The position numbers and the translations under genes are program-made. A stretch of 64,000 bases of DNA from the NCBI GenBank assembly GCA_043821365.1, contig JBDRCX010000006.1, forward strand, positions 96,001 through 160,000, written 5' to 3'. The DNA is from Candidatus Micrarchaeota archaeon (lineage in GTDB: Archaea; Micrarchaeota; Micrarchaeia; Anstonellales; Bilamarchaeaceae). The notes under the pieces were generated by a model that was not told the origin of the DNA, did not search any database, and saw nothing but the letters and a program-made list of their open reading frames with translations. The number at the start of each line of letters is the position of its first letter. Position 1 is the first letter of the stretch. Positions 1-64,000 of the stretch are shown one piece after another.

Positions 1-726
1 AAGTAAAATACGTGGTAGTGTAAGTGCTCTTCCACTACACCTCAAAGAATCTTCGTTATACTCCAGAATTAATGGTGGTTTGGTAGTATTATATGAAGCT
101 GCACCAAGATACATCTTTAATGGGGAGGCCATAAAGATCACTCCAAATTTTTTATTTATCCAACGCCAAAGATCGCTTCTCTCGAAATTAGCACGGGTCA
201 TGTAAGGAAAGGTATGTTTAATAGCACGGTCAACGTGAACAGCAAGTTCTTCAGGTATGCAACGAACACGCAAAGTCCATCCAAGGATACCAGAATCTCT
301 AAACATCAATAATGTTTTTTTTATTCTAGCATCATGACCATTAGAACCAAAGGGATGATGATTAATGGTGAAATTGATCTTTACTCCAGTTGAACAAAGT
401 GTATTGACCTTTCTTAATTGTTGTAAAGTTAGTTGGCGACTAACACCACCAGTTAAAACAAGAATTGATGGTGCAAAAGAAGATAAAAGACGTATTAGTT
501 CAACAAATCCATGCACATACGCAGTTGGATCTCCCCCACCAGCTAAAGCAAACATCTGAGAATTAGCAACGCCAGAAATACCAAAGAAGCCAGAGGTAAA
601 TATAGCCTCAATATCTTCTAATGGCATGGCTTGCCCATTTGGTAAACTTGAATCGCCGCAATGTTTGCAAAAATTCCCACAGCTAGATGTCGGATCAAGT
701 TGCCCAATGATTAATTTATCTGCCAT
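1..726 (-). CDS. Radical SAM superfamily protein (3' end runs off the window; absent from ORF track)
   Basis: Manual translation from ATG at 726: MADKLIIGQLDPTSSCGNFCKHCGDSS...FALAGGGDPTAY. CxxxCxxC (CGNFCKHC, 658-681) and a GGEP-like GGGDP motif. Frame stays open to position 1. Confidence 0.8.
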   Translation of the reverse strand, partial: MADKLIIGQLDPTSSCGNFCKHCGDSSLPNGQAMPLEDIEAIFTSGFFGISGVANSQMFALAGGGDPTAYVHGFVELIRLLSSFAPSILVLTGGVSRQLTLQQLRKVNTLCSTGVKINFTINHHPFGSNGHDARIKKTLLMFRDSGILGWTLRVRCIPEELAVHVDRAIKHTFPYMTRANFERSDLWRWINKKFGVIFMASPLKMYLGAASYNTTKPPLILEYNEDSLRCSGRALTLPRILL

Positions 727-820
727 ACTAAACAACTATATACAACAAGATTTAAATATCAGATAGACCAGATAAGAGATAGAAGGTCTGCTTTAAATAA
801 TATTTTTACTTATTCAAATC

Positions 821-2557
821 ATGCTTCTTTTTTCAGATGTTGCAAACTTTTTTCAAGAAATAGAAAAGCGCAGCGGTAGGCTGGAAATGACAGACCTACT
901 GGCGAATCTTTTCAAGCAAACAACAGCAGATGAAATCGATAGACTAGTTTATATCTTACAAGGAATTCTAGCTCCACCATATGAAGGAATTGATTTGGGA
1001 ATGGGAGAAAGATTCGCACTTGCAGCAATTGCATCAAGTTCTGGCTATTCTACAGCAGAAGTTGAAAAGAATTATAAAAAAAGTGGGGATTTGGGGGATA
1101 CTGCAGAAGAATTTCTTGGTAGAAAAAAACAAACTGCCCTATCAACAACAGACATGGGAGTAACCTACTTATTTGATGCTTTAATGAGGATTGCGAAGTC
1201 TTCTGGACCAGGAAGCCAAGACCAAAAAATAAAAATTCTTACAGAACTTCTGAATAACTCCACAGGTCTTGAATCAAGATACATAATTAGATATGTAACT
1301 GGGAGCCTCAGGCTTGGAGTGGGGGACCCCACAATCCTAGATGCGATTTCTGTTGCGCATGCTGGTGATAAATCACTTAGAGAAAAACTTGAACGTGCAT
1401 ATAATACTTGTTCAGATCTTGGGCATGTTGCAAAGGTATTTTACCAGGATCCAAAAAAGATAGAGAAATTTGTAGTTACTCCATTCAAACCATTGATGCC
1501 TGCGTTAGCTGAAAGAGAGAACACTCCAGAAGCCATAATTAAACGGTTAGAAAAATGCGGAATTGAAATGAAATATGATGGTTTCAGACTTCAATGCCAT
1601 AAAAAAGGAGATAACGTAGAATTATACTCACGAAAACTCGAAAAAATGACAGCCATGTTTCCAGATGTTGTTGAGGCTGTAAAGCAGATTAAAGCTGATG
1701 AACTGATATTTGAAGGAGAAGCTCTTGCATTTGACAATAAGAACAATAGATATTTTTCATTCCAACAAACCATGCACAGAAGAAGAAAACATGGGATTGA
1801 AGATGCATCAAAGGAATTTCCATTAAATGTTTTTGTTTTTGATGTTCTTTATGTTGATGGTAAGGATATGACTGAGATAGCCTACAACAAGAGAAGAAAA
1901 ATAATTGAAAAATTATTCAAAAAAGACATACTTAAACCAAGTGAAATGAAACTCGTAAGCAGTGCAAATGAACTTGAAAAGATATTCCAAAATTCTATTA
2001 GTCAAGGATTGGAAGGGATAATAGCCAAGGATTTGAATGCACCCTATACTGCAGGAAAAAGAAAATTTGCATGGATAAAACTGAAAAAATCCTATGGAAA
2101 GGCAGTCGATACTATAGATGCTGTTATTGTTGGATATTATTTGGGGCAGGGATCTAGAGCTGAGTTTGAATTTGGTGGACTTTTGGTAGCAGTTTACAAT
2201 CCAGATAGAGGGAAATTAGAAACTGTTGCAAGAATAGGATCAGGATTTAGTGAGGACGAGATGAAGAATTTCAGTGAGATGCTTGGTAAAATAAAAACCA
2301 AAAAAGCACCCGCAAAACTAGACTATTCAGTTGAAAAACCAGATTTCTGGGTAACCCCAAAATATGTTGTTGAGGTTGCTTTTGATGATATTACTCAGTC
2401 ATCCATGCACACATGTGGAACTATGGGAGTTGAAGATGAGAAGGGGTATGCATTGAGATTCCCAAGATTGGTTAGATTGAGAGAGGATAAGGGAACAGAG
2501 GAAGTAACAACAACTGAAGAAGTAATTGGAATGTTTAGATTACAACGAAGGGGGTAA
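821..2557 (+). CDS. lig: ATP-dependent DNA ligase
   Basis: Adenylation motif EMKYDGFR, EGEAL, FDVLY, EGIIAK, WIKLK and C-terminal LRFPR; 578 aa. Confidence 0.97.
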   Translation: MLLFSDVANFFQEIEKRSGRLEMTDLLANLFKQTTADEIDRLVYILQGILAPPYEGIDLGMGERFALAAIASSSGYSTAEVEKNYKKSGDLGDTAEEFLGRKKQTALSTTDMGVTYLFDALMRIAKSSGPGSQDQKIKILTELLNNSTGLESRYIIRYVTGSLRLGVGDPTILDAISVAHAGDKSLREKLERAYNTCSDLGHVAKVFYQDPKKIEKFVVTPFKPLMPALAERENTPEAIIKRLEKCGIEMKYDGFRLQCHKKGDNVELYSRKLEKMTAMFPDVVEAVKQIKADELIFEGEALAFDNKNNRYFSFQQTMHRRRKHGIEDASKEFPLNVFVFDVLYVDGKDMTEIAYNKRRKIIEKLFKKDILKPSEMKLVSSANELEKIFQNSISQGLEGIIAKDLNAPYTAGKRKFAWIKLKKSYGKAVDTIDAVIVGYYLGQGSRAEFEFGGLLVAVYNPDRGKLETVARIGSGFSEDEMKNFSEMLGKIKTKKAPAKLDYSVEKPDFWVTPKYVVEVAFDDITQSSMHTCGTMGVEDEKGYALRFPRLVRLREDKGTEEVTTTEEVIGMFRLQRRG

Positions 2558-2584
2558 ACGCAAATTTTTAATGCTCACCTGATT

Positions 2585-4054
2585 ATGCTAATCATGAAAG
2601 TTGAATTGAAGAAAGGACATTTATCGGATCTTAAAGGAGGACTTCTTTGTGTTTTTGTAATGCAAGGAGAAGAATTACCATGGGATGTTAGACCATTCTT
2701 AGACGGAGTGTCAAAAGAGAGATTTGAAGGAAAACTTCTGCAGACATATTCAACTGACACACTAAAAAAAGCAAAGTTTTCTAAATTGCTTATTGTTGGT
2801 TTGGGTAAAAAAGAAGAATTCAAAACTGATTATTTGAGAAGAGCAGCAGGAACAGCAGTAAGATATGCAACTGGTTCAAAAGAAAAGGAATTGACAATTC
2901 ATATTCCAAGCAAATTTGTTGGCAGACCAGAACTTTTGAAAATGATTCAGGCAACAACCGAAGGTGCGATTCTTGCTGGATATAAATTCCACCAGTATAA
3001 AACCAAGAAAGAGGATTTGTTTTTAGTTGAGAAAGTCAATATTTTGAGCAATGAAGATATAAGAGATGGAATAACCCAGGGAATAGTTTATGCAGAAGCA
3101 CAGAATTATGCACGTGAACTTGATGAACAGCCAGGGAACATAGCAAGTCCGCAGTGGGTTGCAAATGAAGCAAAAAAACTGGCTAAGAAACATGGATTAC
3201 GTTTAACCATTTTGGACAAACATGCAATGAAAAGAAAGGAGATGAATGCGCTTCTAGGCGTTGCACAGGGAAGTGGATATGACCCCTACCTCCTGAAATT
3301 AGAGTACAATAAAGGAAAAACTCCAACATATTGTGTTGTTGGTAAAGGAGTCATTTTCGATAGTGGTGGGATAAGCCTAAAACCATCACCAAATATGCAC
3401 GAGATGAAATATGATAAAACAGGTGCAATAAATGTGCTTGGAGTTATGAAAGCAGTTGCTGAACTAAAACTACCAGTTAGAGTTGTTGGGATAATGCCAA
3501 TGGTAGAGAACATGCCTTCAGGAACTGCCCAAAGACCAGGCGACATAGTAAAATCATATAGTGGAAAAACAATCGAAGTGCTTAATACTGATGCAGAGGG
3601 AAGGCTGATTCTTGCTGATGCGCTGGCTTATGCAACTGAAGAAAAGCCAAAATACATGATAGACATGGCAACCCTGACAGGTGCAATGGTTGTAAGCCTT
3701 GGAAGACATGCAATTGGTTTATTCTCCAATGATGATAATCTTTCTGAGACGATAAAGGATGCAGGAGAAGAAACTCATGAGAGAATTTGGAGAATGCCAC
3801 TTTGGCAGGAATACAGCGAGATGATGAAGTCTGAATTTGCTGATGTTAAAAATATATCAGAAGTTGGAGAAGCAGGATCAATAACTGCAGCTGCGTTCTT
3901 GAAAGAATTCATAGGAAAAACAAAATGGGCACATTTAGATATTGCCGGGGTTGACCACACAAAACCACCTCACCCATATTTTGACAAAGGTGCAACTGGG
4001 ATTGGAGTAAGATTGGTGACTAAAACTTTGGCGAAATTAGCTAAAAAGAAATAA
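2585..4054 (+). CDS. pepA: Leucyl aminopeptidase (M17 family)
   Basis: VGKGVIFDSGGISLK, MKYD and NTDAEGRLILADAL metal-binding motifs; WAHLDIAG. Confidence 0.95.
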   Translation: MLIMKVELKKGHLSDLKGGLLCVFVMQGEELPWDVRPFLDGVSKERFEGKLLQTYSTDTLKKAKFSKLLIVGLGKKEEFKTDYLRRAAGTAVRYATGSKEKELTIHIPSKFVGRPELLKMIQATTEGAILAGYKFHQYKTKKEDLFLVEKVNILSNEDIRDGITQGIVYAEAQNYARELDEQPGNIASPQWVANEAKKLAKKHGLRLTILDKHAMKRKEMNALLGVAQGSGYDPYLLKLEYNKGKTPTYCVVGKGVIFDSGGISLKPSPNMHEMKYDKTGAINVLGVMKAVAELKLPVRVVGIMPMVENMPSGTAQRPGDIVKSYSGKTIEVLNTDAEGRLILADALAYATEEKPKYMIDMATLTGAMVVSLGRHAIGLFSNDDNLSETIKDAGEETHERIWRMPLWQEYSEMMKSEFADVKNISEVGEAGSITAAAFLKEFIGKTKWAHLDIAGVDHTKPPHPYFDKGATGIGVRLVTKTLAKLAKKK

Positions 4055-4057
4055 TGA

Positions 4058-4801
4058 CTAAAATTCCAACTGAACAGAATTTCTTAATTCACCAAATTCA
4101 GTTGAATAAATAGTAACTTTATCGCCAGCCTGTGCATAGCAACGTTTTGGTAATATTAATCCAGTCCCTGCTAGGATAATTGTTCCTTTTGGCAAGAAAC
4201 CATCTTGACCAATAGTTATTCTTTTTGATTGTGGCAGCGGCCCCAACTGAAGTAGTTCCTCCCTACGTGCAAATATTAATTCTGGAAATTCAGCAAACTC
4301 TCTTAATCTCTGAGAAGTGGAATATGAATTATCATATATGGTGCTTCCATCTCTAATTATTCTTAGTCCGATTTCAATTTCATTCACATTTCCAACCTTA
4401 CTGGCACGGTAAAATCTCGTTCCAATGCTACAACTTCCTGGCCAACACTTTCCAAAATAAGTTGGATCATAATCTGTTTTTGATCTTTCGAATTCAATAT
4501 TCGCTGCAGTAAGATCATTTGCTAGAGCATATGCAACTATAGTATGTTTTGGACCAAGTAATAATGCAAGTTCAGGTTCATACCAATGATCAGTTTGTTT
4601 GCCAGTTTCTGGATGTTTTCTTAATACTAAAGACCCACCACCACGAATAATATCCTCTGGATTTTCTACTTTTTTGAAATAGGAAAATGCATCTTTTCCT
4701 TTGTGTGAACTATGATCTGCACGATCTTTTGCAAAAGAATCTCTAACTGCAAGACTAACTCGGTATGTATATGCACATCCAATAACTTGAATAATTCTCA
4801 T
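4058..4801 (-). CDS. Fumarylacetoacetate hydrolase (FAH) superfamily protein
   Basis: WYEPELAL, ANDLTA, K...GSCSIG and ILAGTG motifs. Start moved to ATG 4801, which follows a GGTGA SD and sits just after the SIS gene stop. Confidence 0.8.
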   Translation of the reverse strand: MRIIQVIGCAYTYRVSLAVRDSFAKDRADHSSHKGKDAFSYFKKVENPEDIIRGGGSLVLRKHPETGKQTDHWYEPELALLLGPKHTIVAYALANDLTAANIEFERSKTDYDPTYFGKCWPGSCSIGTRFYRASKVGNVNEIEIGLRIIRDGSTIYDNSYSTSQRLREFAEFPELIFARREELLQLGPLPQSKRITIGQDGFLPKGTIILAGTGLILPKRCYAQAGDKVTIYSTEFGELRNSVQLEF

Positions 4802-4805
4802 TTTA

Positions 4806-6020
4806 TCACCTTCCAAATTTTGCAACCAACTTGTCTCGTATCTGGTCTTTTTTTCTAAGAAGAGCAAGATCATGTTTTCTAATCCAATCATTTGCTTTTG
4901 ATTGGTCTAGAATACCTTGTTCAACAAGTATTCTGGTGTTTGTTAGCCTGCCAGTTAGATGAGCAGTTATTTGTGCTAATCCTGGCGCCACCAATTCATC
5001 TGAGCCAAAACAAATAGTGTGTAAAGCCATGTTCCTCTCATGAGCTGCTTTGACCAGGCTCTTTGTTTTGATTTCTTCTAAAGTTGTTGCAAGCACAATT
5101 TCAACGTCGCCTTTTCTTCCGTTGTCTTGAACCTCTATTGCTTGATTGAAACCACAACCCCCATCATTACCAACTCCAGTCATATGACAGGGAAGTAAGC
5201 CTGAGAGAACTAGATTCGACCAAATTTCTCTTGTTTCATCTCTAGCATCCCAAACCAGATTGTGTGCCATATGCTCTGCAGGGGCAACCAACAACCCATC
5301 AGTTGCATCAACTCTTACAATTGCCCTTTGTTTGAAAGCAGAGACAATATCTTCAACAATTTTTAGAAGTAATTCTGGCTCGATAATTCTTACTACTCCA
5401 TCAACTAATTTTTCTAAATAAATTTCTCTGGTTGTTTCTATTGATTCCGATTTGCCTGATAATAGAAGACCAACCTGTCTTGCAAGTATAAGCAAAGTTG
5501 CAATTGTAACTTCCTCTAGTTTTTGTTGGTCTTGAAGAGGAATGATAATGAGATGGTCTGGAACGTTTTGTTTTGTAATTAACCCATTTGCACTTATTGA
5601 GACGGTTCTGGCACCAGATTTCCTAGAAAGTGCTGACGCGCCCAAGATATTGCATGAGTTTCCGCTTGCACTAACCAAAATTACAAGATCTCCTTTTCTG
5701 GCTCTTCTGGTAAGTATATGGTCGAATAATGATTCGCTTCTTCTGGATAGGATTCCATCAAGTTTTGGATTGCCAAAACTACCAAATTTAATAGTAGGAT
5801 CAACTTCTCGTTCAAGAGCAAAAAGGAATGAATCAGCCTCTGCGTGGCTGCCTCCATTTCCAAAGGCAAAAATATTTCCATTAGCACTTATTGTTTGGAC
5901 AATATCATGAATGATTGGAATTAGAGAGTGATTGCAAACTTCCCTTAGACCTGCCACCACATCTTGGACATATTCTTGTATAAATATACCGAGATCTTTT
6001 TCGAATTGTGGTGGGAACAT
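4806..6020 (-). CDS. Tandem SIS-domain protein, phosphoheptose isomerase (GmhA)-like
   Basis: Domain 1 has IFAFGNGGSHAEA, GDLVILVSASGNS and QQKLEE. Domain 2 has HMAHNL, TGVGNDGG and GDVEIVL. Confidence 0.75.
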   Translation of the reverse strand: MFPPQFEKDLGIFIQEYVQDVVAGLREVCNHSLIPIIHDIVQTISANGNIFAFGNGGSHAEADSFLFALEREVDPTIKFGSFGNPKLDGILSRRSESLFDHILTRRARKGDLVILVSASGNSCNILGASALSRKSGARTVSISANGLITKQNVPDHLIIIPLQDQQKLEEVTIATLLILARQVGLLLSGKSESIETTREIYLEKLVDGVVRIIEPELLLKIVEDIVSAFKQRAIVRVDATDGLLVAPAEHMAHNLVWDARDETREIWSNLVLSGLLPCHMTGVGNDGGCGFNQAIEVQDNGRKGDVEIVLATTLEEIKTKSLVKAAHERNMALHTICFGSDELVAPGLAQITAHLTGRLTNTRILVEQGILDQSKANDWIRKHDLALLRKKDQIRDKLVAKFGR

Positions 6021-6040
6021 ATGTTTACTAATGTATTTTC

Positions 6041-6099
6041 TTATATATTAAATATGTTAATAAAAAATTACACAAAATGAAAATATTTATATATTAAAT
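6041..6099. promoter_or_regulatory. 13-bp direct repeat TTATATATTAAAT x2 in a divergent promoter region
   Basis: Exact copies at 6041-6053 and 6087-6099, between the SIS gene (-) and the Lrp-like gene (+). Confidence 0.55.
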
Positions 6100-6116
6100 T
6101 GCAAATAGAGTAAAAT

Positions 6117-7103
6117 ATGAAGAAATATGGGCTTGATTTATTAGATAGAAAGATACTTTATGAACTTGATAAGAACAGTAGGATGACATTCAAACAGCTT
6201 GGGAAAAAAATAGGCATATCAAAAGAAACTGCAACTTTTAGAGTAAAACGCCTAGTAAAAAACAAGTATATCAAAAATTTTATAACGACAATTCATACTT
6301 CGAATCTGAATCGTTTTTACTATAAACTTTTTTACAAATTTTATGGTACAACACCTGAAATAGATAGGGAGATTGTTGATTATATACAAAATTATCAATC
6401 AGTTGCTTATTTTGCAAGTTCAGAAGGTAGATATGACGTGCTATTCTTGATACTTGCAAAAGATATGAGAGATTTATATAAATTTTTAGTTCTGTTTAGA
6501 GAAAGATTTGGAGGTTATATATTAGAACAGGAAATTGTTACTCTGCCATCAGTACATAGGTTTAATTTTAGGTTTTTTTACGAAGACGGAGAACTCCTGC
6601 ATACAAAATATCCTGTTGAATTAGTGGAACCTAGGATAGACGAAATGGATTACAAGATAATATCAGAAATAGCAAAAAATGCCCGTATTTCATTAACAGA
6701 AATTGCAAAGATAACAAAAACAGACATTAATGTGATTAAATATAGAATGAACAAATTGAAAAAATCAAATATAATTGGTACTCATGTATTAGAGATAAAT
6801 TTTGAGAAGTTCGGCCTCCAACAAATACAAATAGGGTATACATTGAAGAATCACAAATCAATAAACAAAATGATAGAATATGTTGCACAGAACCCAAAAT
6901 CAACATTTGCAACAGTTATGTTAGGAAAGTACGATCTTGCAGTTGAATTCTTTGTAGAGAATATGGAAGAACTTCGTAGGATAATGAATGGGATAAAAAA
7001 AGAGTTCTCAGGAGATATCACAAATCATGATGTTTTCATACTAAAAGAACACACCCTGAACTGGTTCCCATATAAGCTTGGTAATTTTGAAACTAAGGAA
7101 TAA
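6117..7103 (+). CDS. Lrp/AsnC family regulator with two tandem HTH+RAM units
   Basis: LDLLDRKILYELDKNSRMTFKQLGKKIG...FRVKRL and IDEMDYKIISEIAKNARISLTEIAK...YRMNKL; GRYD and GKYD RAM motifs. Confidence 0.9.
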   Translation: MKKYGLDLLDRKILYELDKNSRMTFKQLGKKIGISKETATFRVKRLVKNKYIKNFITTIHTSNLNRFYYKLFYKFYGTTPEIDREIVDYIQNYQSVAYFASSEGRYDVLFLILAKDMRDLYKFLVLFRERFGGYILEQEIVTLPSVHRFNFRFFYEDGELLHTKYPVELVEPRIDEMDYKIISEIAKNARISLTEIAKITKTDINVIKYRMNKLKKSNIIGTHVLEINFEKFGLQQIQIGYTLKNHKSINKMIEYVAQNPKSTFATVMLGKYDLAVEFFVENMEELRRIMNGIKKEFSGDITNHDVFILKEHTLNWFPYKLGNFETKE

Positions 7104-7147
7104 AAACACTAGCAATGAAGTGAATATGGATACAAAAAGAACAGTGT

Positions 7148-7558
7148 GTGATAGGTATGGTTAGATATGTTTTCAATGAATTCTCAATAGAGTGGCTTAA
7201 AGAACAAAAATTCACAGATTATGAGATAGATGATGCTCAAAATCTATTGAATAAGGTTGAAGCACAGAGAGACAATAAAGAACTAATTAAGAGGCTCGTG
7301 CAGGGAAAAAGTCCAAGAATAGATGCAATAATTTCATTGCTTAGTTCAATAACAGATGCAGAAGGAAGACCAATTTGTTTTGAAGATAATGGAATGATAG
7401 ACATACCAGACGAAGCACGAGAATATTTTGAGCATGATTTGGAGTTTGAAGAATTAGATATATTTGTCGGCAAACTAAAGAACATAAAATTTGCAAAACG
7501 ATTCTCATACCCAAAAAGAAGAAGTGACAAAAAAGGAGAACGACACAAATCGCTTTAA
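7148..7558 (+). CDS. Hypothetical protein
   Basis: 136-aa ORF filling the gap and overlapping the acyP stop; no motif recognised. Confidence 0.6.
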   Translation: MIGMVRYVFNEFSIEWLKEQKFTDYEIDDAQNLLNKVEAQRDNKELIKRLVQGKSPRIDAIISLLSSITDAEGRPICFEDNGMIDIPDEAREYFEHDLEFEELDIFVGKLKNIKFAKRFSYPKRRSDKKGERHKSL

Positions 7559-7830
7559 CGAATAATTACAAATCCTTTGAATTTTTCTTCTGACTCAATC
7601 CAAGCATATTCCAGTTCAGAGACATCTGCACCAGATGGTCCGTGATAACACCATTCAAGTAATTTTTCTAATCCTTGTCTGTCTCCTTGAGCCATTATCT
7701 CTACTGATCCATCTTCCCTATTTTTTACCCAGCCAGTTAGACCAAGTTTAAGTGCCATGGTCTGAGTATTGGCTCGGAAGAAAACTCCTTGCACATGACC
7801 AAAAACTTGAATGATAATTGTTTGAAACAT
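7555..7830 (-). CDS. acyP: Acylphosphatase
   Basis: GHVQGVFFR and GWVKNREDGSVEI signatures; ATG at 7830. Confidence 0.93.
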   Translation of the reverse strand: MFQTIIIQVFGHVQGVFFRANTQTMALKLGLTGWVKNREDGSVEIMAQGDRQGLEKLLEWCYHGPSGADVSELEYAWIESEEKFKGFVIIR

Positions 7831-7882
7831 AAAAGGAATAGACAAAAAAACACTAAAAATATGAGTGTGGGAATTTAATTAT

Positions 7883-9418
7883 CTACATAGCTGTTCTCAA
7901 ATCAAGAAACGCACCATTAAGATTAGAAAGTATTTCTTTACCAACCTCAGTAGAAGGATCTGTGTTTATTGACATTGCATCATCTTTAGTTCTTCCTTTA
8001 GAACCACTACCAAATCTGCGTAAAAGATCAACTGATTCCAGATAGGCTAGAAAAGTTTTTGGTGAAACACTACAATGTCTTGAAATACTTGAACGGATTT
8101 TAGGCCCTTGATAATGTGAAAATCCAACAGCTCCACCTCCGCTTCCCTTACCAAAATCAAATCCTTTACAAATACCAAATACAACATCTCTTGATGTTAA
8201 TCCAGCAGCACGAATATGTTCATCAGTAGCAGAAGAAAATGAAATACTACCTAAAAATTCCTCTTTGGAAGCAAATCCATTTGAACCTGTAGAATCAGAA
8301 GGTAGTTGAACCGACTTGTGTTTATCTCTGCGTATGCAATGTAGTCTGTATCTTTTGACTATCTTATCAAAATCCCTGGTGCCATTGTTTATACGAGTTA
8401 CATAAAAACTTGCTGGAATTGATTCTTTTTCAAGTCTGCGTACAAGATCTTTTAGCAAACGATTATTGGCACGTCTTTCACGAATTTGTTGGATTTCGCT
8501 TGGGCTTGGATGGGTTGCAAGATGATAAAGTCCTGGAAACTCCCTACGAACACACTTGAGTTCCTCTTTTTCAGTTCTTTTTGGAGATGCGGTTGGATCA
8601 ACCCAATATGCTTCTGCAGCTATGCTCAATACCTTGGGAGGTTCAAGATCTTCCCATTGGGTACGCAATTCTGCAAATGCTTGTCGATATACAATTTTAC
8701 GCTTTTCTAACCTTAATTGTTTACGCTTTGCATCTGTAGAAGCTGCACGTGTTCTTCTTTCGATATCGCAGAGTTTCTTAAATCGATCATCATAGTTAGG
8801 ATTAGCAAGGTAAAGAAGTGCATCTAACGAACATGTCTCCATACAAATATCTATTAAAGTGCGCATTAGGTATACAGAGACTACTGAATGTACCAACATA
8901 TCAACTCTATCTGCCAAGCGTGGATCTGATAAACTAGGTGGGTGATCTGCAGACGTAGTTAGGTATGCTTCTAGAATTACATTCTGACCTATATCTGAGC
9001 GTAAACGAGTTAGATCAATAGTAGACAGGGAATCTATAACACCTCTGCTAAGTGTAAGGAACAATTCATTAGATTCTGTATTTGCTTCTCTGAGAAGAGG
9101 GTGAATAAAGTTTGAACACATCATCTTTTTTATTTGAGTTGGCATTAGCTCTTCATAACCTACGCCTGATTTGAGTAATGAGAGTGCTCTAGCAAGAGTC
9201 TGGACCGAAGTATCACCTCCAGGTACTAATTTTACACTACCTGAAAGTCTTGGAAATCTAGACCAGAAAAACCTTGGGAGTTGAAAACCAATGTCAGCCC
9301 TCTGCATAAATGTTTGTATGCCAGCCAATGCGTCTAAAGCTGGAGCCATTTTGATAAAGGTTTTTCCAGTTAATTGTTCTTGTTTTGCAGTTTTTAACCA
9401 TTGACGCATAAGGATCAC
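7883..9418 (-). CDS. Hypothetical (orphan) protein, 511 aa
   Basis: Long open frame with no competing long ORF; no family recognised. Confidence 0.7.
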   Translation of the reverse strand: MILMRQWLKTAKQEQLTGKTFIKMAPALDALAGIQTFMQRADIGFQLPRFFWSRFPRLSGSVKLVPGGDTSVQTLARALSLLKSGVGYEELMPTQIKKMMCSNFIHPLLREANTESNELFLTLSRGVIDSLSTIDLTRLRSDIGQNVILEAYLTTSADHPPSLSDPRLADRVDMLVHSVVSVYLMRTLIDICMETCSLDALLYLANPNYDDRFKKLCDIERRTRAASTDAKRKQLRLEKRKIVYRQAFAELRTQWEDLEPPKVLSIAAEAYWVDPTASPKRTEKEELKCVRREFPGLYHLATHPSPSEIQQIRERRANNRLLKDLVRRLEKESIPASFYVTRINNGTRDFDKIVKRYRLHCIRRDKHKSVQLPSDSTGSNGFASKEEFLGSISFSSATDEHIRAAGLTSRDVVFGICKGFDFGKGSGGGAVGFSHYQGPKIRSSISRHCSVSPKTFLAYLESVDLLRRFGSGSKGRTKDDAMSINTDPSTEVGKEILSNLNGAFLDLRTAM

Positions 9419-9541
9419 TAAGCCATAAGTTTACTTGTGTTTAAAAATGGTTGAAATAGTTTTTAAGGATATGTCACACCACCTGATAAAATTCTTAGGC
9501 ATACCTTTAAAACCATTTTCTGACACTACTAGCATGGGTAA

Positions 9542-10708
9542 TTGTTAGTGGGTGGACAACGATTAAGCTTAGCCTATAGAAAAAATGATATAGATCCTAA
9601 ATCATTGGCTAGAGTAATTGCTGGAACACAGAGGTATAAATTTGGAAATTTATTAACAAAAGAACCACCCCCAATAGTGGCACAGATTAGAGATTTTGAA
9701 AGTGAAAGAACTCAAAGAAAATTTAATAGAGAGCTATGGGACAGTGCTGAACAAGGAAGCCTGGAGCGTGTTAAAAGAGCATTAGGGGATGGTGCTGAAA
9801 TAAATACACATGATGAACTAAAAGAAACTGCATTGATGAAAGCTAAGCATGAATTTCATGCTAGAAGCACTGGGCCTTTAGACAAATTGAGAATGATCAT
9901 AGTCATAGCATACTTGAAAGAAGCAGGTGCAACGATAACACACGAAGAAGAGAACATAGTAAATAAAAAAGGAAAGAAAGAAACGCTTGGTGCTTTTGCT
10001 CTTGATAAATTAAAAGAAATAGGAATTGGCATTGGAACAACTATGGTAGCAATTCCCACTGTTTTAGCAGGAATAATGCTGTTTGCATTCGGAGGAATGC
10101 AAGGTGGAATGGGATTGATGACATTTCCATTTGAAATTGTATATGGTGACTTAAAAGAATTTGGAGATATGATGATTAAACTTCCAAACATTCCTTTAAG
10201 CGTTGGGGGAATTCTGATGGGTACGTGTGCTGCTACAATAATTGGTGTTGGAGTTTTTGCAACTGAAAAGTTATTTAGTAGTAAGAATAAAATTGATGAT
10301 TTTGTTAATGAAACAGTAAACGTATTTGCCACTGTTGGTAAAGCACTCGGAGTCGCATGTTCATATTCTGGATTTTACCTTGGTACAATTGCAAATTTAG
10401 CTTATATTGCAGAACATGGAAAAATATCAAAGGAAGGATTCGCCCTCATTAGTTTGAGTGCAATAGGACGCAGTTTATCAAGAGCATTTATAAGACGAGA
10501 AGAAAATGAAAAAACAAATACTGATTTTCACATAAGATGGATAAAAGAAGCATCACGTGATCTTGCAATAATAACTGGTATTGCAACTTTAGGTGGTGCA
10601 GCAATAGCATATGCAACCGGAGTAAGTATGGTACTACATACTGTATTAGTGCCTGCTGCGATTGTTTGTATTGGTTATGGAGCAATAAAATTAGCAACAA
10701 AAAATTAA
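9542..10708 (+). CDS. Ankyrin-like repeat plus multi-pass membrane protein
   Basis: LWDSAEQGSLERVKRALGDGAEINTHDELKETALMKA resembles the ankyrin consensus. Several Gly-rich hydrophobic segments follow. Confidence 0.65.
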   Translation: MLVGGQRLSLAYRKNDIDPKSLARVIAGTQRYKFGNLLTKEPPPIVAQIRDFESERTQRKFNRELWDSAEQGSLERVKRALGDGAEINTHDELKETALMKAKHEFHARSTGPLDKLRMIIVIAYLKEAGATITHEEENIVNKKGKKETLGAFALDKLKEIGIGIGTTMVAIPTVLAGIMLFAFGGMQGGMGLMTFPFEIVYGDLKEFGDMMIKLPNIPLSVGGILMGTCAATIIGVGVFATEKLFSSKNKIDDFVNETVNVFATVGKALGVACSYSGFYLGTIANLAYIAEHGKISKEGFALISLSAIGRSLSRAFIRREENEKTNTDFHIRWIKEASRDLAIITGIATLGGAAIAYATGVSMVLHTVLVPAAIVCIGYGAIKLATKN

Positions 10709-10723
10709 AAATAAAAAATAAGA

Positions 10724-12373
10724 TTAACCCATCATGTCGCCCATACCAGGACCGCCTGGTGGCATTCCACCACCTCGACCTCCTCCTCTTGAGCTAATGA
10801 TATCATCAATTCTGAGAATTAATCTGGCAGTTTCAGTTGCTGAAACAATTGCTTGCTTCTTAACTTTTGCTGGTTCAAATATTCCAGCTGATTTCAAATC
10901 AGCAACTTTACCATGTAGAACATCAACACCAACTGTTTTCCCAGTTGCTTCTTTATGCTTTGTTCTGAGAGAAACAATTGTATCAATAACATCCATACCT
11001 GCATTTTCAGCCAATGCTCTTGGAATTGATTCTAATGCTTCTGCAAATGCTTGAATGGCTAGTTGTTCTCTGCCGCCAATGTGAGTTGCATAGTTATGGA
11101 CTTCTTTGCTTATTTCCATTTCTACACTACCGCCACCAACAACATATTTACCATCTTGTAGGGCACTGGCAACTGCACCACGTGCATCAACAACTGCTCT
11201 TTCGACTTCACTGACAACATGGTCAGTTCCACCACGAACAAATACAGTAACAGATTTTGGATCTTTGCACTTTTCAACAAAAACCATTGATTCGCCAGAG
11301 ACTTTCTTCTCTTCAACAAGACCAGCATTACCAAGGTCTGTATCTTTAAGATCTTCAAGAGTTGAAACAACCATAGCACCAGTTGCGCGAGAAAGTTTTT
11401 CCATGTCGCTTTTTTTCACTCTTCGTACTGCTGTAATTCCTTTCTTTGAAAGGAAATGTTGTACAAGATCATCAATGCCTTTTTGACAGAAGATAACATT
11501 TGCTTTAACTGCAGCAATTTTATCAACCATATCCCTCATCATTTTTTCTTCTTGTTGTAGGAATGCTTCCATTTTATCTGGGGATGTTATTTCGATTTTT
11601 GCATCTGTTTCTGTTTTCTCAATTTCAAGTGCTGCATCCAAAAGAAGGATTTTTGCATTCTTCACTGATTTTGGCATGCCGGCATGAACCACTTCCTTGT
11701 CAACCAATACACCACGGATAAGTTCAGTATCAAGAACTTCGCCGCCTGCCTTCTTTTCAATTTTTATTAAATCAAGATCAACCTTAGTTTTGCCTTCATT
11801 TGTTTCAGCAACCTGCATAACTGCTTCAGCCATTAAAGTAGCGATTTTCTTCTTTTCATCTTCACTACCAATGCCTTTTGAACCCATTGAAACAAGTGCA
11901 ATTTTTACCAAGACTTCTTTGTCGGTGGGTAACACTGGTTCTGAGATTTTTGCAAGTGCTTCTTCGGCTTTCTTAGCAGAAAGTTCATAACCCTTAATTA
12001 TAACTGTTGGGTGTATGTTTTGATCTAAAAGTTCACCTGCTTTTCTAAGTAGATTACCGGCTATAACTACACTGGTGGTAGTTCCATCTCCAACTTCCTT
12101 ATCTTGAGTTTTTGCAACTTCAACCATAAGCTTTGCAGCTGGATGATCAACATTCATTTCTTCAAGAACAGTTCTACCGTCATTTGTTATTACAATGTCG
12201 CCCAAATCAGAAACAAGCATCTTGTCCATACCTTTTGGACCAAGGGTTGTTTTGATTATGTTAGCCACTGCATACCCTATGGCAATGTTAATTCGCATTG
12301 CATCTCTTCCAATAACTCTCTGGGCCCCTTCTGGGAGCACATATGTTTGTTCACCACTTACTTGTTTGCTCAT
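10724..12373 (-). CDS. ths: Thermosome (group II chaperonin) subunit
   Basis: [21 protein letters not shown] and a GGM-type C-terminal tail; GAGGTG SD. Confidence 0.98.
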
Positions 12374-12377
12374 AGCT

Positions 12378-12455
12378 ACACCTCATAAAAATTCTTATTT
12401 TTATTAAGTCGAACAACGTTCGACACCTCATAAAAATTTCATTTTATTATTAAGT
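12378..12455. repeat. Tandem duplication of the thermosome leader (about 32 bp) with a perfect palindrome at the junction
   Basis: ACACCTCATAAAAATT at 12378-12393 and 12423-12438, both copies ending TATTAAGT. GTCGAAC-AAC-GTTCGAC lies at 12408-12424. Confidence 0.8.
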
Positions 12456-12593
12456 AAAAATGCTAGTGCATTTTTACACCTCTAATTAAGCATAGTTTTT
12501 AGACTATCAAAATGAGTTGAGATCAAATATGTATCGAAAATGTTTAAAAAACTAGCTAAGGCAGGCGCTAAAAACCTTTTGACCCAGAATACC

Positions 12594-12648
12594 TTTGTTT
12601 ATCTATAGATAATGAGGTGCGGAACATTGGTTCCGCAAGTGAACAAAA
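12594..12648. repeat. Intergenic palindromic element related to the RNase P RNA P3 module
   Basis: GAGGTGCGGAACATTGGTTCCGCAA (12614-12638) matches 15851-15875 at 22/25 positions. It is flanked by TTTGTTT...GAACAAA, as the RNA modules are. Confidence 0.7.
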
Positions 12649-12700
12649 ATGGATTGGAATTTTTTGGAAAAAATTTCAAGTATTGAAAATGTGATTTTCA

Positions 12701-14020
12701 ATGGATTTAGGTAAAAAACTCAGAGAAGCATTGGCAAAACTCACCAATAGGCCATATGTTGACGAAAATGATGTCAGAGCATTGATAAAGGACCTTCAAC
12801 GGGTGCTGATATCATCTGATGTCAGTGTAAAGCTAGTATTTGCCTTATCAAAAAGAATCGAAGAAAGAGCATTAAAATCAAAAAAGATGGACGCACTTAC
12901 ACTCAAGGAACACGTCACTAAAATTGTCTATGAAGAACTTGTGTCATTAATGGGAGAAAGTTACACTGCAAGATTGGATAAACACAAAATCCTCATGTCT
13001 GGACTTTATGGTAGTGGTAAAACAACCTCTTGCGCCAAGCTTGCACATTTCTATAAAACAAAAGGCTTGAGTGTTGGTCTTGTGGCAGCAGATACTGATA
13101 GACCTGCAGCACAGGAACAATTAGAACAGCTTTCCAAAACAGTTGGAACTGCTTTTTATACGATTAAAGGAGAGAAAAACCCGGCAAAAATTGTAAAAGA
13201 TGCGCTGAAAAAAGCAAAAGAAGACGTAATAATCGTAGACTCTGCTGGAAGAAGTGCATTTGACGGACATTTGGTAGAAGAACTAAGGGAAATTGCAGAT
13301 GTATTAAAACCAGAAGAATGTTACCTTGTTATAAGTGCTGATCTTGGACAAATTGCAGGCAAACAAGCAACAGAATTCAATGCAGCTGTTCCTCTTTCTG
13401 GTGTTTTTGTTACCAAGATGGATGGTTCAGGTAAAGGGGGGGGAGCATTAAGTTCAGTTGCAGCATCCAATGCAAAAATTTCATTTGTTGGTATTGGGGA
13501 AAAATCATCTGACATTGAAGTGTATAATTCTGAAAAATTTGTTGGTAGGCTTTTGGGTGTTCCTGATATCGGAGCCTTAATGGAAAAGATAAAAGAAATA
13601 TCAAAAGAAACTGACCTTAAAAAAATAGAATCAGAAGAACTTACAATTGAATCTTTTTATGAACAATTGAAAGCAGCTAAAAAACTAGGTCCACTTAGTA
13701 GTGTTTTCTCAATGATAGGTGCTGTTGATGTACCAAAAGAAATGGTACAACAAAGTGAGGACAAGCTGAAGAAATTTGAATGTATGATAAATTCGATGAC
13801 AAAGCAGGAAAAAAAAGATGCAAAGATATTGAAAAATAATGCAAATAGGATAGCAAGGATTGCAAAAGGAAGCGGTTGTACAGAAAAAGAAGTCAGAGAA
13901 TTTTTATCTCAATTTGAAAAGATGGAAAAAATGATGAATATGTTTAAGCACAACCGTGGATTTAGAAAAAAGATGGAAAAAATGATGCAAGGCGGAAATG
14001 TTAATCTTCCTAACATGTAA
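12701..14020 (+). CDS. srp54: Signal recognition particle protein SRP54
   Basis: GLYGSGKTT, DTDRPAA, DSAGR, TKMDG..GGGALS, and a C-terminal M domain (IARIAKGSG). Confidence 0.96.
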   Translation: MDLGKKLREALAKLTNRPYVDENDVRALIKDLQRVLISSDVSVKLVFALSKRIEERALKSKKMDALTLKEHVTKIVYEELVSLMGESYTARLDKHKILMSGLYGSGKTTSCAKLAHFYKTKGLSVGLVAADTDRPAAQEQLEQLSKTVGTAFYTIKGEKNPAKIVKDALKKAKEDVIIVDSAGRSAFDGHLVEELREIADVLKPEECYLVISADLGQIAGKQATEFNAAVPLSGVFVTKMDGSGKGGGALSSVAASNAKISFVGIGEKSSDIEVYNSEKFVGRLLGVPDIGALMEKIKEISKETDLKKIESEELTIESFYEQLKAAKKLGPLSSVFSMIGAVDVPKEMVQQSEDKLKKFECMINSMTKQEKKDAKILKNNANRIARIAKGSGCTEKEVREFLSQFEKMEKMMNMFKHNRGFRKKMEKMMQGGNVNLPNM

Positions 14021-14052
14021 ATGAGATTGTTTTAAGTATTGTAATTCAATAT

Positions 14053-14577
14053 TTAACTGGATTTTTTGATAATTTTCTTTGCCTCGGAGGATAGCATACA
14101 ACCTTTCTTCTGAAGGAAAATTAATACTCCTTTTAGAATTTGTTGATTTGGAACAATGGCAACATAAATTAGATCATACTCCCTGAAGTAAAGTTGTATT
14201 TTTGGTTCCGAAAGAGTATGTGCCTCAACTTTCTCGATCTCAGTATACCCCCTCTTAGAAAGACTGAAGGATAGGAACCTGCCTTCTAGATATTCCAAAT
14301 AGGTATCATAAAAGACCATTTTAGGATTTATATTATTCAATAGAAAGAACACTGGAGTATAACCTTTCCTTCTTTTAATCGAAGAAGCAACTAGTGGAAC
14401 AACCATCTTACTATGTTCGAATTTTAGTTCTTTTTTATTAATTTCTGATGATCTTTTTAACTGGAATAAGAGATAGAATAATATTAGTAGGCCAAATAAA
14501 AGAAATGGACAAATACATTGGAGGGAGTAGAGAAACGAGGATATTAGTGTGAACCAATCACCATATGCTAAAACCAT
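14053..14577 (-). CDS. Hypothetical protein with N-terminal membrane segment(s)
   Basis: Hydrophobic N-terminus followed by a soluble domain; convergent with srp54. Confidence 0.65.
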   Translation of the reverse strand: MVLAYGDWFTLISSFLYSLQCICPFLLFGLLILFYLLFQLKRSSEINKKELKFEHSKMVVPLVASSIKRRKGYTPVFFLLNNINPKMVFYDTYLEYLEGRFLSFSLSKRGYTEIEKVEAHTLSEPKIQLYFREYDLIYVAIVPNQQILKGVLIFLQKKGCMLSSEAKKIIKKSS

Positions 14578-14738
14578 GATAAAAAATAAGAAGATAAATT
14601 ATATATTACAACCCAGAATTAGAATAACAACGCTTTGTACAACAATTAACCACATTTTTGTGCAGGATTTGGTTTTGCTATATTTATTGTGCAAAGCCAA
14701 TAACAACTTTTATAAACACTTTCTAACACAACCAAACT

Positions 14739-15752
14739 ATGGTTCAGACAGTCAAATCCTTATATCAAGCAGTGAACGATAGACGTTCAGTACGAGTCTT
14801 TACAGATAAACAAATTGAACCAGAAAAATTACAAAGAATACTAGAAACAGCAAGAAATGCACCACAAATATCACCAGGCTCATATTCTATTACTGTAGTT
14901 CAAGACCCTAAACAAAAGGCAGATCTTCGAGCAGCATCATTACGTCAAAAATACGTAGAAACTGCACCAACAGATCTTGTTGTTTTAGTAAACAAATATG
15001 ATTTACCTAGTATTCAAGATGCAACAACTGCAACTGCCTATGCTGATCTTACAACTCATGTTTTAGGATTGGGAAGTGTTTGGATAGGTGCATTCCACCC
15101 AGATCAAGTAGGTCAGATTGTAGGTGCAAGACCAAGGCAGGTTCCTGTAGCCATTCTATGTTGCGGTGAACCTGAACCAAGAGAAAATGTTCATAGAACT
15201 CCAAGGAGACCATTAGATGATTTGATAACTGTTATCGGTCGTGACGGTCATTCGATTCCTTATCATGGGATTGGAAGCACAATGCTAGGGAGCAGACTAT
15301 TTTTTGATGTTATAGAACGTAGAATTTCAACAAGAAAGTTTACTGGGAAACCAATCGAAGAAGCCAAAATACACAGAATTATTGAATCTGCAAACAGAGC
15401 TCCGTCTGCAGGAAATCTACAAGCATATGATTTGATGCTGTTTACCGACCCAACTTTGATGAAGATATTTATGAGAACTGCGCTTGGCCAAAAAACAAAT
15501 GGAGAAGGAGCATTGCTGATAGTTATGGCAAATCAGCTTAGATCAAGTATAAAATACAGAGAAAGAGGAGCTGAACTTTATTGTTTACAAGATGCAACAA
15601 TTGCAGCAGCATATGCTGATTTGGCAGCACAAGATGTTGGACTTGGAACAAACATGATTACCAAATTTAATATCCCAAATGTAGCAGCTTTGATTGGAGC
15701 AAATAGATACCAGATACCAATTGCAGTTCTAGCAATTGGGAATATTGCATAA
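14739..15752 (+). CDS. Tandem nitroreductase-family protein
   Basis: Two units: RRSVRVF...APQ...LGLGSVWIGAF and RRISTRKF...APSAGNLQ...VGLGTNMI. Confidence 0.85.
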   Translation: MVQTVKSLYQAVNDRRSVRVFTDKQIEPEKLQRILETARNAPQISPGSYSITVVQDPKQKADLRAASLRQKYVETAPTDLVVLVNKYDLPSIQDATTATAYADLTTHVLGLGSVWIGAFHPDQVGQIVGARPRQVPVAILCCGEPEPRENVHRTPRRPLDDLITVIGRDGHSIPYHGIGSTMLGSRLFFDVIERRISTRKFTGKPIEEAKIHRIIESANRAPSAGNLQAYDLMLFTDPTLMKIFMRTALGQKTNGEGALLIVMANQLRSSIKYRERGAELYCLQDATIAAAYADLAAQDVGLGTNMITKFNIPNVAALIGANRYQIPIAVLAIGNIA

Positions 15753-15784
15753 ATTTTTATTAACAAATTAGCATAATATTGATT

Positions 15785-16171
15785 GGTGAGGGGTAAACTG
15801 GTACGTTTTTTGTTTGTTTGAGGGGGCACGCCCCCTCGTACCCCCGAAAGGAGGTGTGGAACCTTGGTTCCACAAACAAACTAAAATGAGGAAGTTCTGC
15901 CCTCTGCGAGGATAACAGGCTTTAAGGGCTTGAGAGTGCTACAGAAACGATACTTTTTTGTTTAAGGGCTGCCCATTGTACCCCGTTCGCGGGGTGCGGG
16001 GTGTCCCAGCAAACAATAAAAGATGCAACGCGTACTCTTTTATCCAATGACAGAGCAAGGCCTTTGGGCCGCTTTCTGAAATTCGCAAGAATTTTGGAAC
16101 CTTTTGATCTAGTAATAGATCAAATTGAAGTCAAATCCAGTAAATACAAAAGGCAGACTATTCCCCTCACC
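15785..16171 (+). ncRNA. rnpB: RNase P RNA (archaeal)
   Basis: P1: GGTGAGGGG (15785) / CCCCTCACC (16171). P2: ACTGG/CCAGT. CR-I: GAGGAAGTTCTGCC (15888). CR-II: ACAGAAAC. CR-III-like: GATGCAACG. CR-IV-like: AGTCAAAT. CR-V: TACAAAAGGCAGACTA, pairing as P4. Further helices CTCTG/CAGAG, GGATAA/TTATCC and AGAGTGC/GTACTCT. TATA-like TTTATTAA about 25 nt upstream. Confidence 0.92.
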
Positions 16172-16284
16172 TTCTACTTTTTAGGAAAAAGTGGAGTAAA
16201 AACTGATTATAAAAGAACCAAAAAATTCAATATTTAAATCTTCCACTACATTAAAGTTTCTAACACATTAAAGAGGATAGAAAT

Positions 16285-17298
16285 ATGGGTAGAGTATTAG
16301 AACGCACAGATCGAATACAGCATCGCATTCATCAGCCACCAAAAAGATGGGAAAAAACTTTACGTGAAGACATATGCAGGCATATGCCATCTGATCTATG
16401 GCCAAGCATACCAACCACAACAATGCTTACAATTGCATTAACATTAGCCAGGCCAACGAGTCATTTCTTATGGATAAGCGGGGAGGAAATAGCTGAAATT
16501 GCAATTAGGATGGCCAACCAAAGAGATTCGCCCATATGGGTAAGAACAACTGTTGAAGAATATGGTGGTATGAAACAGACACACTCGGCCATCACTTGGA
16601 GTAGAAGAATGAAGGTAGCTCCTGAGATAGGTGATATGTTAGGTAAAGTAGCAATGTTTATGGCATCAGAAAGACGTAATAAAAGAAATATGGTTGAGCT
16701 TCATGGAGTCATAATTGAATCTGTCCTTGAAATGATGGAAACAGATCGAGAGACAATGATTGATAGACTTGGATTAAACAGACGCAGACAAGCAAACTAC
16801 GAAAGATTAACCAATACCTCAGGTAGAGTTTATGACATTGGTTGTGAAGAAGGTGGGTTGATAACAATTGAACAAGTTAGACAGCCATTGGTCCTAGTTG
16901 AAAAAGACCCAATGATGGTTATGCTTCTTACAGAATATGCAAAACGCCAAGGAAGAGATGATGTTGAAATCGTACCTTCTGACTTTCGTGAAGTTCAGTA
17001 TCAAGAACAGGCATATGCAGTGAACATAAACGGAGTGTTGCATAGTCTAGGGATTAATGAAATTGCAGATGCAGTAACAAGATTATTCGGATTTGTAGAA
17101 AAGGGTGGAATCCTACAAACAGTTGATGCAGATGGATGGTGCTGTAATCACGCAACACCTGAAAAAGTAGTGGAAATAGGGAATGCAATAAGGAGACTTG
17201 GTGCTGAACGTATAGAAGAATATGTTGAAACAGACCAACTCCCATTATGGGGAAAGCCATTCAATATGGCTTATCACAGGTATGTTGCCTGGAAGTAA
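16285..17298 (+). CDS. Hypothetical protein with C-terminal class I SAM-dependent methyltransferase-like domain
   Basis: VYDIGCEEGG (motif I-like), LVLVEKD, VPSDF and LVEKGGIL; the N-terminal half is unassigned. Confidence 0.65.
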   Translation: MGRVLERTDRIQHRIHQPPKRWEKTLREDICRHMPSDLWPSIPTTTMLTIALTLARPTSHFLWISGEEIAEIAIRMANQRDSPIWVRTTVEEYGGMKQTHSAITWSRRMKVAPEIGDMLGKVAMFMASERRNKRNMVELHGVIIESVLEMMETDRETMIDRLGLNRRRQANYERLTNTSGRVYDIGCEEGGLITIEQVRQPLVLVEKDPMMVMLLTEYAKRQGRDDVEIVPSDFREVQYQEQAYAVNINGVLHSLGINEIADAVTRLFGFVEKGGILQTVDADGWCCNHATPEKVVEIGNAIRRLGAERIEEYVETDQLPLWGKPFNMAYHRYVAWK

Positions 17299-18234
17299 TC
17301 ACCGAAACGGTCGTGTATTTCTCCTTAATGGTTTTAATCCTGACAATGAAGTCAAAGAAGCTTCGATTGATTCTATTTCATTTGGATCTAAGGCAGCACA
17401 CATATCTGCTTCTATCAATACAGCAGGATATGCAAAGTTTTCACCCAAAGCAGAAAGCCCACAAATTATAGCTGCAACTTTATCAATTTCTGACGAAGTA
17501 GTTTCGATTCTAAGTGGAAGATCATTTTTTGCTGGTTTAATATAGAAAACAGAAATCTGTTTGTTATTTTCAGAATATGGTATTTTTTCAGTGCGTTCAT
17601 AAGCATCCAAAAGAAGATTGCACAAAACACTGTCAGAACAATTTAAACCAAATTCTTTTGCAAGTTTTTTTGAACGTGCGTCTTTTATCACTCCAATCAA
17701 AAAACATTTTCTATCATTGCAATTCTGATAAAGTTTTTTGTATAGTTCAAGCACTTCAATATATAGCTTGAAAAGATCGCTTTCTTTTTGAGGACAGTCA
17801 GAAGGAAGAGGAAGTAGGGAACCATCAATTAGCATAACTTGTGGTGAAAACTTCTCCAAGCATTCAATAGAGCATGATAATTCTTCCTTTAAACGAATTA
17901 AGGAACGGAAAACCAAAGCTTCGTGTTCATCTAATGAATTTTCAATAAATACATCTGGTTTGGGATTTTTTTCAGGATGATAAACAAATGACTGGAGTTT
18001 AGAATTAGAATAAACAAAATGCACTCCAACTGCTCTGCATAATACAATGTCTGCACCATGCATCCTATGATAAAGTAGGCCACCATCAACTGCACAAACT
18101 GAGAGATCAGATTGTACTTTCTCTACCTTGCAGATTTTTTCAGGATTGGATTCACGAATATTTTTTACCTTATCTTTTAGTAGGTTGTAATTCTGTTTGA
18201 TTTCTTTTGCAAGTGTAGAAAGTTTCTCTCTCAT
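17299..18234 (-). CDS. nurA: NurA-family 5'-3' nuclease
   Basis: CAVDGG, MLIDGSL, LIGVIKD, YPAVLIEAD..A. Confidence 0.88.
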   Translation of the reverse strand: MREKLSTLAKEIKQNYNLLKDKVKNIRESNPEKICKVEKVQSDLSVCAVDGGLLYHRMHGADIVLCRAVGVHFVYSNSKLQSFVYHPEKNPKPDVFIENSLDEHEALVFRSLIRLKEELSCSIECLEKFSPQVMLIDGSLLPLPSDCPQKESDLFKLYIEVLELYKKLYQNCNDRKCFLIGVIKDARSKKLAKEFGLNCSDSVLCNLLLDAYERTEKIPYSENNKQISVFYIKPAKNDLPLRIETTSSEIDKVAAIICGLSALGENFAYPAVLIEADMCAALDPNEIESIEASLTSLSGLKPLRRNTRPFR

Positions 18235-18285
18235 GTAAAGTTAACGATCAAAAACATATTTTAACTCTGTGTAAGATAGAAATAT

Positions 18286-18801
18286 ATGATTCTTTCGGAT
18301 TACGACATAAAAAGAATGCTTAAGGCAAAGAAGATGGAGATACACCCACTTAATCCTGCTCAAATAGGCTCAGCAAGTGTAGATTTGACACTAAGTAAAG
18401 AATGGTATTTTTTCAAAAAATCCTGCTATGGAAAAGTGTTTGACCTGAAAAAAACAAGTTTCAAGAATGCATTTGAAAAGAAGAACAAAAAAGAAGTGGT
18501 ATTGAAACCAGGTGAAATGTGCCTTGGAAAAACCGTTGAAAAAATAAGATTGCCCTCATATATTATGGGAAAATTAGAGGGGAGAAGTAGGTATGCAAGG
18601 ATGGGATTGATAATACATACCACAAGTGCACTTGTACAACCAGGAAGCAACAACCACCAAATTTTAGAGATTGTAAATCTATCTCCATTTCCAATAAGAA
18701 TTCATGCAGGTATGCGGGTATCGCAGGTGGTTTTCCAACTGCTTGAACACCCGACAACAAAACCATACGCAAAGTTTGGTCAAATAGCAAAAAATCAGTG
18801 A
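18286..18801 (+). CDS. dcd: dCTP deaminase
   Basis: MILSD, ASVDLTL, EGRSRYARMG, VQPG, LEIVN, RVSQVVF. Confidence 0.9.
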   Translation: MILSDYDIKRMLKAKKMEIHPLNPAQIGSASVDLTLSKEWYFFKKSCYGKVFDLKKTSFKNAFEKKNKKEVVLKPGEMCLGKTVEKIRLPSYIMGKLEGRSRYARMGLIIHTTSALVQPGSNNHQILEIVNLSPFPIRIHAGMRVSQVVFQLLEHPTTKPYAKFGQIAKNQ

Positions 18802-18805
18802 AATT

Positions 18806-19423
18806 ATGAAATTCAGTAACGAGACAATAGCAACAGTAGTGATAATTATACTACTTGTTCTACTTGGTAGTTTTCTATACACTCCATTATTTGAAAACCC
18901 GGGAATGATCTTCAAAGAAGCGCCATTAATAAAAAATAAAGAATTGCAATTATTACCAGGAGAAATATATGTCTATGCATATGTGTTCAATGGAACACAA
19001 ATAAATATGACATACTCTGTCAGCGACGGTGGAAATTGTACACGAATAAGGGTTTTAGAAAGTGTGAATCTATCACAAACCTGTCTTGACAAATGGGGGA
19101 TGGACACTCAGAGGTATAATGCAACCCTAGAAAATCAGCAAATAATTTTCTTTAAACCGTGGATGCTTGCATTGAAAGACGGGTGGAAATGGAAAAATGC
19201 AATGTATATAGACTATAATGGGGCACCATACCCAGTGTCAACATCAGAATACCGAGTTATGAGATTAGAGGAGTATATGAATAGGAGTGTATTTGTAGTT
19301 GAAATAAAATCAGATGGTGGAGTAGAATACGATTGGGTTGATGCAGATAAAAGAATAATACTAAAAATGATTGGGCCTGGTTATGAGATAAATTTGGTTA
19401 ATGAAACTAATGTACCACAGTAA
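18806..19423 (+). CDS. Hypothetical membrane-anchored or exported protein
   Basis: N-terminal hydrophobic helix followed by a beta-rich body. Confidence 0.7.
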   Translation: MKFSNETIATVVIIILLVLLGSFLYTPLFENPGMIFKEAPLIKNKELQLLPGEIYVYAYVFNGTQINMTYSVSDGGNCTRIRVLESVNLSQTCLDKWGMDTQRYNATLENQQIIFFKPWMLALKDGWKWKNAMYIDYNGAPYPVSTSEYRVMRLEEYMNRSVFVVEIKSDGGVEYDWVDADKRIILKMIGPGYEINLVNETNVPQ

Positions 19424-19574
19424 GAGGTATGACGTTTTTTTCCATTTCTTGCTCAGCAACTCTGACAAAAGAAAGTGAATCTTTGCTGATTTTGATCAAT
19501 GGGGGTGCACCCATAGATAACTGAAGTGCTCTGGCACCAATTAATCTTGCAACTTCGTATTTAGTTAAATCCAT
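19407..19574 (-). CDS. rpoK: DNA-directed RNA polymerase subunit K (Rpo6); below the ORF-track length cut-off
   Basis: Manual translation MDLTKYEVARLIGARALQLSMGAPPLIKISKDSLSFVRVAEQEMEKNVIPLTVVH contains the TKYE.ARLIGARALQ..MGAP signature. Confidence 0.95.
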   Translation of the reverse strand: MDLTKYEVARLIGARALQLSMGAPPLIKISKDSLSFVRVAEQEMEKNVIPLTVVH

Positions 19575-19608
19575 TTAAGCTCACCATAAACAGTGGGATA
19601 GATGTAGT

Positions 19609-20793
19609 CTACAAAACAATATAAACATTGCCTTTCTTGCCGATTGTAATCGCAGTTTCACTATTGAATATTTTTACGATCCCAGAAACAATCTTTATTT
19701 GCATTCCTGCTTTTATTTCAGTTCCCCTACCTTCGAATAAATAGATAACACCCTCATTTCCTGTCTCGTCATTAGCAAGAATACGAACCAGTGTTGCTTT
19801 TACTCGTTTTGATTTTTGATATTCCATTGATTCTGCAGTTTTAACAATAAGAACATCCGTGTTGATATTCCTCATGCCTTGCTTGATTTTAGTTAAATTA
19901 GTTATTTTCATTTCCTTGAACTTGTTTCTAGCCATTTTGAATGCTTGTTGGATCTCCCTCTTTGCCTCGTTGATCATATGATCCATTTCTTTTTTCATTA
20001 TGGTTTCGTCGCCACCTGAAAGCATCATTGTTTCATATGCTTTCTTAAAGAAAGTGTCTGGAAGATGTTCAATTTCTTCACGTTCTTTAAGTTCTTCGAT
20101 TTCAGTTGTTTCCAATGTTGCTATCTCAGCAGAAACACGATCAAGATCTGTTCTTTTTCCAACTTCTCCTAGCTCACCAGATATTTCATCGCCTTCAAGC
20201 ACTTCTGGTTTTACTATTTCGTGTTTTTCTTCGTGAAGATGTTTCTGGCCAGGAACTTGAACAGCACCAATCTCATCAAGATCAGACATTACTTCAAGAT
20301 AACTGGTAAGAAACTCTTGCATAACCTTTCGTCCAGCTTCTTCGGTCTTTTTCCTGCTTCCATGTTGCTGATGTGCACGAAGATAAATCTTCTCTATTGT
20401 AGGCATCATTTTGCTTCTAGCAACTTCTGCCTTTTCTTTACCCAGACGTTTTTCAAAAATCTGAGTTATTGGCCTGAGCATTTTTTCTTTTACATCACTT
20501 GGTTGTTCTTCTGATTTTGTTTCTCTATCGTCATTATCTGAAGAAAAGATTTTTGCAAATGACATGAGTTCTGGTTCAGTTTGTTTTTTCTTTTCCAAGT
20601 ATTGTTGGGCAATGGCACGAACAGATGGATCCTTATCATAGCTTAGCTCAACTAGTGCAAAAACAGCTGCAGGATCATCTATTTCTCCCAATGATTTTGC
20701 CACTCTCTTACGAACTTCTGGCTTTTCATCGAATGTAAGTGATACAAGTTTGTTAATATTAGCAGTTACCGAGTCCATTATACTCAAATCCAC
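19609..20793 (-). CDS. HEAT-repeat protein with C-terminal SSB/RPA-like OB fold
   Basis: N-terminal PEVRKRVAKSLGEI..PAAVFALVELSYDKDPSVRAIA; C-terminal KITNLTKIKQGMRNIN...ANDETG...IKAGMQIKI. Confidence 0.75.
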   Translation of the reverse strand: MDLSIMDSVTANINKLVSLTFDEKPEVRKRVAKSLGEIDDPAAVFALVELSYDKDPSVRAIAQQYLEKKKQTEPELMSFAKIFSSDNDDRETKSEEQPSDVKEKMLRPITQIFEKRLGKEKAEVARSKMMPTIEKIYLRAHQQHGSRKKTEEAGRKVMQEFLTSYLEVMSDLDEIGAVQVPGQKHLHEEKHEIVKPEVLEGDEISGELGEVGKRTDLDRVSAEIATLETTEIEELKEREEIEHLPDTFFKKAYETMMLSGGDETIMKKEMDHMINEAKREIQQAFKMARNKFKEMKITNLTKIKQGMRNINTDVLIVKTAESMEYQKSKRVKATLVRILANDETGNEGVIYLFEGRGTEIKAGMQIKIVSGIVKIFNSETAITIGKKGNVYIVL

Positions 20794-20856
20794 ATTAATC
20801 TATTTATTCTTTTCATTTGAACAGCTTTCTACGCCGTTAAGGCATGGCCATTTTGG

Positions 20857-21927
20857 TCATGATTGAAGCGATTTTATTGAATTGAGACACTTCTCAATCC
20901 ATTCCATTTTGAAATTACCCATATGAGCTATCCTTAGTCCATTTTCAGCAAATACTCCTCTTGCACCAACAATCTTTATATCATATTCTGATGCAAGTTT
21001 AGATTTTATAAGTTTGGCCTGGTCTGAACTATTGCAAACAAATCCTGTGACAGTATTTGATTCGAAAGTTGGCTCTGCCATTAATTTAAATTCCATTTCA
21101 GTTAGTCTTTTTCTTGTGTATTCAGCTATTTCTGCATGCCTTTTTACTGTAGCTGGAAGTCCTCCATTTTGATCTAAAACACCAAATGCCTCTTGAAGTG
21201 CCCAAAACAAGGTTATTGCAGGTGTGTTGGGTGTTTGCTGGTCTTTTTCATATCTTTTTTTATGACGTTGAAGATTCATATAATATCCTGGAATATTTTC
21301 TCTTTTTGAATATTTTTCCACTGCTTCTTGGCTAAGCCCAAGTAATGCCATTCCAGGAGGTGCACCAATACCTTTTTGGCTCCCAGTAACAAAACCATCA
21401 ACATGGAATTCTTTCATATTGAATTCAGTACCTGGCCATGCAGAAATACCGTCTATGATAGTAAGCATTCCTTTTGATTTTGCATACTTACAAATTTCTT
21501 TTATGTGGTTTTTTACCCCGTAGCCAGTTTCATTGTACACCATGGCCAATACTTTTGCATTGCTATTGTCGATATGCTCTTTTGCCCTTTCTAAATTCCA
21601 ACCCTGGCCCCCATCTAACTTATGCACTGTTGCATCAGAATACAGACTCATTGTAGTGGCAAGATGACCTCCAAATTCTCCATTCGGAAGACAGATTGAT
21701 TTTTCTGATTTTTCACAAAGATTAAGAGCTAATGTTTCAAGGCCAAGTGCACCAGAACCAGATATTACATAGGATTCTTCTGATCCTAGATAGCCCTTCA
21801 GTCTTGTACAAAGGTCAGAATAAAGCTTGGTAAAGTCGCTGCTTCTGTGTGTTATCATCTCTTTACATTGTGCCTGAGAAATTTCATCTAAAACAGGTAC
21901 AGGTCCAGGTGCTAATAATATACTCAT
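20857..21927 (-). CDS. Class V PLP-dependent aminotransferase (serine-pyruvate/alanine-glyoxylate type)
   Basis: APGPVP, HRS..F, NGEFG, IIDGIS, TGSQKG (PLP Lys), TPNTP, LRIAHMG. Confidence 0.92.
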   Translation of the reverse strand: MSILLAPGPVPVLDEISQAQCKEMITHRSSDFTKLYSDLCTRLKGYLGSEESYVISGSGALGLETLALNLCEKSEKSICLPNGEFGGHLATTMSLYSDATVHKLDGGQGWNLERAKEHIDNSNAKVLAMVYNETGYGVKNHIKEICKYAKSKGMLTIIDGISAWPGTEFNMKEFHVDGFVTGSQKGIGAPPGMALLGLSQEAVEKYSKRENIPGYYMNLQRHKKRYEKDQQTPNTPAITLFWALQEAFGVLDQNGGLPATVKRHAEIAEYTRKRLTEMEFKLMAEPTFESNTVTGFVCNSSDQAKLIKSKLASEYDIKIVGARGVFAENGLRIAHMGNFKMEWIEKCLNSIKSLQS

Positions 21928-22046
21928 AATTTCACCTAATTAAGTAGTTATGAAGATAGGAAAATGAAAATTAAAAATAGATGCTTTTGGATACAGGAAA
22001 AAACATAAAAAACCATATTAAAAATGTTTGTAAAAAGAATATTGTG

Positions 22047-22526
22047 ATGGTAAAAAAGACAATACTAAGAACAACTGAAGCACCAGGAACAAAAAGACAA
22101 GAACCAAAAACAGAACAACTGCCGGCAGCAATAGCTCAAAGAATAATAAATGAAATGAGAGAATATGTAATAAGAGAGAGACTTTTCCCCGGAACCTGGG
22201 ATTCAAGAAATAAAGTAAAATTATTTGCACAAGATACAACAGTTGATTCATTGGATCTTGGAGATGAAATAAAAGTTATAGTTAAGAAATTATTAGAAAA
22301 AAGAATGAATATTGTTGCAGTAAATAATGTAGCAAGAACAACAGGAAGAACTGATATTGAAGGAACTCTTGAAGTTTTTAGAAACCTGAGGGCGTCTTTG
22401 ACTACTTATAGACAAACTATCGACTTACCAGAAGATTATCTTACAACTGCAATTGAACGACTGGACAGGCACATTAGCATGTTAGATAGAGCATCAGAAC
22501 TTAGTAGGAGCACAGGTTCGGTTTAG
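22047..22526 (+). CDS. Hypothetical (orphan) helical protein
   Basis: Open frame. ATG 22047 preferred over 21981 because the upstream part is AT-rich and promoter-like. Confidence 0.65.
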   Translation: MVKKTILRTTEAPGTKRQEPKTEQLPAAIAQRIINEMREYVIRERLFPGTWDSRNKVKLFAQDTTVDSLDLGDEIKVIVKKLLEKRMNIVAVNNVARTTGRTDIEGTLEVFRNLRASLTTYRQTIDLPEDYLTTAIERLDRHISMLDRASELSRSTGSV

Positions 22527-22527
22527 G

Positions 22528-22710
22528 TTGGCAGAAGGAAACAGTGAGATTACCGAGATGATCCAAGCAGCCCTTGGTGTAAATAGTACATTATTATACC
22601 ATTATCTTGGAAATGAACAAGTAAGATTTAATCAGATAATAACAACAGTAATGGCAGAGGTTAATACTCGTTTTCCTGAGCCAGTGGCTCCAAGAACCTA
22701 TGATGCCTAA
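22528..22710 (+). CDS. Small hypothetical protein
   Basis: 60-aa ORF with TTG start exactly filling the gap between neighbouring genes. Confidence 0.45.
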   Translation: MAEGNSEITEMIQAALGVNSTLLYHYLGNEQVRFNQIITTVMAEVNTRFPEPVAPRTYDA

Positions 22711-23058
22711 TTACCAATTTTTTACCTGCTCATGGACCATTAAGGAGAATGCTCTGCTTTTTTCCAAAATTGCATTTTTTATCATATTTTTATCTCTGGC
22801 ACGATAGAGATATTCATACCCACCACCTAGTTTATTTTTCTGATCTCTCTCTACAAGTTGTTTAACAGTTAACGAAGCAAGTGCACGTTGAACAACTGAA
22901 CGATCTCTTTTTGTTGCTGAAGATAACTCGGCAATGTTTGTCCATGTTTTTTTATCCAATAATTTTTGGAAAATATTAACTTCCTGTTTTGAGAGTCCGA
23001 AAGAACATTGTAAAAGATCTTTTACTGATAAATCAATACAGGATAAATTCAACTTCAT
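22711..23058 (-). CDS. Winged-HTH transcriptional regulator (TrmB/MarR-like) with N-terminal Cys pair
   Basis: CSFGLSKQEVNIF...IAELSSATKRDRSVVQRALASL...GGGYEYLY. GGTGA SD before ATG 23058. Confidence 0.8.
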   Translation of the reverse strand: MKLNLSCIDLSVKDLLQCSFGLSKQEVNIFQKLLDKKTWTNIAELSSATKRDRSVVQRALASLTVKQLVERDQKNKLGGGYEYLYRARDKNMIKNAILEKSRAFSLMVHEQVKNW

Positions 23059-23101
23059 TTTTATCACCATAATCGCGAAGCGATCAACAACCAGTTTTTG
23101 C

Positions 23102-23194
23102 CACGCTTTTTCCCAAAAAGCGTGTGTGCGTTTTTCAACAAAAAAAACATAACTCAGTTCTTTTTAAAAAACGTTTGTGCAATATTTTTGCACA
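23102..23194. promoter_or_regulatory. Two perfect inverted repeats in the regulator/glutaredoxin divergent promoter
   Basis: CACGCTTTTT-CCC-AAAAAGCGTG (23102-23124) and TGTGCAA-TATTT-TTGCACA (23176-23194). Confidence 0.6.
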
Positions 23195-23195
23195 T

Positions 23196-23570
23196 ATGAC
23201 CAATTCAAATGACAAAAAATTAGAATTGATACGAAAGAAAAAATTACAGGAGTTGAAATCTATGACAAATGAAAAACAACCAGAAGTAGATGTTTATTCG
23301 ACACCAACATGTCCATATTGTACACATGCAAAAGAGTATTTGCAATCAAGGGGAGTAAAATTCAATGATTGGGATGTTTCTGTTGATAAACAAAAGGCAA
23401 AGGAAATGATTCAGAAAAGTGGGCAAATGGGAGTTCCTGTTCTTCAGATAAATGGGAGAATAATTGTTGGATTTAATAGACCTCTTATCGACGATGCATT
23501 AAGCAGAAAAGCACCTATGAAAAGAGAAGATGCCATACAGAATATTGCATTTGATCCTTTTCAAAAATAA
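23196..23570 (+). CDS. Glutaredoxin-like protein (NrdH/YruB type)
   Basis: YSTPTCPYC, SGQMGVPV, IVGF. ATG at 23196; the track's upstream extension is promoter sequence. Confidence 0.9.
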   Translation: MTNSNDKKLELIRKKKLQELKSMTNEKQPEVDVYSTPTCPYCTHAKEYLQSRGVKFNDWDVSVDKQKAKEMIQKSGQMGVPVLQINGRIIVGFNRPLIDDALSRKAPMKREDAIQNIAFDPFQK

Positions 23571-23587
23571 ATTAAAAATAAAAAAAA

Positions 23588-26176
23588 TTATTTTTTATAT
23601 TTTGGAACTGGTTTTTTTGTAAAGTAATAGGCTCCGCCCACCACTAAACCAACTAAAGCAAGGACAAATGCTGTTGAAACGCAGTCAATTCCCTTGTCCT
23701 CTTCAACAACAGCCGGAGAGGTTGTTGTTTGATTATCTGTTGGAGTTGTTGGTGGAGCAGAAGCACTGTTTGCCGCAGCAATTGCCTGATTTGCCAATGA
23801 TTCTGCTTCTTCATAATTCCCTGCTTCATATTCTTGTTCTGCTTGTCCAAGCAATCCTTCTGCTTCAGTGGTATTTTTCCCAGAGGCTTTGGCAGATGCT
23901 ATTGCAGACTCGGCTTCTTCAATTGCTTGTTCTGCTTCTGATGGATCAGGAACGCATGTTTCATCTGTGCAGATGTAACCATCTGAACAATCAGAATCTA
24001 GCGTACACTCTGGTTGTTCTTGATCCATACAAACATTGTCAGAACAATATTGGTCTGCTGAACAGTCTAAGTCTTCACAACATCCATATGCTACACATGC
24101 ATGACTTTCTATGTAACCACATTCGCATGTAATTGGCGTACATTCATTTTGTTGGCAGACTTCATCAGAAAGACAGTCTGCATTCACATAACATTCTAAG
24201 GTTAGTCCAGGTGTTTCAACACAGTCACAGTCATCCAAGTCTTGTTTTAATGTTGCTGAATCATAGCCGCTTTTTGATGCTCTTATTATTGCTAATTGGC
24301 CACATCCATCAAATTGTATTTCACCGTTTTCATCTGTCTTACCAATTATATCTCCATTAACTTTTACTTCTGCATTTTCAACTGGATCAGAACCTGAGGT
24401 TACTGTAACAGTATTTTCTTCACAATCTGAAACAAGTTCAATTGAAAGTTCTGGATCTGAAGGAGACGGATCGTTGTTGTTTGATTGCTCATCTGCAAAC
24501 AAACCGAACACATTCCAAAAGGCCGGCATAAGAAGGAACGATGATATGGTGTTATTTTCTGTATCTAACTCTTGTTCAAATTCTTCCCAACAATCTCCCC
24601 CTTCGTATTGACATAATAAACTAACCATAGAAGATTCATCATACCCATTTGATTCTTGGTTTGACCAATGGAAAATTATATCAAAAGATGTTTCATTGTC
24701 TGCCCCCAACCACAAATATTTGCTTCTGAATGATGTCAGATTAGAGGATGGTATCTCCCACAAGGAGTCATTGATAGCATATAGATCGAAATGACTAGCT
24801 AAGAGACTGATGGACATATATGGTGAATAACCATATCGAGTATTTTGTATTAATACATCGTCAACACAAAACCCTATCGTAGAATACACATTATTATAGA
24901 ACCAAGAATCATATATTGCTGGTTGAACTACAGAATAGGCACAATCCATAGTATCATTTACACCACCTAAAGAAAGAACTCCAACATCATTGCCATGTGC
25001 AAGTGCTGATGAAAGATTTACATCTCCAGAATTTCCAAAAAATAAGAAGCCTGCAGCTCCAGCTCCTTCTCCACCTTCGCCACAGTAATTATCATGGGCA
25101 GTATTTCCGGTAAAGTTTACAACCCATGAGTATACAGTCATGAAACCAGATGGAAAAATTGGAAACTCAGTTTTAAACAATTCAAGTTGATAACAGTATT
25201 CTGGGTCTGGTATTGGTGGATTATTACGTGCTGTGTTGTTAACCAAAGTTATCAGATATGATGATTCTACGATAAACCCAGCATGATAGTTATTGTATGC
25301 TAGATTATCTTGTAAATATTCATTGTCGGTATATAAGATAAGAAACCCAACATTATTATCATGAGCTATATTTCCGATCAGATCATTATATGACGTATAA
25401 TAATCTCCTTCAACAAGAAACCCATAACCACAGTTAGACGCATTATTTTGGATTAATGTATTCCAATCTGTCCTATAAAGATAAAAGCCAAAACTACCTT
25501 CTTCTCCTCCGCCCATACAATCAAAAACAGTATTATTTACGAACGTATTATTGTAACCATGCTCCCACTCTTCATCTGCAACTACATAGAAACCTATTGC
25601 AGCATTTTCAATAGTGTTGTTGATAAATAGATTATTATCATCCGCAATATAAAATGCAGTTCCTGCATTAGATAAAATGTAATTATTAGAGATATTATTG
25701 TAAGATAAAGGTTCTACAGCATCCAATAGAATACCTCCACTATGAGAAACCAAATAGTTATTATCGATAGTATTGAAACTAGAATCAGTAAGATAAATCC
25801 CATCAACCGTATTAGTATCAAGATAATTATTCCTTATACTACCAAAAGCGGAATAGAGAAATCTTATACCAAAACCATATCCTTCAATATTACAATTCTG
25901 TACAGTTACATTGTTTGCAGTATCTACATAGACACCATAACCAGAATCAGTATGATTGAGTTTGTATAAGTTAAGACAGTCAATAGTAACATCAGAAATA
26001 TTGACATATATACAGGCTTGCGCACCTGGGCCAACTCCAACACCAGAGATATTGTTGCTTAAATTATAAACCCCAGGTCCATCTTCCTCGTCTATAACAG
26101 TACATTCTGATATCACACCATCAGCAAACGTAGTTCCTAGAACCAACAACAGAAACGCAAAAATATAGAATTTCAT
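23588..26176 (-). CDS. Large cell-surface protein: signal peptide, parallel beta-helix (NosD/CASH-like) repeats, Cys-rich repeats, helical stalk, C-terminal TM
   Basis: Repeated N.I.NN..G motifs, three EC..D.DC....C....C units, a P/T-rich linker and a TM followed by KKPVPKYKK. Confidence 0.85.
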   Translation of the reverse strand: MKFYIFAFLLLVLGTTFADGVISECTVIDEEDGPGVYNLSNNISGVGVGPGAQACIYVNISDVTIDCLNLYKLNHTDSGYGVYVDTANNVTVQNCNIEGYGFGIRFLYSAFGSIRNNYLDTNTVDGIYLTDSSFNTIDNNYLVSHSGGILLDAVEPLSYNNISNNYILSNAGTAFYIADDNNLFINNTIENAAIGFYVVADEEWEHGYNNTFVNNTVFDCMGGGEEGSFGFYLYRTDWNTLIQNNASNCGYGFLVEGDYYTSYNDLIGNIAHDNNVGFLILYTDNEYLQDNLAYNNYHAGFIVESSYLITLVNNTARNNPPIPDPEYCYQLELFKTEFPIFPSGFMTVYSWVVNFTGNTAHDNYCGEGGEGAGAAGFLFFGNSGDVNLSSALAHGNDVGVLSLGGVNDTMDCAYSVVQPAIYDSWFYNNVYSTIGFCVDDVLIQNTRYGYSPYMSISLLASHFDLYAINDSLWEIPSSNLTSFRSKYLWLGADNETSFDIIFHWSNQESNGYDESSMVSLLCQYEGGDCWEEFEQELDTENNTISSFLLMPAFWNVFGLFADEQSNNNDPSPSDPELSIELVSDCEENTVTVTSGSDPVENAEVKVNGDIIGKTDENGEIQFDGCGQLAIIRASKSGYDSATLKQDLDDCDCVETPGLTLECYVNADCLSDEVCQQNECTPITCECGYIESHACVAYGCCEDLDCSADQYCSDNVCMDQEQPECTLDSDCSDGYICTDETCVPDPSEAEQAIEEAESAIASAKASGKNTTEAEGLLGQAEQEYEAGNYEEAESLANQAIAAANSASAPPTTPTDNQTTTSPAVVEEDKGIDCVSTAFVLALVGLVVGGAYYFTKKPVPKYKK

Positions 26177-26223
26177 GAATTGGATGGGAAAGGAGATAAT
26201 AAAAACTTATTTGACAGCCAATC

Positions 26224-27021
26224 TCAGTAAATAACAATCACAGGCTCATAGTATTTTCTCACATTGCCGCCATAAATACGGGCTTCAAGCATACGTGTGA
26301 GTTCTGTTTGTGCTTCCTCTTTAGTTCTATGAAGCCACCCCAATTTCATATTAAGCCTAATTACCCGGCCAGGTATAAGATGTCTGGTTGATTTTGGAGG
26401 CAGGGGGGTGTGTGCTTGGGCTGTTTTAACAATCTCTTCTTTTGTATATGATCTTCTTATGAAAACAGATTTGTTAAGCTCAATTAATTTCTGAACTTCT
26501 TCTTCAGGAATATAATCTATTGATCCTTTTTCTAATAATGAAAAAATATAGTTTTGTTCTTCAACCATTTCCATTAATTTGTATTTTCCTGGGTTAATAA
26601 GAAAACACTCTTTTTCTTGTGACATCAACATGAAAGGAGCTTTCAGATCATCAATTGCTTTTTTTCCTGTTTCATAGTCAACTTTTTCATATTTTAATGA
26701 ATCTAATTTGAAAATTTGTTCTGGCTTCAAGCCTACAAAAGGATACCAAGTGCCAACTTGGATTTCAGGATTCATATAGTCAACTTTTTGGCAAGTTGCA
26801 AAAGGGCATTCAATTATTTCTAAAACTTTCAAGCGATGGTTCCCATCAAGAACTACGCCTGTTTTATCATCAATAATAAGCGGGTCGACAAGATGACCGA
26901 TGTTAAGCATGCCTTCTTTTAGTTTTTTAAGATTTTGAGAAATAATCTGCTCGTGAGAAAGAAGCGTCTTGACCTCTCTTATTTCTAAGCTCTTTAACAT
27001 TTCTTCTGCTAAGATTCCCAT
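26224..27021 (-). CDS. ParB-like domain protein, SerK/SbnI-type free serine kinase-like
   Basis: LSHEQI, PLIID...VLDGNHR and PPKSTRH motifs. Confidence 0.7.
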   Translation of the reverse strand: MGILAEEMLKSLEIREVKTLLSHEQIISQNLKKLKEGMLNIGHLVDPLIIDDKTGVVLDGNHRLKVLEIIECPFATCQKVDYMNPEIQVGTWYPFVGLKPEQIFKLDSLKYEKVDYETGKKAIDDLKAPFMLMSQEKECFLINPGKYKLMEMVEEQNYIFSLLEKGSIDYIPEEEVQKLIELNKSVFIRRSYTKEEIVKTAQAHTPLPPKSTRHLIPGRVIRLNMKLGWLHRTKEEAQTELTRMLEARIYGGNVRKYYEPVIVIY

Positions 27022-27112
27022 AAATCCACTGTGATAACATATGTTTAAAAGCTATCGGAAAGTGCTTCGGCAGGTGACGATTTGAAGTATAAATAGGCAC
27101 GAAGAGATTTGG

Positions 27113-27976
27113 TTATTTCACATCCATGGTGATTCCTGAACCTGAAAGCACAGAAGGAAGAGAAAATCTTAAATGGTCATGACCAACTAACAGAACACCT
27201 TGTTCAAAATCTTCTTTAGTAATTACAAGAGCAAGATAAAGTTCCCTGCAGCCAAAATTTAGTAGTAAATTTATAGTAGTTATACGATCCATAAAACCAG
27301 TGATATCAGAGGCTGCTGCAGCTTGAGTTAAAACAGTAAGATCAATAAGCGCAATACCTTCATTCACACCATTGATAGGAATCCCCCTTGGTATGAAAAA
27401 TGCTGAAACCTCATCAAAAACTGCTTTTGCACTTGCCCTCAAGTCATCTGAACCATATTGTTCGATGTATCTTTTTAGAATGGATGCGAGTATAGGAAGC
27501 CCTAGTCTGCGATAGTCTGATGAAACTTCTTGGATTATACTGTCTGCACTATCACTAATATTAAACCCGGACTTATGAGCTAGAACAAATGTATGTGAAA
27601 CTGCAATACGAAAAAAATCCTGAACATGAGGTAATGTTTCAAATAGATTATCCAAATCAACATGTGGGTCAAAACGTCGCATATATTGTAGAAGTGTTGC
27701 GTCGTCTGCAGTATTCATAACCAACATGAAATTATAAAATTCACTAATTGTTTGTATAAATGCCAGACCTGCAGTGTGTTTAAGTCTTGGATGCTCAGTT
27801 GCAACAAGAGGAACCCCCAATGTTCTTTCAAGAGATGCTTTTTCATCTGGAAAAACACCTTCCAAAAAAAGTTTTGTGCTGAAGCCTCGTGCAGTTGAAA
27901 ATCTGGCGGCAGTTATGGCTTCCTCTCGCCTTGTTGTGCTGTGATGCTCTGGAAAGACAAGAAGCCGTTTGGTCAT
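27113..27976 (-). CDS. Hypothetical protein, possible TraB/Tiki/EreA-ChaN-like metallohydrolase fold
   Basis: LLVFPEHH...LFLEG...LLVGHDH spacing. Start moved to ATG 27976 because the track's extension runs through the tRNA. Confidence 0.6.
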   Translation of the reverse strand: MTKRLLVFPEHHSTTRREEAITAARFSTARGFSTKLFLEGVFPDEKASLERTLGVPLVATEHPRLKHTAGLAFIQTISEFYNFMLVMNTADDATLLQYMRRFDPHVDLDNLFETLPHVQDFFRIAVSHTFVLAHKSGFNISDSADSIIQEVSSDYRRLGLPILASILKRYIEQYGSDDLRASAKAVFDEVSAFFIPRGIPINGVNEGIALIDLTVLTQAAAASDITGFMDRITTINLLLNFGCRELYLALVITKEDFEQGVLLVGHDHLRFSLPSVLSGSGITMDVK

Positions 27977-28125
27977 GTGATAATTTTGTTGGGAAACATT
28001 AATAAAGTGATTATTTCTAGTAAAATGTGATAAGCAAGGAACGTTACTCGCTATGAATAAATTAGCCGCATTTTTGTTCCTATAGTGTTCACCGCGAGCC
28101 GAATGGCAAGCACAGCAAACAAAAA

Positions 28126-28196
28126 TGCGACCGCCGGGAATTGAACCCGGCCCGCGAGATTGGCAATCTCGAATCATACCGATAGACTACGGTCGC
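28126..28196 (-). tRNA. tRNA-Gly (GCC), intron-less, CCA not encoded
   Basis: GCGACCG/CGGTCGC acceptor stem, CGAGA-TTGCCAA-TCTCG anticodon arm, CCGGG-TTCAATT-CCCGG T arm; 71 nt. Confidence 0.97.
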
Positions 28197-28370
28197 TTTT
28201 GTTAAATGAATTTATTTTGTAAATTAAATGACAAAATAGGTAGCAGAAGTATAAGGCAAAAACAATAAAAACTGTGACTTTTGATGAATTTTCAATTAGA
28301 AAAAGATATGGATACTGGTACGGAAATGACCTCCCAAAATTGTTTAATAATTGAAATGTAAATACTAACT

Positions 28371-29522
28371 GTGGGAATGAGTAAAGGGTCTTACCTCAAA
28401 AGGATAACATCAAATATGCAAATGCGCAGTGTGGAAATTGGAGAAAAATTAGATGGCACCACACCACCATCAGTATTTGTTGGGAGTTATGGTTATCCAA
28501 AAGTCTATGTTGGACCAATGATGAGCCCAGAGCATGGAGATACTTCCATATTAGACACTCCCGAATCATGGATACCTGGCAAAAAAAATCAGGAGGACAT
28601 AATAAATTTCAGGCTTGGTTTAGTAAGAGGGAAACAGATTGTTGGGATTAAAGATTTCAACAATAAACTAGTGCAAAAACTTCAAGAAATAACTCTTGCA
28701 TCTGGTTCAGTTCAAAGTGAGGCAAAATTTCATGGAAAACCAAGAGGGATTACTTTTGACTCTGAACATCAACCATTTGGACCTAGTGCCACAATAGACA
28801 AGTTTGATATTGATAATGTAAAATGGCACCCTCATCTGGAAAAAACATATTATGATACTGACTTCAAAGCAAAGGATGCTGCAATAGAACTCTACAATGA
28901 GGGAGTATTATTCTCACAAATACAAAAGGCACTTTCAACAGGTACCATGGGCATTGAAAAAAATAGAAAAATTGTTCCAACAAAATGGTCAATAACTGCT
29001 ACCGATACAGTATTAGCCAATCATTTATATGATGAAATAAAATGGAATGAAATAATTGATTGTTATGAGGTTTATGAATTTTCAAGTTTGAATAATTATT
29101 ATGTGATAATATTAACACCAACGCCATGGCAGTATGAATGGATTGAAGCGTTCATCCATGTAATGGAAAACGAAGAACTTGTTTTTGCTGACCATGAATT
29201 AACACGGGGTAAAATTGGCTATTCAACAGTTGGTGGCTGCTATTATAGTTGTAAATTTGGTATCCTAGAGGCATTGAAAAAAATGAAGAAACAGTCTGGC
29301 GCAGTTGTACTGAGGGAGGCTTATGAAGGATATGTACCTCTAGGAGTTTTCAATGTAAGAGAAAATGTTAGAAATGCAATGAAACAACTTCCGAGAAAAT
29401 TTGCAGATTTTAGAAGTTCATTAAATTATGTTTCAGCAAAACTTCGCTTACCAATATCAAGATTCATAGATCAAAGTGTTTTGATTAAAGAAATGTTACG
29501 CTATAAACAAACAACATTGTGA
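28371..29522 (+). CDS. Nre-family archaeal DNA repair protein
   Basis: PPSVFVGSYGYPKVYVGP, LVPTKWSITA-like IVPTKWSITATD, GGCYY, YVPLGVFNVRE, and a C-terminal QTTL PIP-like end. Confidence 0.85.
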   Translation: MGMSKGSYLKRITSNMQMRSVEIGEKLDGTTPPSVFVGSYGYPKVYVGPMMSPEHGDTSILDTPESWIPGKKNQEDIINFRLGLVRGKQIVGIKDFNNKLVQKLQEITLASGSVQSEAKFHGKPRGITFDSEHQPFGPSATIDKFDIDNVKWHPHLEKTYYDTDFKAKDAAIELYNEGVLFSQIQKALSTGTMGIEKNRKIVPTKWSITATDTVLANHLYDEIKWNEIIDCYEVYEFSSLNNYYVIILTPTPWQYEWIEAFIHVMENEELVFADHELTRGKIGYSTVGGCYYSCKFGILEALKKMKKQSGAVVLREAYEGYVPLGVFNVRENVRNAMKQLPRKFADFRSSLNYVSAKLRLPISRFIDQSVLIKEMLRYKQTTL

Positions 29523-29526
29523 ACTT

Positions 29527-30846
29527 ATGGAAGATACGTTGCAATATTTGTATTCACTAAAAAACCATGGATCAAAACTTGGGCTGGAAAGGATAGAAAC
29601 ATTGCTAAAAAAGCTCAATAATCCAGAGAAATCATTCAAATCAATATTAGTTGCAGGAACTAATGGGAAAGGATCAACAGTTGCAATTATTGATTCTGTA
29701 TTAAGAGATGCAGGTTTCAAAGTTGCAAGATATACGAGCCCACATTTATCTAGTTTAAACGAAAGAATAGTTGTTAATGGAAAGGAGATAAGTGATGATG
29801 ATCTTTTCAGAATTGTGAAAAGTATTAGGAAAATAGTTGATAAAGAAGAGCTACAAATAACTTTTTTTGAATTTATAACTGCAGTTGCATTTGTTTATTA
29901 TAATGAATGTAAAGTGGACTTTGCTGTTCTTGAAGTTGGACTTGGAGGGAGACTTGACGCAACAAATGTTGCCACCCCATTAATATCAATAATAACAAAT
30001 ATCTCTTTAGAGCATACTGAAATACTCGGAGATACAATAGAAAAAATTGCCTTTGAAAAAGGTGGAATAATAAAAAATAATGGGGCCCTTGTAACTGCAG
30101 CTAAAGATGGTTTGATTACCTTAGAAAAAATATGTGATGAAAAAAAATCAAGAACAGTTATTGTTGGAAAAGATATTATTGTGAAAAACTATGATCCGAC
30201 AACAAATGAGTTTGATGCTGAACTTTTTGATAGCACGCACCACTTGAAATTAGGATTAAAAGGAAGATACCAACTTGAAAATGCTTGCTGTTCTCTTGGT
30301 GCTCTTAGCATATTGCAGCAGAACGGAATTATTATTTCAGAAGAGAATATTAGAAGAGGTTTTGAAAAAGTAACTTGGCCAGGAAGAATGGAAACCGTAC
30401 AGAAAAACCCTTTTGTAATACTTGATTGTGCAAAGGATGCTGAAGCTGCAAGAAATTTAAGCAACATAATCAAAAATGATCTTAAATTGAAAAACATCAT
30501 TCTAGTTATTGGGATTTCATCTGATAAAAACATCAAAGAGATGGTAGGCGCATTAGCTCCGTTGGCAAAGAAAGTTATAATAACAACCCATAAAGTTGGC
30601 AATAGAACAGCAGAACCTTCAGTTATTGCTCAGTATGTAAAACAAGAAAAAGAAATAGTAATTGATGTCAAACAGGCAGTAAAAAGAGCATTGGAAATTG
30701 CCGGAGAACACGGTGTGGTTTTGATTACTGGTTCTGTATTTGTTGTAGGCGAAGCAAGAGAAATCTGGTTTAATAAAAAAACAAAACTTGGTTTAGAATT
30801 TAATGATCCCACACCAAGTAATATAAAACTTTACCACAAATCATGA
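29527..30846 (+). CDS. folC: Folylpolyglutamate/dihydrofolate synthase family Mur-type ligase
   Basis: VAGTNGKGST, YTSPHL, LEVGLGGRLDATN, IAFEKGGI, WPGRME, TGSVFVVGE. Confidence 0.9.
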   Translation: MEDTLQYLYSLKNHGSKLGLERIETLLKKLNNPEKSFKSILVAGTNGKGSTVAIIDSVLRDAGFKVARYTSPHLSSLNERIVVNGKEISDDDLFRIVKSIRKIVDKEELQITFFEFITAVAFVYYNECKVDFAVLEVGLGGRLDATNVATPLISIITNISLEHTEILGDTIEKIAFEKGGIIKNNGALVTAAKDGLITLEKICDEKKSRTVIVGKDIIVKNYDPTTNEFDAELFDSTHHLKLGLKGRYQLENACCSLGALSILQQNGIIISEENIRRGFEKVTWPGRMETVQKNPFVILDCAKDAEAARNLSNIIKNDLKLKNIILVIGISSDKNIKEMVGALAPLAKKVIITTHKVGNRTAEPSVIAQYVKQEKEIVIDVKQAVKRALEIAGEHGVVLITGSVFVVGEAREIWFNKKTKLGLEFNDPTPSNIKLYHKS

Positions 30847-32132
30847 ACATGAATTATAAGTACATCCCTCTGATTTTGCTATTATTATACACAGGAATGG
30901 TGTATGCAGATTGTTCAGGTTATCAGGAAACATTTGATGTGAGAGTTTTAGATGCAAAAAATAGAACAGTTGAAGGTGCACTCATCCAAGTGAAGTTTGA
31001 TAGAGGAACATCATTTGGAGATCAATATTTTGTAACTGAACCACAACCAACAAATTCAGGAGGGATTGTAACTTACAAGATCTTAAACCAAGGAACTAAT
31101 ACAAGAGAAATTGATTGTAATATATACATAAACGCAACAATTGGCGGAACAAGTGCAACAAAAACAATTGTGGTTAGTGAACATGGGTCAATAGTAGACT
31201 TAAGAATAGAAGATCTTTACCCTGCAAGATTTTACATAAAAGACCAGTACAAAATTGGGATACCAAATAGCACAGTCACTGTAGATGTTTGGGGACCAGG
31301 AACAACAGATAGCACTGGTGTAGTTAAGGGATATTTGAAAGCCGGAAGCCATCAATATTTTGCCAGTCACAAAGATGCAAGTGAAGGTGGAGTTGTAGAT
31401 GTAGTTGATGATGTTTATTTTGAAATTATTTTCCCCCATTATCCAATAACAATTGAAGTAACAGACGATTATGGGGTTCCTTTAAACGCAACAATAACTA
31501 TTTTCAATGAGACTTTTGAACTAGAAAACGGAGAGTTCCAGCATCCGGAAGTGTTTGGACAACAAGTACCATATGAAATAGTATATCTTGGGGAAGTTGT
31601 CGAAGGAACAATGGATCCTGCCACTGACCCAGATCTTGAAATTAGATTTGATGTTCATGCACCAACAATATCTGAGGTTAAACAAGAAACAACTAATAAT
31701 AGGCCAAAATTAAGCATAACAGTAACTGACACTGGAGTTTATCCAAGTGGACTTGATGTCTCAAGCATGAAGGTCTGGTACAAACAAGAACCATCTGGAC
31801 CAAATGACCTGTGGCATCCGGCAGTAGTATTTACAACTGCAAAAGGACAGTTTACAGCTGAATTCCCAGAAATGGAACCTAACACGATAATTAGTTTCAA
31901 AATAGAGATAAAAGATCAAGCAACTAACAAAGCTGAGCTAGAAGGAAAGTTCACAACATTGGTTGTGGAAAATCCACAAAATACCACTGGAAACAATTCA
32001 AATCCACAGCCAGATCCGCCTAAAGAACAGGAAATACCACTTTTATACATTATTGGTGGTGTATTTGTATTAGTTTTGGCTGTTTATTTGGTAATTCGCA
32101 TAAAATCTAAAGCAACAGATGGTGATTCGTAG
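30843..32132 (+). CDS. Exported beta-rich protein with C-terminal membrane anchor
   Basis: Signal peptide, Ig-like beta-rich segments, N/P-rich linker and a TM followed by RIKSK. Confidence 0.8.
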   Translation: MNMNYKYIPLILLLLYTGMVYADCSGYQETFDVRVLDAKNRTVEGALIQVKFDRGTSFGDQYFVTEPQPTNSGGIVTYKILNQGTNTREIDCNIYINATIGGTSATKTIVVSEHGSIVDLRIEDLYPARFYIKDQYKIGIPNSTVTVDVWGPGTTDSTGVVKGYLKAGSHQYFASHKDASEGGVVDVVDDVYFEIIFPHYPITIEVTDDYGVPLNATITIFNETFELENGEFQHPEVFGQQVPYEIVYLGEVVEGTMDPATDPDLEIRFDVHAPTISEVKQETTNNRPKLSITVTDTGVYPSGLDVSSMKVWYKQEPSGPNDLWHPAVVFTTAKGQFTAEFPEMEPNTIISFKIEIKDQATNKAELEGKFTTLVVENPQNTTGNNSNPQPDPPKEQEIPLLYIIGGVFVLVLAVYLVIRIKSKATDGDS

Positions 32133-32213
32133 GGGTTATCTTTATAAATTGTGTGTACTATAGTATTAACACGTGCGTTCATAAATTATAATAAAATAAA
32201 ATGGTGGTAAATA

Positions 32214-32945
32214 ATGCCTCGAGGAAAGAAAATTATTATCGAAACAGAAGTGAATGATGACTTTGTGGACAGATTTAAGTCTATCAACTTAGATGAAATA
32301 AAAAAAGACCGTGAACAAACTGAGGATGGATTATCTTCTTCAGTTGCAAGTGTTTTCAAAGTTGCACAAAATCTTTATCGTCAAAAAGCAAGCGAAGACG
32401 AATTAGAAGGAAAACACAAATTATATTCTGTTAGAGTTGCTTATGATTTCTTAAAAGACAATGGCGTTTTCATATCTTTCAGGGCATTTGGGGGTAGAAT
32501 AGAAAGAGGCACTATTCCATTCGTCAAAGTCGGAAGAAAAAGATACATACCAATCAGTGTTCTTAGTGATATCACACAAACAAAAACTGAATTTTACACT
32601 GTAAAAGAGGCATTTGAAGAATACAAAAAATCAAACCAAAAAATCAACTTCAGGGCATTTATTGGGAGAATAGAAAAAGGTTCCATCCCATCAGTTAAAT
32701 TTGGTACACGAAGATTGGTACCAAGGGAAGCAGTTGAATCTTTGACTCATATTAGCTCAAATTATTACACAGTAAGTCAGGCAATCAAAGAGCTTTACAA
32801 AAACGGCATTAGAATTAAGAGAAATGCTTTTGAAAGAAGGCTTGACCGTGGCAGAATACCACACTCAAAAGTTGGTGGAAGACGATTCATCCACGAAGAT
32901 GTTATGAAAGAGCTAGTTGACAAAGAAGTTGCTCTTAAAAAATAA
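32214..32945 (+). CDS. Protein with three tandem excisionase/MerR-like HTH repeats
   Basis: Three repeats of Y(S/T)V..A......I..(R/N)AF..R(I/L).RG.IP..K.G.(K/R)R.(I/V). Confidence 0.8.
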   Translation: MPRGKKIIIETEVNDDFVDRFKSINLDEIKKDREQTEDGLSSSVASVFKVAQNLYRQKASEDELEGKHKLYSVRVAYDFLKDNGVFISFRAFGGRIERGTIPFVKVGRKRYIPISVLSDITQTKTEFYTVKEAFEEYKKSNQKINFRAFIGRIEKGSIPSVKFGTRRLVPREAVESLTHISSNYYTVSQAIKELYKNGIRIKRNAFERRLDRGRIPHSKVGGRRFIHEDVMKELVDKEVALKK

Positions 32946-32988
32946 TTTTTCTTATTAAATTTTATTACTTTTCTTTTAGATTAACCTA

Positions 32989-35355
32989 ATGGTTAAAAAA
33001 CACGCAATTTTCATTGATGCTAGTTATATAATAAAAAATAACAAAACTTACGTAGCCCTATTACTAAAAGGTAAGAAAACAGCCAAACTCTACTATCAGT
33101 ATAACCCATACTTCTATGTAGACGCACCAAAGGATATGAGTGAACAGATCCTTAATATGAAAATTTACAAAGAAGATGGGGGATTGGTAAGCCCTGTTGA
33201 AGTGGAGGAATGTGAGAGAAATATAGGACTTGAAAAAAAGAAGATGCTTAAGATATCATGCAAAGAACCTTCCCACGTACCAATAATAAAGGCCAGCATA
33301 CCATACCCATCTTATGAATATAATATCCCATTCGCAAGAAGATTCATTTTTGATATGAATATAACTCCGCTCTCAAGAATAGAATACGAAAGAAAAGGGA
33401 AAATACTCAAAAAAATAATCTCAATAACTCCTGGAGACAAAAAACTATCCACGATGAGTTTTGATATTGAAACATACAATCCAGTTGGTAGTCCAAGAGA
33501 AGACAAGGATCCAGTGATTATGATTAGCTATTGTGGAAAGACAACAGGTGTGATAACATCAAAAAAATCAACCAGGGATTTTGTTGAAACTGTTGTTAAT
33601 GAAAAGGCAATATTGGAAAAATTAAATGAAATCATAAAAAAAGAGGATCCAGACGTGCTTTTTGGATATAATTCTGCAAACTTTGATCTTCCATACCTAA
33701 AAGCACGAGCTGCTGCATTAAAAACAAAACTTAATCTTGGAAGGTATGGAGATGAACTTCGAGAGGTAAAAAGAGGATTAATTAAGGGAATTAAACTAAA
33801 GGGAAGAGTTCATTTTGATCTTTATCCGATGGCAAAATTTTTTGGTTTTATTGGAGTTATAAAAAGCCAGAGATTCACCCTAGACGCTGTTGCTGAAGAT
33901 GTTCTTGGAAGCAACAAACTCAAGATAAAGAAGGATGATATTTGGCAGATGTGGGATAGTGGAGATATTGACAAACTTTGCGACTATTCACTAGTTGATG
34001 CTGAATTAACACTGGCACTTGGAGAACGATTTTTGCCAATAGACATAGAACTTTCAAGTGTTGCAAAGATGCCTCTTTTTGATACTACAATATCAACAAG
34101 TGGGCAGCTGGTGGAGAACTTACTTATGTTCCATGCAACTGAAAGAAAAGAAGTGATACCATCAAAACCACTTGGAAATGTAGTCAGCGAAAGGATAAAT
34201 GCACCAATACAGGGGGCATTTGTTAAGTTACCTGAACCGGGTATTTATGAGAATGTTGCTGTATTGGACTTTAGAGGGCTGTATCCTTCCATAATAGTGT
34301 CCTATAACATAGATCCAGGAACTTTGGTAATAGATGACGATGATGTAAATGAATCACCAACTGGGGCAAAATTTTCAAAAAAACAAATTGGTCTGATACC
34401 ATTTGTACTTGATTATCTGATAGACATGAGGATGATCTTGAAAAAAACCATCAAAACACTTGATAAATCAAGCGAAGAACACGTAAAAATCAGTGCACGA
34501 TCCCAGGCTCTGAAAATTCTTGCAAACAGCTTTTATGGGTATATGGGATATGCAAGGTCAAGATGGTATTCCAGGCAGTGTGCAGAAAGTGTCACTGCTT
34601 GGGGAAGAAAACACATCATGGAAACAATAGAAACTGCAGAAAAATCAGGATTCCAGGTGCTTTATGCAGATACGGATTCTGTATTTATTCTTTACAAAGA
34701 CAAGCAAGATGTTCTAAATTTTATGGAAAATATAAACAAGACCTTACCTCAGAAAATGGAGCTTGAACTTGAAGGGTTTTATCCACGTGGAGTTTTTGTA
34801 AGTAAAAAAGGCAGTGGAGAGAGAGGAGCAAAAAAGAAGTATGCCCTGCTTGCAGAAGACGGAAGGATCAAGATAAGAGGATTTGAACTTGTAAGAAGAG
34901 ATTGGTCAAAAATAGCAAAAGACACTCAACTCAAAGTTCTTGAGGCAATACTGAAAGATGGAAGCAAGGAAAAAGCAGTTAAGATAATTAGGGACGTTGT
35001 AAAAAGATTACAAGAAGGCAAAGTCCCTTTGGAATTGTTAGCCATAAGCACTCAACTCAATAAAAACCCAGATAATTATGAAGTTGCAAGCCCAGAACTT
35101 TCAGCAGCAAAAAAACTGATAAAATCTGGAGCAATTGCTGAGAAAGGAACAATGATATCTTATGTGATTGGAAAACGTGGGAAAAGCATATCTGAGAAAG
35201 CAGAACCACTTGAACTTGCTAAAGATTATGATTCGGATTACTATATAAACAACCAGATCTTACCTGCAGTTATGAAGATAATGAAAGAACTTGGTTATGA
35301 TGAACATAGTATGAAGTTTGGTGGAAGACAGGAAAGCCTTGATTCATTTTTCTAG
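32989..35355 (+). CDS. polB: Family B DNA polymerase
   Basis: Exo motifs FDIET, GYNSANFD and YSLVDA; Pol motifs DFRGLYPS, KILANSFYGY and YADTDS; C-terminal PIP box QESLDSFF; no intein. Confidence 0.97.
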   Translation: MVKKHAIFIDASYIIKNNKTYVALLLKGKKTAKLYYQYNPYFYVDAPKDMSEQILNMKIYKEDGGLVSPVEVEECERNIGLEKKKMLKISCKEPSHVPIIKASIPYPSYEYNIPFARRFIFDMNITPLSRIEYERKGKILKKIISITPGDKKLSTMSFDIETYNPVGSPREDKDPVIMISYCGKTTGVITSKKSTRDFVETVVNEKAILEKLNEIIKKEDPDVLFGYNSANFDLPYLKARAAALKTKLNLGRYGDELREVKRGLIKGIKLKGRVHFDLYPMAKFFGFIGVIKSQRFTLDAVAEDVLGSNKLKIKKDDIWQMWDSGDIDKLCDYSLVDAELTLALGERFLPIDIELSSVAKMPLFDTTISTSGQLVENLLMFHATERKEVIPSKPLGNVVSERINAPIQGAFVKLPEPGIYENVAVLDFRGLYPSIIVSYNIDPGTLVIDDDDVNESPTGAKFSKKQIGLIPFVLDYLIDMRMILKKTIKTLDKSSEEHVKISARSQALKILANSFYGYMGYARSRWYSRQCAESVTAWGRKHIMETIETAEKSGFQVLYADTDSVFILYKDKQDVLNFMENINKTLPQKMELELEGFYPRGVFVSKKGSGERGAKKKYALLAEDGRIKIRGFELVRRDWSKIAKDTQLKVLEAILKDGSKEKAVKIIRDVVKRLQEGKVPLELLAISTQLNKNPDNYEVASPELSAAKKLIKSGAIAEKGTMISYVIGKRGKSISEKAEPLELAKDYDSDYYINNQILPAVMKIMKELGYDEHSMKFGGRQESLDSFF

Positions 35356-35372
35356 GTAGAATTTTATATTAA

Positions 35373-35903
35373 ATGGAACTAAATATTTACATGGCAGAAA
35401 GACAACGAGAAGAAGCTTCTCCACCAACAGTATTAGATCTAACAAAACCAATACCCCTAAGCAAGGAAACACAGATAAGATTGCTAAAGCAAAGTTTTGA
35501 AAAACAAACAACTCCCATGGACATACGATTGTATGACATACGCGAATTGGCACGATTAGGAGAAACCAATTATCTAACAGGTGTAAAGATGAGGTATGGC
35601 ACCGCACTTACAGCTGCAAGAAAAAGGCTGGACACGCTTAATAGTGAACGGCTTGGAATTAGTCTTAATTTAGGATCACGAGCATATGGCGAACTCAGAA
35701 AAGGGATATCAAACGAAGAATGGGAAAAACTACCAAAAAGAAAACAAGACGAACTTGCAATGGAAGCCGAGATTAGATTAGTTGGTCCTGTAATGGCTCG
35801 TTACGATGCTGATATAAAAAGACAAGAACAAGCCATAGAAAGAATGGAAAGGATAGTGGCAGAAATTGGAAAGGTAGTACCTGCAATAAAAATAGACTTC
35901 TGA
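35373..35903 (+). CDS. Hypothetical (orphan) helical protein
   Basis: 176-aa ORF co-oriented downstream of polB. Confidence 0.65.
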   Translation: MELNIYMAERQREEASPPTVLDLTKPIPLSKETQIRLLKQSFEKQTTPMDIRLYDIRELARLGETNYLTGVKMRYGTALTAARKRLDTLNSERLGISLNLGSRAYGELRKGISNEEWEKLPKRKQDELAMEAEIRLVGPVMARYDADIKRQEQAIERMERIVAEIGKVVPAIKIDF

Positions 35904-35921
35904 AACACTTAAAAACTATGT

Positions 35922-36275
35922 ATGAGATATGATTTTATGGGCGCCAAACCAGTTGAGAAAGAAAAAAAAGTGGAATTCAAGGAATGGTTCACACACATAA
36001 TTGAACGTGCAATGGATACGCGCAGAGGATTTAATCCAGATACATTAAGAGAATTTGAAGAACCAGCCCATAGAAAAGCAACTCCACGAAGAAAATTAGA
36101 TGTAGCAGTGGCTACCAGAGTTGAGCACAACCAAGAACTTCTTGATCCACAATTACAAAAATTACTTGAAAGAGAACCAAAGGCAGTTATAGCTGCAGAA
36201 CAATTAGGAACACTTCTGACAAACAACGTTAACGGAAAGAAATTTAGGTATGCTAGAGATTGGGTAGAGGCGTGA
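35922..36275 (+). CDS. Hypothetical protein
   Basis: 117-aa ORF in a co-oriented run; its 3' end carries the GAGG SD of the next gene. Confidence 0.6.
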   Translation: MRYDFMGAKPVEKEKKVEFKEWFTHIIERAMDTRRGFNPDTLREFEEPAHRKATPRRKLDVAVATRVEHNQELLDPQLQKLLEREPKAVIAAEQLGTLLTNNVNGKKFRYARDWVEA

Positions 36276-36279
36276 GGAT

Positions 36280-36627
36280 ATGGTTGCATTAGATATTATT
36301 GATGAAGAAAATAAGGCAAAAATAGTTACCATGTGGAAGAACATGAGTGAGATGGACAAAGCACATTTCATTAACCAGGTTGCCTTGGCACTTAGCATAT
36401 GGGGAAGTGATGAAAAAGGTAAAAAACTAGTTGTAGAGGTACTTAGATACTTATCAAATAATGGTACAAGTACGCTTGCTGATTTTGGACTTTATATAGA
36501 AAAAGTAGCATCAACAAAAGATGCACAGGGTATGGCTGATAAAATAAAAAGAGCATCTAAAATAATTGAAAATTATAGGATAAAGAACTCGCTTTCCTCA
36601 GAACCACACCGAGAATTGGACTTCTAG
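36280..36627 (+). CDS. Hypothetical helical protein
   Basis: 115-aa ORF with TGAGGA SD, tightly packed before pus10. Confidence 0.7.
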   Translation: MVALDIIDEENKAKIVTMWKNMSEMDKAHFINQVALALSIWGSDEKGKKLVVEVLRYLSNNGTSTLADFGLYIEKVASTKDAQGMADKIKRASKIIENYRIKNSLSSEPHRELDF

Positions 36628-36635
36628 GTTTTAGC

Positions 36636-37742
36636 ATGCAACTTTGTAAATTTTGCAATGAAACCAATGGTTCAGCTTTTGAAATAGGTAATTGCTATAT
36701 TTGTGAAGATAATGTAATGGAAACAGACAATATGATAGAAAGAGGAACAGAATTACTTTCAAAGGAAAAAATATCTAGTTTTTCGATTTCAACGATTATA
36801 TCAAAAGACTGGCAAACAAGAGAAGAAAAAATCTGGGATATCAAAACAAGCAAAGCAGAAAGCATCAAGAATGCATTAAATAGAAAGATAGTTGCTGAAA
36901 TTAGGAAAAAAATCAAGTTAAGTTATGAACCAGACGGGGAGATTAGAGTTGTTTTTGATTATAAAACCAAGGAAGTTTACATAAAGAAAAATGAGTTGTT
37001 TATTTTTGGAAGATATAGAAAAATCAATCCAGGATTGTCGCAAAGCCGCTGGACGTGCCCTAAATGCAAAGGAGACGGTTGCGCGCAATGTGAAAATAAA
37101 GGAAAATATTACGAATCAGTGGAAGAGAGAATTGGAGAACCTCTAAAAACCATAACAACTGCTAAAGATTACGTGATGCATGCATCTGGGAGAGAAGATG
37201 TTGATGCAACAAATAGTGCAGGTAGAGGATTTGTTATAGAATTAAAAGAACCAGAAATAAGAGAGATTGATCTGGCCAACATAAAATCAAAAATAGCAGA
37301 GAGCAAAGATGTTGAAGTAGATGATTTAAAGATAGTAAGAAGAGGCTTCATGGAAATAGTTACAGAATCACATTTTGATAAATCATACGAAGCAGAAGTT
37401 GAATTCGGCAGAGAAGTTAGTGAAAATGATCTAAAAAAGATTAGAGAATTAGAAGGAAAAACTATTCTCCAACAAACCCCAAATAGAGTTGCGCACAGAA
37501 GAGCAAATTTAGTAAGACATCGAAAGATCAAATCAATAACTATGGAAAGATTAGAAGGTAACAGAGCAACTATAACTGTTATGGCTGAGGCTGGAACATA
37601 CATAAAAGAACTTATTTCAGGAGATAAAGGGAGAACAAAACCAAATATTGCAGAACTTTTTGAGACAATTGCTGTTTGTAAGAAATTAGAAGTTACAAAA
37701 ATAGACGATGGGTTCCTAGATTTTTGTTTAGCCACTCAATAA
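36636..37742 (+). CDS. pus10: tRNA pseudouridine(54/55) synthase Pus10
   Basis: GRYRK...SQSRW, HASGREDVD (catalytic Asp), QQTPNRVAHRR, AGTYIKELISGD.GRTKP. Confidence 0.95.
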   Translation: MQLCKFCNETNGSAFEIGNCYICEDNVMETDNMIERGTELLSKEKISSFSISTIISKDWQTREEKIWDIKTSKAESIKNALNRKIVAEIRKKIKLSYEPDGEIRVVFDYKTKEVYIKKNELFIFGRYRKINPGLSQSRWTCPKCKGDGCAQCENKGKYYESVEERIGEPLKTITTAKDYVMHASGREDVDATNSAGRGFVIELKEPEIREIDLANIKSKIAESKDVEVDDLKIVRRGFMEIVTESHFDKSYEAEVEFGREVSENDLKKIRELEGKTILQQTPNRVAHRRANLVRHRKIKSITMERLEGNRATITVMAEAGTYIKELISGDKGRTKPNIAELFETIAVCKKLEVTKIDDGFLDFCLATQ

Positions 37743-37833
37743 GAATTTTCACCGGTGAAGCAGATTATTGTTATAAAAGAAGGACAATAATGTTTAAAAA
37801 GTGTTTGGTGGAACTTATACATGAGGGATAAAA

Positions 37834-38142
37834 TTGACATTAAATCAGACTCAAAAATGCCGCTTAAGAAGAATATATGACTCGGCAGTTCAAACTGCAA
37901 AAAAACCATTTGCAATGCTAAAAATAAGAGGTCTTCTTGATAGAAATGATATAGAAGAAGCACGAAAAGTGCAACTTGCAGCTGGATTGAGTGATAGAAC
38001 AATGGATGGACAGATATCTGCTGCATTAACAAGATTCCAAATTGACACTATCAGCCCAAGACACCCATTACAAAGATTTTATTTTAGCACTGACTTGAAA
38101 CAGAGATTAAAAGCATTAAAAGGCACATTAGAAATTGAATAA
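37834..38142 (+). CDS. Small hypothetical protein
   Basis: 102-aa ORF between pus10 and the convergent AlkD-like gene. Confidence 0.5.
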   Translation: MTLNQTQKCRLRRIYDSAVQTAKKPFAMLKIRGLLDRNDIEEARKVQLAAGLSDRTMDGQISAALTRFQIDTISPRHPLQRFYFSTDLKQRLKALKGTLEIE

Positions 38143-38146
38143 CGAA

Positions 38147-38845
38147 TTATTTGAGTGCCAGTCTTTTTTGTACAGATTCCCCCTTTAATTCTCTTAGAGC
38201 GTCATTTGAAATCCATTTAGCAGATTTTGTTTTTTGTTTATTAATTTTCTCAGCCAAAAGAATGGCTTTTTTATTCAAATTTTTGTTTCTTTTTCCAATC
38301 TGCCTTAACGCCCAATTCACTGCTTTTCTGACGAAATTTCTACTATCGAAAGAATACTTTTCAATAAAAGGTAGGAATCGTTCGAAATCAGCATCATTTG
38401 CTTTTTTATCATGAAATGCAAGTGCAGCCATCAAAGCAAATCCTGCCCTGCGGACAAATTCTTCTTCTCTTTCTGTCCACTCCACTGCTTTTTTATGTGC
38501 CGCCACAGTTTTGTCAAATAAATTCATACAGACCTGATCACAAACATCCCATGAATCAAAATCATTTACCCATTTTTCCATCTCTTTCTCAGTCAAAAGA
38601 GCAGGATCTGCTATCAGTCCTGCTAAAATTCTTGCCTCGTGTATTTCTGAATCCCAAAGTTCATTTGCCAGTTTGTGGTTTTTTCCTATTTGTTTACCTA
38701 GTTTTCTAAGAATAGGCATGGACACCCCTAAAGTATTAGTTGTACTTATACCAAAACGTGCCATCCCAGCAATGTTTTTGGGATTTGAATGAGATTTTAA
38801 TTTTGCAAGAACTGATTTACAATCAAAATTTTTGTGGGACACCAT
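38147..38845 (-). CDS. DNA alkylation repair protein (AlkD-like HEAT-fold glycosylase)
   Basis: GVSMPILRK, LWDSEIHEARILA, FDSWDVCD, FVRKAVNWALRQIGKRN. Confidence 0.9.
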   Translation of the reverse strand: MVSHKNFDCKSVLAKLKSHSNPKNIAGMARFGISTTNTLGVSMPILRKLGKQIGKNHKLANELWDSEIHEARILAGLIADPALLTEKEMEKWVNDFDSWDVCDQVCMNLFDKTVAAHKKAVEWTEREEEFVRRAGFALMAALAFHDKKANDADFERFLPFIEKYSFDSRNFVRKAVNWALRQIGKRNKNLNKKAILLAEKINKQKTKSAKWISNDALRELKGESVQKRLALK

Positions 38846-39500
38846 ATTGCTTCATATACTCCTGATACTTTTGGTATGTTTTTTCATTAACGTAGGTTTT
38901 CCCTTCAATATCTTTGCCATTAAGATAATTGAAGATATTTGAGATGTTTTCAATTGCATGAACTGGAACACTTGTTTCTTTCGTAAATTCAGATAGTGCA
39001 CTTTCCCGCTTACCAATCTCCATTCTATCAACTGCAATAACAATTCCAATAACATCTGCATTGAGAGCTTTTTGAAGTTTTTCTATTGCCTCAAATTTTG
39101 TGCCACCAGTAGTCATAACATCGTCAACAATCACCACTTTCTGACCAGTATCCATGTTCTGGCTTCCAACAAAAACACTGTTTGCATCTGCTCCGTGGAT
39201 CTTTTTTTCTTTTCTGTCAAAGAGCCATTTTTTCCTTGCACCAGAATTATGTAATGAAAGAGTAGTTGATATTGCAAGTGGAATTGCTTTATATGCAGGA
39301 CCAAAAATAACATCAAAATCATTTTTGAATGTCTCTGTTATTTTATTTGCATAATACTTGCCGAGTTCAGCAGTTACTGCACCATCACTAAGAACACCCA
39401 TATCAATGAAATATGGCGAAGACCTTCCACTCTTGAGAGTAAATTCACCAAACCTAATGGCATTATTCTTAGCTAAAAATTCTATGAATGAAGTATTCAG
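38823..39500 (-). CDS. pyrE: Orotate phosphoribosyltransferase (probable CTG start)
   Basis: FIEF...FGEFTLKSGRSSPYF lies in frame upstream of the first ATG (39401). Also FGPAYKAIP, RKEKKIHG and the PRPP motif VVIVDDVMTTG. Confidence 0.92.
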   Translation of the reverse strand: MNTSFIEFLAKNNAIRFGEFTLKSGRSSPYFIDMGVLSDGAVTAELGKYYANKITETFKNDFDVIFGPAYKAIPLAISTTLSLHNSGARKKWLFDRKEKKIHGADANSVFVGSQNMDTGQKVVIVDDVMTTGGTKFEAIEKLQKALNADVIGIVIAVDRMEIGKRESALSEFTKETSVPVHAIENISNIFNYLNGKDIEGKTYVNEKTYQKYQEYMKQYGVPQKF

Positions 39501-39553
39501 AAAATCACCAAATACTCTTCACCGTAATTGTTTTTTAACTTAGGTGAGATTGA

Positions 39554-40189
39554 ATGCTTATGAAAATCAAAAGCATACTGGCAATTATCATTATATTGGT
39601 GGGATTTACAGTCAGTGCATTTGTGTACAACAATACACCTGAAAAAATGATAATGAGATGGGGGTTTGATGGTGAACCAACTGCATATTGGACAAAGGAT
39701 TTTGGATTATTTTTCCTTCCAGTTTTAAGCATTGCTATTTTTGGTTTAATGACAATAATACCATCTTTAGACCCATTGAAAAAGAACATCACAAAATTTA
39801 ACAAAGAATATCAGAATTTTGTACTAATAGTTGTAGGTTTCATGGTATATTTGCATATTGGCACTATAGTAATGAATTTTACAAATGAATTTCAGATTGG
39901 CCAAATACTAGCTCCGGGATTTGCACTGCTTCTCTACAGTGTTGGAAATCTTTTAGAGAAGGCAAAGAGGAATTGGTTTATTGGAATAAGAACACCATGG
40001 ACATTAAGCAGTGATAGGGTTTGGAAAAAAACACATGAATTAGGTGCAACATTATTCAGAGGATGTGGGGTGGTATCATTACTTGGACTAGTTTTGCCTC
40101 AAGCATCTTTTTTCATCATAATTGTTCCTATTTTGATTGCCACAATAGTGCTTTTTGTTTATTCTTACTTAGAATTTAGAAAAAATTAG
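39554..40189 (+). CDS. SdpI/YhfL-family membrane protein with DUF1648-like N-terminus
   Basis: W..DGEP, NWFIGIRTPWTLSSDRVWKKTH; multiple TM helices. Confidence 0.88.
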   Translation: MLMKIKSILAIIIILVGFTVSAFVYNNTPEKMIMRWGFDGEPTAYWTKDFGLFFLPVLSIAIFGLMTIIPSLDPLKKNITKFNKEYQNFVLIVVGFMVYLHIGTIVMNFTNEFQIGQILAPGFALLLYSVGNLLEKAKRNWFIGIRTPWTLSSDRVWKKTHELGATLFRGCGVVSLLGLVLPQASFFIIIVPILIATIVLFVYSYLEFRKN

Positions 40190-40959
40190 CGTCCTTTGGC
40201 CCCCTCTCTCACTGCTTTGACCATTTCTTTTATTTTCGAAATGGAACTTTCTTTTTCAAATGCAGTACCAACTTGGATGATATCAGCACCAGCTTTAACT
40301 ATTGCTTTGGCCTGATCTGGTGTTTTGATTCCACCCGCAGTTATATATGGAATAGATATGGATGATTTTACTGCCTTAACCATATCCAATGGGACAGGAC
40401 CAATATTGGGATTGCTTCCTGCGTCAGTGATGAAGAATCTAAACCCCATATATTCTGCAGCCATACCAAATGCAGCTGCGATTTTTGGTTTGCTCCTGGG
40501 TAATCTTTTAGCATCCCCAACCCAGCCAACTGTGCCGCCTGGTTCAACAACAACATAGGCAATTGGCAATGGTTCGATTTTGTAATGCTTGACCATTGGA
40601 GCAGCAAGCATTTGTGCTTCGCTTATCCAATAGGTATTTCGAGAATTAAGCATAGACATGAAATAAACAGCATCAGCATATTTTGTCAATGTACCTATAT
40701 TGCCTGGAAAAAGAACAACTGGTTTTGAAACATTTTCTTTGATTGTTTTTGTAATTAGATCAAGATCTTCTCCTTGAACACCAGTACTTCCACCAATGAG
40801 AATTACATCTGCATCTGCTTCGTCAGCATTTTTAGCAGTTTTTAAGGCATCCTGTGGTGACTTATAATCCAAAGGATCAATAAGAGCAAAAAGGAGTCCT
40901 TTTTTTGATTCAAGTTCTTCGAGAATATGTTTTTCGATTTTTCCAATCATTTTAAGCAC
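40186..40959 (-). CDS. Geranylgeranylglyceryl phosphate synthase (GGGPS, group II-like)
   Basis: ALIDP, LIGGSTG, VVLFPG, FMSMLNSRN, YITAGGIKT, QVGTAFE. Confidence 0.92.
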   Translation of the reverse strand: MLKMIGKIEKHILEELESKKGLLFALIDPLDYKSPQDALKTAKNADEADADVILIGGSTGVQGEDLDLITKTIKENVSKPVVLFPGNIGTLTKYADAVYFMSMLNSRNTYWISEAQMLAAPMVKHYKIEPLPIAYVVVEPGGTVGWVGDAKRLPRSKPKIAAAFGMAAEYMGFRFFITDAGSNPNIGPVPLDMVKAVKSSISIPYITAGGIKTPDQAKAIVKAGADIIQVGTAFEKESSISKIKEMVKAVREGAKGR

Positions 40960-42022
40960 CCATGATTGATTTTAACATATGAACAACAATATTTGGATGT
41001 ATCATTTTTGTTGGTTTGTCCATATGCCCATTTTTTGATAGATAAACATCCATTTTCAGTCTTTTAAGCCTTTTGCCGAGAACAGAAAGCGATTCATCTG
41101 ACTGACTAGCAAGATATTCATGCAAGATTTTATGAATGGCAAGGTCTGTGCCAAATTTAAGTCTCCATTCATTTTCATACCTTTCGGGCTTTGTAATATT
41201 TTTGCCAATCAACGCAGCACAATTACCTCCAAAAATCACACCACCACCAGTAGTTGATTTGACTTGGCCAGCAGCATCGCCAACAAGTAGAATGTTTTTA
41301 TCATACATTTTTTTGGCTGTTTTTGAACGAGTTTCTAGTGGGATTATTGATCCGCTTGGTTTTGGTGCAGAATCTATTTTCATTAATTTGAGTAGATTTT
41401 TCCACCCGGTTATGGCACGGGATGGTGCTCCAACACCAACACCAAATTCTGCTTCTTCTTCATTATGTGGGATTATCCATGCAAAAAAACCTGGGAATTT
41501 TGAATTTGAAACAAATATTTCAACAGCATGTTTATCCTCGCACTTAAACTTTACATCTGCTTGAAGAGTGGCTGCAAATTTTTTTATTGAAGGAAAAGAA
41601 AAATGCCTTGCAACATGTGAAAATGGACCATCTGCACCCACAATATTATCAGTATGAAACCTTCCATTAACTTTCTCACCATAGTTTATTCTGGCTCCTT
41701 CAGATTCTGCATTAGATGCCAGGGATGAATCAAGAGTAGAACGGCTGCAGACATAGGCAACAGGAGTTTCACGACGAACAGAAAGGGTTGTACCGTTTAT
41801 GTGTATATTTGCTCCATTTATTTCGTTCATAATTGACATTCGATAATCAACAAAATTTTTTAGTGAGTCTAAACCGTCAATTGAAAATAGACCGGAACAG
41901 TTTTCTGGTAGGCCTGAGAGTTTATGATCCTCGGAAATAACAACATTGTGACCATGACGAATAGCACTTAATGCTGAAATGCAACCAGTTGGACCGGCAC
42001 CCACAATATGAACATCTGCCAT
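40952..42022 (-). CDS. Geranylgeranyl reductase family (DGGGPL reductase-like)
   Basis: IVGAGPTG FAD motif directly after ATG 42022, CSGL, GADG, GFFAWIIP, LVGDAAGQVK.TTGGG. Confidence 0.88.
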   Translation of the reverse strand: MADVHIVGAGPTGCISALSAIRHGHNVVISEDHKLSGLPENCSGLFSIDGLDSLKNFVDYRMSIMNEINGANIHINGTTLSVRRETPVAYVCSRSTLDSSLASNAESEGARINYGEKVNGRFHTDNIVGADGPFSHVARHFSFPSIKKFAATLQADVKFKCEDKHAVEIFVSNSKFPGFFAWIIPHNEEEAEFGVGVGAPSRAITGWKNLLKLMKIDSAPKPSGSIIPLETRSKTAKKMYDKNILLVGDAAGQVKSTTGGGVIFGGNCAALIGKNITKPERYENEWRLKFGTDLAIHKILHEYLASQSDESLSVLGKRLKRLKMDVYLSKNGHMDKPTKMIHPNIVVHMLKSIMGA

Positions 42023-42083
42023 TGGCAGATAAATAATAAGAAGATTTTTTAAACATAAAAAGAAAGATTGAATTTGATAAAAA

Positions 42084-43289
42084 ATGTACGAGATTTGTGG
42101 TGGCTGGGCAATTCTCCCCAATGGGATAAAAAAAGGAATATCTGTCGCAGTAGAAGGAGATAGGATAATTGATATTGGCAAAACAACGGAAATTAGAAAA
42201 AAATACAAATTTTCAAATTCCATAGGATCAGACAAGTATGTAATCTCACCTGGGTTTGTGGATAGTCATTTGCACAGTTTTCAAGTAGCAATGAGAAATA
42301 AACCAACCAACAAAGGACTTCTTCCATGGCTTAAAAAGTATATCTGGAAATGGGAGGGTGAGATGACCAAAAAAGATGCAGAAAAATGTGCAAGAATTAG
42401 TTATAAAGAATTAATAGAAAATGGAGTTACTTCATTTGTAGATTATACATCAGTGAGACACACTGATGAGGCATTTAAAGTTGCAAAGAAATTTGGTCTG
42501 CGCGCAACAATTGGAAAAACAATGATGGATAGGAACTCCCCTTCTGAATTAATTGAGGACACTGATCAGTCATTAATAGAAACAGAAAAATTAATCAAAA
42601 AATGGCATGGAAAAGAAAAAGGCCGCCTTAGGTATGCAGTAACTCCAAGATTCGGAATAACCTGTAGCGATGATCTTTTGATCGAAGCAATAAAATTATC
42701 AAAAAAATACAAAACAATGATCACAACACATGCACACGAGAACAAGGATGAGATGGATTTTGATAAGAAAAATTACAAAAAATCAGCCATAAAGCATTTT
42801 CACGATATTGGATTTCTAGGAGATAACACCATCCTCGCACATAGTATACATCTTAGTAATGATGAGATGAGAAGAATAGCAAAAACAAAAACAAAAATCT
42901 CCCACTGCCCAGGTTCAAATTTGGCATTGCGAAGTGGGTATGCACCAATACCAGAAATGAGAAAGCTCGGAATAGATATTGGGTTGGGGAGTGACGTTGC
43001 TGCATATAATAATTTCAGTCCATTTGACCAGATGAGATTGAGCATTAAGATACAAAAACTACGTGGAAAGAAATTAAACGAACACGATGCATACATGCTT
43101 GCAACTCTGGGAGGTGCGAATGCAATTGGACTGGGAACTGAAATAGGCAGCTTAGAAAAAGGAAAAAAAGCAGATATTGTTTTACTTGAAGTGGATAGTA
43201 GAGACACCATACCTTACATAGTTAGGTATGGGAAAAATAAAATGGTAAAGAAAGTAATTATAGATGGGAAATTAGTGCTTGACAAATAA
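42084..43289 (+). CDS. Amidohydrolase-family nucleoside/nucleobase deaminase (MTA/SAH or guanine deaminase-like)
   Basis: PGFVDSHLH, TPRF, HAHE, LAHSIH, HCPGSN, LGSD, GKKADIV. Confidence 0.88.
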   Translation: MYEICGGWAILPNGIKKGISVAVEGDRIIDIGKTTEIRKKYKFSNSIGSDKYVISPGFVDSHLHSFQVAMRNKPTNKGLLPWLKKYIWKWEGEMTKKDAEKCARISYKELIENGVTSFVDYTSVRHTDEAFKVAKKFGLRATIGKTMMDRNSPSELIEDTDQSLIETEKLIKKWHGKEKGRLRYAVTPRFGITCSDDLLIEAIKLSKKYKTMITTHAHENKDEMDFDKKNYKKSAIKHFHDIGFLGDNTILAHSIHLSNDEMRRIAKTKTKISHCPGSNLALRSGYAPIPEMRKLGIDIGLGSDVAAYNNFSPFDQMRLSIKIQKLRGKKLNEHDAYMLATLGGANAIGLGTEIGSLEKGKKADIVLLEVDSRDTIPYIVRYGKNKMVKKVIIDGKLVLDK

Positions 43290-44438
43290 GAATAATAATG
43301 CCAAAACAAAAACTGAGAGGCAAGTTTGAGGTTGCCAGTCTTCTTGTTCTTTTTTTATCTGGAATGTTGCACTAGCTTCTGCATCATTAAACACTCCAAT
43401 AACAGGCACGTTATAGACATAGTTATCATCAAAAAGTGAATCATCCAACTGTCTAGTTAGGATGATTTTTTCATTTGGGCCTAGAAGAAGAAGTTTTTCT
43501 TCCTGAGTATTGAGCATTGATGAAACAAATGTTCCATATGTATAGAATGGTCTGGTATTTGTTATTTCAAATAAAACTGTCCTATTTTCAAGATAGATGT
43601 CAAGCTCTATTCCTTTTGGATCCTCTGTTGCAAAATTTGTAGACACCTCATCCTCAACAGTGAGAGATGCCTTTGTATCCATCGTCAGTATGCTATCGAA
43701 TATAGATAACTGATCTTCACCATAGGCAATGGCAATATGAGTATTATCAAGTAATCCCACTTGATTAAATGTTGGATCAACAGGAAGCCAACCATATCCA
43801 GGAAGATAGACCTCCACCCATGCATGAGGTTGCCATGCGGTAGTAAAAACATAACCAGTAACATAACGTGCCTTAAAACCAAGTGTTTGAATCATTGACA
43901 TAAATAAATGAGAATATTCAACACAAACTCCGCGCCCCTCTGCAAAAACTTCCTTTGCAGTTTTAGACTTGCCCCAGTAAGTAAGATCGTATGTCAGATA
44001 GCTGTGTACCCATTCAGTCACGTCACGGATAGTTTTGAGTGATGATGAATTTGAAACTTTTGCTGCTTGATATGATATGCCATCGTTTGGTTCAGTAAGA
44101 TTTGTAAATATAATTATGTTTTTGGGTTGGGTTGTGTCTCCTGTTATATTTGCTTCATAATTGACATCAACTATTACTATTGCACTAAGTTTAGCATTGC
44201 CAGTCCCAGAATAATTTAACCAGATTGTACCATCATCATCAGTGTTTACACCCATCTCAGGATCTGTAATTACTGAAAGAACTTTCTGGTTGCTGTTATT
44301 TACAATTAGTGAACCATTAAACTCAAAAGGGCCAGTATTTATTATTGTCCAACTTCTTTCAACAACTTGTCTCGAAAGACCAAAATGAATTGCAAATGAA
44401 ATAGACAGAATAAATAAAAAAAGAAAACTAAGTTTCAT
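43272..44438 (-). CDS. Exported transglutaminase-like protein with C-terminal membrane anchor
   Basis: Triad GVCVEYS / PHAWVEV / VDPT; signal peptide and C-terminal hydrophobic tail. Confidence 0.88.
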   Translation of the reverse strand: MKLSFLFLFILSISFAIHFGLSRQVVERSWTIINTGPFEFNGSLIVNNSNQKVLSVITDPEMGVNTDDDGTIWLNYSGTGNAKLSAIVIVDVNYEANITGDTTQPKNIIIFTNLTEPNDGISYQAAKVSNSSSLKTIRDVTEWVHSYLTYDLTYWGKSKTAKEVFAEGRGVCVEYSHLFMSMIQTLGFKARYVTGYVFTTAWQPHAWVEVYLPGYGWLPVDPTFNQVGLLDNTHIAIAYGEDQLSIFDSILTMDTKASLTVEDEVSTNFATEDPKGIELDIYLENRTVLFEITNTRPFYTYGTFVSSMLNTQEEKLLLLGPNEKIILTRQLDDSLFDDNYVYNVPVIGVFNDAEASATFQIKKEQEDWQPQTCLSVFVLALLFLFVKH

Positions 44439-45736
44439 GGTTTATCCCGTAGTTTCAATACTCTATCTATTTTAGTATTGACAAATTCTTTTGTCCCTAT
44501 GTCTTTTCTGTGCCAAACAGGGCCAGACACATAATCGCATCCTTTTTCGGCTATTTTTTCCGCATCATCTAATGTTTTTGCTTTTCCTATAATCCCGAAT
44601 GCCCTTGACCCAGTAGTAAAGATCTTGCCTGTTGACTCATAAACAGATGCATAATATACTTGCGCTCCAGAAAGTTCAAGATTCTTAGAATCAACAGAAA
44701 CTTCTTTGTCTCTGAGAGGATTATCAGGATAACCTTCAGGAACAAGATATTTCACAACAGTGGAATTGGTTGAGAATTTTGCAGATGTTAATTGTCCCTC
44801 TGCCATTGATAGGAATATATTGCTAAGTGGGTCTTCAAGAAGAGAAAGAACATTCATTGCTTCTGGATCACCGAAACGTGCATTGAATTCTATAACTTTT
44901 GGTCCTTTTTTAGTGATTATAAATTGGCCATACAATACACCTTTGAAAGGCGCACCATCTTTTTTCAAAGCATATATAATTCCCTGCATTATTTTTTTTG
45001 CTATCTCAAGATCAGAGTTTGTCAAAAATGGAAGGAGATCCCCTGTTGAGTAACTACCCATACCACCAGTATTTGGACCTTTGTCTTGTTCAAATGCTCT
45101 TTTATGATCTTGTACAGGTGGCATAAACACCATCTTAGAACCATCACAAAATGCCTGGAAAGTAAATTCTTCCCCGATTAATTTTTCTTCAATAAGAGCA
45201 ATACCGTCTTTTTTTATCAGTGAATATGCGTATTCTGCACCATCTTGAATTTCAGTGAAATGGTCTCCAGTAACCTTAACTCCTTTTCCTCCAGTAAGGC
45301 CAAGAGGTTTTATTGCAACTGCATCATAATCTTTCAGTACACGCAGGGCATCTGATTCTGTTTTAACTAATTCATAGGCAGGAGAACCTTCGATACCATA
45401 CTTTTTCATAATATTGCGCATGTATGATTTGTCCCATTCTATCCTAGATGCTGCTTTTGAAGGCGAGGCAACAAGCATGCCAGTACTAGCTAATGCATCA
45501 CTAACACCAGCCGCAAGTGTTGCATCTGGACTGGAAAAACCAAGTTCAAATGAATGTCCGGATATGGCTTTAAGAACTGCATCTGGATTTTCAATATCAC
45601 ATATCCAGTATTCTTTAGAAAGTTGAGCGATTGCAGGGTTTTTTTTAGACATTACTGAGTATAGTTCGCAATCCTGAGCAAGTTTCTCTGCAATTGCATG
45701 TTCTCTAGCACCATTGCCTACAAGTAAAATTCTCAT
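44435..45736 (-). CDS. purD: Phosphoribosylamine--glycine ligase
   Basis: LLVGNGAREHAIA, GLTGGKGV, QDHKR..E.D.GPNTGGMG, EFNARFGDPE. Confidence 0.96.
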   Translation of the reverse strand: MRILLVGNGAREHAIAEKLAQDCELYSVMSKKNPAIAQLSKEYWICDIENPDAVLKAISGHSFELGFSSPDATLAAGVSDALASTGMLVASPSKAASRIEWDKSYMRNIMKKYGIEGSPAYELVKTESDALRVLKDYDAVAIKPLGLTGGKGVKVTGDHFTEIQDGAEYAYSLIKKDGIALIEEKLIGEEFTFQAFCDGSKMVFMPPVQDHKRAFEQDKGPNTGGMGSYSTGDLLPFLTNSDLEIAKKIMQGIIYALKKDGAPFKGVLYGQFIITKKGPKVIEFNARFGDPEAMNVLSLLEDPLSNIFLSMAEGQLTSAKFSTNSTVVKYLVPEGYPDNPLRDKEVSVDSKNLELSGAQVYYASVYESTGKIFTTGSRAFGIIGKAKTLDDAEKIAEKGCDYVSGPVWHRKDIGTKEFVNTKIDRVLKLRDKP

Positions 45737-45754
45737 ATAAAAACCTCACTGATG

Positions 45755-46030
45755 TTATCTAGATCCAAAAAGCTCAAAAAATGAATCTTTGAATGATTTT
45801 TTTAACGGTTTTTTGAGCAAATATGCCCGGGTTGTTGGGTATTGACGAGTAAGTTCAAAATTAAAAATATAATCGCTAAGTATGTTTGTTTGTAGTTTCT
45901 CCTCATGAATTATTTTAACTTTGGTTTTTCTTGGTCTTTTATAATGCACTGTTTTTTTTGGTTTTGTAATTTTTTTTTGTTTAATTGGTTTGGAGGATTT
46001 TTTTGTATTTTTTAATTTCTTTTTCTTCAC
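45755..46030 (-). CDS. Small Lys-rich basic protein
   Basis: GTG start overlapping the upstream TGA (GTGA coupling); very high Lys content. Confidence 0.55.
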   Translation of the reverse strand: MKKKKLKNTKKSSKPIKQKKITKPKKTVHYKRPRKTKVKIIHEEKLQTNILSDYIFNFELTRQYPTTRAYLLKKPLKKSFKDSFFELFGSR

Positions 46031-46731
46031 TCGAACCGCCTCTTGATATAGCCCTCTCGTATAAGCATGTTCAGACCTTCTTCAACCCTTGACACTGCAA
46101 CTGAATTCGCTTTGGAAAAGTCCCTAACATCAATTGTCCCCCCATGAACTTTTATCCAATTATACAATGACTCCTTGAGAAGATCGTCACTCATACCACT
46201 CATCTGGCTTAGTTTTTTCTGAAGTTCATCCCTTTTCCTTTCACATTCAAGTAAAAGTCTGGTATTGCCTTCTCCAGATCTTACTAGATCATCATATTTT
46301 GCAGACAAATCATCATATTTAGATTCAAGTTCTGTTAGTTCAGTAGAGAATTCCATTGCATCCCGATCAATGATCTTCGAAGTTTCTGATAGGGCTGCAG
46401 TAACATGAGAAAAGATGCTTGTTGGTTTTACATCATAATAATCCTCAGCAACTTGAAGAATATTTAGGAATGTAGGCATTAGATCTAGAAGTCTTGCAGT
46501 TTTTCCCCTATTTGCTGAATAACTATATAAAAATTCTATCTCTGCTGGTTTAAATTCAACTTTATATTCTAGATATGGTTTCCCCTGAAGGTCAGATCCT
46601 TTTATTTTTTCAACAGATAAAACATTTTTCAAAAATGATATTTTAGTAAAACCAAGACCGCTCAAAAGTGCAGCAAGGTGTTTGAGTTGTTTTTTCTGTT
46701 TTGCAATAACAATTATTTTTTCTTCAGACAT
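46027..46731 (-). CDS. Coiled-coil protein with C-terminal winged-helix-like domain
   Basis: Heptad region TELTELESKYDDLSAKYDDL; C-terminal GGTIDVRDFS...VEEGLNMLIREGYIKR. Overlaps the ATPase stop by 8 nt. Confidence 0.75.
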   Translation of the reverse strand: MSEEKIIVIAKQKKQLKHLAALLSGLGFTKISFLKNVLSVEKIKGSDLQGKPYLEYKVEFKPAEIEFLYSYSANRGKTARLLDLMPTFLNILQVAEDYYDVKPTSIFSHVTAALSETSKIIDRDAMEFSTELTELESKYDDLSAKYDDLVRSGEGNTRLLLECERKRDELQKKLSQMSGMSDDLLKESLYNWIKVHGGTIDVRDFSKANSVAVSRVEEGLNMLIREGYIKRRFE

Positions 46732-48214
46732 TGTCTTCCTCCAAAACGACGTTCACAACGCCTTTTGTTGCCTTTCTCATCCTCACTAATGAAAAGACTC
46801 TTATGAGGTTCTTTTCATCAATACCAAGCTGACGCAAGAAAGATATTATGGATGGTCTTGCATATCCAAATTTTTCTAAAACTGAAACAAGCTGTTCACC
46901 GTCAAGTAGCCCGTCGCCCTTTGAAAATTCATTTTTTATTAGATTAAGCTGGCCTTCATTAAGTCCAATCTCATAAAGCATCCTAACAAATTGTTCGCGT
47001 TCAATCTCAACAATCATATCCCCACCTTTAATTTTATATATAAGAAGTGGTTCTTCACCATCAATCTTTTCCATTAAAAATGTCATAACTTTTGACTGGC
47101 GTTCTGCGAATATCATATTAACTGCAGCATCACCAACACCGAACTTTGATATTTCGCCATCTATGAAATCAGAATAACCAATTGAACTCCTAACATAATC
47201 TCTGAATTCTTTGAGAATCATCCTAAGTACAAATACACTACCAATATTGCTGAATATTGTTTTGTGCATGTCAGTCGGATTCTGAGTGGCGATAACAAGT
47301 GAAAAATTATACTTACGCCCTTCCCGAACAATTGCAATAACATCACTACGTTCGTCCTGAGCTATCTTCCAGGCTTCATCAAGAACAACAAAAAGTTTCA
47401 CTTTTGTATTGTCTGATTGCATACCCTCTGCACGCATAAGCTCTTTGATATACTGAAGGATAGTCAAACCTGCAAGGCTTCTAACTTCCTCACTTGGGAG
47501 ACCATGAAGATCGATACAAACAAGACCGCTTGATGTTAGCTTTTTGAGGTCCATAGTAGATGTTCCTGCAAAAAAGTCAGTTCCTTCTGCAGTGAATCTT
47601 TTCAATAATCTTGCTGCTTTTTTCCTTCCAGAATGCTCAAGAACAGTAACAACATCAACAAGTGTTGGTTTTACCTTATTTGGGCCTCTATCAACCTTTG
47701 CTGATTTTGCATTCTTTTTGCTCCCATAATAAACTTTTTCCAAAGCTTCTTCTATCTCGTCCCTTTCATTTGGATAGCTTTTCAAATCAAGGAGAATATC
47801 TAAAGCAGAGATGATCTGTTTTATTCTGCTTCTTTTCGGAAGCCCGGCCAAATCAAGAATATTTAGTTTTTCCTTAGCTAGATTTATTGTATGTCCCCCA
47901 GCTTGTTTTACCCAGGGTTCATATTCACCAACCCAATCAAGAATTATGGCATTTGTATTCCATATAAGCGATGCTCTTGTTAGAAATGTTTTCACAGTAT
48001 AGCTCTTACCAGAACCAGTAATTCCAATTACTGCGATGTGAGGATTGATGAGTTTGCTTGGATCCCAAAAAACCGGAGTCCTTAGGAATCTTGTTTTGCC
48101 AATATACACACCATGAGAAGGAGTAGAAAGAAGAAGTTCTTTGCGAGGTTCTGGTGGATGAACCAGAATCATTTTTCTTGCAACTTCTTTTGATAGCATG
48201 TAGGATGGTTTCAT
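46724..48214 (-). CDS. VirB4/CedB/HerA-like P-loop ATPase
   Basis: NPHIAVIGITGSGKS (Walker A), ILDWVGEY, FVVLDEAW (Walker B), REGRKYNFSLVIATQ. ATG 48214 preferred. Confidence 0.9.
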   Translation of the reverse strand: MKPSYMLSKEVARKMILVHPPEPRKELLLSTPSHGVYIGKTRFLRTPVFWDPSKLINPHIAVIGITGSGKSYTVKTFLTRASLIWNTNAIILDWVGEYEPWVKQAGGHTINLAKEKLNILDLAGLPKRSRIKQIISALDILLDLKSYPNERDEIEEALEKVYYGSKKNAKSAKVDRGPNKVKPTLVDVVTVLEHSGRKKAARLLKRFTAEGTDFFAGTSTMDLKKLTSSGLVCIDLHGLPSEEVRSLAGLTILQYIKELMRAEGMQSDNTKVKLFVVLDEAWKIAQDERSDVIAIVREGRKYNFSLVIATQNPTDMHKTIFSNIGSVFVLRMILKEFRDYVRSSIGYSDFIDGEISKFGVGDAAVNMIFAERQSKVMTFLMEKIDGEEPLLIYKIKGGDMIVEIEREQFVRMLYEIGLNEGQLNLIKNEFSKGDGLLDGEQLVSVLEKFGYARPSIISFLRQLGIDEKNLIRVFSLVRMRKATKGVVNVVLEEDNV

Positions 48215-48283
48215 ATTAATGAGCTTCCTCCGGTGTACACATATTCGTAAGCTTACAGAATATATAAAGCTTAGCATCCGAGG

Positions 48284-49138
48284 TTATTCCTCAATGAATG
48301 TGGTTATTCTATCTGCAACAATATCACTTTTAGGCATCTGACTTAGAATACTGTTGTGGTTTCTATTTTCAACTATGAGAGTCTCCACAGGAACATTCTT
48401 TGAATTAAGAGCAGTTTCAAACGATGTGAGCTGAGATAAAGGGACAAGCTCATCGTCCATACCATGTACAAGTAGATAGTTGGTTGTTTCATTATCTTTG
48501 ATTTGCCAGACTGGGGATGCATCTTTCTTTGATGTTTGGCCTAGGAATAGGTTCAAAGCAAAACTAACTGACTTCTGATTTTCAAGAACAACAAAATCAT
48601 ATGGTCCTGCAATACCCACAATTTTATCAACATTTCTAGTTCCAAATTCTGATTCTTTTAGACCATAAAGTGTGGAGATGTGTGCACCTGCAGAATGCCC
48701 GATTAGAATTATTTGGTAATTATCTTGGAGTTTAAACTTTGTTTTGTTTGTTTCGATATAATTGATCACCATTGCAAGATCTTCCAATGGTGCAGGATAC
48801 TTTTCCACCAATGCCAGTCGATAATTCATATTCACAACACTATATCCTTCATCAGCAAAATATTGTGCGATTTCAGACATATAATTTTTATCACCGGCAA
48901 TCCATGCACCACCATGAACCAGTATTACTAGTGTGTTTGATGCATTAGTTGGAGCATAGAAATCGAACACTTGTTGCCGATGGCTCCCATAATGGATGTT
49001 TTTTCCATCACCAACTTCATTAGTTGATTCTGACATAGAATTATGGGAAATAAATATCACACCAAGAAGAGCAACTGCAGAAATTGCTAGAATTAAAGTA
49101 ACTAGAAAAACCACAGCAACTTTTCTTATTAGCATCAA
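48284..49138 (-). CDS. Membrane-anchored alpha/beta-hydrolase (esterase/lipase)
   Basis: HGGAW oxyanion motif, GHSAG nucleophile elbow, HGMDDELVP, NH; N-terminal TM. Confidence 0.92.
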   Translation of the reverse strand: MMLIRKVAVVFLVTLILAISAVALLGVIFISHNSMSESTNEVGDGKNIHYGSHRQQVFDFYAPTNASNTLVILVHGGAWIAGDKNYMSEIAQYFADEGYSVVNMNYRLALVEKYPAPLEDLAMVINYIETNKTKFKLQDNYQIILIGHSAGAHISTLYGLKESEFGTRNVDKIVGIAGPYDFVVLENQKSVSFALNLFLGQTSKKDASPVWQIKDNETTNYLLVHGMDDELVPLSQLTSFETALNSKNVPVETLIVENRNHNSILSQMPKSDIVADRITTFIEE

Positions 49139-49169
49139 TTAGGCTTTAGTGTTGAAGTTTAAATGTTTT

Positions 49170-49952
49170 TCAGAAAAGTGCATCTTTTATTTCTTCCGGT
49201 GATGTTGGGAAAAAGTAGTCCCATTCAAAACATTTTAACATCTCAAGATCAGAAAGATCTCTAACATCGCAGCCTAATGAACTTGAAAGAATTGTTTTTA
49301 ATTCTTTAGCCTGTCTTGTTGCTCTGCTAACAGCTTCTTCCCTTGTAAGACCAAACGCAGTTGTTGATGCGAATGCAATAATTTCAACTGGTCTTTCACC
49401 TTGAGTAATACGATCTAGAAGACGATTCCAATAGGCAAGTTCACGATCCATACGCATCGATTCATCAGCAGCAAGTTTCACTTCCTTGGCCTTCTTTGAT
49501 TCAACTGCCCCTCTTTTTGTTTTTATTTCATCAATATGTTTTGAAAGATCCAGAGTACTGATCATCAATGAAATTTTCACAATATACTTAAGAGAACTTA
49601 TTGCCTTCTCAAAAGACTCAAACATGTTCTTTTTTTCTTCATTGTCTTTATCCATTGAACTTTCATAAAATCTCACTTCAAGAAATTTAGAAACATAATA
49701 ACCTGCTTCATTTTTCTTCACAATATACTCTCTTGAAGGTGGGACTTCATAACCACCATGAACCTCGATTATTCTAGCTGCTTTAGTAAAAAATGGAATT
49801 ATCAAATACCCGTATTTCCACAACAGTAGACTTAGACAAAAGAATGCTGCTGAGACTACTGGAAGAATAGGATTACCATAAAGAAGAGATAGAATAGTCG
49901 CAACAATGCCGCCAATAAGAACAACTGCTGTGACTGCACGGTTCAGAAACAT
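49170..49952 (-). CDS. Membrane-anchored protein resembling a stand-alone VirB4 N-terminal domain
   Basis: Two N-terminal TMs, a mixed alpha/beta core, a coiled coil, and ending EAVSRATRQAKEL..IL...LGCDVRDL...EML..F. Located in the ATPase cluster. Confidence 0.6.
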   Translation of the reverse strand: MFLNRAVTAVVLIGGIVATILSLLYGNPILPVVSAAFFCLSLLLWKYGYLIIPFFTKAARIIEVHGGYEVPPSREYIVKKNEAGYYVSKFLEVRFYESSMDKDNEEKKNMFESFEKAISSLKYIVKISLMISTLDLSKHIDEIKTKRGAVESKKAKEVKLAADESMRMDRELAYWNRLLDRITQGERPVEIIAFASTTAFGLTREEAVSRATRQAKELKTILSSSLGCDVRDLSDLEMLKCFEWDYFFPTSPEEIKDALF

Positions 49953-50021
49953 GTTAGGAGATACACTTGTATTATTTAAAAAGTATGGCTCTGTTCACAC
50001 AGAATTGGTTCATACAAGACA

Positions 50022-51128
50022 CTAGATAGAAGCAAATGACTTTATTCCGATCTCACTTCCAAGAATACTTGCAAGTTCTTTCACAAACACTATCGTAACT
50101 ATAAGGGAGAAGATCGGTGCAAGGACATTATAAAGTGTGGATTGGGCAATTGCATGATCATTAGCCTGTGCGATAATTGTTAGATCACCGCTTAGATCTA
50201 CAGAAAGATTTTGGGTGTGGTTTTGTTGTGAGTATAGGAAAAGATCGCATGATGTACCATTTTCTTCTAATGTAAAGTTAACAAGAGTTTCATTGACTAA
50301 TATGGTTGTGTAATTTCGCATAGTGCCATTAATATAAAATAAACTATTATCAAAACTGCACCTTCCGCTCATTAAATCTAATTTTGCTGCAAGTGCATAG
50401 TTATCATTAAGATCAATAACAGGAACTGTTGCGTAGTAGGTATTATTTGTAAAATTTTCCATAATTGCAGTAGAAGTGTTTATTGTTTCAGTTGGATTTG
50501 GGAAAATGAGTATGAATGTTGGATAGAATATATACAAACCAATTGCAAGTGCAATCAAAAATCCACCAAGTTTCCTTGTTGCAAAAAGAGTTCTTAGTAC
50601 AAGACCCAGAGGGAATATAAGTCCAAGTGCATTCTGACCGATAAATGTTGCCACCTGAGTGTTCAGTTGACTAAGCATCATGATGATATTAAGTGCAAGA
50701 AGTTGTCCTGAAAAAAGATCGGAAACCGAAGCAAGATTAACAAATGGAGATATTGCAAATGCACCAAAATCAAGTGAAATGCTTTGATAATAACCAATAA
50801 TATTAAGTGTTTGGACAAGTTGTTGGAATAAAAAGAAGAGTGATGTGTTTACTGAATCAAGCGTACATATGAGCTGAGTTACCACGTTCCCAGCAGAACA
50901 TGATTCAACTACTGCAGTTGAACTTATTGTTCCCACCAATTCAACAACAACAGCAAAAGAACCTATGATTGCAGCATTTACGACGGATTGGATAAGTTCT
51001 TCTAATCCAAATTGCTCTATTCTTTTACTTTCAATAGCACGTCCGATGCCAACAAGTATACCAGCTAAAACAATAGAAGCAGTAACTACAATAACTGCTA
51101 TTTCAATTCCAACAAATTCCTCAGCCAT
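50022..51128 (-). CDS. Polytopic membrane protein, candidate VirB6/CedA-like
   Basis: Multiple TMs including PLGLVLRTLFATRKLGGFLIALAIGLYIFYP and an Asn/Thr-rich outer loop. Confidence 0.6.
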   Translation of the reverse strand: MAEEFVGIEIAVIVVTASIVLAGILVGIGRAIESKRIEQFGLEELIQSVVNAAIIGSFAVVVELVGTISSTAVVESCSAGNVVTQLICTLDSVNTSLFFLFQQLVQTLNIIGYYQSISLDFGAFAISPFVNLASVSDLFSGQLLALNIIMMLSQLNTQVATFIGQNALGLIFPLGLVLRTLFATRKLGGFLIALAIGLYIFYPTFILIFPNPTETINTSTAIMENFTNNTYYATVPVIDLNDNYALAAKLDLMSGRCSFDNSLFYINGTMRNYTTILVNETLVNFTLEENGTSCDLFLYSQQNHTQNLSVDLSGDLTIIAQANDHAIAQSTLYNVLAPIFSLIVTIVFVKELASILGSEIGIKSFASI

Positions 51129-51164
51129 TGCTTTGAATAAATTGTTCTAATATTAAATAGATTT

Positions 51165-51653
51165 CTATTTTGGTTTTGGTATACTTATTTTTAGATAACG
51201 TAAAAGAAAAGCGATACCAAAATAGGAAATCAAACTAAAGATAGCGAGAATAACTGATGTGAATGGCACAACAAAAAGATTGATGAGAAAACGGATAACA
51301 AATACAGTAAATGTACACGTTGTTCCTTGGAATAAGGATGGAAGGATGACAATGAGATTTGACATTATGGCAGGAAGTAAATTAGAAAGATAAAGGTCCT
51401 TAAGAAAAGAATATGGCATCTCTTTCAAAAATAACAAATCATGATTTTTGTATGAGAATGATATGGTAGACTTAAGATAAAAGAGATACGCAATAAGAAA
51501 CCAGATATCAACATGAGTGAAGTAGGATTGAATACCGCACCCAGCCATAAACATACCGGAGGAACTAATTAGGACCCCCAAACCAACATAAGAGACTAAG
51601 CAAACTACCAAGATAACAATCAAAGCGATCGGAAGTTTCCAAATACTTAGCAT
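51165..51653 (-). CDS. Small polytopic membrane protein
   Basis: Four hydrophobic segments; co-oriented upstream of the cluster. Confidence 0.55.
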   Translation of the reverse strand: MLSIWKLPIALIVILVVCLVSYVGLGVLISSSGMFMAGCGIQSYFTHVDIWFLIAYLFYLKSTISFSYKNHDLLFLKEMPYSFLKDLYLSNLLPAIMSNLIVILPSLFQGTTCTFTVFVIRFLINLFVVPFTSVILAIFSLISYFGIAFLLRYLKISIPKPK

Positions 51654-51683
51654 GAAATTTTTTAGTAGTGGATGTTTAAGATA

Positions 51684-52325
51684 CTAGAGTTTCAATAGTT
51701 TTTTTCCCAAGTAAATAAATTTAGTCGTCCCTCTTGCATAAATAGGCCCTTTTTTAGTTACAAATTTTGCTTTCGAGAGAGTTTTGAGAAGGGATTTTGG
51801 ATTATCAATATCAAAATCCGGAAGCATATTATAAGTATTTCCAAATTCAAAAAGAAAATGACTATCACTTCCAACTGCTTTTGTGATTTTATTCTTAGTA
51901 GCAAATAGATCTGCTTTTTCATTAAATTTTAGATCCAAGCAACGAGCATTAAAAACTTCTATAATGTCCACTTTTTTTGCTTCTTTAGTGCTTACATGTG
52001 CACCAGATCTACCATAATCATACATATGTGGAAGGTAGGCAAGACCACCTTGTTCATGTACCTTATCAATTGCTTCAAGAAACGAGGTTTTTTTTGGAAT
52101 TAACTCATTTACATAAAGACCAACGAGATCTCCCCTATCAGTGGAGATTTCCTCACCTGGAATAAACTTGGCTCCGATGGAAACTAGGTCATTGTGGGCC
52201 TTTATTGAATTATGATCAGTAATTGCTGGTATGATTCCTAGCTTCTTTGCTTTTGCTGCAAGATCCTTTGGTTGGGTTAAAGAATCAGGAGAATATTTTG
52301 TATGTGTATGGAAATCAATTTTCAT
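51684..52325 (-). CDS. PHP-domain phosphoesterase
   Basis: DFHTHT, ITDH, GEE, PHMYD, EVFN, GSDSH. Confidence 0.92.
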   Translation of the reverse strand: MKIDFHTHTKYSPDSLTQPKDLAAKAKKLGIIPAITDHNSIKAHNDLVSIGAKFIPGEEISTDRGDLVGLYVNELIPKKTSFLEAIDKVHEQGGLAYLPHMYDYGRSGAHVSTKEAKKVDIIEVFNARCLDLKFNEKADLFATKNKITKAVGSDSHFLFEFGNTYNMLPDFDIDNPKSLLKTLSKAKFVTKKGPIYARGTTKFIYLGKKLLKL

Positions 52326-52326
52326 A

Positions 52327-52626
52327 TTAATCAACAATTGCGTGGTTTTTTTCAAGAAGATCGATTAACTTCTTAGCTAATTTTTCGCCAACCTTACTAC
52401 TTATTTTTTTATTTCCTTTTATCATAATTCTTCCACTTGCATAAAGACTAACAGAGTAGTTTTGAAATTTTGAAAGTATAACAACAGAACTGGTGCCAAC
52501 AGATGGTAATGCATTCTCAGCTTTTTTCAAATCAATTTTCTTTCCATTAAGCTTTACTTCGATCCCGTTGGATGAACTGCATGGCTCGACTACGAAAAAA
52601 TCCATCATCCGAGCTTCGCCCTCCAA
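52327..52626 (-). CDS. Small hypothetical protein (possible TBP-like fold)
   Basis: PC....IEVK...IDL..AE...VSLYASGRIMIKG; overlaps the ThiF-like gene. Confidence 0.65.
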   Translation of the reverse strand: MEGEARMMDFFVVEPCSSSNGIEVKLNGKKIDLKKAENALPSVGTSSVVILSKFQNYSVSLYASGRIMIKGNKKISSKVGEKLAKKLIDLLEKNHAIVD

Positions 52627-53282
52627 AAGATGTCTTTTTTATCGAGATCAAAAAACAGTGCGTCTGGTGCACAGACATATGGTTTTTTTAGTAAGAAATT
52701 AACTGCCTGTGATGCTGCAAGTGAACCAGCAAGAGATGCTGCAGGGCAGATTATTGATGAGCAAGTCTGGTAGTGCTTTAATTCAAGGTTTTTTGGCAAT
52801 TGAAATGCATCTTCAAACTTATAATTAGTAAATGTTGTCACCATACCCCTTGTGCCTAATACCGAACAGAAAATGAATGGTATTTTTTTCTTACGGGCCA
52901 TTTGAGCAATGATAAGTTTTGATTTAATATTGTCAGTACCATCAAGAAGTATTGATGAACTGACCTTAGTGTGTTCGTCAAAATGACTGAATACTGATAT
53001 TTTGATATTTTTGTTTATTATTTTCGCTCTTGCCAAAGCAGCATGCACTTTTGGCATATCAAGAAAATCATCAGTTGCTAGAGTCTGTCGGTTAAAATTT
53101 GAAAGTTCAAACCGATCATGATCAAAAACAGTTAAATTCTCTGCTCCCAATCTCAGTAAATTTTCTAAAATAAATCCGCCAGTGCCACCAAGTCCAATTA
53201 CTGTGAATTTTGTTTTTCGGATTAGTTCCTGTTGTAGCTTAGAGAATGGATTTTTCAAGAATTTTTGTTCGTAGAAGTTCAT
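52605..53282 (-). CDS. ThiF/MoeB/E1-like adenylyltransferase
   Basis: VIGLGGTG, DHDRFELSNFNRQ, K..A, LDGTDN. Confidence 0.9.
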   Translation of the reverse strand: MNFYEQKFLKNPFSKLQQELIRKTKFTVIGLGGTGGFILENLLRLGAENLTVFDHDRFELSNFNRQTLATDDFLDMPKVHAALARAKIINKNIKISVFSHFDEHTKVSSSILLDGTDNIKSKLIIAQMARKKKIPFIFCSVLGTRGMVTTFTNYKFEDAFQLPKNLELKHYQTCSSIICPAASLAGSLAASQAVNFLLKKPYVCAPDALFFDLDKKDIFWRAKLG

Positions 53283-53692
53283 TGTTTCAGATGCTCTTTC
53301 GATATACGTCTGAGTTTGTCTTTTATCAAACGCACTTCTTCTTTCCTAACATTGCCACCATGAAGCTCAGTTAGATGTTTCAAAACGGCAAATCTTTTTT
53401 GCACATGTGGATCGATTGTGTGTTCCCTGAGTATCCCGAAATGGGTCACATGGTAGAAGAATATTGAAACACCTGAAAACAGAACAAGAATTGTAAATAC
53501 TTTTCCAATGTCAGTCTGCGGAGCCAGATCACCATAACCCACAGTTGTTATCGTGGTTGAGATAAAATAAATTGAATCAACAAAACTGAATTCTTCTACT
53601 TTCATATAAAATGGAACTGCAATTGCATAAATTATCAGAATCATCAATGCTGCATTAAAAAGATGTTTCTTTACCTGGTCTAAAGATGCCAT
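53279..53692 (-). CDS. Two-TM potassium channel (KcsA-like)
   Basis: Filter TTITTVGYGD, with SFVDSIYF pore helix. ATG 53692 preferred. Confidence 0.93.
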   Translation of the reverse strand: MASLDQVKKHLFNAALMILIIYAIAVPFYMKVEEFSFVDSIYFISTTITTVGYGDLAPQTDIGKVFTILVLFSGVSIFFYHVTHFGILREHTIDPHVQKRFAVLKHLTELHGGNVRKEEVRLIKDKLRRISKEHLKQ

Positions 53693-53707
53693 GGAAAGGA
53701 TAGGCAA

Positions 53708-55507
53708 TTAACTATTATAACGGTTCTTTTTTTGTTTTGGTTTTTTACTAGACGCAACAATCACCAAGTCTTTTGGACGGGTTTTGGCTGTTTGATAATG
53801 TATTGACAATGGTTTTCGTCCACTTAGGAAAAACCAGGTTGAAGATGCTCTTATGGCACTCCAAAAGAAGAATAAAGAAATCAGCCCAAAAACCAGTGAA
53901 AACCAATTGAACACTTGTGGCATGGAAAGAGATTCCACAAATAAGGAATAATTTACGAATACTATAAAAGATATGGCAGATATTAGTAAATTACGAACTA
54001 TAGTATTTTGTTTTGCACCAGATGTGCTTTGTGAAAACACTATTGATAAAACATCAAGTAGATGTTTTGAAGAACGCAGAACACGATAGATGGGTATCAC
54101 TGAAAGCATTGTAAGAATGGTCAGGAAAAGAGTGTGTGCAGTGGTTTCTATTTCCCACACAGAAACAGTAAATTGCAAAGAAGAAACAGAGAACCATAAA
54201 ATCAATATTATTCCTGCGATATATGTAATGTCCCATTTTACTGATTGCACTTCTTTTACAAAATGGGTGCGGAAATAACCATGTGGTTCAAACGCAGTTA
54301 GGACGTTTCTCGAATAACCAGATGCATTTTTCAGAGTATCTAGTACTTTATGAGGAATTGTTTTCTTTAGGAAAAGATAGACATTATTATAACTTCTTAA
54401 TACTGATGACGAAAGAACTGAACTTATCAGAACCCCTATTGAGACTATACTGATTAAGTTTAGCGGCACTAACCCAACACCTTCCCTAGCTATCAATAAT
54501 GAGAATTCACCTAGTGGAATCATTGCTAAGCCTGCGAAAACAGAAGACCTGCCATCTGAACTTATTAAATAAAACGCAACGGTTGTTGCTAGAAAAACAG
54601 TTATGATAAAACTGAAAACAAGGATGAGTGTGATGTCCAATGAAACAAGTAGAGCAACTGGGTCAATAAACATACCAATTGATAGGAAGAAAAATGATGA
54701 GAAAACCACGCTGAATGGTCGGATCCCTTTTTCAAAATCTTTGCCATTTGGAAGCCCTGCAATTATACTTCCTGCTAAAAAAGCTCCAATTGCAGGCGTA
54801 AGACCAAGCATTGATGCGAATGCACTTAATCCAATTCCAAGAGTGAGTGAAAATAATATCAATGTATCCTCGGTCTGATAACGAAAGAAGATGACAGAAA
54901 GTTTTCTAATTACACGAAGCAGTAACACATATGCGAATACTAGAATACCAATTGAAATCAATAACGCACTTATGATACCTTCTGCATCATAGTTTCCAAT
55001 TTTTAGATTTGAAAAGAAAGTAAGCAGAAAAACTGCAACAATATCCTCGATTACAAGTATTGTTATCAAAAACGGGATCTCTTTTCTTTCTACAAATTTT
55101 TTCTGTTCAAGAATCTTCATCATTATTGCTGTGCTGCTCATTGAAAAAACAGAAGCAAGAAAAATAGAGCTTAATGAATCGAACCCCATTAGAATTGCAA
55201 TTTCATGCATTATTGCAAAAGTAACTAAAATAAGCAGAAAACCACATAAAACTGCCCTTAAACCTACTGAGAACAGCTTTGCAATACTAAACTCTATACC
55301 AACCATAAAAAGAAGAAGTATTGCACCTATTTCTGCGATTATTTCAATTGAATTTGATTCCAGAAGGTTTAGGAAATTAGGTCCTATTAACATTCCTGCA
55401 AAAAGCAGACCAACAACTGGCGGGACCTTAAAACGCACTGATAATACTCCAGCAACTGCTGCAAGGAGTAATACCCAGCCAAAATCAAACATATCAATGC
55501 CGTTCAT
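53708..55507 (-). CDS. Cation:proton antiporter (CPA2/KefB-like)
   Basis: GMLIGP, LLFMVGIE, SSTA, LVIED, GAFLAG, FFLSIG, PLGEFS. Confidence 0.9.
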   Translation of the reverse strand: MNGIDMFDFGWVLLLAAVAGVLSVRFKVPPVVGLLFAGMLIGPNFLNLLESNSIEIIAEIGAILLLFMVGIEFSIAKLFSVGLRAVLCGFLLILVTFAIMHEIAILMGFDSLSSIFLASVFSMSSTAIMMKILEQKKFVERKEIPFLITILVIEDIVAVFLLTFFSNLKIGNYDAEGIISALLISIGILVFAYVLLLRVIRKLSVIFFRYQTEDTLILFSLTLGIGLSAFASMLGLTPAIGAFLAGSIIAGLPNGKDFEKGIRPFSVVFSSFFFLSIGMFIDPVALLVSLDITLILVFSFIITVFLATTVAFYLISSDGRSSVFAGLAMIPLGEFSLLIAREGVGLVPLNLISIVSIGVLISSVLSSSVLRSYNNVYLFLKKTIPHKVLDTLKNASGYSRNVLTAFEPHGYFRTHFVKEVQSVKWDITYIAGIILILWFSVSSLQFTVSVWEIETTAHTLFLTILTMLSVIPIYRVLRSSKHLLDVLSIVFSQSTSGAKQNTIVRNLLISAISFIVFVNYSLFVESLSMPQVFNWFSLVFGLISLFFFWSAIRASSTWFFLSGRKPLSIHYQTAKTRPKDLVIVASSKKPKQKKNRYNS

Positions 55508-55557
55508 ATGGGAGCTAAATGTTAAACTGCGGGAATCTATTAAAACCTTCTAGGTGA

Positions 55558-56826
55558 TTGCATACTATGGAATTTTTCGTCGACTGCTTAGGGGCATCTA
55601 GGGAAGTCGGACGAAGTGCATTCATGCTTCGTACAGATAAGAACGTAATGATTGATTATGGAATAAAAATTTTTGATCAAAGTGGACTTCCAAAATTTCC
55701 TTTAGATACTTCTTTTGACCCTGATCTTGCAATAATATCCCATGCCCATCTGGACCATAGTGGATGTCTTCCATCACTTTATCGTGAAAACAAAATAACA
55801 TGGTACTCCACACCACCAACAAAAGATATTTGTGAGATTCTGTGGCTTGATTCGATGAAGATAATGGGGGATGGACTCCCATATAGACTTGGACATTTAA
55901 ACAAAGCATTCAAACACTGGAACCCCCTACTATACAAGAAACCAATACAAACAGGAGAAACAAGAATCGAATTATTTGATGCTGGACATATAAATGGAGC
56001 TGCGATGGTTGATGTTGAATACAAAGGAAAGAGTTTCTTTTATACTGGCGATTTCAAATGTGAAGAAACAATGTTGCACAAAGGAGCAAAATTCATAGAT
56101 GGTGTTGATATTTTAATGACAGAAAGCACCTATGCAAAGAAAGAACACCCTCCGAGAAAAGAAGTTGAACAAAGATTAATTGAGGAGATTTATGACACAC
56201 TTGAAAGCGGGGGAAACATACTTTTACCATCATTTGCACTTGGTAGAACACAGGAATTGATCGCATTGATTAGAAAATATGATGAACATGTCCCTGTTTA
56301 TGTTGATGGTATGGGCAAGGCAATTACGCAGATTTATCTTCAATATCCGAATTACATAAAAGATCCAGAAAAATTTAAAAAAGCAGTAAGAAGCGTAAAT
56401 ATGGTTGCTGGAATTCCTGATAAAAAAGCAGCAACCAGAGAACCATCAGTAATAATTACAAGTTCAGGTATGATGAACGGTGGACCTGTTTTGAATTATT
56501 TGTTTAATTTGAATAGTAATTCAAAAATCATCCTAACTGGCTATTGTGTCGAAGGAACCAATGGAGATACGTTATTGAGAGAGGGATATATAACACAGGA
56601 TGGGGAGCAGTTGCATGTTGATTTGCCTGTTGAATATATGGATTTGTCTGCACATGCTGGAAGAACAGAAATTCTAAACTTCATAAAAAAAGCAAGTCCA
56701 GAGAAAGTTTTGCTTGTTCATGGTGATGCACCTGAAGAATTTGCAAAAGAATTGAAAGAAGATCATGGATTTGATGCCCTTGCACCTTTACCTGGTGAGA
56801 GAGTAATGTTTGGTGAAGAAAAATAA
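55558..56826 (+). CDS. MBL-fold beta-CASP ribonuclease (aCPSF-like)
   Basis: EVGRS, ISHAHLDHSG, AGHING, YTGD, ESTY, GRTQE, SAHA. Confidence 0.92.
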   Translation: MHTMEFFVDCLGASREVGRSAFMLRTDKNVMIDYGIKIFDQSGLPKFPLDTSFDPDLAIISHAHLDHSGCLPSLYRENKITWYSTPPTKDICEILWLDSMKIMGDGLPYRLGHLNKAFKHWNPLLYKKPIQTGETRIELFDAGHINGAAMVDVEYKGKSFFYTGDFKCEETMLHKGAKFIDGVDILMTESTYAKKEHPPRKEVEQRLIEEIYDTLESGGNILLPSFALGRTQELIALIRKYDEHVPVYVDGMGKAITQIYLQYPNYIKDPEKFKKAVRSVNMVAGIPDKKAATREPSVIITSSGMMNGGPVLNYLFNLNSNSKIILTGYCVEGTNGDTLLREGYITQDGEQLHVDLPVEYMDLSAHAGRTEILNFIKKASPEKVLLVHGDAPEEFAKELKEDHGFDALAPLPGERVMFGEEK

Positions 56827-56830
56827 AAGA

Positions 56831-57631
56831 TTATTCTGAATTGCAATAGGAAATTTCTATTTCAGCCCATTTTGCACCAAAACTATAACCAGGAGCAATA
56901 GTTTTCACAGTTATTAGATAGGTTTGGCCATCTATAGATATCATAGCAGACGCACCTTCTTTAATTTTAAGTTTAGCTAGTGTGTTTTCTCCTTGAGTGA
57001 TTGATAAAAAGGCATAATTACCATCATTCTGAACCCCAAGATCATCTAACAGAAAAGCCAGTGAACCAAGAAGTAGTGATTCCCCTTGATTTATTATACC
57101 CATTGCAGCAAGACCACTAGTTGAACATACATCTGAAATAGATGGACAATTTGATTCCACCTGTAAAACTGCACCATGAACGCCATCATCTGGAATGTAA
57201 ATACCAATTAATGAAACCTTGAGATTGCCAAAAACAGAATTAAGTTCTTGAGATTCACCACGATAAACTCTTAGTTGTGCAGTTTCGTTGCAATCAGGAT
57301 CTTGTATGGATATTAAAACAAAATGATTGCCATTACGATCTTCACCAACTTCAAGAACTTTGAAATGCGTTTCATCAACATCAAGTGTTTCACCAACTCT
57401 AACATATGAATGAATTGGTTTATCGCCACATAGCAATCGTGGACCAGATTGGCAAGAAACCACATCTGAAGGTCCAGTTGAATCATGACCATAATGATTG
57501 TAAGTGTCTCCACAAGCACCAAGTGCACCTGCTAAAACAGTTGTAGTTAGAATAACTTTTCCCTTAAAGGCATTTCTTCCTGCATCAGTACCGATATTTC
57601 TTGGTCTAACATTCTCTCTTGATAATCTCAT
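56831..57631 (-). CDS. Putative lipoprotein with two similar beta-rich domains
   Basis: Basic N-terminus, hydrophobic stretch ending LGAC, and an internal repeat. Confidence 0.7.
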   Translation of the reverse strand: MRLSRENVRPRNIGTDAGRNAFKGKVILTTTVLAGALGACGDTYNHYGHDSTGPSDVVSCQSGPRLLCGDKPIHSYVRVGETLDVDETHFKVLEVGEDRNGNHFVLISIQDPDCNETAQLRVYRGESQELNSVFGNLKVSLIGIYIPDDGVHGAVLQVESNCPSISDVCSTSGLAAMGIINQGESLLLGSLAFLLDDLGVQNDGNYAFLSITQGENTLAKLKIKEGASAMISIDGQTYLITVKTIAPGYSFGAKWAEIEISYCNSE

Positions 57632-57697
57632 TTTTACACCTGCATATTGATTGATTAAGTTACAAAAAGAGATAATAAGGGAGTAGGTTTAAAAGTG

Positions 57698-58972
57698 TTA
57701 TTTTTTGGATTTGTACGGATTAAACAGCTCTATTATAACTAATTCTTCACTACATGCAAGATGAGATGGGGAGTTTCTGAATTCCTTGAAAAAGTCGTGA
57801 ATTGCATCTCTTAACCTTATAACTGGGCGTTTCACCTGGGCATAAATTTTCTTGTTTTTGATTATGAATTTGGCTTTTCGATGTGATAATTTGAATTTCA
57901 TAAGATGATCTTCCATTTCTATCGGAGGGCCCTCTACCAACATTTTAACAGGCATTTTATCATCAGCAACAATAACAGCTAAACGCACAAGGTGCTTATG
58001 ATCATCTGCAATTATTTTTGGATCATATTCCTCAAGATGATTAGTTAGTTGGTGGATCATTTTGTAGATCTGCCCCCACAAAACATCGTCGACTATATCT
58101 GGCCGTGGCATGGAAATTAAATATGTTTTTTTATTTTTGGATGAAGAAATTATTTTTTGCTCGAATGTTGGTATTTGTTTAAAGAAAAAAGATTCAGATG
58201 GTTTCTTTAGGAATTTTTGACATGTTTTCATGAATAAACGTAGATTTTCCTTAGAAACCGCAGCTGCAACATTTCTGTTCTTATCGGTTGGATCTATAAT
58301 AACAAAATCACCAAATTTCTCAAAAACATGATTAAACTCATTTTTCTTATAATATTTTTTCAGATCTATTAGGATGTGTTCTTTCCATTTTGACACAGCC
58401 TTCAGAAGTTTTTGGAAATTTCCATATTTGATAATTAAAAGTTCGCATAAATATCCTGAAAATCCCTTAATCTTTATCTCTGCACCATAGAGTGAATTTG
58501 CATGAAGGAATTTTTTCAAAAGTAAAACATCATCAATATTGGTTTTTTTGAGATGAGACTTTACAAATTCTGTATGTAGAACAGATCGATCAACTGCACT
58601 TAATCTTTCTGATGCATCTGATATTTTATATGCTGGAACAAGATCTATGCTCCTGCCCTCGTACTTGAATCTTGCATATGGATGTTCAGCATAACTAAAT
58701 TGATAGTGAATATTTGGGAAACATGATAGCATGATTTTTTTCAAGGTTGGCTCAAATGAGCTTTTGGAAGCTGATTTTGGAAACAACACAAAAATATCAA
58801 CATCTTTTTTATCATGAAGAAATGTCTTTTTTGCCATTGAACCAGTCAAAACCACCTCACATTTACGCGGAACATGTGCCTTAATACGAAATAAAAGAAT
58901 ATTGCAAAAATTGATTTCACGTTCTAGTTCATGGGGAGATGGCTTGATTTTTGCTAAAACTCTAGAAAGCAT
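57698..58972 (-). CDS. cca: CCA-adding enzyme (class I, archaeal)
   Basis: LTGSMAKKTFL..KDVDIFV, YAEHPY, DLVP, VDRSVLHT, YGAE..IKGFSGYLCELL, IDPTD..RNVAAA. ATG 58972. Confidence 0.95.
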   Translation of the reverse strand: MLSRVLAKIKPSPHELEREINFCNILLFRIKAHVPRKCEVVLTGSMAKKTFLHDKKDVDIFVLFPKSASKSSFEPTLKKIMLSCFPNIHYQFSYAEHPYARFKYEGRSIDLVPAYKISDASERLSAVDRSVLHTEFVKSHLKKTNIDDVLLLKKFLHANSLYGAEIKIKGFSGYLCELLIIKYGNFQKLLKAVSKWKEHILIDLKKYYKKNEFNHVFEKFGDFVIIDPTDKNRNVAAAVSKENLRLFMKTCQKFLKKPSESFFFKQIPTFEQKIISSSKNKKTYLISMPRPDIVDDVLWGQIYKMIHQLTNHLEEYDPKIIADDHKHLVRLAVIVADDKMPVKMLVEGPPIEMEDHLMKFKLSHRKAKFIIKNKKIYAQVKRPVIRLRDAIHDFFKEFRNSPSHLACSEELVIIELFNPYKSKK

Positions 58973-59024
58973 ATAATAGGCTAACCTCGCAAAGATTTTA
59001 AAAGAACAATATGGAAACACAATC

Positions 59025-61283
59025 ATGCGCAGACTGATGGTACTAGTACTACTGTTTTTCCTAGGATTTGGGTGTCTTGAAGAACATAACTTCCCAAGTG
59101 ACAAAGCTGAACAATTGATTTCCCTGCATGCAGTTGATTTAGATAGCGATGGCAATGTTGATTATTCTGTTTATGATTATTCTCCATTCTCAATCAACGG
59201 AATGGTAGTGGAAAGGCAAGTAACTGTTTCTGTTAGGACAAGTGCAAGTTATGTTTCTTATAATCCTGCATTAACCGACGTCAGTTTACTACAAGCAGAT
59301 CAAAGTTTAGAAGAATTTACCAAATCAAGAAGCCAGGCAGATCTTGAATGCGGAAATAACTTAGGTGTAAGTAATGTTGTCTGTTCTAACACACCCACAT
59401 GTAAAGAACTTTGTTCTGCCGCATCATTAAAATGTAAAAAAATCGCAGCTTATTATGAAGAACCTTTAGCAGATTCCATATTATCTTATATTAAGGATAA
59501 TAATGACCTGAGAACTCTGATTATGAGTACACGGAAAAATGTACTTACATTGAGAGTGGCAAGCGATGAGGATAGGAACGAATTTTTACAGGATACGAGA
59601 GAGATTGTTGCGAGGATAGCAGACATAAATGCAAATCCAGTTTATACTAATGAGAATTTTGATCTTTGTAGTTATTCTGATTTTGGTGTATTGTATGTGC
59701 TTGAAGCAGCAAAACAAATAGGAGATTATGAAACACAAAATGAAGAATACACCTATCGAGTTATCATATCAATAAAACCAACAGAAAACAATGAGGATGA
59801 CCTTACACTTGGAGGTGTGGGCATAGTTGACAATATCCCCACAAGCGTCATCCTCAATCAAGAGAACATATCTTCAAGACAAAGTATAGTTACAAACGTA
59901 GAAGGAAATAACGTTGTCATACACTGGGATTCAAGCAAAAGTTCACAGGAGGGGTATGTTGTACTTTATAGTTTTATTTCAACTGCACCACCAGAAACTG
60001 CACTTGCTAGTTTGAAAGTACCAGAGGTAAAAACGAAAAAAATCAGTTTGATTATACTTGCTCCAACAAATGCAGCATTATTGAGTTTGGCAGGTCTTTT
60101 GGGTAATTATTATGTTTCATATGGTTTAGCAACAGGCTTCACACTTTCTGCATTATTTTTCCTATACACAATAACTGTACTGATACTAACCACATTAAAT
60201 GAAAAAGCAGGGGGAGCCACTTTCCTTACTGGATTTAGAAAAGCATTTGGAAGAACAGACATAAGATGGAAAACAGACGTGGTTATTGCATTTATACTGT
60301 TGGCAGCTGGATATTATATAGCAGCTGTTATGACAACACCACCTCAAACAATATATGGCATCCTAGAATCAATAGATTTCTTACTTAGAAACGATATGGG
60401 GATGATAAGCATCACATTGATTTTCATGGGAGTTGTGATGACTTATATGGCAATTGAAAACTTCATAAAAATAATAATACTTGAACGTGCCTATGGTATG
60501 GTCATACGACAAGAAAAAGACCTTTATCTTGCTAAAACAGCAACATTAAAAGATAAGATAAAGGAGCTTGGAAAACTTATAGATGACGACATAAAAGAAG
60601 ATTTCGATGTAAGTAAGGAATATGATGTTTATTCTTCAGTGAAAGTTGAAAGGGTAGATGAATTAGCAAAAGATTCCAATGCACGTAACAGAGCACTTAT
60701 AGAAGAACAACTTGTGCATGTTGAAAATGCCATAGGAAGCTTAAAGGAGAGAAAGAAAATAGCTGATGACAACTGGGTAAAATGGAAGGAGAATATTGCA
60801 AAATTGCTTGATGAACATGGAGAAGTATATGCTGCATCATTAGTAACTGTCCCGGCATCATTAAGGCCATGGGCACTTAGTAAGTATGTAAAAGAATCTG
60901 CTGCAGAAGGAGTATTCTTTGAGAGAGATGCATTGAAAAAACGCCACCTAACCCCAGGCCAACTTGCAGAAGAGATGGTGGAAAAGGGATTATTGAATGG
61001 AGCAGTTGTTCTGAAACAAGGGAAAGTGATTGTTTCGGAATTTGCCAAACAAAACGCAACAGTACAAACAGCACTTACGATAAAATTAATGACCTACCTA
61101 GGTTCATTAGCCAAAAACCTGGGGCAGCATGAACAACAGAGTTTTGTTTCCATAGGTGAAAAAGAAGTTATTGTGATGATGAAATATAATAACAATGATG
61201 CGATTCTTTTCATGAGTAAAGACAAATTCAAAGATGCTGTAGAACATTGGAAAGCAAAAACAAAGATAATTGAGAATAGCTAG
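59025..61283 (+). CDS. Large lipoprotein-signal, multi-TM protein with cytoplasmic coiled coil and C-terminal alpha/beta domain
   Basis: LGFGC lipobox-like motif, DLDSDGNVD, Cys-rich segment, about 5 TMs, then a charged helical region. Confidence 0.8.
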   Translation: MRRLMVLVLLFFLGFGCLEEHNFPSDKAEQLISLHAVDLDSDGNVDYSVYDYSPFSINGMVVERQVTVSVRTSASYVSYNPALTDVSLLQADQSLEEFTKSRSQADLECGNNLGVSNVVCSNTPTCKELCSAASLKCKKIAAYYEEPLADSILSYIKDNNDLRTLIMSTRKNVLTLRVASDEDRNEFLQDTREIVARIADINANPVYTNENFDLCSYSDFGVLYVLEAAKQIGDYETQNEEYTYRVIISIKPTENNEDDLTLGGVGIVDNIPTSVILNQENISSRQSIVTNVEGNNVVIHWDSSKSSQEGYVVLYSFISTAPPETALASLKVPEVKTKKISLIILAPTNAALLSLAGLLGNYYVSYGLATGFTLSALFFLYTITVLILTTLNEKAGGATFLTGFRKAFGRTDIRWKTDVVIAFILLAAGYYIAAVMTTPPQTIYGILESIDFLLRNDMGMISITLIFMGVVMTYMAIENFIKIIILERAYGMVIRQEKDLYLAKTATLKDKIKELGKLIDDDIKEDFDVSKEYDVYSSVKVERVDELAKDSNARNRALIEEQLVHVENAIGSLKERKKIADDNWVKWKENIAKLLDEHGEVYAASLVTVPASLRPWALSKYVKESAAEGVFFERDALKKRHLTPGQLAEEMVEKGLLNGAVVLKQGKVIVSEFAKQNATVQTALTIKLMTYLGSLAKNLGQHEQQSFVSIGEKEVIVMMKYNNNDAILFMSKDKFKDAVEHWKAKTKIIENS

Positions 61284-61366
61284 TTTTTTGCTATGGGAGA
61301 CATACCCACAATGAAATATTTTTAAACACCTGTCCATATTAGTCAGTACCAATACGGTGATTAGAT

Positions 61367-61978
61367 ATGAGTAGAGGCGGAGAAAGAAGAAATGATCCAT
61401 TAGTAACTAAAAGCAATCTAACTTGTGTTGAAGTAGGTGGATCTAGATATTTATGTATTTTTTCAGGACAAAAAGGAAGGAAACGGATTCTAGAAATAGC
61501 AAGAGTCATTAACCCCATGGGCGACAGAAACGGAGCAAATCTAGCTGCAAGAAAGTTGTGTGAAAAAGGTACAAAAGCATTTGTTGGACTTGACACTGAA
61601 GGGGGGGTTTATGTTGCAGAAGAACTTAACCTACGTAAAAGTGCAGATGTAGCTGAGACGATACTTGCAGAAAGAAATGGAAATGGTCAAAGAAGGGAAT
61701 TTACACAGCACCATGGTGCATATGGGTGTGGACCTGAGATGGTAGTTGACCATACCAATTGGGCAGAAGAAGTGGCATTGAGATATTTAGATATGCCACC
61801 AGACACTGTAAGAATTAATGCAGTAGACCAATTGCCAGGATTATGTGGTAGTGATAGAGCAAAAAGAGCAGCATTGGTTACTGCATTGCACACAGTTGCA
61901 GATTTGGTTGAACAAGGTCATGCCACAGTAATTAGATTGGTTGCCGGTGAATTGGAACAGGGAACCTTACATCTTTAA
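61367..61978 (+). CDS. Hypothetical (orphan) protein
   Basis: GGTGA SD before ATG; 203 aa. Confidence 0.7.
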   Translation: MSRGGERRNDPLVTKSNLTCVEVGGSRYLCIFSGQKGRKRILEIARVINPMGDRNGANLAARKLCEKGTKAFVGLDTEGGVYVAEELNLRKSADVAETILAERNGNGQRREFTQHHGAYGCGPEMVVDHTNWAEEVALRYLDMPPDTVRINAVDQLPGLCGSDRAKRAALVTALHTVADLVEQGHATVIRLVAGELEQGTLHL

Positions 61979-62071
61979 TTTTTTCAATAAAATCCATCCC
62001 TTTTTAAAGGCTTTTTTGCAATAATTCTATAGTTAAAAATAGGCTTAGAAATCATATTCTCTACGACGTGA

Positions 62072-63988
<1,917 letters not shown>

Positions 63989-64000
63989 AATTGATGAAAT

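Follow-up and report, generated by a model that had tools for sequence, protein, structure and literature searches.

A type-M-like RNase P RNA from a Candidatus Micrarchaeota archaeon with a conserved but optional double hairpin at the bacterial P18 position

Archaeal RNase P RNAs are sorted into types A, M, and T only in reviews up to 2026, and the archaeal RNAs are described as having no P18 (PMC13462272, PMC4919922, PMC2615603), the absence of P13/14 being noted alongside it (PMC2615603, PMC4919922). Type M occurs in Methanococci and Archaeoglobi (PMC7191817, PMC4919922), with RNAs listed at 235–258 nt (PMC7191817). As in Methanocaldococcus jannaschii and Archaeoglobus, type M RNAs have no P8, carry a closed P15 without L15, P16, P17, or P6, and form an uninterrupted P10/11. 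The minimal type T RNA of Pyrobaculum is the product of a drastic, lineage-specific remodelling that let it escape standard models; it has lost most of the specificity domain and keeps P15–P17 and P6. For Micrarchaeota or DPANN, no description of RNase P RNA structure was found in a literature search with thin coverage of subscription journals.

Bacterial P18 is a single helix of about 10 bp, whose GNRA-capped loop L18 docks in P8. In type B bacterial RNAs, P15, P15.1, and P18 follow one another as serial hairpins. In type A bacterial RNAs, P18 lies between the 3′ strand of P15 and J18/2, which is CR-IV (element order: PMC2615603, PMC4919922). The helix is optional in some lineages, and the Aquificales are without P18 according to a title cited in PMC2615603.

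The RNA described here is encoded in the window, a 64,000-nt stretch of a Candidatus Micrarchaeota genome. A 530-nt gap between two plus-strand ORFs holds its gene (15785–16171, plus strand), which at 387 nt ranks near the top in length among 112 in the order. Within this gap, all Rfam families stay below their gathering scores. RF00373 (RNaseP_arch), which the first-pass annotation had proposed as a search model, scores 37.5 bits with permissive filters (E 5.6e-9 for a 1-kb search) against a cut-off of 84 bits, with an alignment that spans model positions 1–288 and runs from CR-I to CR-V in canonical order. The inserts of the RNA depress this score, and standard annotation therefore misses the gene. 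The 5′ end that Rfam assigns, 15852, is also wrong; P1 in fact consists of nine perfect pairs between GGTGAGGGG (15785–15793) and CCCCTCACC (16163–16171), and the ends of homologs carry the same GTGAGGGG/CCCCTCAC pair. A TATA-like A/T-rich box (15752–15765, plus strand) about 27 nt upstream of the 5′ end is a putative archaeal promoter, and comparable boxes occur upstream of homologs. A T5 run (16178–16182, plus strand), 7 nt past the 3′ end, is likely an archaeal terminator.

That the locus encodes RNase P RNA and that its J15/2 carries a conserved double hairpin is virtually certain. The locus is the sole RF00373 match in the 1.2-Mb, six-contig genome, its conserved regions are all in order, and congeners with the same core and fewer inserts score from 79 to 107 bits. 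The genome also encodes Pop5, Rpp21, Rpp29, and L7Ae, the protein set with which type M RNAs work. Folding of the full RNA compared with shuffles gives a z of −6.16. The first-pass annotation, which had called the gene an archaeal RNase P RNA from its letters, is thus borne out.

The core is a reduced type-M-like ribozyme made up of P1–P5, P7, P9, P10/11, P12, and a closed P15, with all elements on the plus strand. In P2, which is positioned as in homologs, ACTGG (15797–15801) pairs with CCAGT (16137–16141). P3 spans 15804–15888 in the MFE fold and contains a branched insert, about 70 nt in length, within a TTTGTTTG/CAAACAAA stem. In the Rfam alignment, CR-I and the 5′ strand of P4 follow at 15888–15904, and the long-range P4 pairing is present as TCTGCC (15896–15901) with GGCAGA (16152–16157). 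P5 is formed by CTCTG (15902–15906) and CAGAG (16051–16055). P7, which pairs GGATAA (15910–15915) with TTATCC (16040–16045), runs straight into the P9 hairpin (15916–15932), so that P8 is absent; in the RF00373 alignment, the columns for P8 are deletions. P10/11 is an uninterrupted 7-bp helix of AGAGTGC (15933–15939) and GTACTCT (16032–16038), and the alignment and fold place CR-II at 15941–15953, an extended P12 at 15953–16022, and CR-III at 16023–16030. J5/15 (GAGCAAG) and the closed P15 together span 16053–16070, with P15 itself reading GGCC-TTTG-GGCC (16059–16070); L15, P16, P17, and P6 are all absent. CR-IV (AGTCAAAT, 16129–16136) leads to the 3′ strand of P2, which ends at 16141, and CR-V with the 3′ strand of P4 (ACAAAAGGCAGACTAT) lies at 16146–16161 by sequence and Rfam alignment.

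Because P8 and L15/P16/P17/P6 are missing, the core is type-M-like by the definition of this type (PMC1874661, PMC4919922, PMC7191817). P10/P11, elongated and uninterrupted in type M, is uninterrupted here but only 7 bp long. Such a core without P8, L15, P16, or P17 had been proposed in the first-pass annotation; sequence, RF00373 alignment, and fold agree in confirming it, and P7, P9, P10/11, P15, CR-IV, and the two hairpins discussed below all lie where that annotation had placed them. The resemblance to type M is nevertheless incomplete. Type M is a feature of Methanococci and Archaeoglobi, whereas the window RNA comes from Micrarchaeota and has a branched P3, and relatives of the window RNA shrink to about 200 nt. 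In type M, P15 joins CR-IV/P2 directly, whereas two hairpins occupy this place in the window RNA (16074–16124). The type T RNA shares with the window RNA a drastic lineage-specific remodelling and its escape from standard models, but the losses are different, since the window RNA keeps the specificity domain with CR-II and CR-III and lacks P16/P17.

L9 and P3 carry further peculiarities. The L9 of archaeal RNase P RNA is described as a GAGA tetraloop (PMC2615603), as it is in type M, whereas the window RNA has the heptaloop UUUAAGG (15921–15927), which is kept in all homologs and reads YUUAAGG order-wide. This heptaloop may be a T-loop-like motif. The insert in P3 (15812–15880) consists of three hairpins in the MFE fold (15820–15837; 15840–15855, with a GAAA loop; and 15856–15873), while in L003, the nearest relative, P3 is a simple hairpin. 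The 3′ part of the insert recurs in the genome at G000:C6:400991–401030 (95% identity) and C3:124501–124533, and its 5′ part recurs weakly at two further loci.

The two hairpins in J15/2 are here called H1 and H2. H1 (16074–16099, plus strand) is the first half of the module, with 11 bp and a GCAA loop, and H2 (16103–16124, plus strand) is the second half, with 9 bp and a GUAA loop (GTAA in the DNA). The insert amounts to about 54 nt (16075–16128) placed precisely between the P15-GCUU linker and CR-IV (AGUCAAAU), its boundaries being exact in comparison with relatives that read GC-UU-AGUC. The window RNA shares with many relatives an insertion of about 52–58 nt whose ends abut GC(U) and AGUC exactly. 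Folded alone, H1 and H2 form exactly two hairpins (z −4.76). A BHB intron at this place was rejected on the sequence, as no helix joins the insert boundaries and each half is a self-contained hairpin.

Comparative data on the module have revealed extensive compensation. RNAalifold applied to a plain MAFFT alignment of 14 homologs predicted P15, H1, and H2, with 18 of 22 pairs compensated. A covariance model of the segment aligned there (R1) retrieved 29 distinct sequences, in which 96.8% of cells pair and 22 of 23 pairs have changed in both partners; slid partners pair in 36–58%, and none of 500 shuffles reaches the observed values. By helix, P15 is paired in 100% of cells, H1 in 97.9% with compensatory changes in all 11 pairs, and H2 in 94.2% with such changes in all nine. 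Since the R1 alignment of the 29 sequences was fitted to the model, each sequence was also folded singly, and two adjacent hairpins resulted in 29 of 29. GNRA loops cap H1 in 22 of 29 (mostly GCAA) and H2 in 22 of 29 (mostly GUAA), even where the stems are fully replaced, and the unpaired junction bases likewise stay conserved while the stems turn over. Between the window RNA and L003, H1 is nearly unchanged, and the stem of H2 has been largely swapped by compensating pairs around a retained GUAA. Compensatory changes over these 29 homologs, which come from two families, thus indicate that selection maintains the H1 and H2 helices. Two GNRA-capped helices at the bacterial P18 position had been claimed in the first-pass annotation along with a call for a covariation test in homologs, and both helices emerge from that test as conserved and, across the homologs, mostly GNRA-capped.

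BLAST homologs of the RNA were found in 23 of 24 sampled genomes of the window's genus, with Rfam scores of 32–107 bits and lengths of 201–418 nt. Order-wide, RF00373 has a match in 120 of 151 genomes, and only 56 of the 151 pass the cut-off. A majority of the order's RNase P RNA genes, that of the window included, score below the Rfam gathering cut-off and so go unannotated. Nearly all RNAs of the order read from the P15 hairpin through GC(UU) to AGUC, so an M-like catalytic domain is the rule in this group. About 100 relatives over 12 families have the bare P15-GCUU-AGUC arrangement, without H1/H2. Among about 130 RNase P RNAs in the order, 32 carry the module (by R1, a second model R2 described below, and an HMM core alignment): 17 in the 40 genomes of the window's genus (g1), ten in seven other genera of the same family (f1), and five in genus g13 of family f6. 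In g13 the stem sequences differ and H2 is usually without a GNRA cap, and the module may therefore have an independent origin there. In a phylum-wide draw, all R1 finds of the module were in family f1, and 100 genomes from other orders yielded none; since R1 is sequence-specific, unrelated inserts could escape it.

On a tree of 201 core RNA columns, which is poorly resolved and in which a few rows (e.g., L006) are mis-scored as lacking the insert, module presence needs about 20 changes, at least six of them forced by well-supported branches. In the strongly supported four-taxon clade of the window RNA, L004 (genome G024) cleanly lacks the module, while the window RNA, L003, and L006 carry it. 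The module is thus dispensable, as a member of the window's own clade does without it. The same G024 RNA has the P12 extension of the window RNA; G015 shares H1/H2 with the window RNA (88% identity), but its P12 is short and the P8 position holds additional hairpins. The RNase P RNAs of the order are mosaics of optional modules. Hairpins at the P8 position, between P7 and P9, also occur in L003 and L006; P12 is extended in 67 of 112 RNAs; and about 20 of the 112 have inserts at the bacterial P19 position, between the 3′ strand of P2 and CR-V (e.g., L214:316–390, L006, L014, L017).

Similarity to bacterial P18 is evident in the slot, in helices of about 10 bp, in the GNRA caps, and in the optional presence of the helix. 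However, bacterial P18 is one helix docking in P8, whereas the window RNA has two helices and no P8. Restriction of H1/H2 to one archaeal order, where the module is absent from about 100 of about 130 RNAs and thus from most members, indicates that it is almost certainly not homologous to bacterial P18. A conserved but optional hairpin pair sits in the P18 slot, where no described archaeon has a helix, and no account of such a pair was found in the literature. The suggestion of the first-pass annotation that this might be an undescribed architecture stands to the extent that no description was found. The data speak against a fixed architecture: the module is optional (32 of about 130), has seen many gains or losses, looks portable, and is set in an RNA with no P8.

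Portability is apparent from copies elsewhere. A covariance model of H1 and H2 alone (R2) leaves out the TTGAC-type L010, L013, and L023, so that it undercounts this variant; MAFFT on H1–H2 alone aligned the H2 of TTGAC-type RNAs with the H1 of the others. R2 scores 45–73 bits on J15/2 copies, 35–36 bits on hairpin pairs that follow CR-III (G017, G023), and 34–38 bits on intergenic copies (G003, G023). The window's own genome has a second H1/H2-like copy at G000:C6:327240–327294 on the minus strand (L274:1501–1555; R2 28.3 bits, E 8e-4), which adjoins a 136-nt tRNA match on the opposite strand, possibly an intron-containing tRNA gene. All R2-matched copies consist of an 11-bp hairpin followed by one of 6–9 bp, in the frame YCYURAA...UUYRGRG-(S)CUUUUG. 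Four congeners (L020:1600–1662, L021:1415–1479, L011, L012) have a similar GNRA-capped hairpin pair right after CR-III, which is the bacterial P13/P14 position, and L020 and L011 have this pair together with H1/H2.

Copy number is low. There are two R2 matches in the window's own genome and zero to one extra in 40 congeners (E ≤ 0.001), and by BLAST the TTGAC-type variant is single-copy in G002, G014, and G022, where it is found in the RNase P RNA gene only. A high-copy repeat family finds no support in the R2 searches of 40 genomes or the BLAST searches of three. Rickettsia palindromic elements and rRNA expansion segments share several traits with H1/H2, namely a discrete hairpin module, presence/absence polymorphism, a tolerant site in an essential gene, and similar copies elsewhere. 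Palindromic repeat elements, however, are dispersed in many copies, whereas H1/H2 has one or two per genome, helices and loops conserved over genera, and no obvious terminal repeats; neither these nor a target-site duplication are obvious at the boundaries GCUU/UCUG and UUGA/AGUC. H1/H2 is read as a portable, selectively kept yet dispensable peripheral element.

The genome that carries the window also encodes a full-length HARP, a protein-only RNase P, outside the window (G000:C6:602392–602934; L304:1501–2043), with 177.7 bits to PIN_5 and 179 bits to TIGR03875, whose cut-off is 95. A 2019 survey reported HARP as absent from DPANN and as never present without the RNP proteins (PMC6380272). In the order studied here, HARP occurs in family f1 (65 of 73 genomes) and in f9 (15 of 19), and the survey of the order found it in none of 42 genomes of f6 and in none of the remaining families. 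Redundancy with HARP may explain the lability of the RNA enzyme in family f1, although the link is one of context, since H1/H2 also occurs in f6, where HARP is absent. In genera g17 (G054, G067, G076, G130, G134, G142, G150), g18, g26, g29, and g9, the order survey found HARP with neither an RF00373 match nor Rpp29. Among the genomes listed for genus g36, all have HARP and none an RNA or Rpp29 match, and among those listed for g40, HARP is again present with no RNA or Rpp29 match. Pop5 was found in none of 15 genomes sampled from g17, g18, g26, g29, g9, and g36, and a relaxed RF00373 search of 14 genomes that had no RNase P RNA match (g17, g18, g23, g26, g29, g9) gave weak matches only, of which the three that were read look protein-coding. 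With completeness at 84–93%, genera g17, g18, g26, g29, g9, and g36 are candidates for archaea in which HARP has replaced the RNA enzyme. The coexistence of HARP with the RNA enzyme, together with genera in which the RNA, Pop5, and Rpp29 are undetectable, bears on the replacement of an RNA enzyme by a protein.

Several readings of H1/H2 can be set against these data. In the favored one, a portable double-hairpin unit would have been inserted or duplicated into J15/2 and, where retained, would probably be a peripheral element that braces the catalytic domain or gives it a docking platform; the GNRA loops, and the base of H2 with its conserved U-rich sequence, could touch another helix or a protein subunit. 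The module would then be an analog of bacterial P18 and P15.1 in function, with an independent evolutionary origin, and catalysis would not depend on it. This reading is preferred because helices and loops are under selection, because the slot is that of bacterial P18, and because a P18 graft activates an archaeal RNA: grafting E. coli P18 together with a change of J15/18 raised activity 49-fold (PMC2615603). A strict analogy to P18 fails, since P8, the receptor of bacterial L18, is absent and neither a tertiary contact nor a receptor or protein partner of H1/H2 came to light; the search for a GNRA-loop receptor found none, and these loops are too uniform to be tested for covariation. The roughly 20 presence changes on the RNA tree, and L004 without the module in the same clade, also speak against a brace. 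Moreover, covariation and stable GNRA caps are equally expected of an inert insert that is kept compactly folded inside an essential ribozyme. The probability of a brace or platform of insertional origin is put a little short of even. The inert insert itself, a mobile or selfish double-hairpin copy lodged in a tolerant junction with no role and covarying since an unfolded insert disturbs the ribozyme, is a serious possibility, though one held at well under even. Its patchy presence and clean, excision-like boundaries would suit such an element, as would module-like copies at a second site of RNase P RNA and at intergenic and tRNA-flanking loci, the P3 insert of the same RNA, which is built from sequence repeated in the genome, and the many other junctions of relatives' RNAs that hold inserts; the protein-only RNase P of the genome could in addition relax constraint on the RNA enzyme. 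The very low copy number, including the single-copy TTGAC-type variant in three genomes, argues the other way, as do the conservation of GNRA loops and junction bases despite stem turnover, the persistence of the module over several genera, and the want of obvious terminal repeats or target duplications.

A role for H1/H2 as a protein-binding platform that recruits or replaces a subunit of the catalytic domain, for example to compensate a reduced Rpp30, or that binds a lineage-specific protein, is improbable. J15/2 does lie in the catalytic domain, which is bound by Pop5–Rpp30 (PMC13462272), and Rpp30 was not found in the window's own assembly with Pfam or with a congener's protein as query; that assembly is, however, 87% complete. 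In 24 of 25 congeners an Rpp30-like ORF is present (e.g., L268:1312–1764), but it is short, at about 150 aa, and corresponds to the last third of the Pfam Rpp30 model, which is reminiscent of the shortened proteins of type T. As this short ORF is present with or without the module, there is no correlation between Rpp30 and H1/H2, and compensation for Rpp30 was rejected on this ground. H1/H2 also contains no K-turn or other known protein-binding motif. It is more improbable still, to the point of being very unlikely, that the hairpins descend from the P15–P16–P17 arm of type A by remodelling rather than by insertion. They do follow P15, and their roughly 55 nt compare with a 43-nt arm in the Rfam consensus, but they lie 3′ of a closed P15 and a conserved GC(UU) linker rather than within P15, and there is neither an L15 GGU loop nor a P6 pairing. 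The bare P15-GCUU-AGUC of about 100 relatives in 12 families, and the failure to detect the module in 100 genomes of the phylum's other orders, are also at odds with such a descent.

Types A, M, and T of archaea are all without P18; the present lineage contributes an M-like core from beyond the methanogens, with its P18 slot filled by helices. Its close relatives, some of which have the module and some not, and which combine inserts differently, constitute a natural deletion series for the trade-off between RNA peripheral elements and protein subunits in a ribozyme. A broader reading would hold that a Micrarchaeota core of about 200 nt has been colonized repeatedly by a portable, GNRA-capped double hairpin at the junctions of bacterial braces (P18 here; P13/14, P19, and P8 in relatives), as an ongoing re-invention of RNA–RNA bracing in a protein-rich archaeal enzyme, in a family that has HARP beside the RNA enzyme, the latter apparently replaced by HARP in some genera. 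Taken as a whole, this broader reading is more doubtful than likely.

On another contig, G015 has a further RNase P RNA fragment (G015:C66:1391–1619; L290), which contains an H1/H2 of its own (R2 41.3 bits) and is probably from a second organism, as the bin has 6% contamination. At the other extreme from the window RNA in length, the smallest RNAs of the order measure about 197–208 nt (L016, L008, L009, L227, L056, and others), which is shorter than the type M RNAs listed in PMC7191817. They consist only of P1–P5, P7, P9, P10/11, a short P12, and the P15 hairpin, with both domains and all five conserved regions kept.

Follow-up and report, generated by a model that had tools for sequence, protein, structure and literature searches.

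Hairpin cassettes of a dispersed family in RNase P RNA helices P3 and P12 of a Candidatus Bilamarchaeum species

Expansion of a peripheral helix of RNase P RNA by repeated sequence is known from heterocyst-forming cyanobacteria, where repeats of the short tandemly repeated repetitive (STRR) type occur in helix P12 (Vioque 1997, Nucleic Acids Res 25:3471; ref. 108 in PMC2858038). As far as these accounts describe it, that case concerns a bacterial type-A RNA in which tandem heptamers occupy P12 only, the repeat being one that occurs genome-wide, that sits in a peripheral helix treated as dispensable and that varies between related strains. The RNase P RNA studied here shares the last three properties but differs in that the RNA is archaeal, that the inserts are inverted pairs of hairpin cassettes, that both P3 and P12 are affected, and that the units are otherwise located at tRNA trailers and gene ends; heptamer-like repeats resembling STRR do occur in the same genus, in P3 of the genomes G010, G012 and G045. 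A second comparable case is the P12 expansion of Thermodesulfatator indicus (PMC9945441), which is likewise lineage-specific, structured and about 70 nt long, but which is bacterial and is excised post-transcriptionally, and for which the abstract mentions no link to dispersed repeats.

Repeat-built expansion of RNase P RNA is, in other words, a known kind of event, and the archaeal case is new, extending such expansion segments to Archaea and to DPANN; what sets it apart is its connection with tRNA trailers, as well as the module that occurs inverted in a sister lineage. Well-studied archaeal RNase P RNAs have longer P12 helices with K-turns, in contrast to the genus considered here, in which the otherwise stub-like P12 lacks the length for K-turns. 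Like archaeal type-A RNase P RNA (RF00373), the present RNA has a P1–P4 core with conserved joining regions, together with the pairings of P2 and P4. A full-text search of the literature on RNase P RNA of DPANN or Micrarchaeota found no structural description.

The gene was analyzed within a window, by which we mean the whole stretch of 64,000 nucleotides of DNA under study, from a Micrarchaeota genome that we denote G000; other genomes of the genus are given G numbers, loci or metagenomic lineages L numbers, and contigs C numbers. At the Rfam gathering threshold tRNA alone was matched in the window, with no match to RNase P RNA. Using a relaxed Rfam search, we found that RF00373 matched the plus strand at the gene locus with E=5.6e-9; the match reached 37.5 bits, the gathering score being 84, and is the one RNase P RNA match in the entire 1.2-Mb assembly (36% GC, 87% complete). 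The extent of the gene, 15785-16171, was set by P1 as read from the sequence. The alignment spanned model positions 1-288, with its 5' end misaligned into the P3 expansion, and the score falls so far under the cut-off because of the two insertions described below. Over 200 columns the core of the RNA is 77-85% identical to that of genus members, several of which exceed the Rfam cut-off (e.g. G008 with 107 bits and G024 with 97.5 bits), and the core motifs that were checked (P1, P2, the P4 strands, J3/4, J11/12 and J15/2-type) are collinear with those of accepted members. Since helix P2 furthermore carries compensatory changes among the aligned relatives, the core is conserved and the gene is present as a single copy, the gene looks functional; the whole RNA, when folded and compared with shuffled sequences, gave z=-6.2. 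In an order-level sample 17 of 41 RNase P RNAs pass the Rfam cut-off, and claims of missing RNase P RNA in such genomes hence need care. Two open reading frames overlapping the gene, at 15578-15829 on the minus strand and 16001-16237 on the plus strand, were taken as spurious. Directly 3' of the RNA, at 16173-16196, lies an AT-rich hairpin (stem ...CUUUUU, loop AGG, AAAAAG...) of a type also seen 3' of the gene in G002, G019, G022, G024 and L108, with covarying outer stems, which may constitute a 3' terminal hairpin or a terminator. The features of the locus are collected in Table 1.

Table 1. Features of the RNase P RNA gene and related cassette units. Positions refer to the window; MFE, minimum free energy fold.
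Feature	Position	Strand	Evidence
Archaeal-type RNase P RNA gene (387 nt)	15785..16171	+	RF00373 match, core collinear with relatives, P2 compensatory changes
P1	15785-15793 paired with 16163-16171	+	read from sequence
P3 stalk, U-rich 5' strand; first part ancestral U6 stem, rest T-rich arm of inserted unit	15804..15819	+	MFE; alignment with G015a and G024
P3 hairpin 1, 7 bp G-run/C-run, loop CACG	15820..15837	+	unit profile E=1e-7; descriptor match
P3 hairpin 2, ACCCCC paired with GGAGGU, loop GAAA	15840..15855	+	MFE
P3 hairpin 3, 7 bp, loop CUUG; in antisense unit copy	15856..15873	+	31/31 trailer match; minus-strand profile match E=4e-4
P3 stalk, A-rich 3' strand	15874..15888	+	MFE
P12 expansion; stalk 15953-15963 with 16010-16022, GC-rich interior 15966-16007	15953..16022	+	80% identity to G024 P12; present in L108
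Family member in SRP54 leader: SD-like GAGGTG, hairpin, A-rich tract	12612..12640	+	19/21 positions match P3 hairpin 3
Unit HMM match, G000 P3, 5' half			E=1e-7
Unit HMM match, G000 P3, 3' half		minus	E=4e-4
Unit HMM match, G024 P12, 5' half			E=6e-4
Unit HMM match, G024 P12, 3' half			E=3e-3

For comparison we used 40 species representatives of the genus (Candidatus Bilamarchaeum, Micrarchaeota) together with 3 metagenomic lineages. The usual P3 in the genus is a hairpin of about 12-20 nt, often with a U6/A6 stem, and the usual P12 is a 10-nt stub; relative to these, the G000 RNA is longer by about 70 nt in P3 and by about 62 nt in P12. A 54-nt distal arm is a further feature, which G000 shares with G015a and G001. 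A sequence-only reading of the locus had depicted P3 and P12 as each capped by a similar GC-rich module of three hairpins, and the hairpins are present in the sequence as that reading wrote them. For P3 all three could be located, with the corrections that the second and third, as drawn there, overlap by 2 nt and that the second has a C.A mismatch. The GC-rich character was likewise confirmed, as the stretches inside the AU-rich stalk arms have 57% GC in P3 and 61% in P12, against 36% for the genome. Three hairpins are predicted for the P3 module by the MFE structure and by each suboptimal one up to 3 kcal/mol above it, giving a four-way junction composed of the stalk plus the three hairpins. 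Hairpin 1, together with the T-rich arm and the downstream GTACCCC, makes up a sense copy of a unit that is dispersed in the genome (see below), and hairpin 2 is the pairing site between two such units in inverted order.

The fold of the P12 module is less clear-cut. Its sequence in G000 contains G-runs and C-runs, two of each, besides an ACCCC/GGGGU pair, so that two pairing schemes are possible, and a rod (-32.5 kcal/mol) was calculated to be more stable than three hairpins (-26.3 kcal/mol). The L108 P12 is also a rod in its MFE structure, and the G024 orthologue forms a three-hairpin four-way junction in the MFE structure and in the suboptimal structures within 3 kcal/mol. In the three P12 sequences the G-runs and C-runs suit the rod and the three-hairpin fold equally, so that covariation does not discriminate between them, and RNAalifold run on two P12 modules returned a meaningless consensus. 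Judging from these predictions, we regard the three-hairpin fold as firm for P3 and as ambiguous, with the rod favoured, for P12 of G000. The terms triple hairpin and multi-branch, as used in the sequence-only reading, accordingly describe P3 well but are doubtful for P12 of G000, where the rod is the better fold and the match to the family profile is non-significant.

The irregularities of the two stalks bear on whether the modules might be transcribed and then excised, leaving a shortened or fragmented RNase P RNA in the way reported for T. indicus, whose P12 expansion is excised in vivo (PMC9945441). By inspection of the predicted folds we found a 2x1 internal loop in the P3 stalk and, in the U-rich/A-rich P12 stalk, a 1-nt bulge as its only irregularity, but no bulge-helix-bulge motif (two 3-nt bulges, 4 bp apart) in either, which argues against such processing; in spite of the bacterial precedent we find excision of these modules quite improbable.

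That the two modules resemble each other, as the same reading had proposed, was upheld beyond chance expectation. Their global alignment scored 53, compared with 32.6 +/- 6.2 in shuffles that kept the T-rich, GC and A-rich segments separate (p=0.0016), the interiors alone gave p=0.011, and the order of parts is the same in P3 and P12.

By listing hairpins made of a G-run and a C-run, we could define a unit layout consisting of a T-rich tract of TTTTGGTTTGTTT type, a GC hairpin, and then xxACC(C/U)C, and both RNase P modules are inverted pairs of this unit. A strict descriptor (a T-rich 13-mer, a hairpin of 5 or more bp, no fewer than 4 of them G-C pairs, and ACC(C/U)C within 5 nt) found 13 copies in G000, compared with 0, 0, 0, 2 and 0 in Markov shuffles. 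Both P3 halves are among the 13, one on each strand, and P12 of G000 fails the strict descriptor, its hairpins being too short. We also built a unit HMM from 13 units outside RNase P and ran it over 41 RNase P genes (38 kb, both strands). Each half of the G000 P3 module was matched significantly, as was each half of the G024 P12 module (Table 1); the P12 halves of G000 itself, with E=1.5 and 4.3, were not significant. The P12 module of G000 is nonetheless placed in the family because it is 80% identical, over 96 nt, to its G024 orthologue. The profile and the structural descriptor took the place of a covariance model, as a MAFFT alignment of the units put the stems out of register. A T-rich 11-mer tried alone as a marker was uninformative, with 438 matches. 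A fixed-gap pattern searched across the genus gave 3 matches in G000, 2 sites in G024 and 1 each in G006 and G011, being too narrow and matching one of the G024 sites in two registers, and the first sequence pattern that was run on the metagenomes gave no match. No module was found in the assembled parts of 16S or 23S rRNA or in the SRP RNA.

Comparing the modules with G000 by BLAST, we found a 31/31 match of the P3 3' half, plus partial collinear matches elsewhere. The perfect match is between window positions 15851-15881 and the reverse complement of a tRNA trailer at C6:400996-401026. The tRNA gene in question (C6:400700-400990, plus strand; acceptor strands GGGCCCG/CGGGCCC) is broken up by several hairpin inserts, and neither Rfam nor ARAGORN detected it. 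Two further tracts of this kind exist among the relatives, since the P3 5' half of L108 is identical over 28/28 nt to another tRNA trailer of G000, and 21 nt of the P12 3' half of G024 recur unchanged in the SRP54 leader of the same genome, located 2 kb upstream. Such perfectly identical tracts indicate likely source loci. They also weigh on the notion that the resemblance is convergent, with GC hairpins on AU stalks having arisen in place by slippage and selection for stability. It is true that G-runs and C-runs easily form hairpins, and many members of the genus have unrelated expansions in P3 or P12, but identical tracts of 31/31, 28/28 and 21/21 nt with distant loci, profile E-values from 1e-7 to 3e-3 and the identical order of parts in the two modules make convergence hardly credible, and the possibility that the tracts are assembly errors is countered by the L108-type gene having been assembled identically from three different samples.

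The dispersed units mostly keep to characteristic positions, as determined from an ORF map, a tRNA map and reading of the loci. Forward units begin 0-8 nt past stop codons (C6:720519, 489918, 430217, 339948 and 280803) or directly after tRNA 3' ends (C6:463304, C3:58025, C6:400991, C6:321370 and C6:566913), with the tRNA identities at unit loci taken from RF00005 matches, from ARAGORN with introns allowed and from sequence reading. The relaxed Rfam search and ARAGORN gave no match at dispersed loci, because long inserts interrupt the tRNA genes. Reverse units present an SD-like GGAGGU, a hairpin and an A-rich tract before a start codon, as in the SRP54 leader and the leader at C3:124501. At the orthologous sites of G024, which comprise two gene leaders, one of them that of SRP54, and tRNA trailers, the element is kept, often with a different hairpin, and the hairpin in the SRP54 leader of G024 is indeed unlike that of G000. 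Seen from sequence, this suggests that the cassette units are functional cis-elements whose stems are exchanged between copies, and our guess would be that they act at transcript 3' ends. Cassettes at tRNA trailers, at stop codons and in SD-bearing leaders form a hitherto undescribed set of elements in Bilamarchaeum that merits a study of its own. As a separate observation, the trailer of tRNA-Gly(GCC) (tRNA at 28126-28196, trailer at 28072-28125, both on the minus strand) is a TTTTTGTT...AACAAAAA stalk around a GC-rich interior, laid out as the RNase P modules are but with a different interior.

Turning to the distribution of the modules, the nearest named member to G000 is G024, 'uncultured archaeon LFW-283_2', which one source names Candidatus Bilamarchaeum dharawalense. 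Among the 40 genus genomes and 3 metagenomic lineages, only G000, G024 and L108 carry the P12 module and only G000 and L108 carry the P3 module; L108 is a metagenomic species whose gene was obtained as identical assemblies from three samples. The three lineages with the P12 module have SRP54 proteins that are about 90% identical, and G015a, L116 and L117, having neither module, have SRP54 86-88% identical to that of G000. The SRP54 tree lacks resolution among these near relatives, with module-bearing lineages neither grouped nor split as a clade, and the order of gains and losses given below was for that reason inferred by parsimony. The P3 module of L108 aligned with that of G000 with a score of 92 and 66 identities as the reverse complement, compared with a score of 56 and 55 identities in the same sense, from which it follows that the module lies in opposite orientations at one site in two species. 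The proposal of two insertions from one family of structured elements is supported by these comparisons, most relatives being without the modules, other copies existing in the genome and the profile matches being independent; the opposite view, that the modules are ancestral and invariant with no other copies, disagrees with the data on every count. Domestication of the insertions, which the sequence-only reading also proposed, is conjectural. Other members of the genus have unrelated repeats in P3 and P12, including heptamer-like ones, suggesting that the tips of these helices are general landing sites in the genus. In G010, G012, G043 and G045 (L039, L020, L070 and L086) P3 is expanded by short GTTTCC(R)G-like repeats, and in G012 and G003 similar short repeats run on downstream of the RNase P gene, which recalls the cyanobacterial STRR.

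Taking these results together, we consider it likely that the P3 and P12 modules are cassettes that were copied into a working RNase P RNA and were then kept as tolerated decoration. In such a scheme, intergenic cassettes would have been copied into the RNase P gene by gene conversion or template switching, with short homology provided by the AU-rich arms and by the U6/A6 stem present in the ancestral P3. Two units placed head to head would let the T-rich arm pair with the A-rich arm to form a stalk, the middle hairpin would arise from ACCCC paired with GGGGU or with GGAGGU, and with each unit retaining its own hairpin the product would be a four-way junction or, alternatively, a rod. The P12 module would have come first, in an ancestor shared by G000 with B. 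dharawalense and L108, and the P3 module later; either two acquisitions or an inversion between the arms of the module in a single lineage would explain its two orientations. The copies would keep exchanging sequence with trailers and leaders. Folding on their own and pointing away from the catalytic core, the modules would most likely stay in the RNA as decoration that is tolerated. With a short helix, one module, both modules and an inverted module all found among near relatives, the process appears to have been caught in the act, and it would show how a catalytic RNA can grow by the copying of local repeats.

Insertion by a transposase rather than by recombination, with the modules being a non-autonomous transposable element of MITE- or PATE-like type, would account for several of the same properties, namely the dispersal of the family in the genome, the inverted T-rich and A-rich arms that are complementary and form the stalks in the manner of terminal inverted repeats, and the opposite orientations at one site in two species; G000 moreover encodes one Y1 (IS200-type) transposase and TnpB-like ORFs. 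We nevertheless judge a transposon origin to be distinctly unlikely, because neither insert has a target-site duplication or flanking direct repeat, the GC hairpins adjoining the sole Y1 gene are unrelated in sequence to the unit family, the copy number is low (about 13-20), and many copies occupy conserved orthologous positions directly at gene ends.

The retention of units at the orthologous sites of G024 points to functional cis-elements rather than selfish DNA, and a function also within RNase P is therefore possible. The modules could serve as a platform for a trailer-binding protein (Sm-like, Alba or L7Ae-type) or engage in antisense pairing with pre-tRNA trailers, which would be in line with the units being conserved at orthologous tRNA trailers and leaders, with one half of each module being antisense to trailer units, including the perfect 31-nt match, and with a P12 module that persists in three lineages and retains its pairing potential. 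Several properties speak against it. Most of the genus, including G015a, L116 and L117, lives without both modules; the antisense half is already base-paired inside the module; and the free swapping of hairpin sequences, along with a P3 module found in either orientation, argues against a sequence-specific site. As for an L7Ae-type protein, the P12 interior (15966-16007) contains zero GA dinucleotides, which makes a K-turn, with its tandem sheared G.A pairs beside a 3-nt bulge, impossible there. A functional role of the modules is in our view unlikely, and the more specific idea that the expansions base-pair with the 3' trailers of pre-tRNAs, or bind a protein in common with these trailers, is very improbable. 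Were either the case, the processing of the 5' and 3' ends of tRNA would become linked, in an organism with inserts crowding its tRNA genes, and this would represent a guide-like recruitment of substrate that is so far undescribed for RNase P.

Some additional observations were made at other loci and in other genomes of the set. The G015 bin holds two different RNase P RNA genes, on contigs C61 and C66, and has a contamination estimate of 6%, so that it is probably a mix of two organisms. At G015:C61:6115-9228 and at G041:C80:3366-6485, the open frame containing SRP54 is about 1050-1080 aa long and the match to SRP54 falls into two parts, which suggests an insertion of intein size. In G000 the start region of SRP54 (window 12640-12710) is about 56 nt longer than that of G024. 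The extra sequence separates two ATGGATT motifs, of which the second is the real start, and it resembles an AT-rich hairpin insert located precisely at the start codon and flanked by a direct repeat of 7 nt. Finally, the 23S rRNA match at C4:16589-18045 covers 721 model positions in 1457 nt, from which this 23S gene carries an insertion of about 730 nt.
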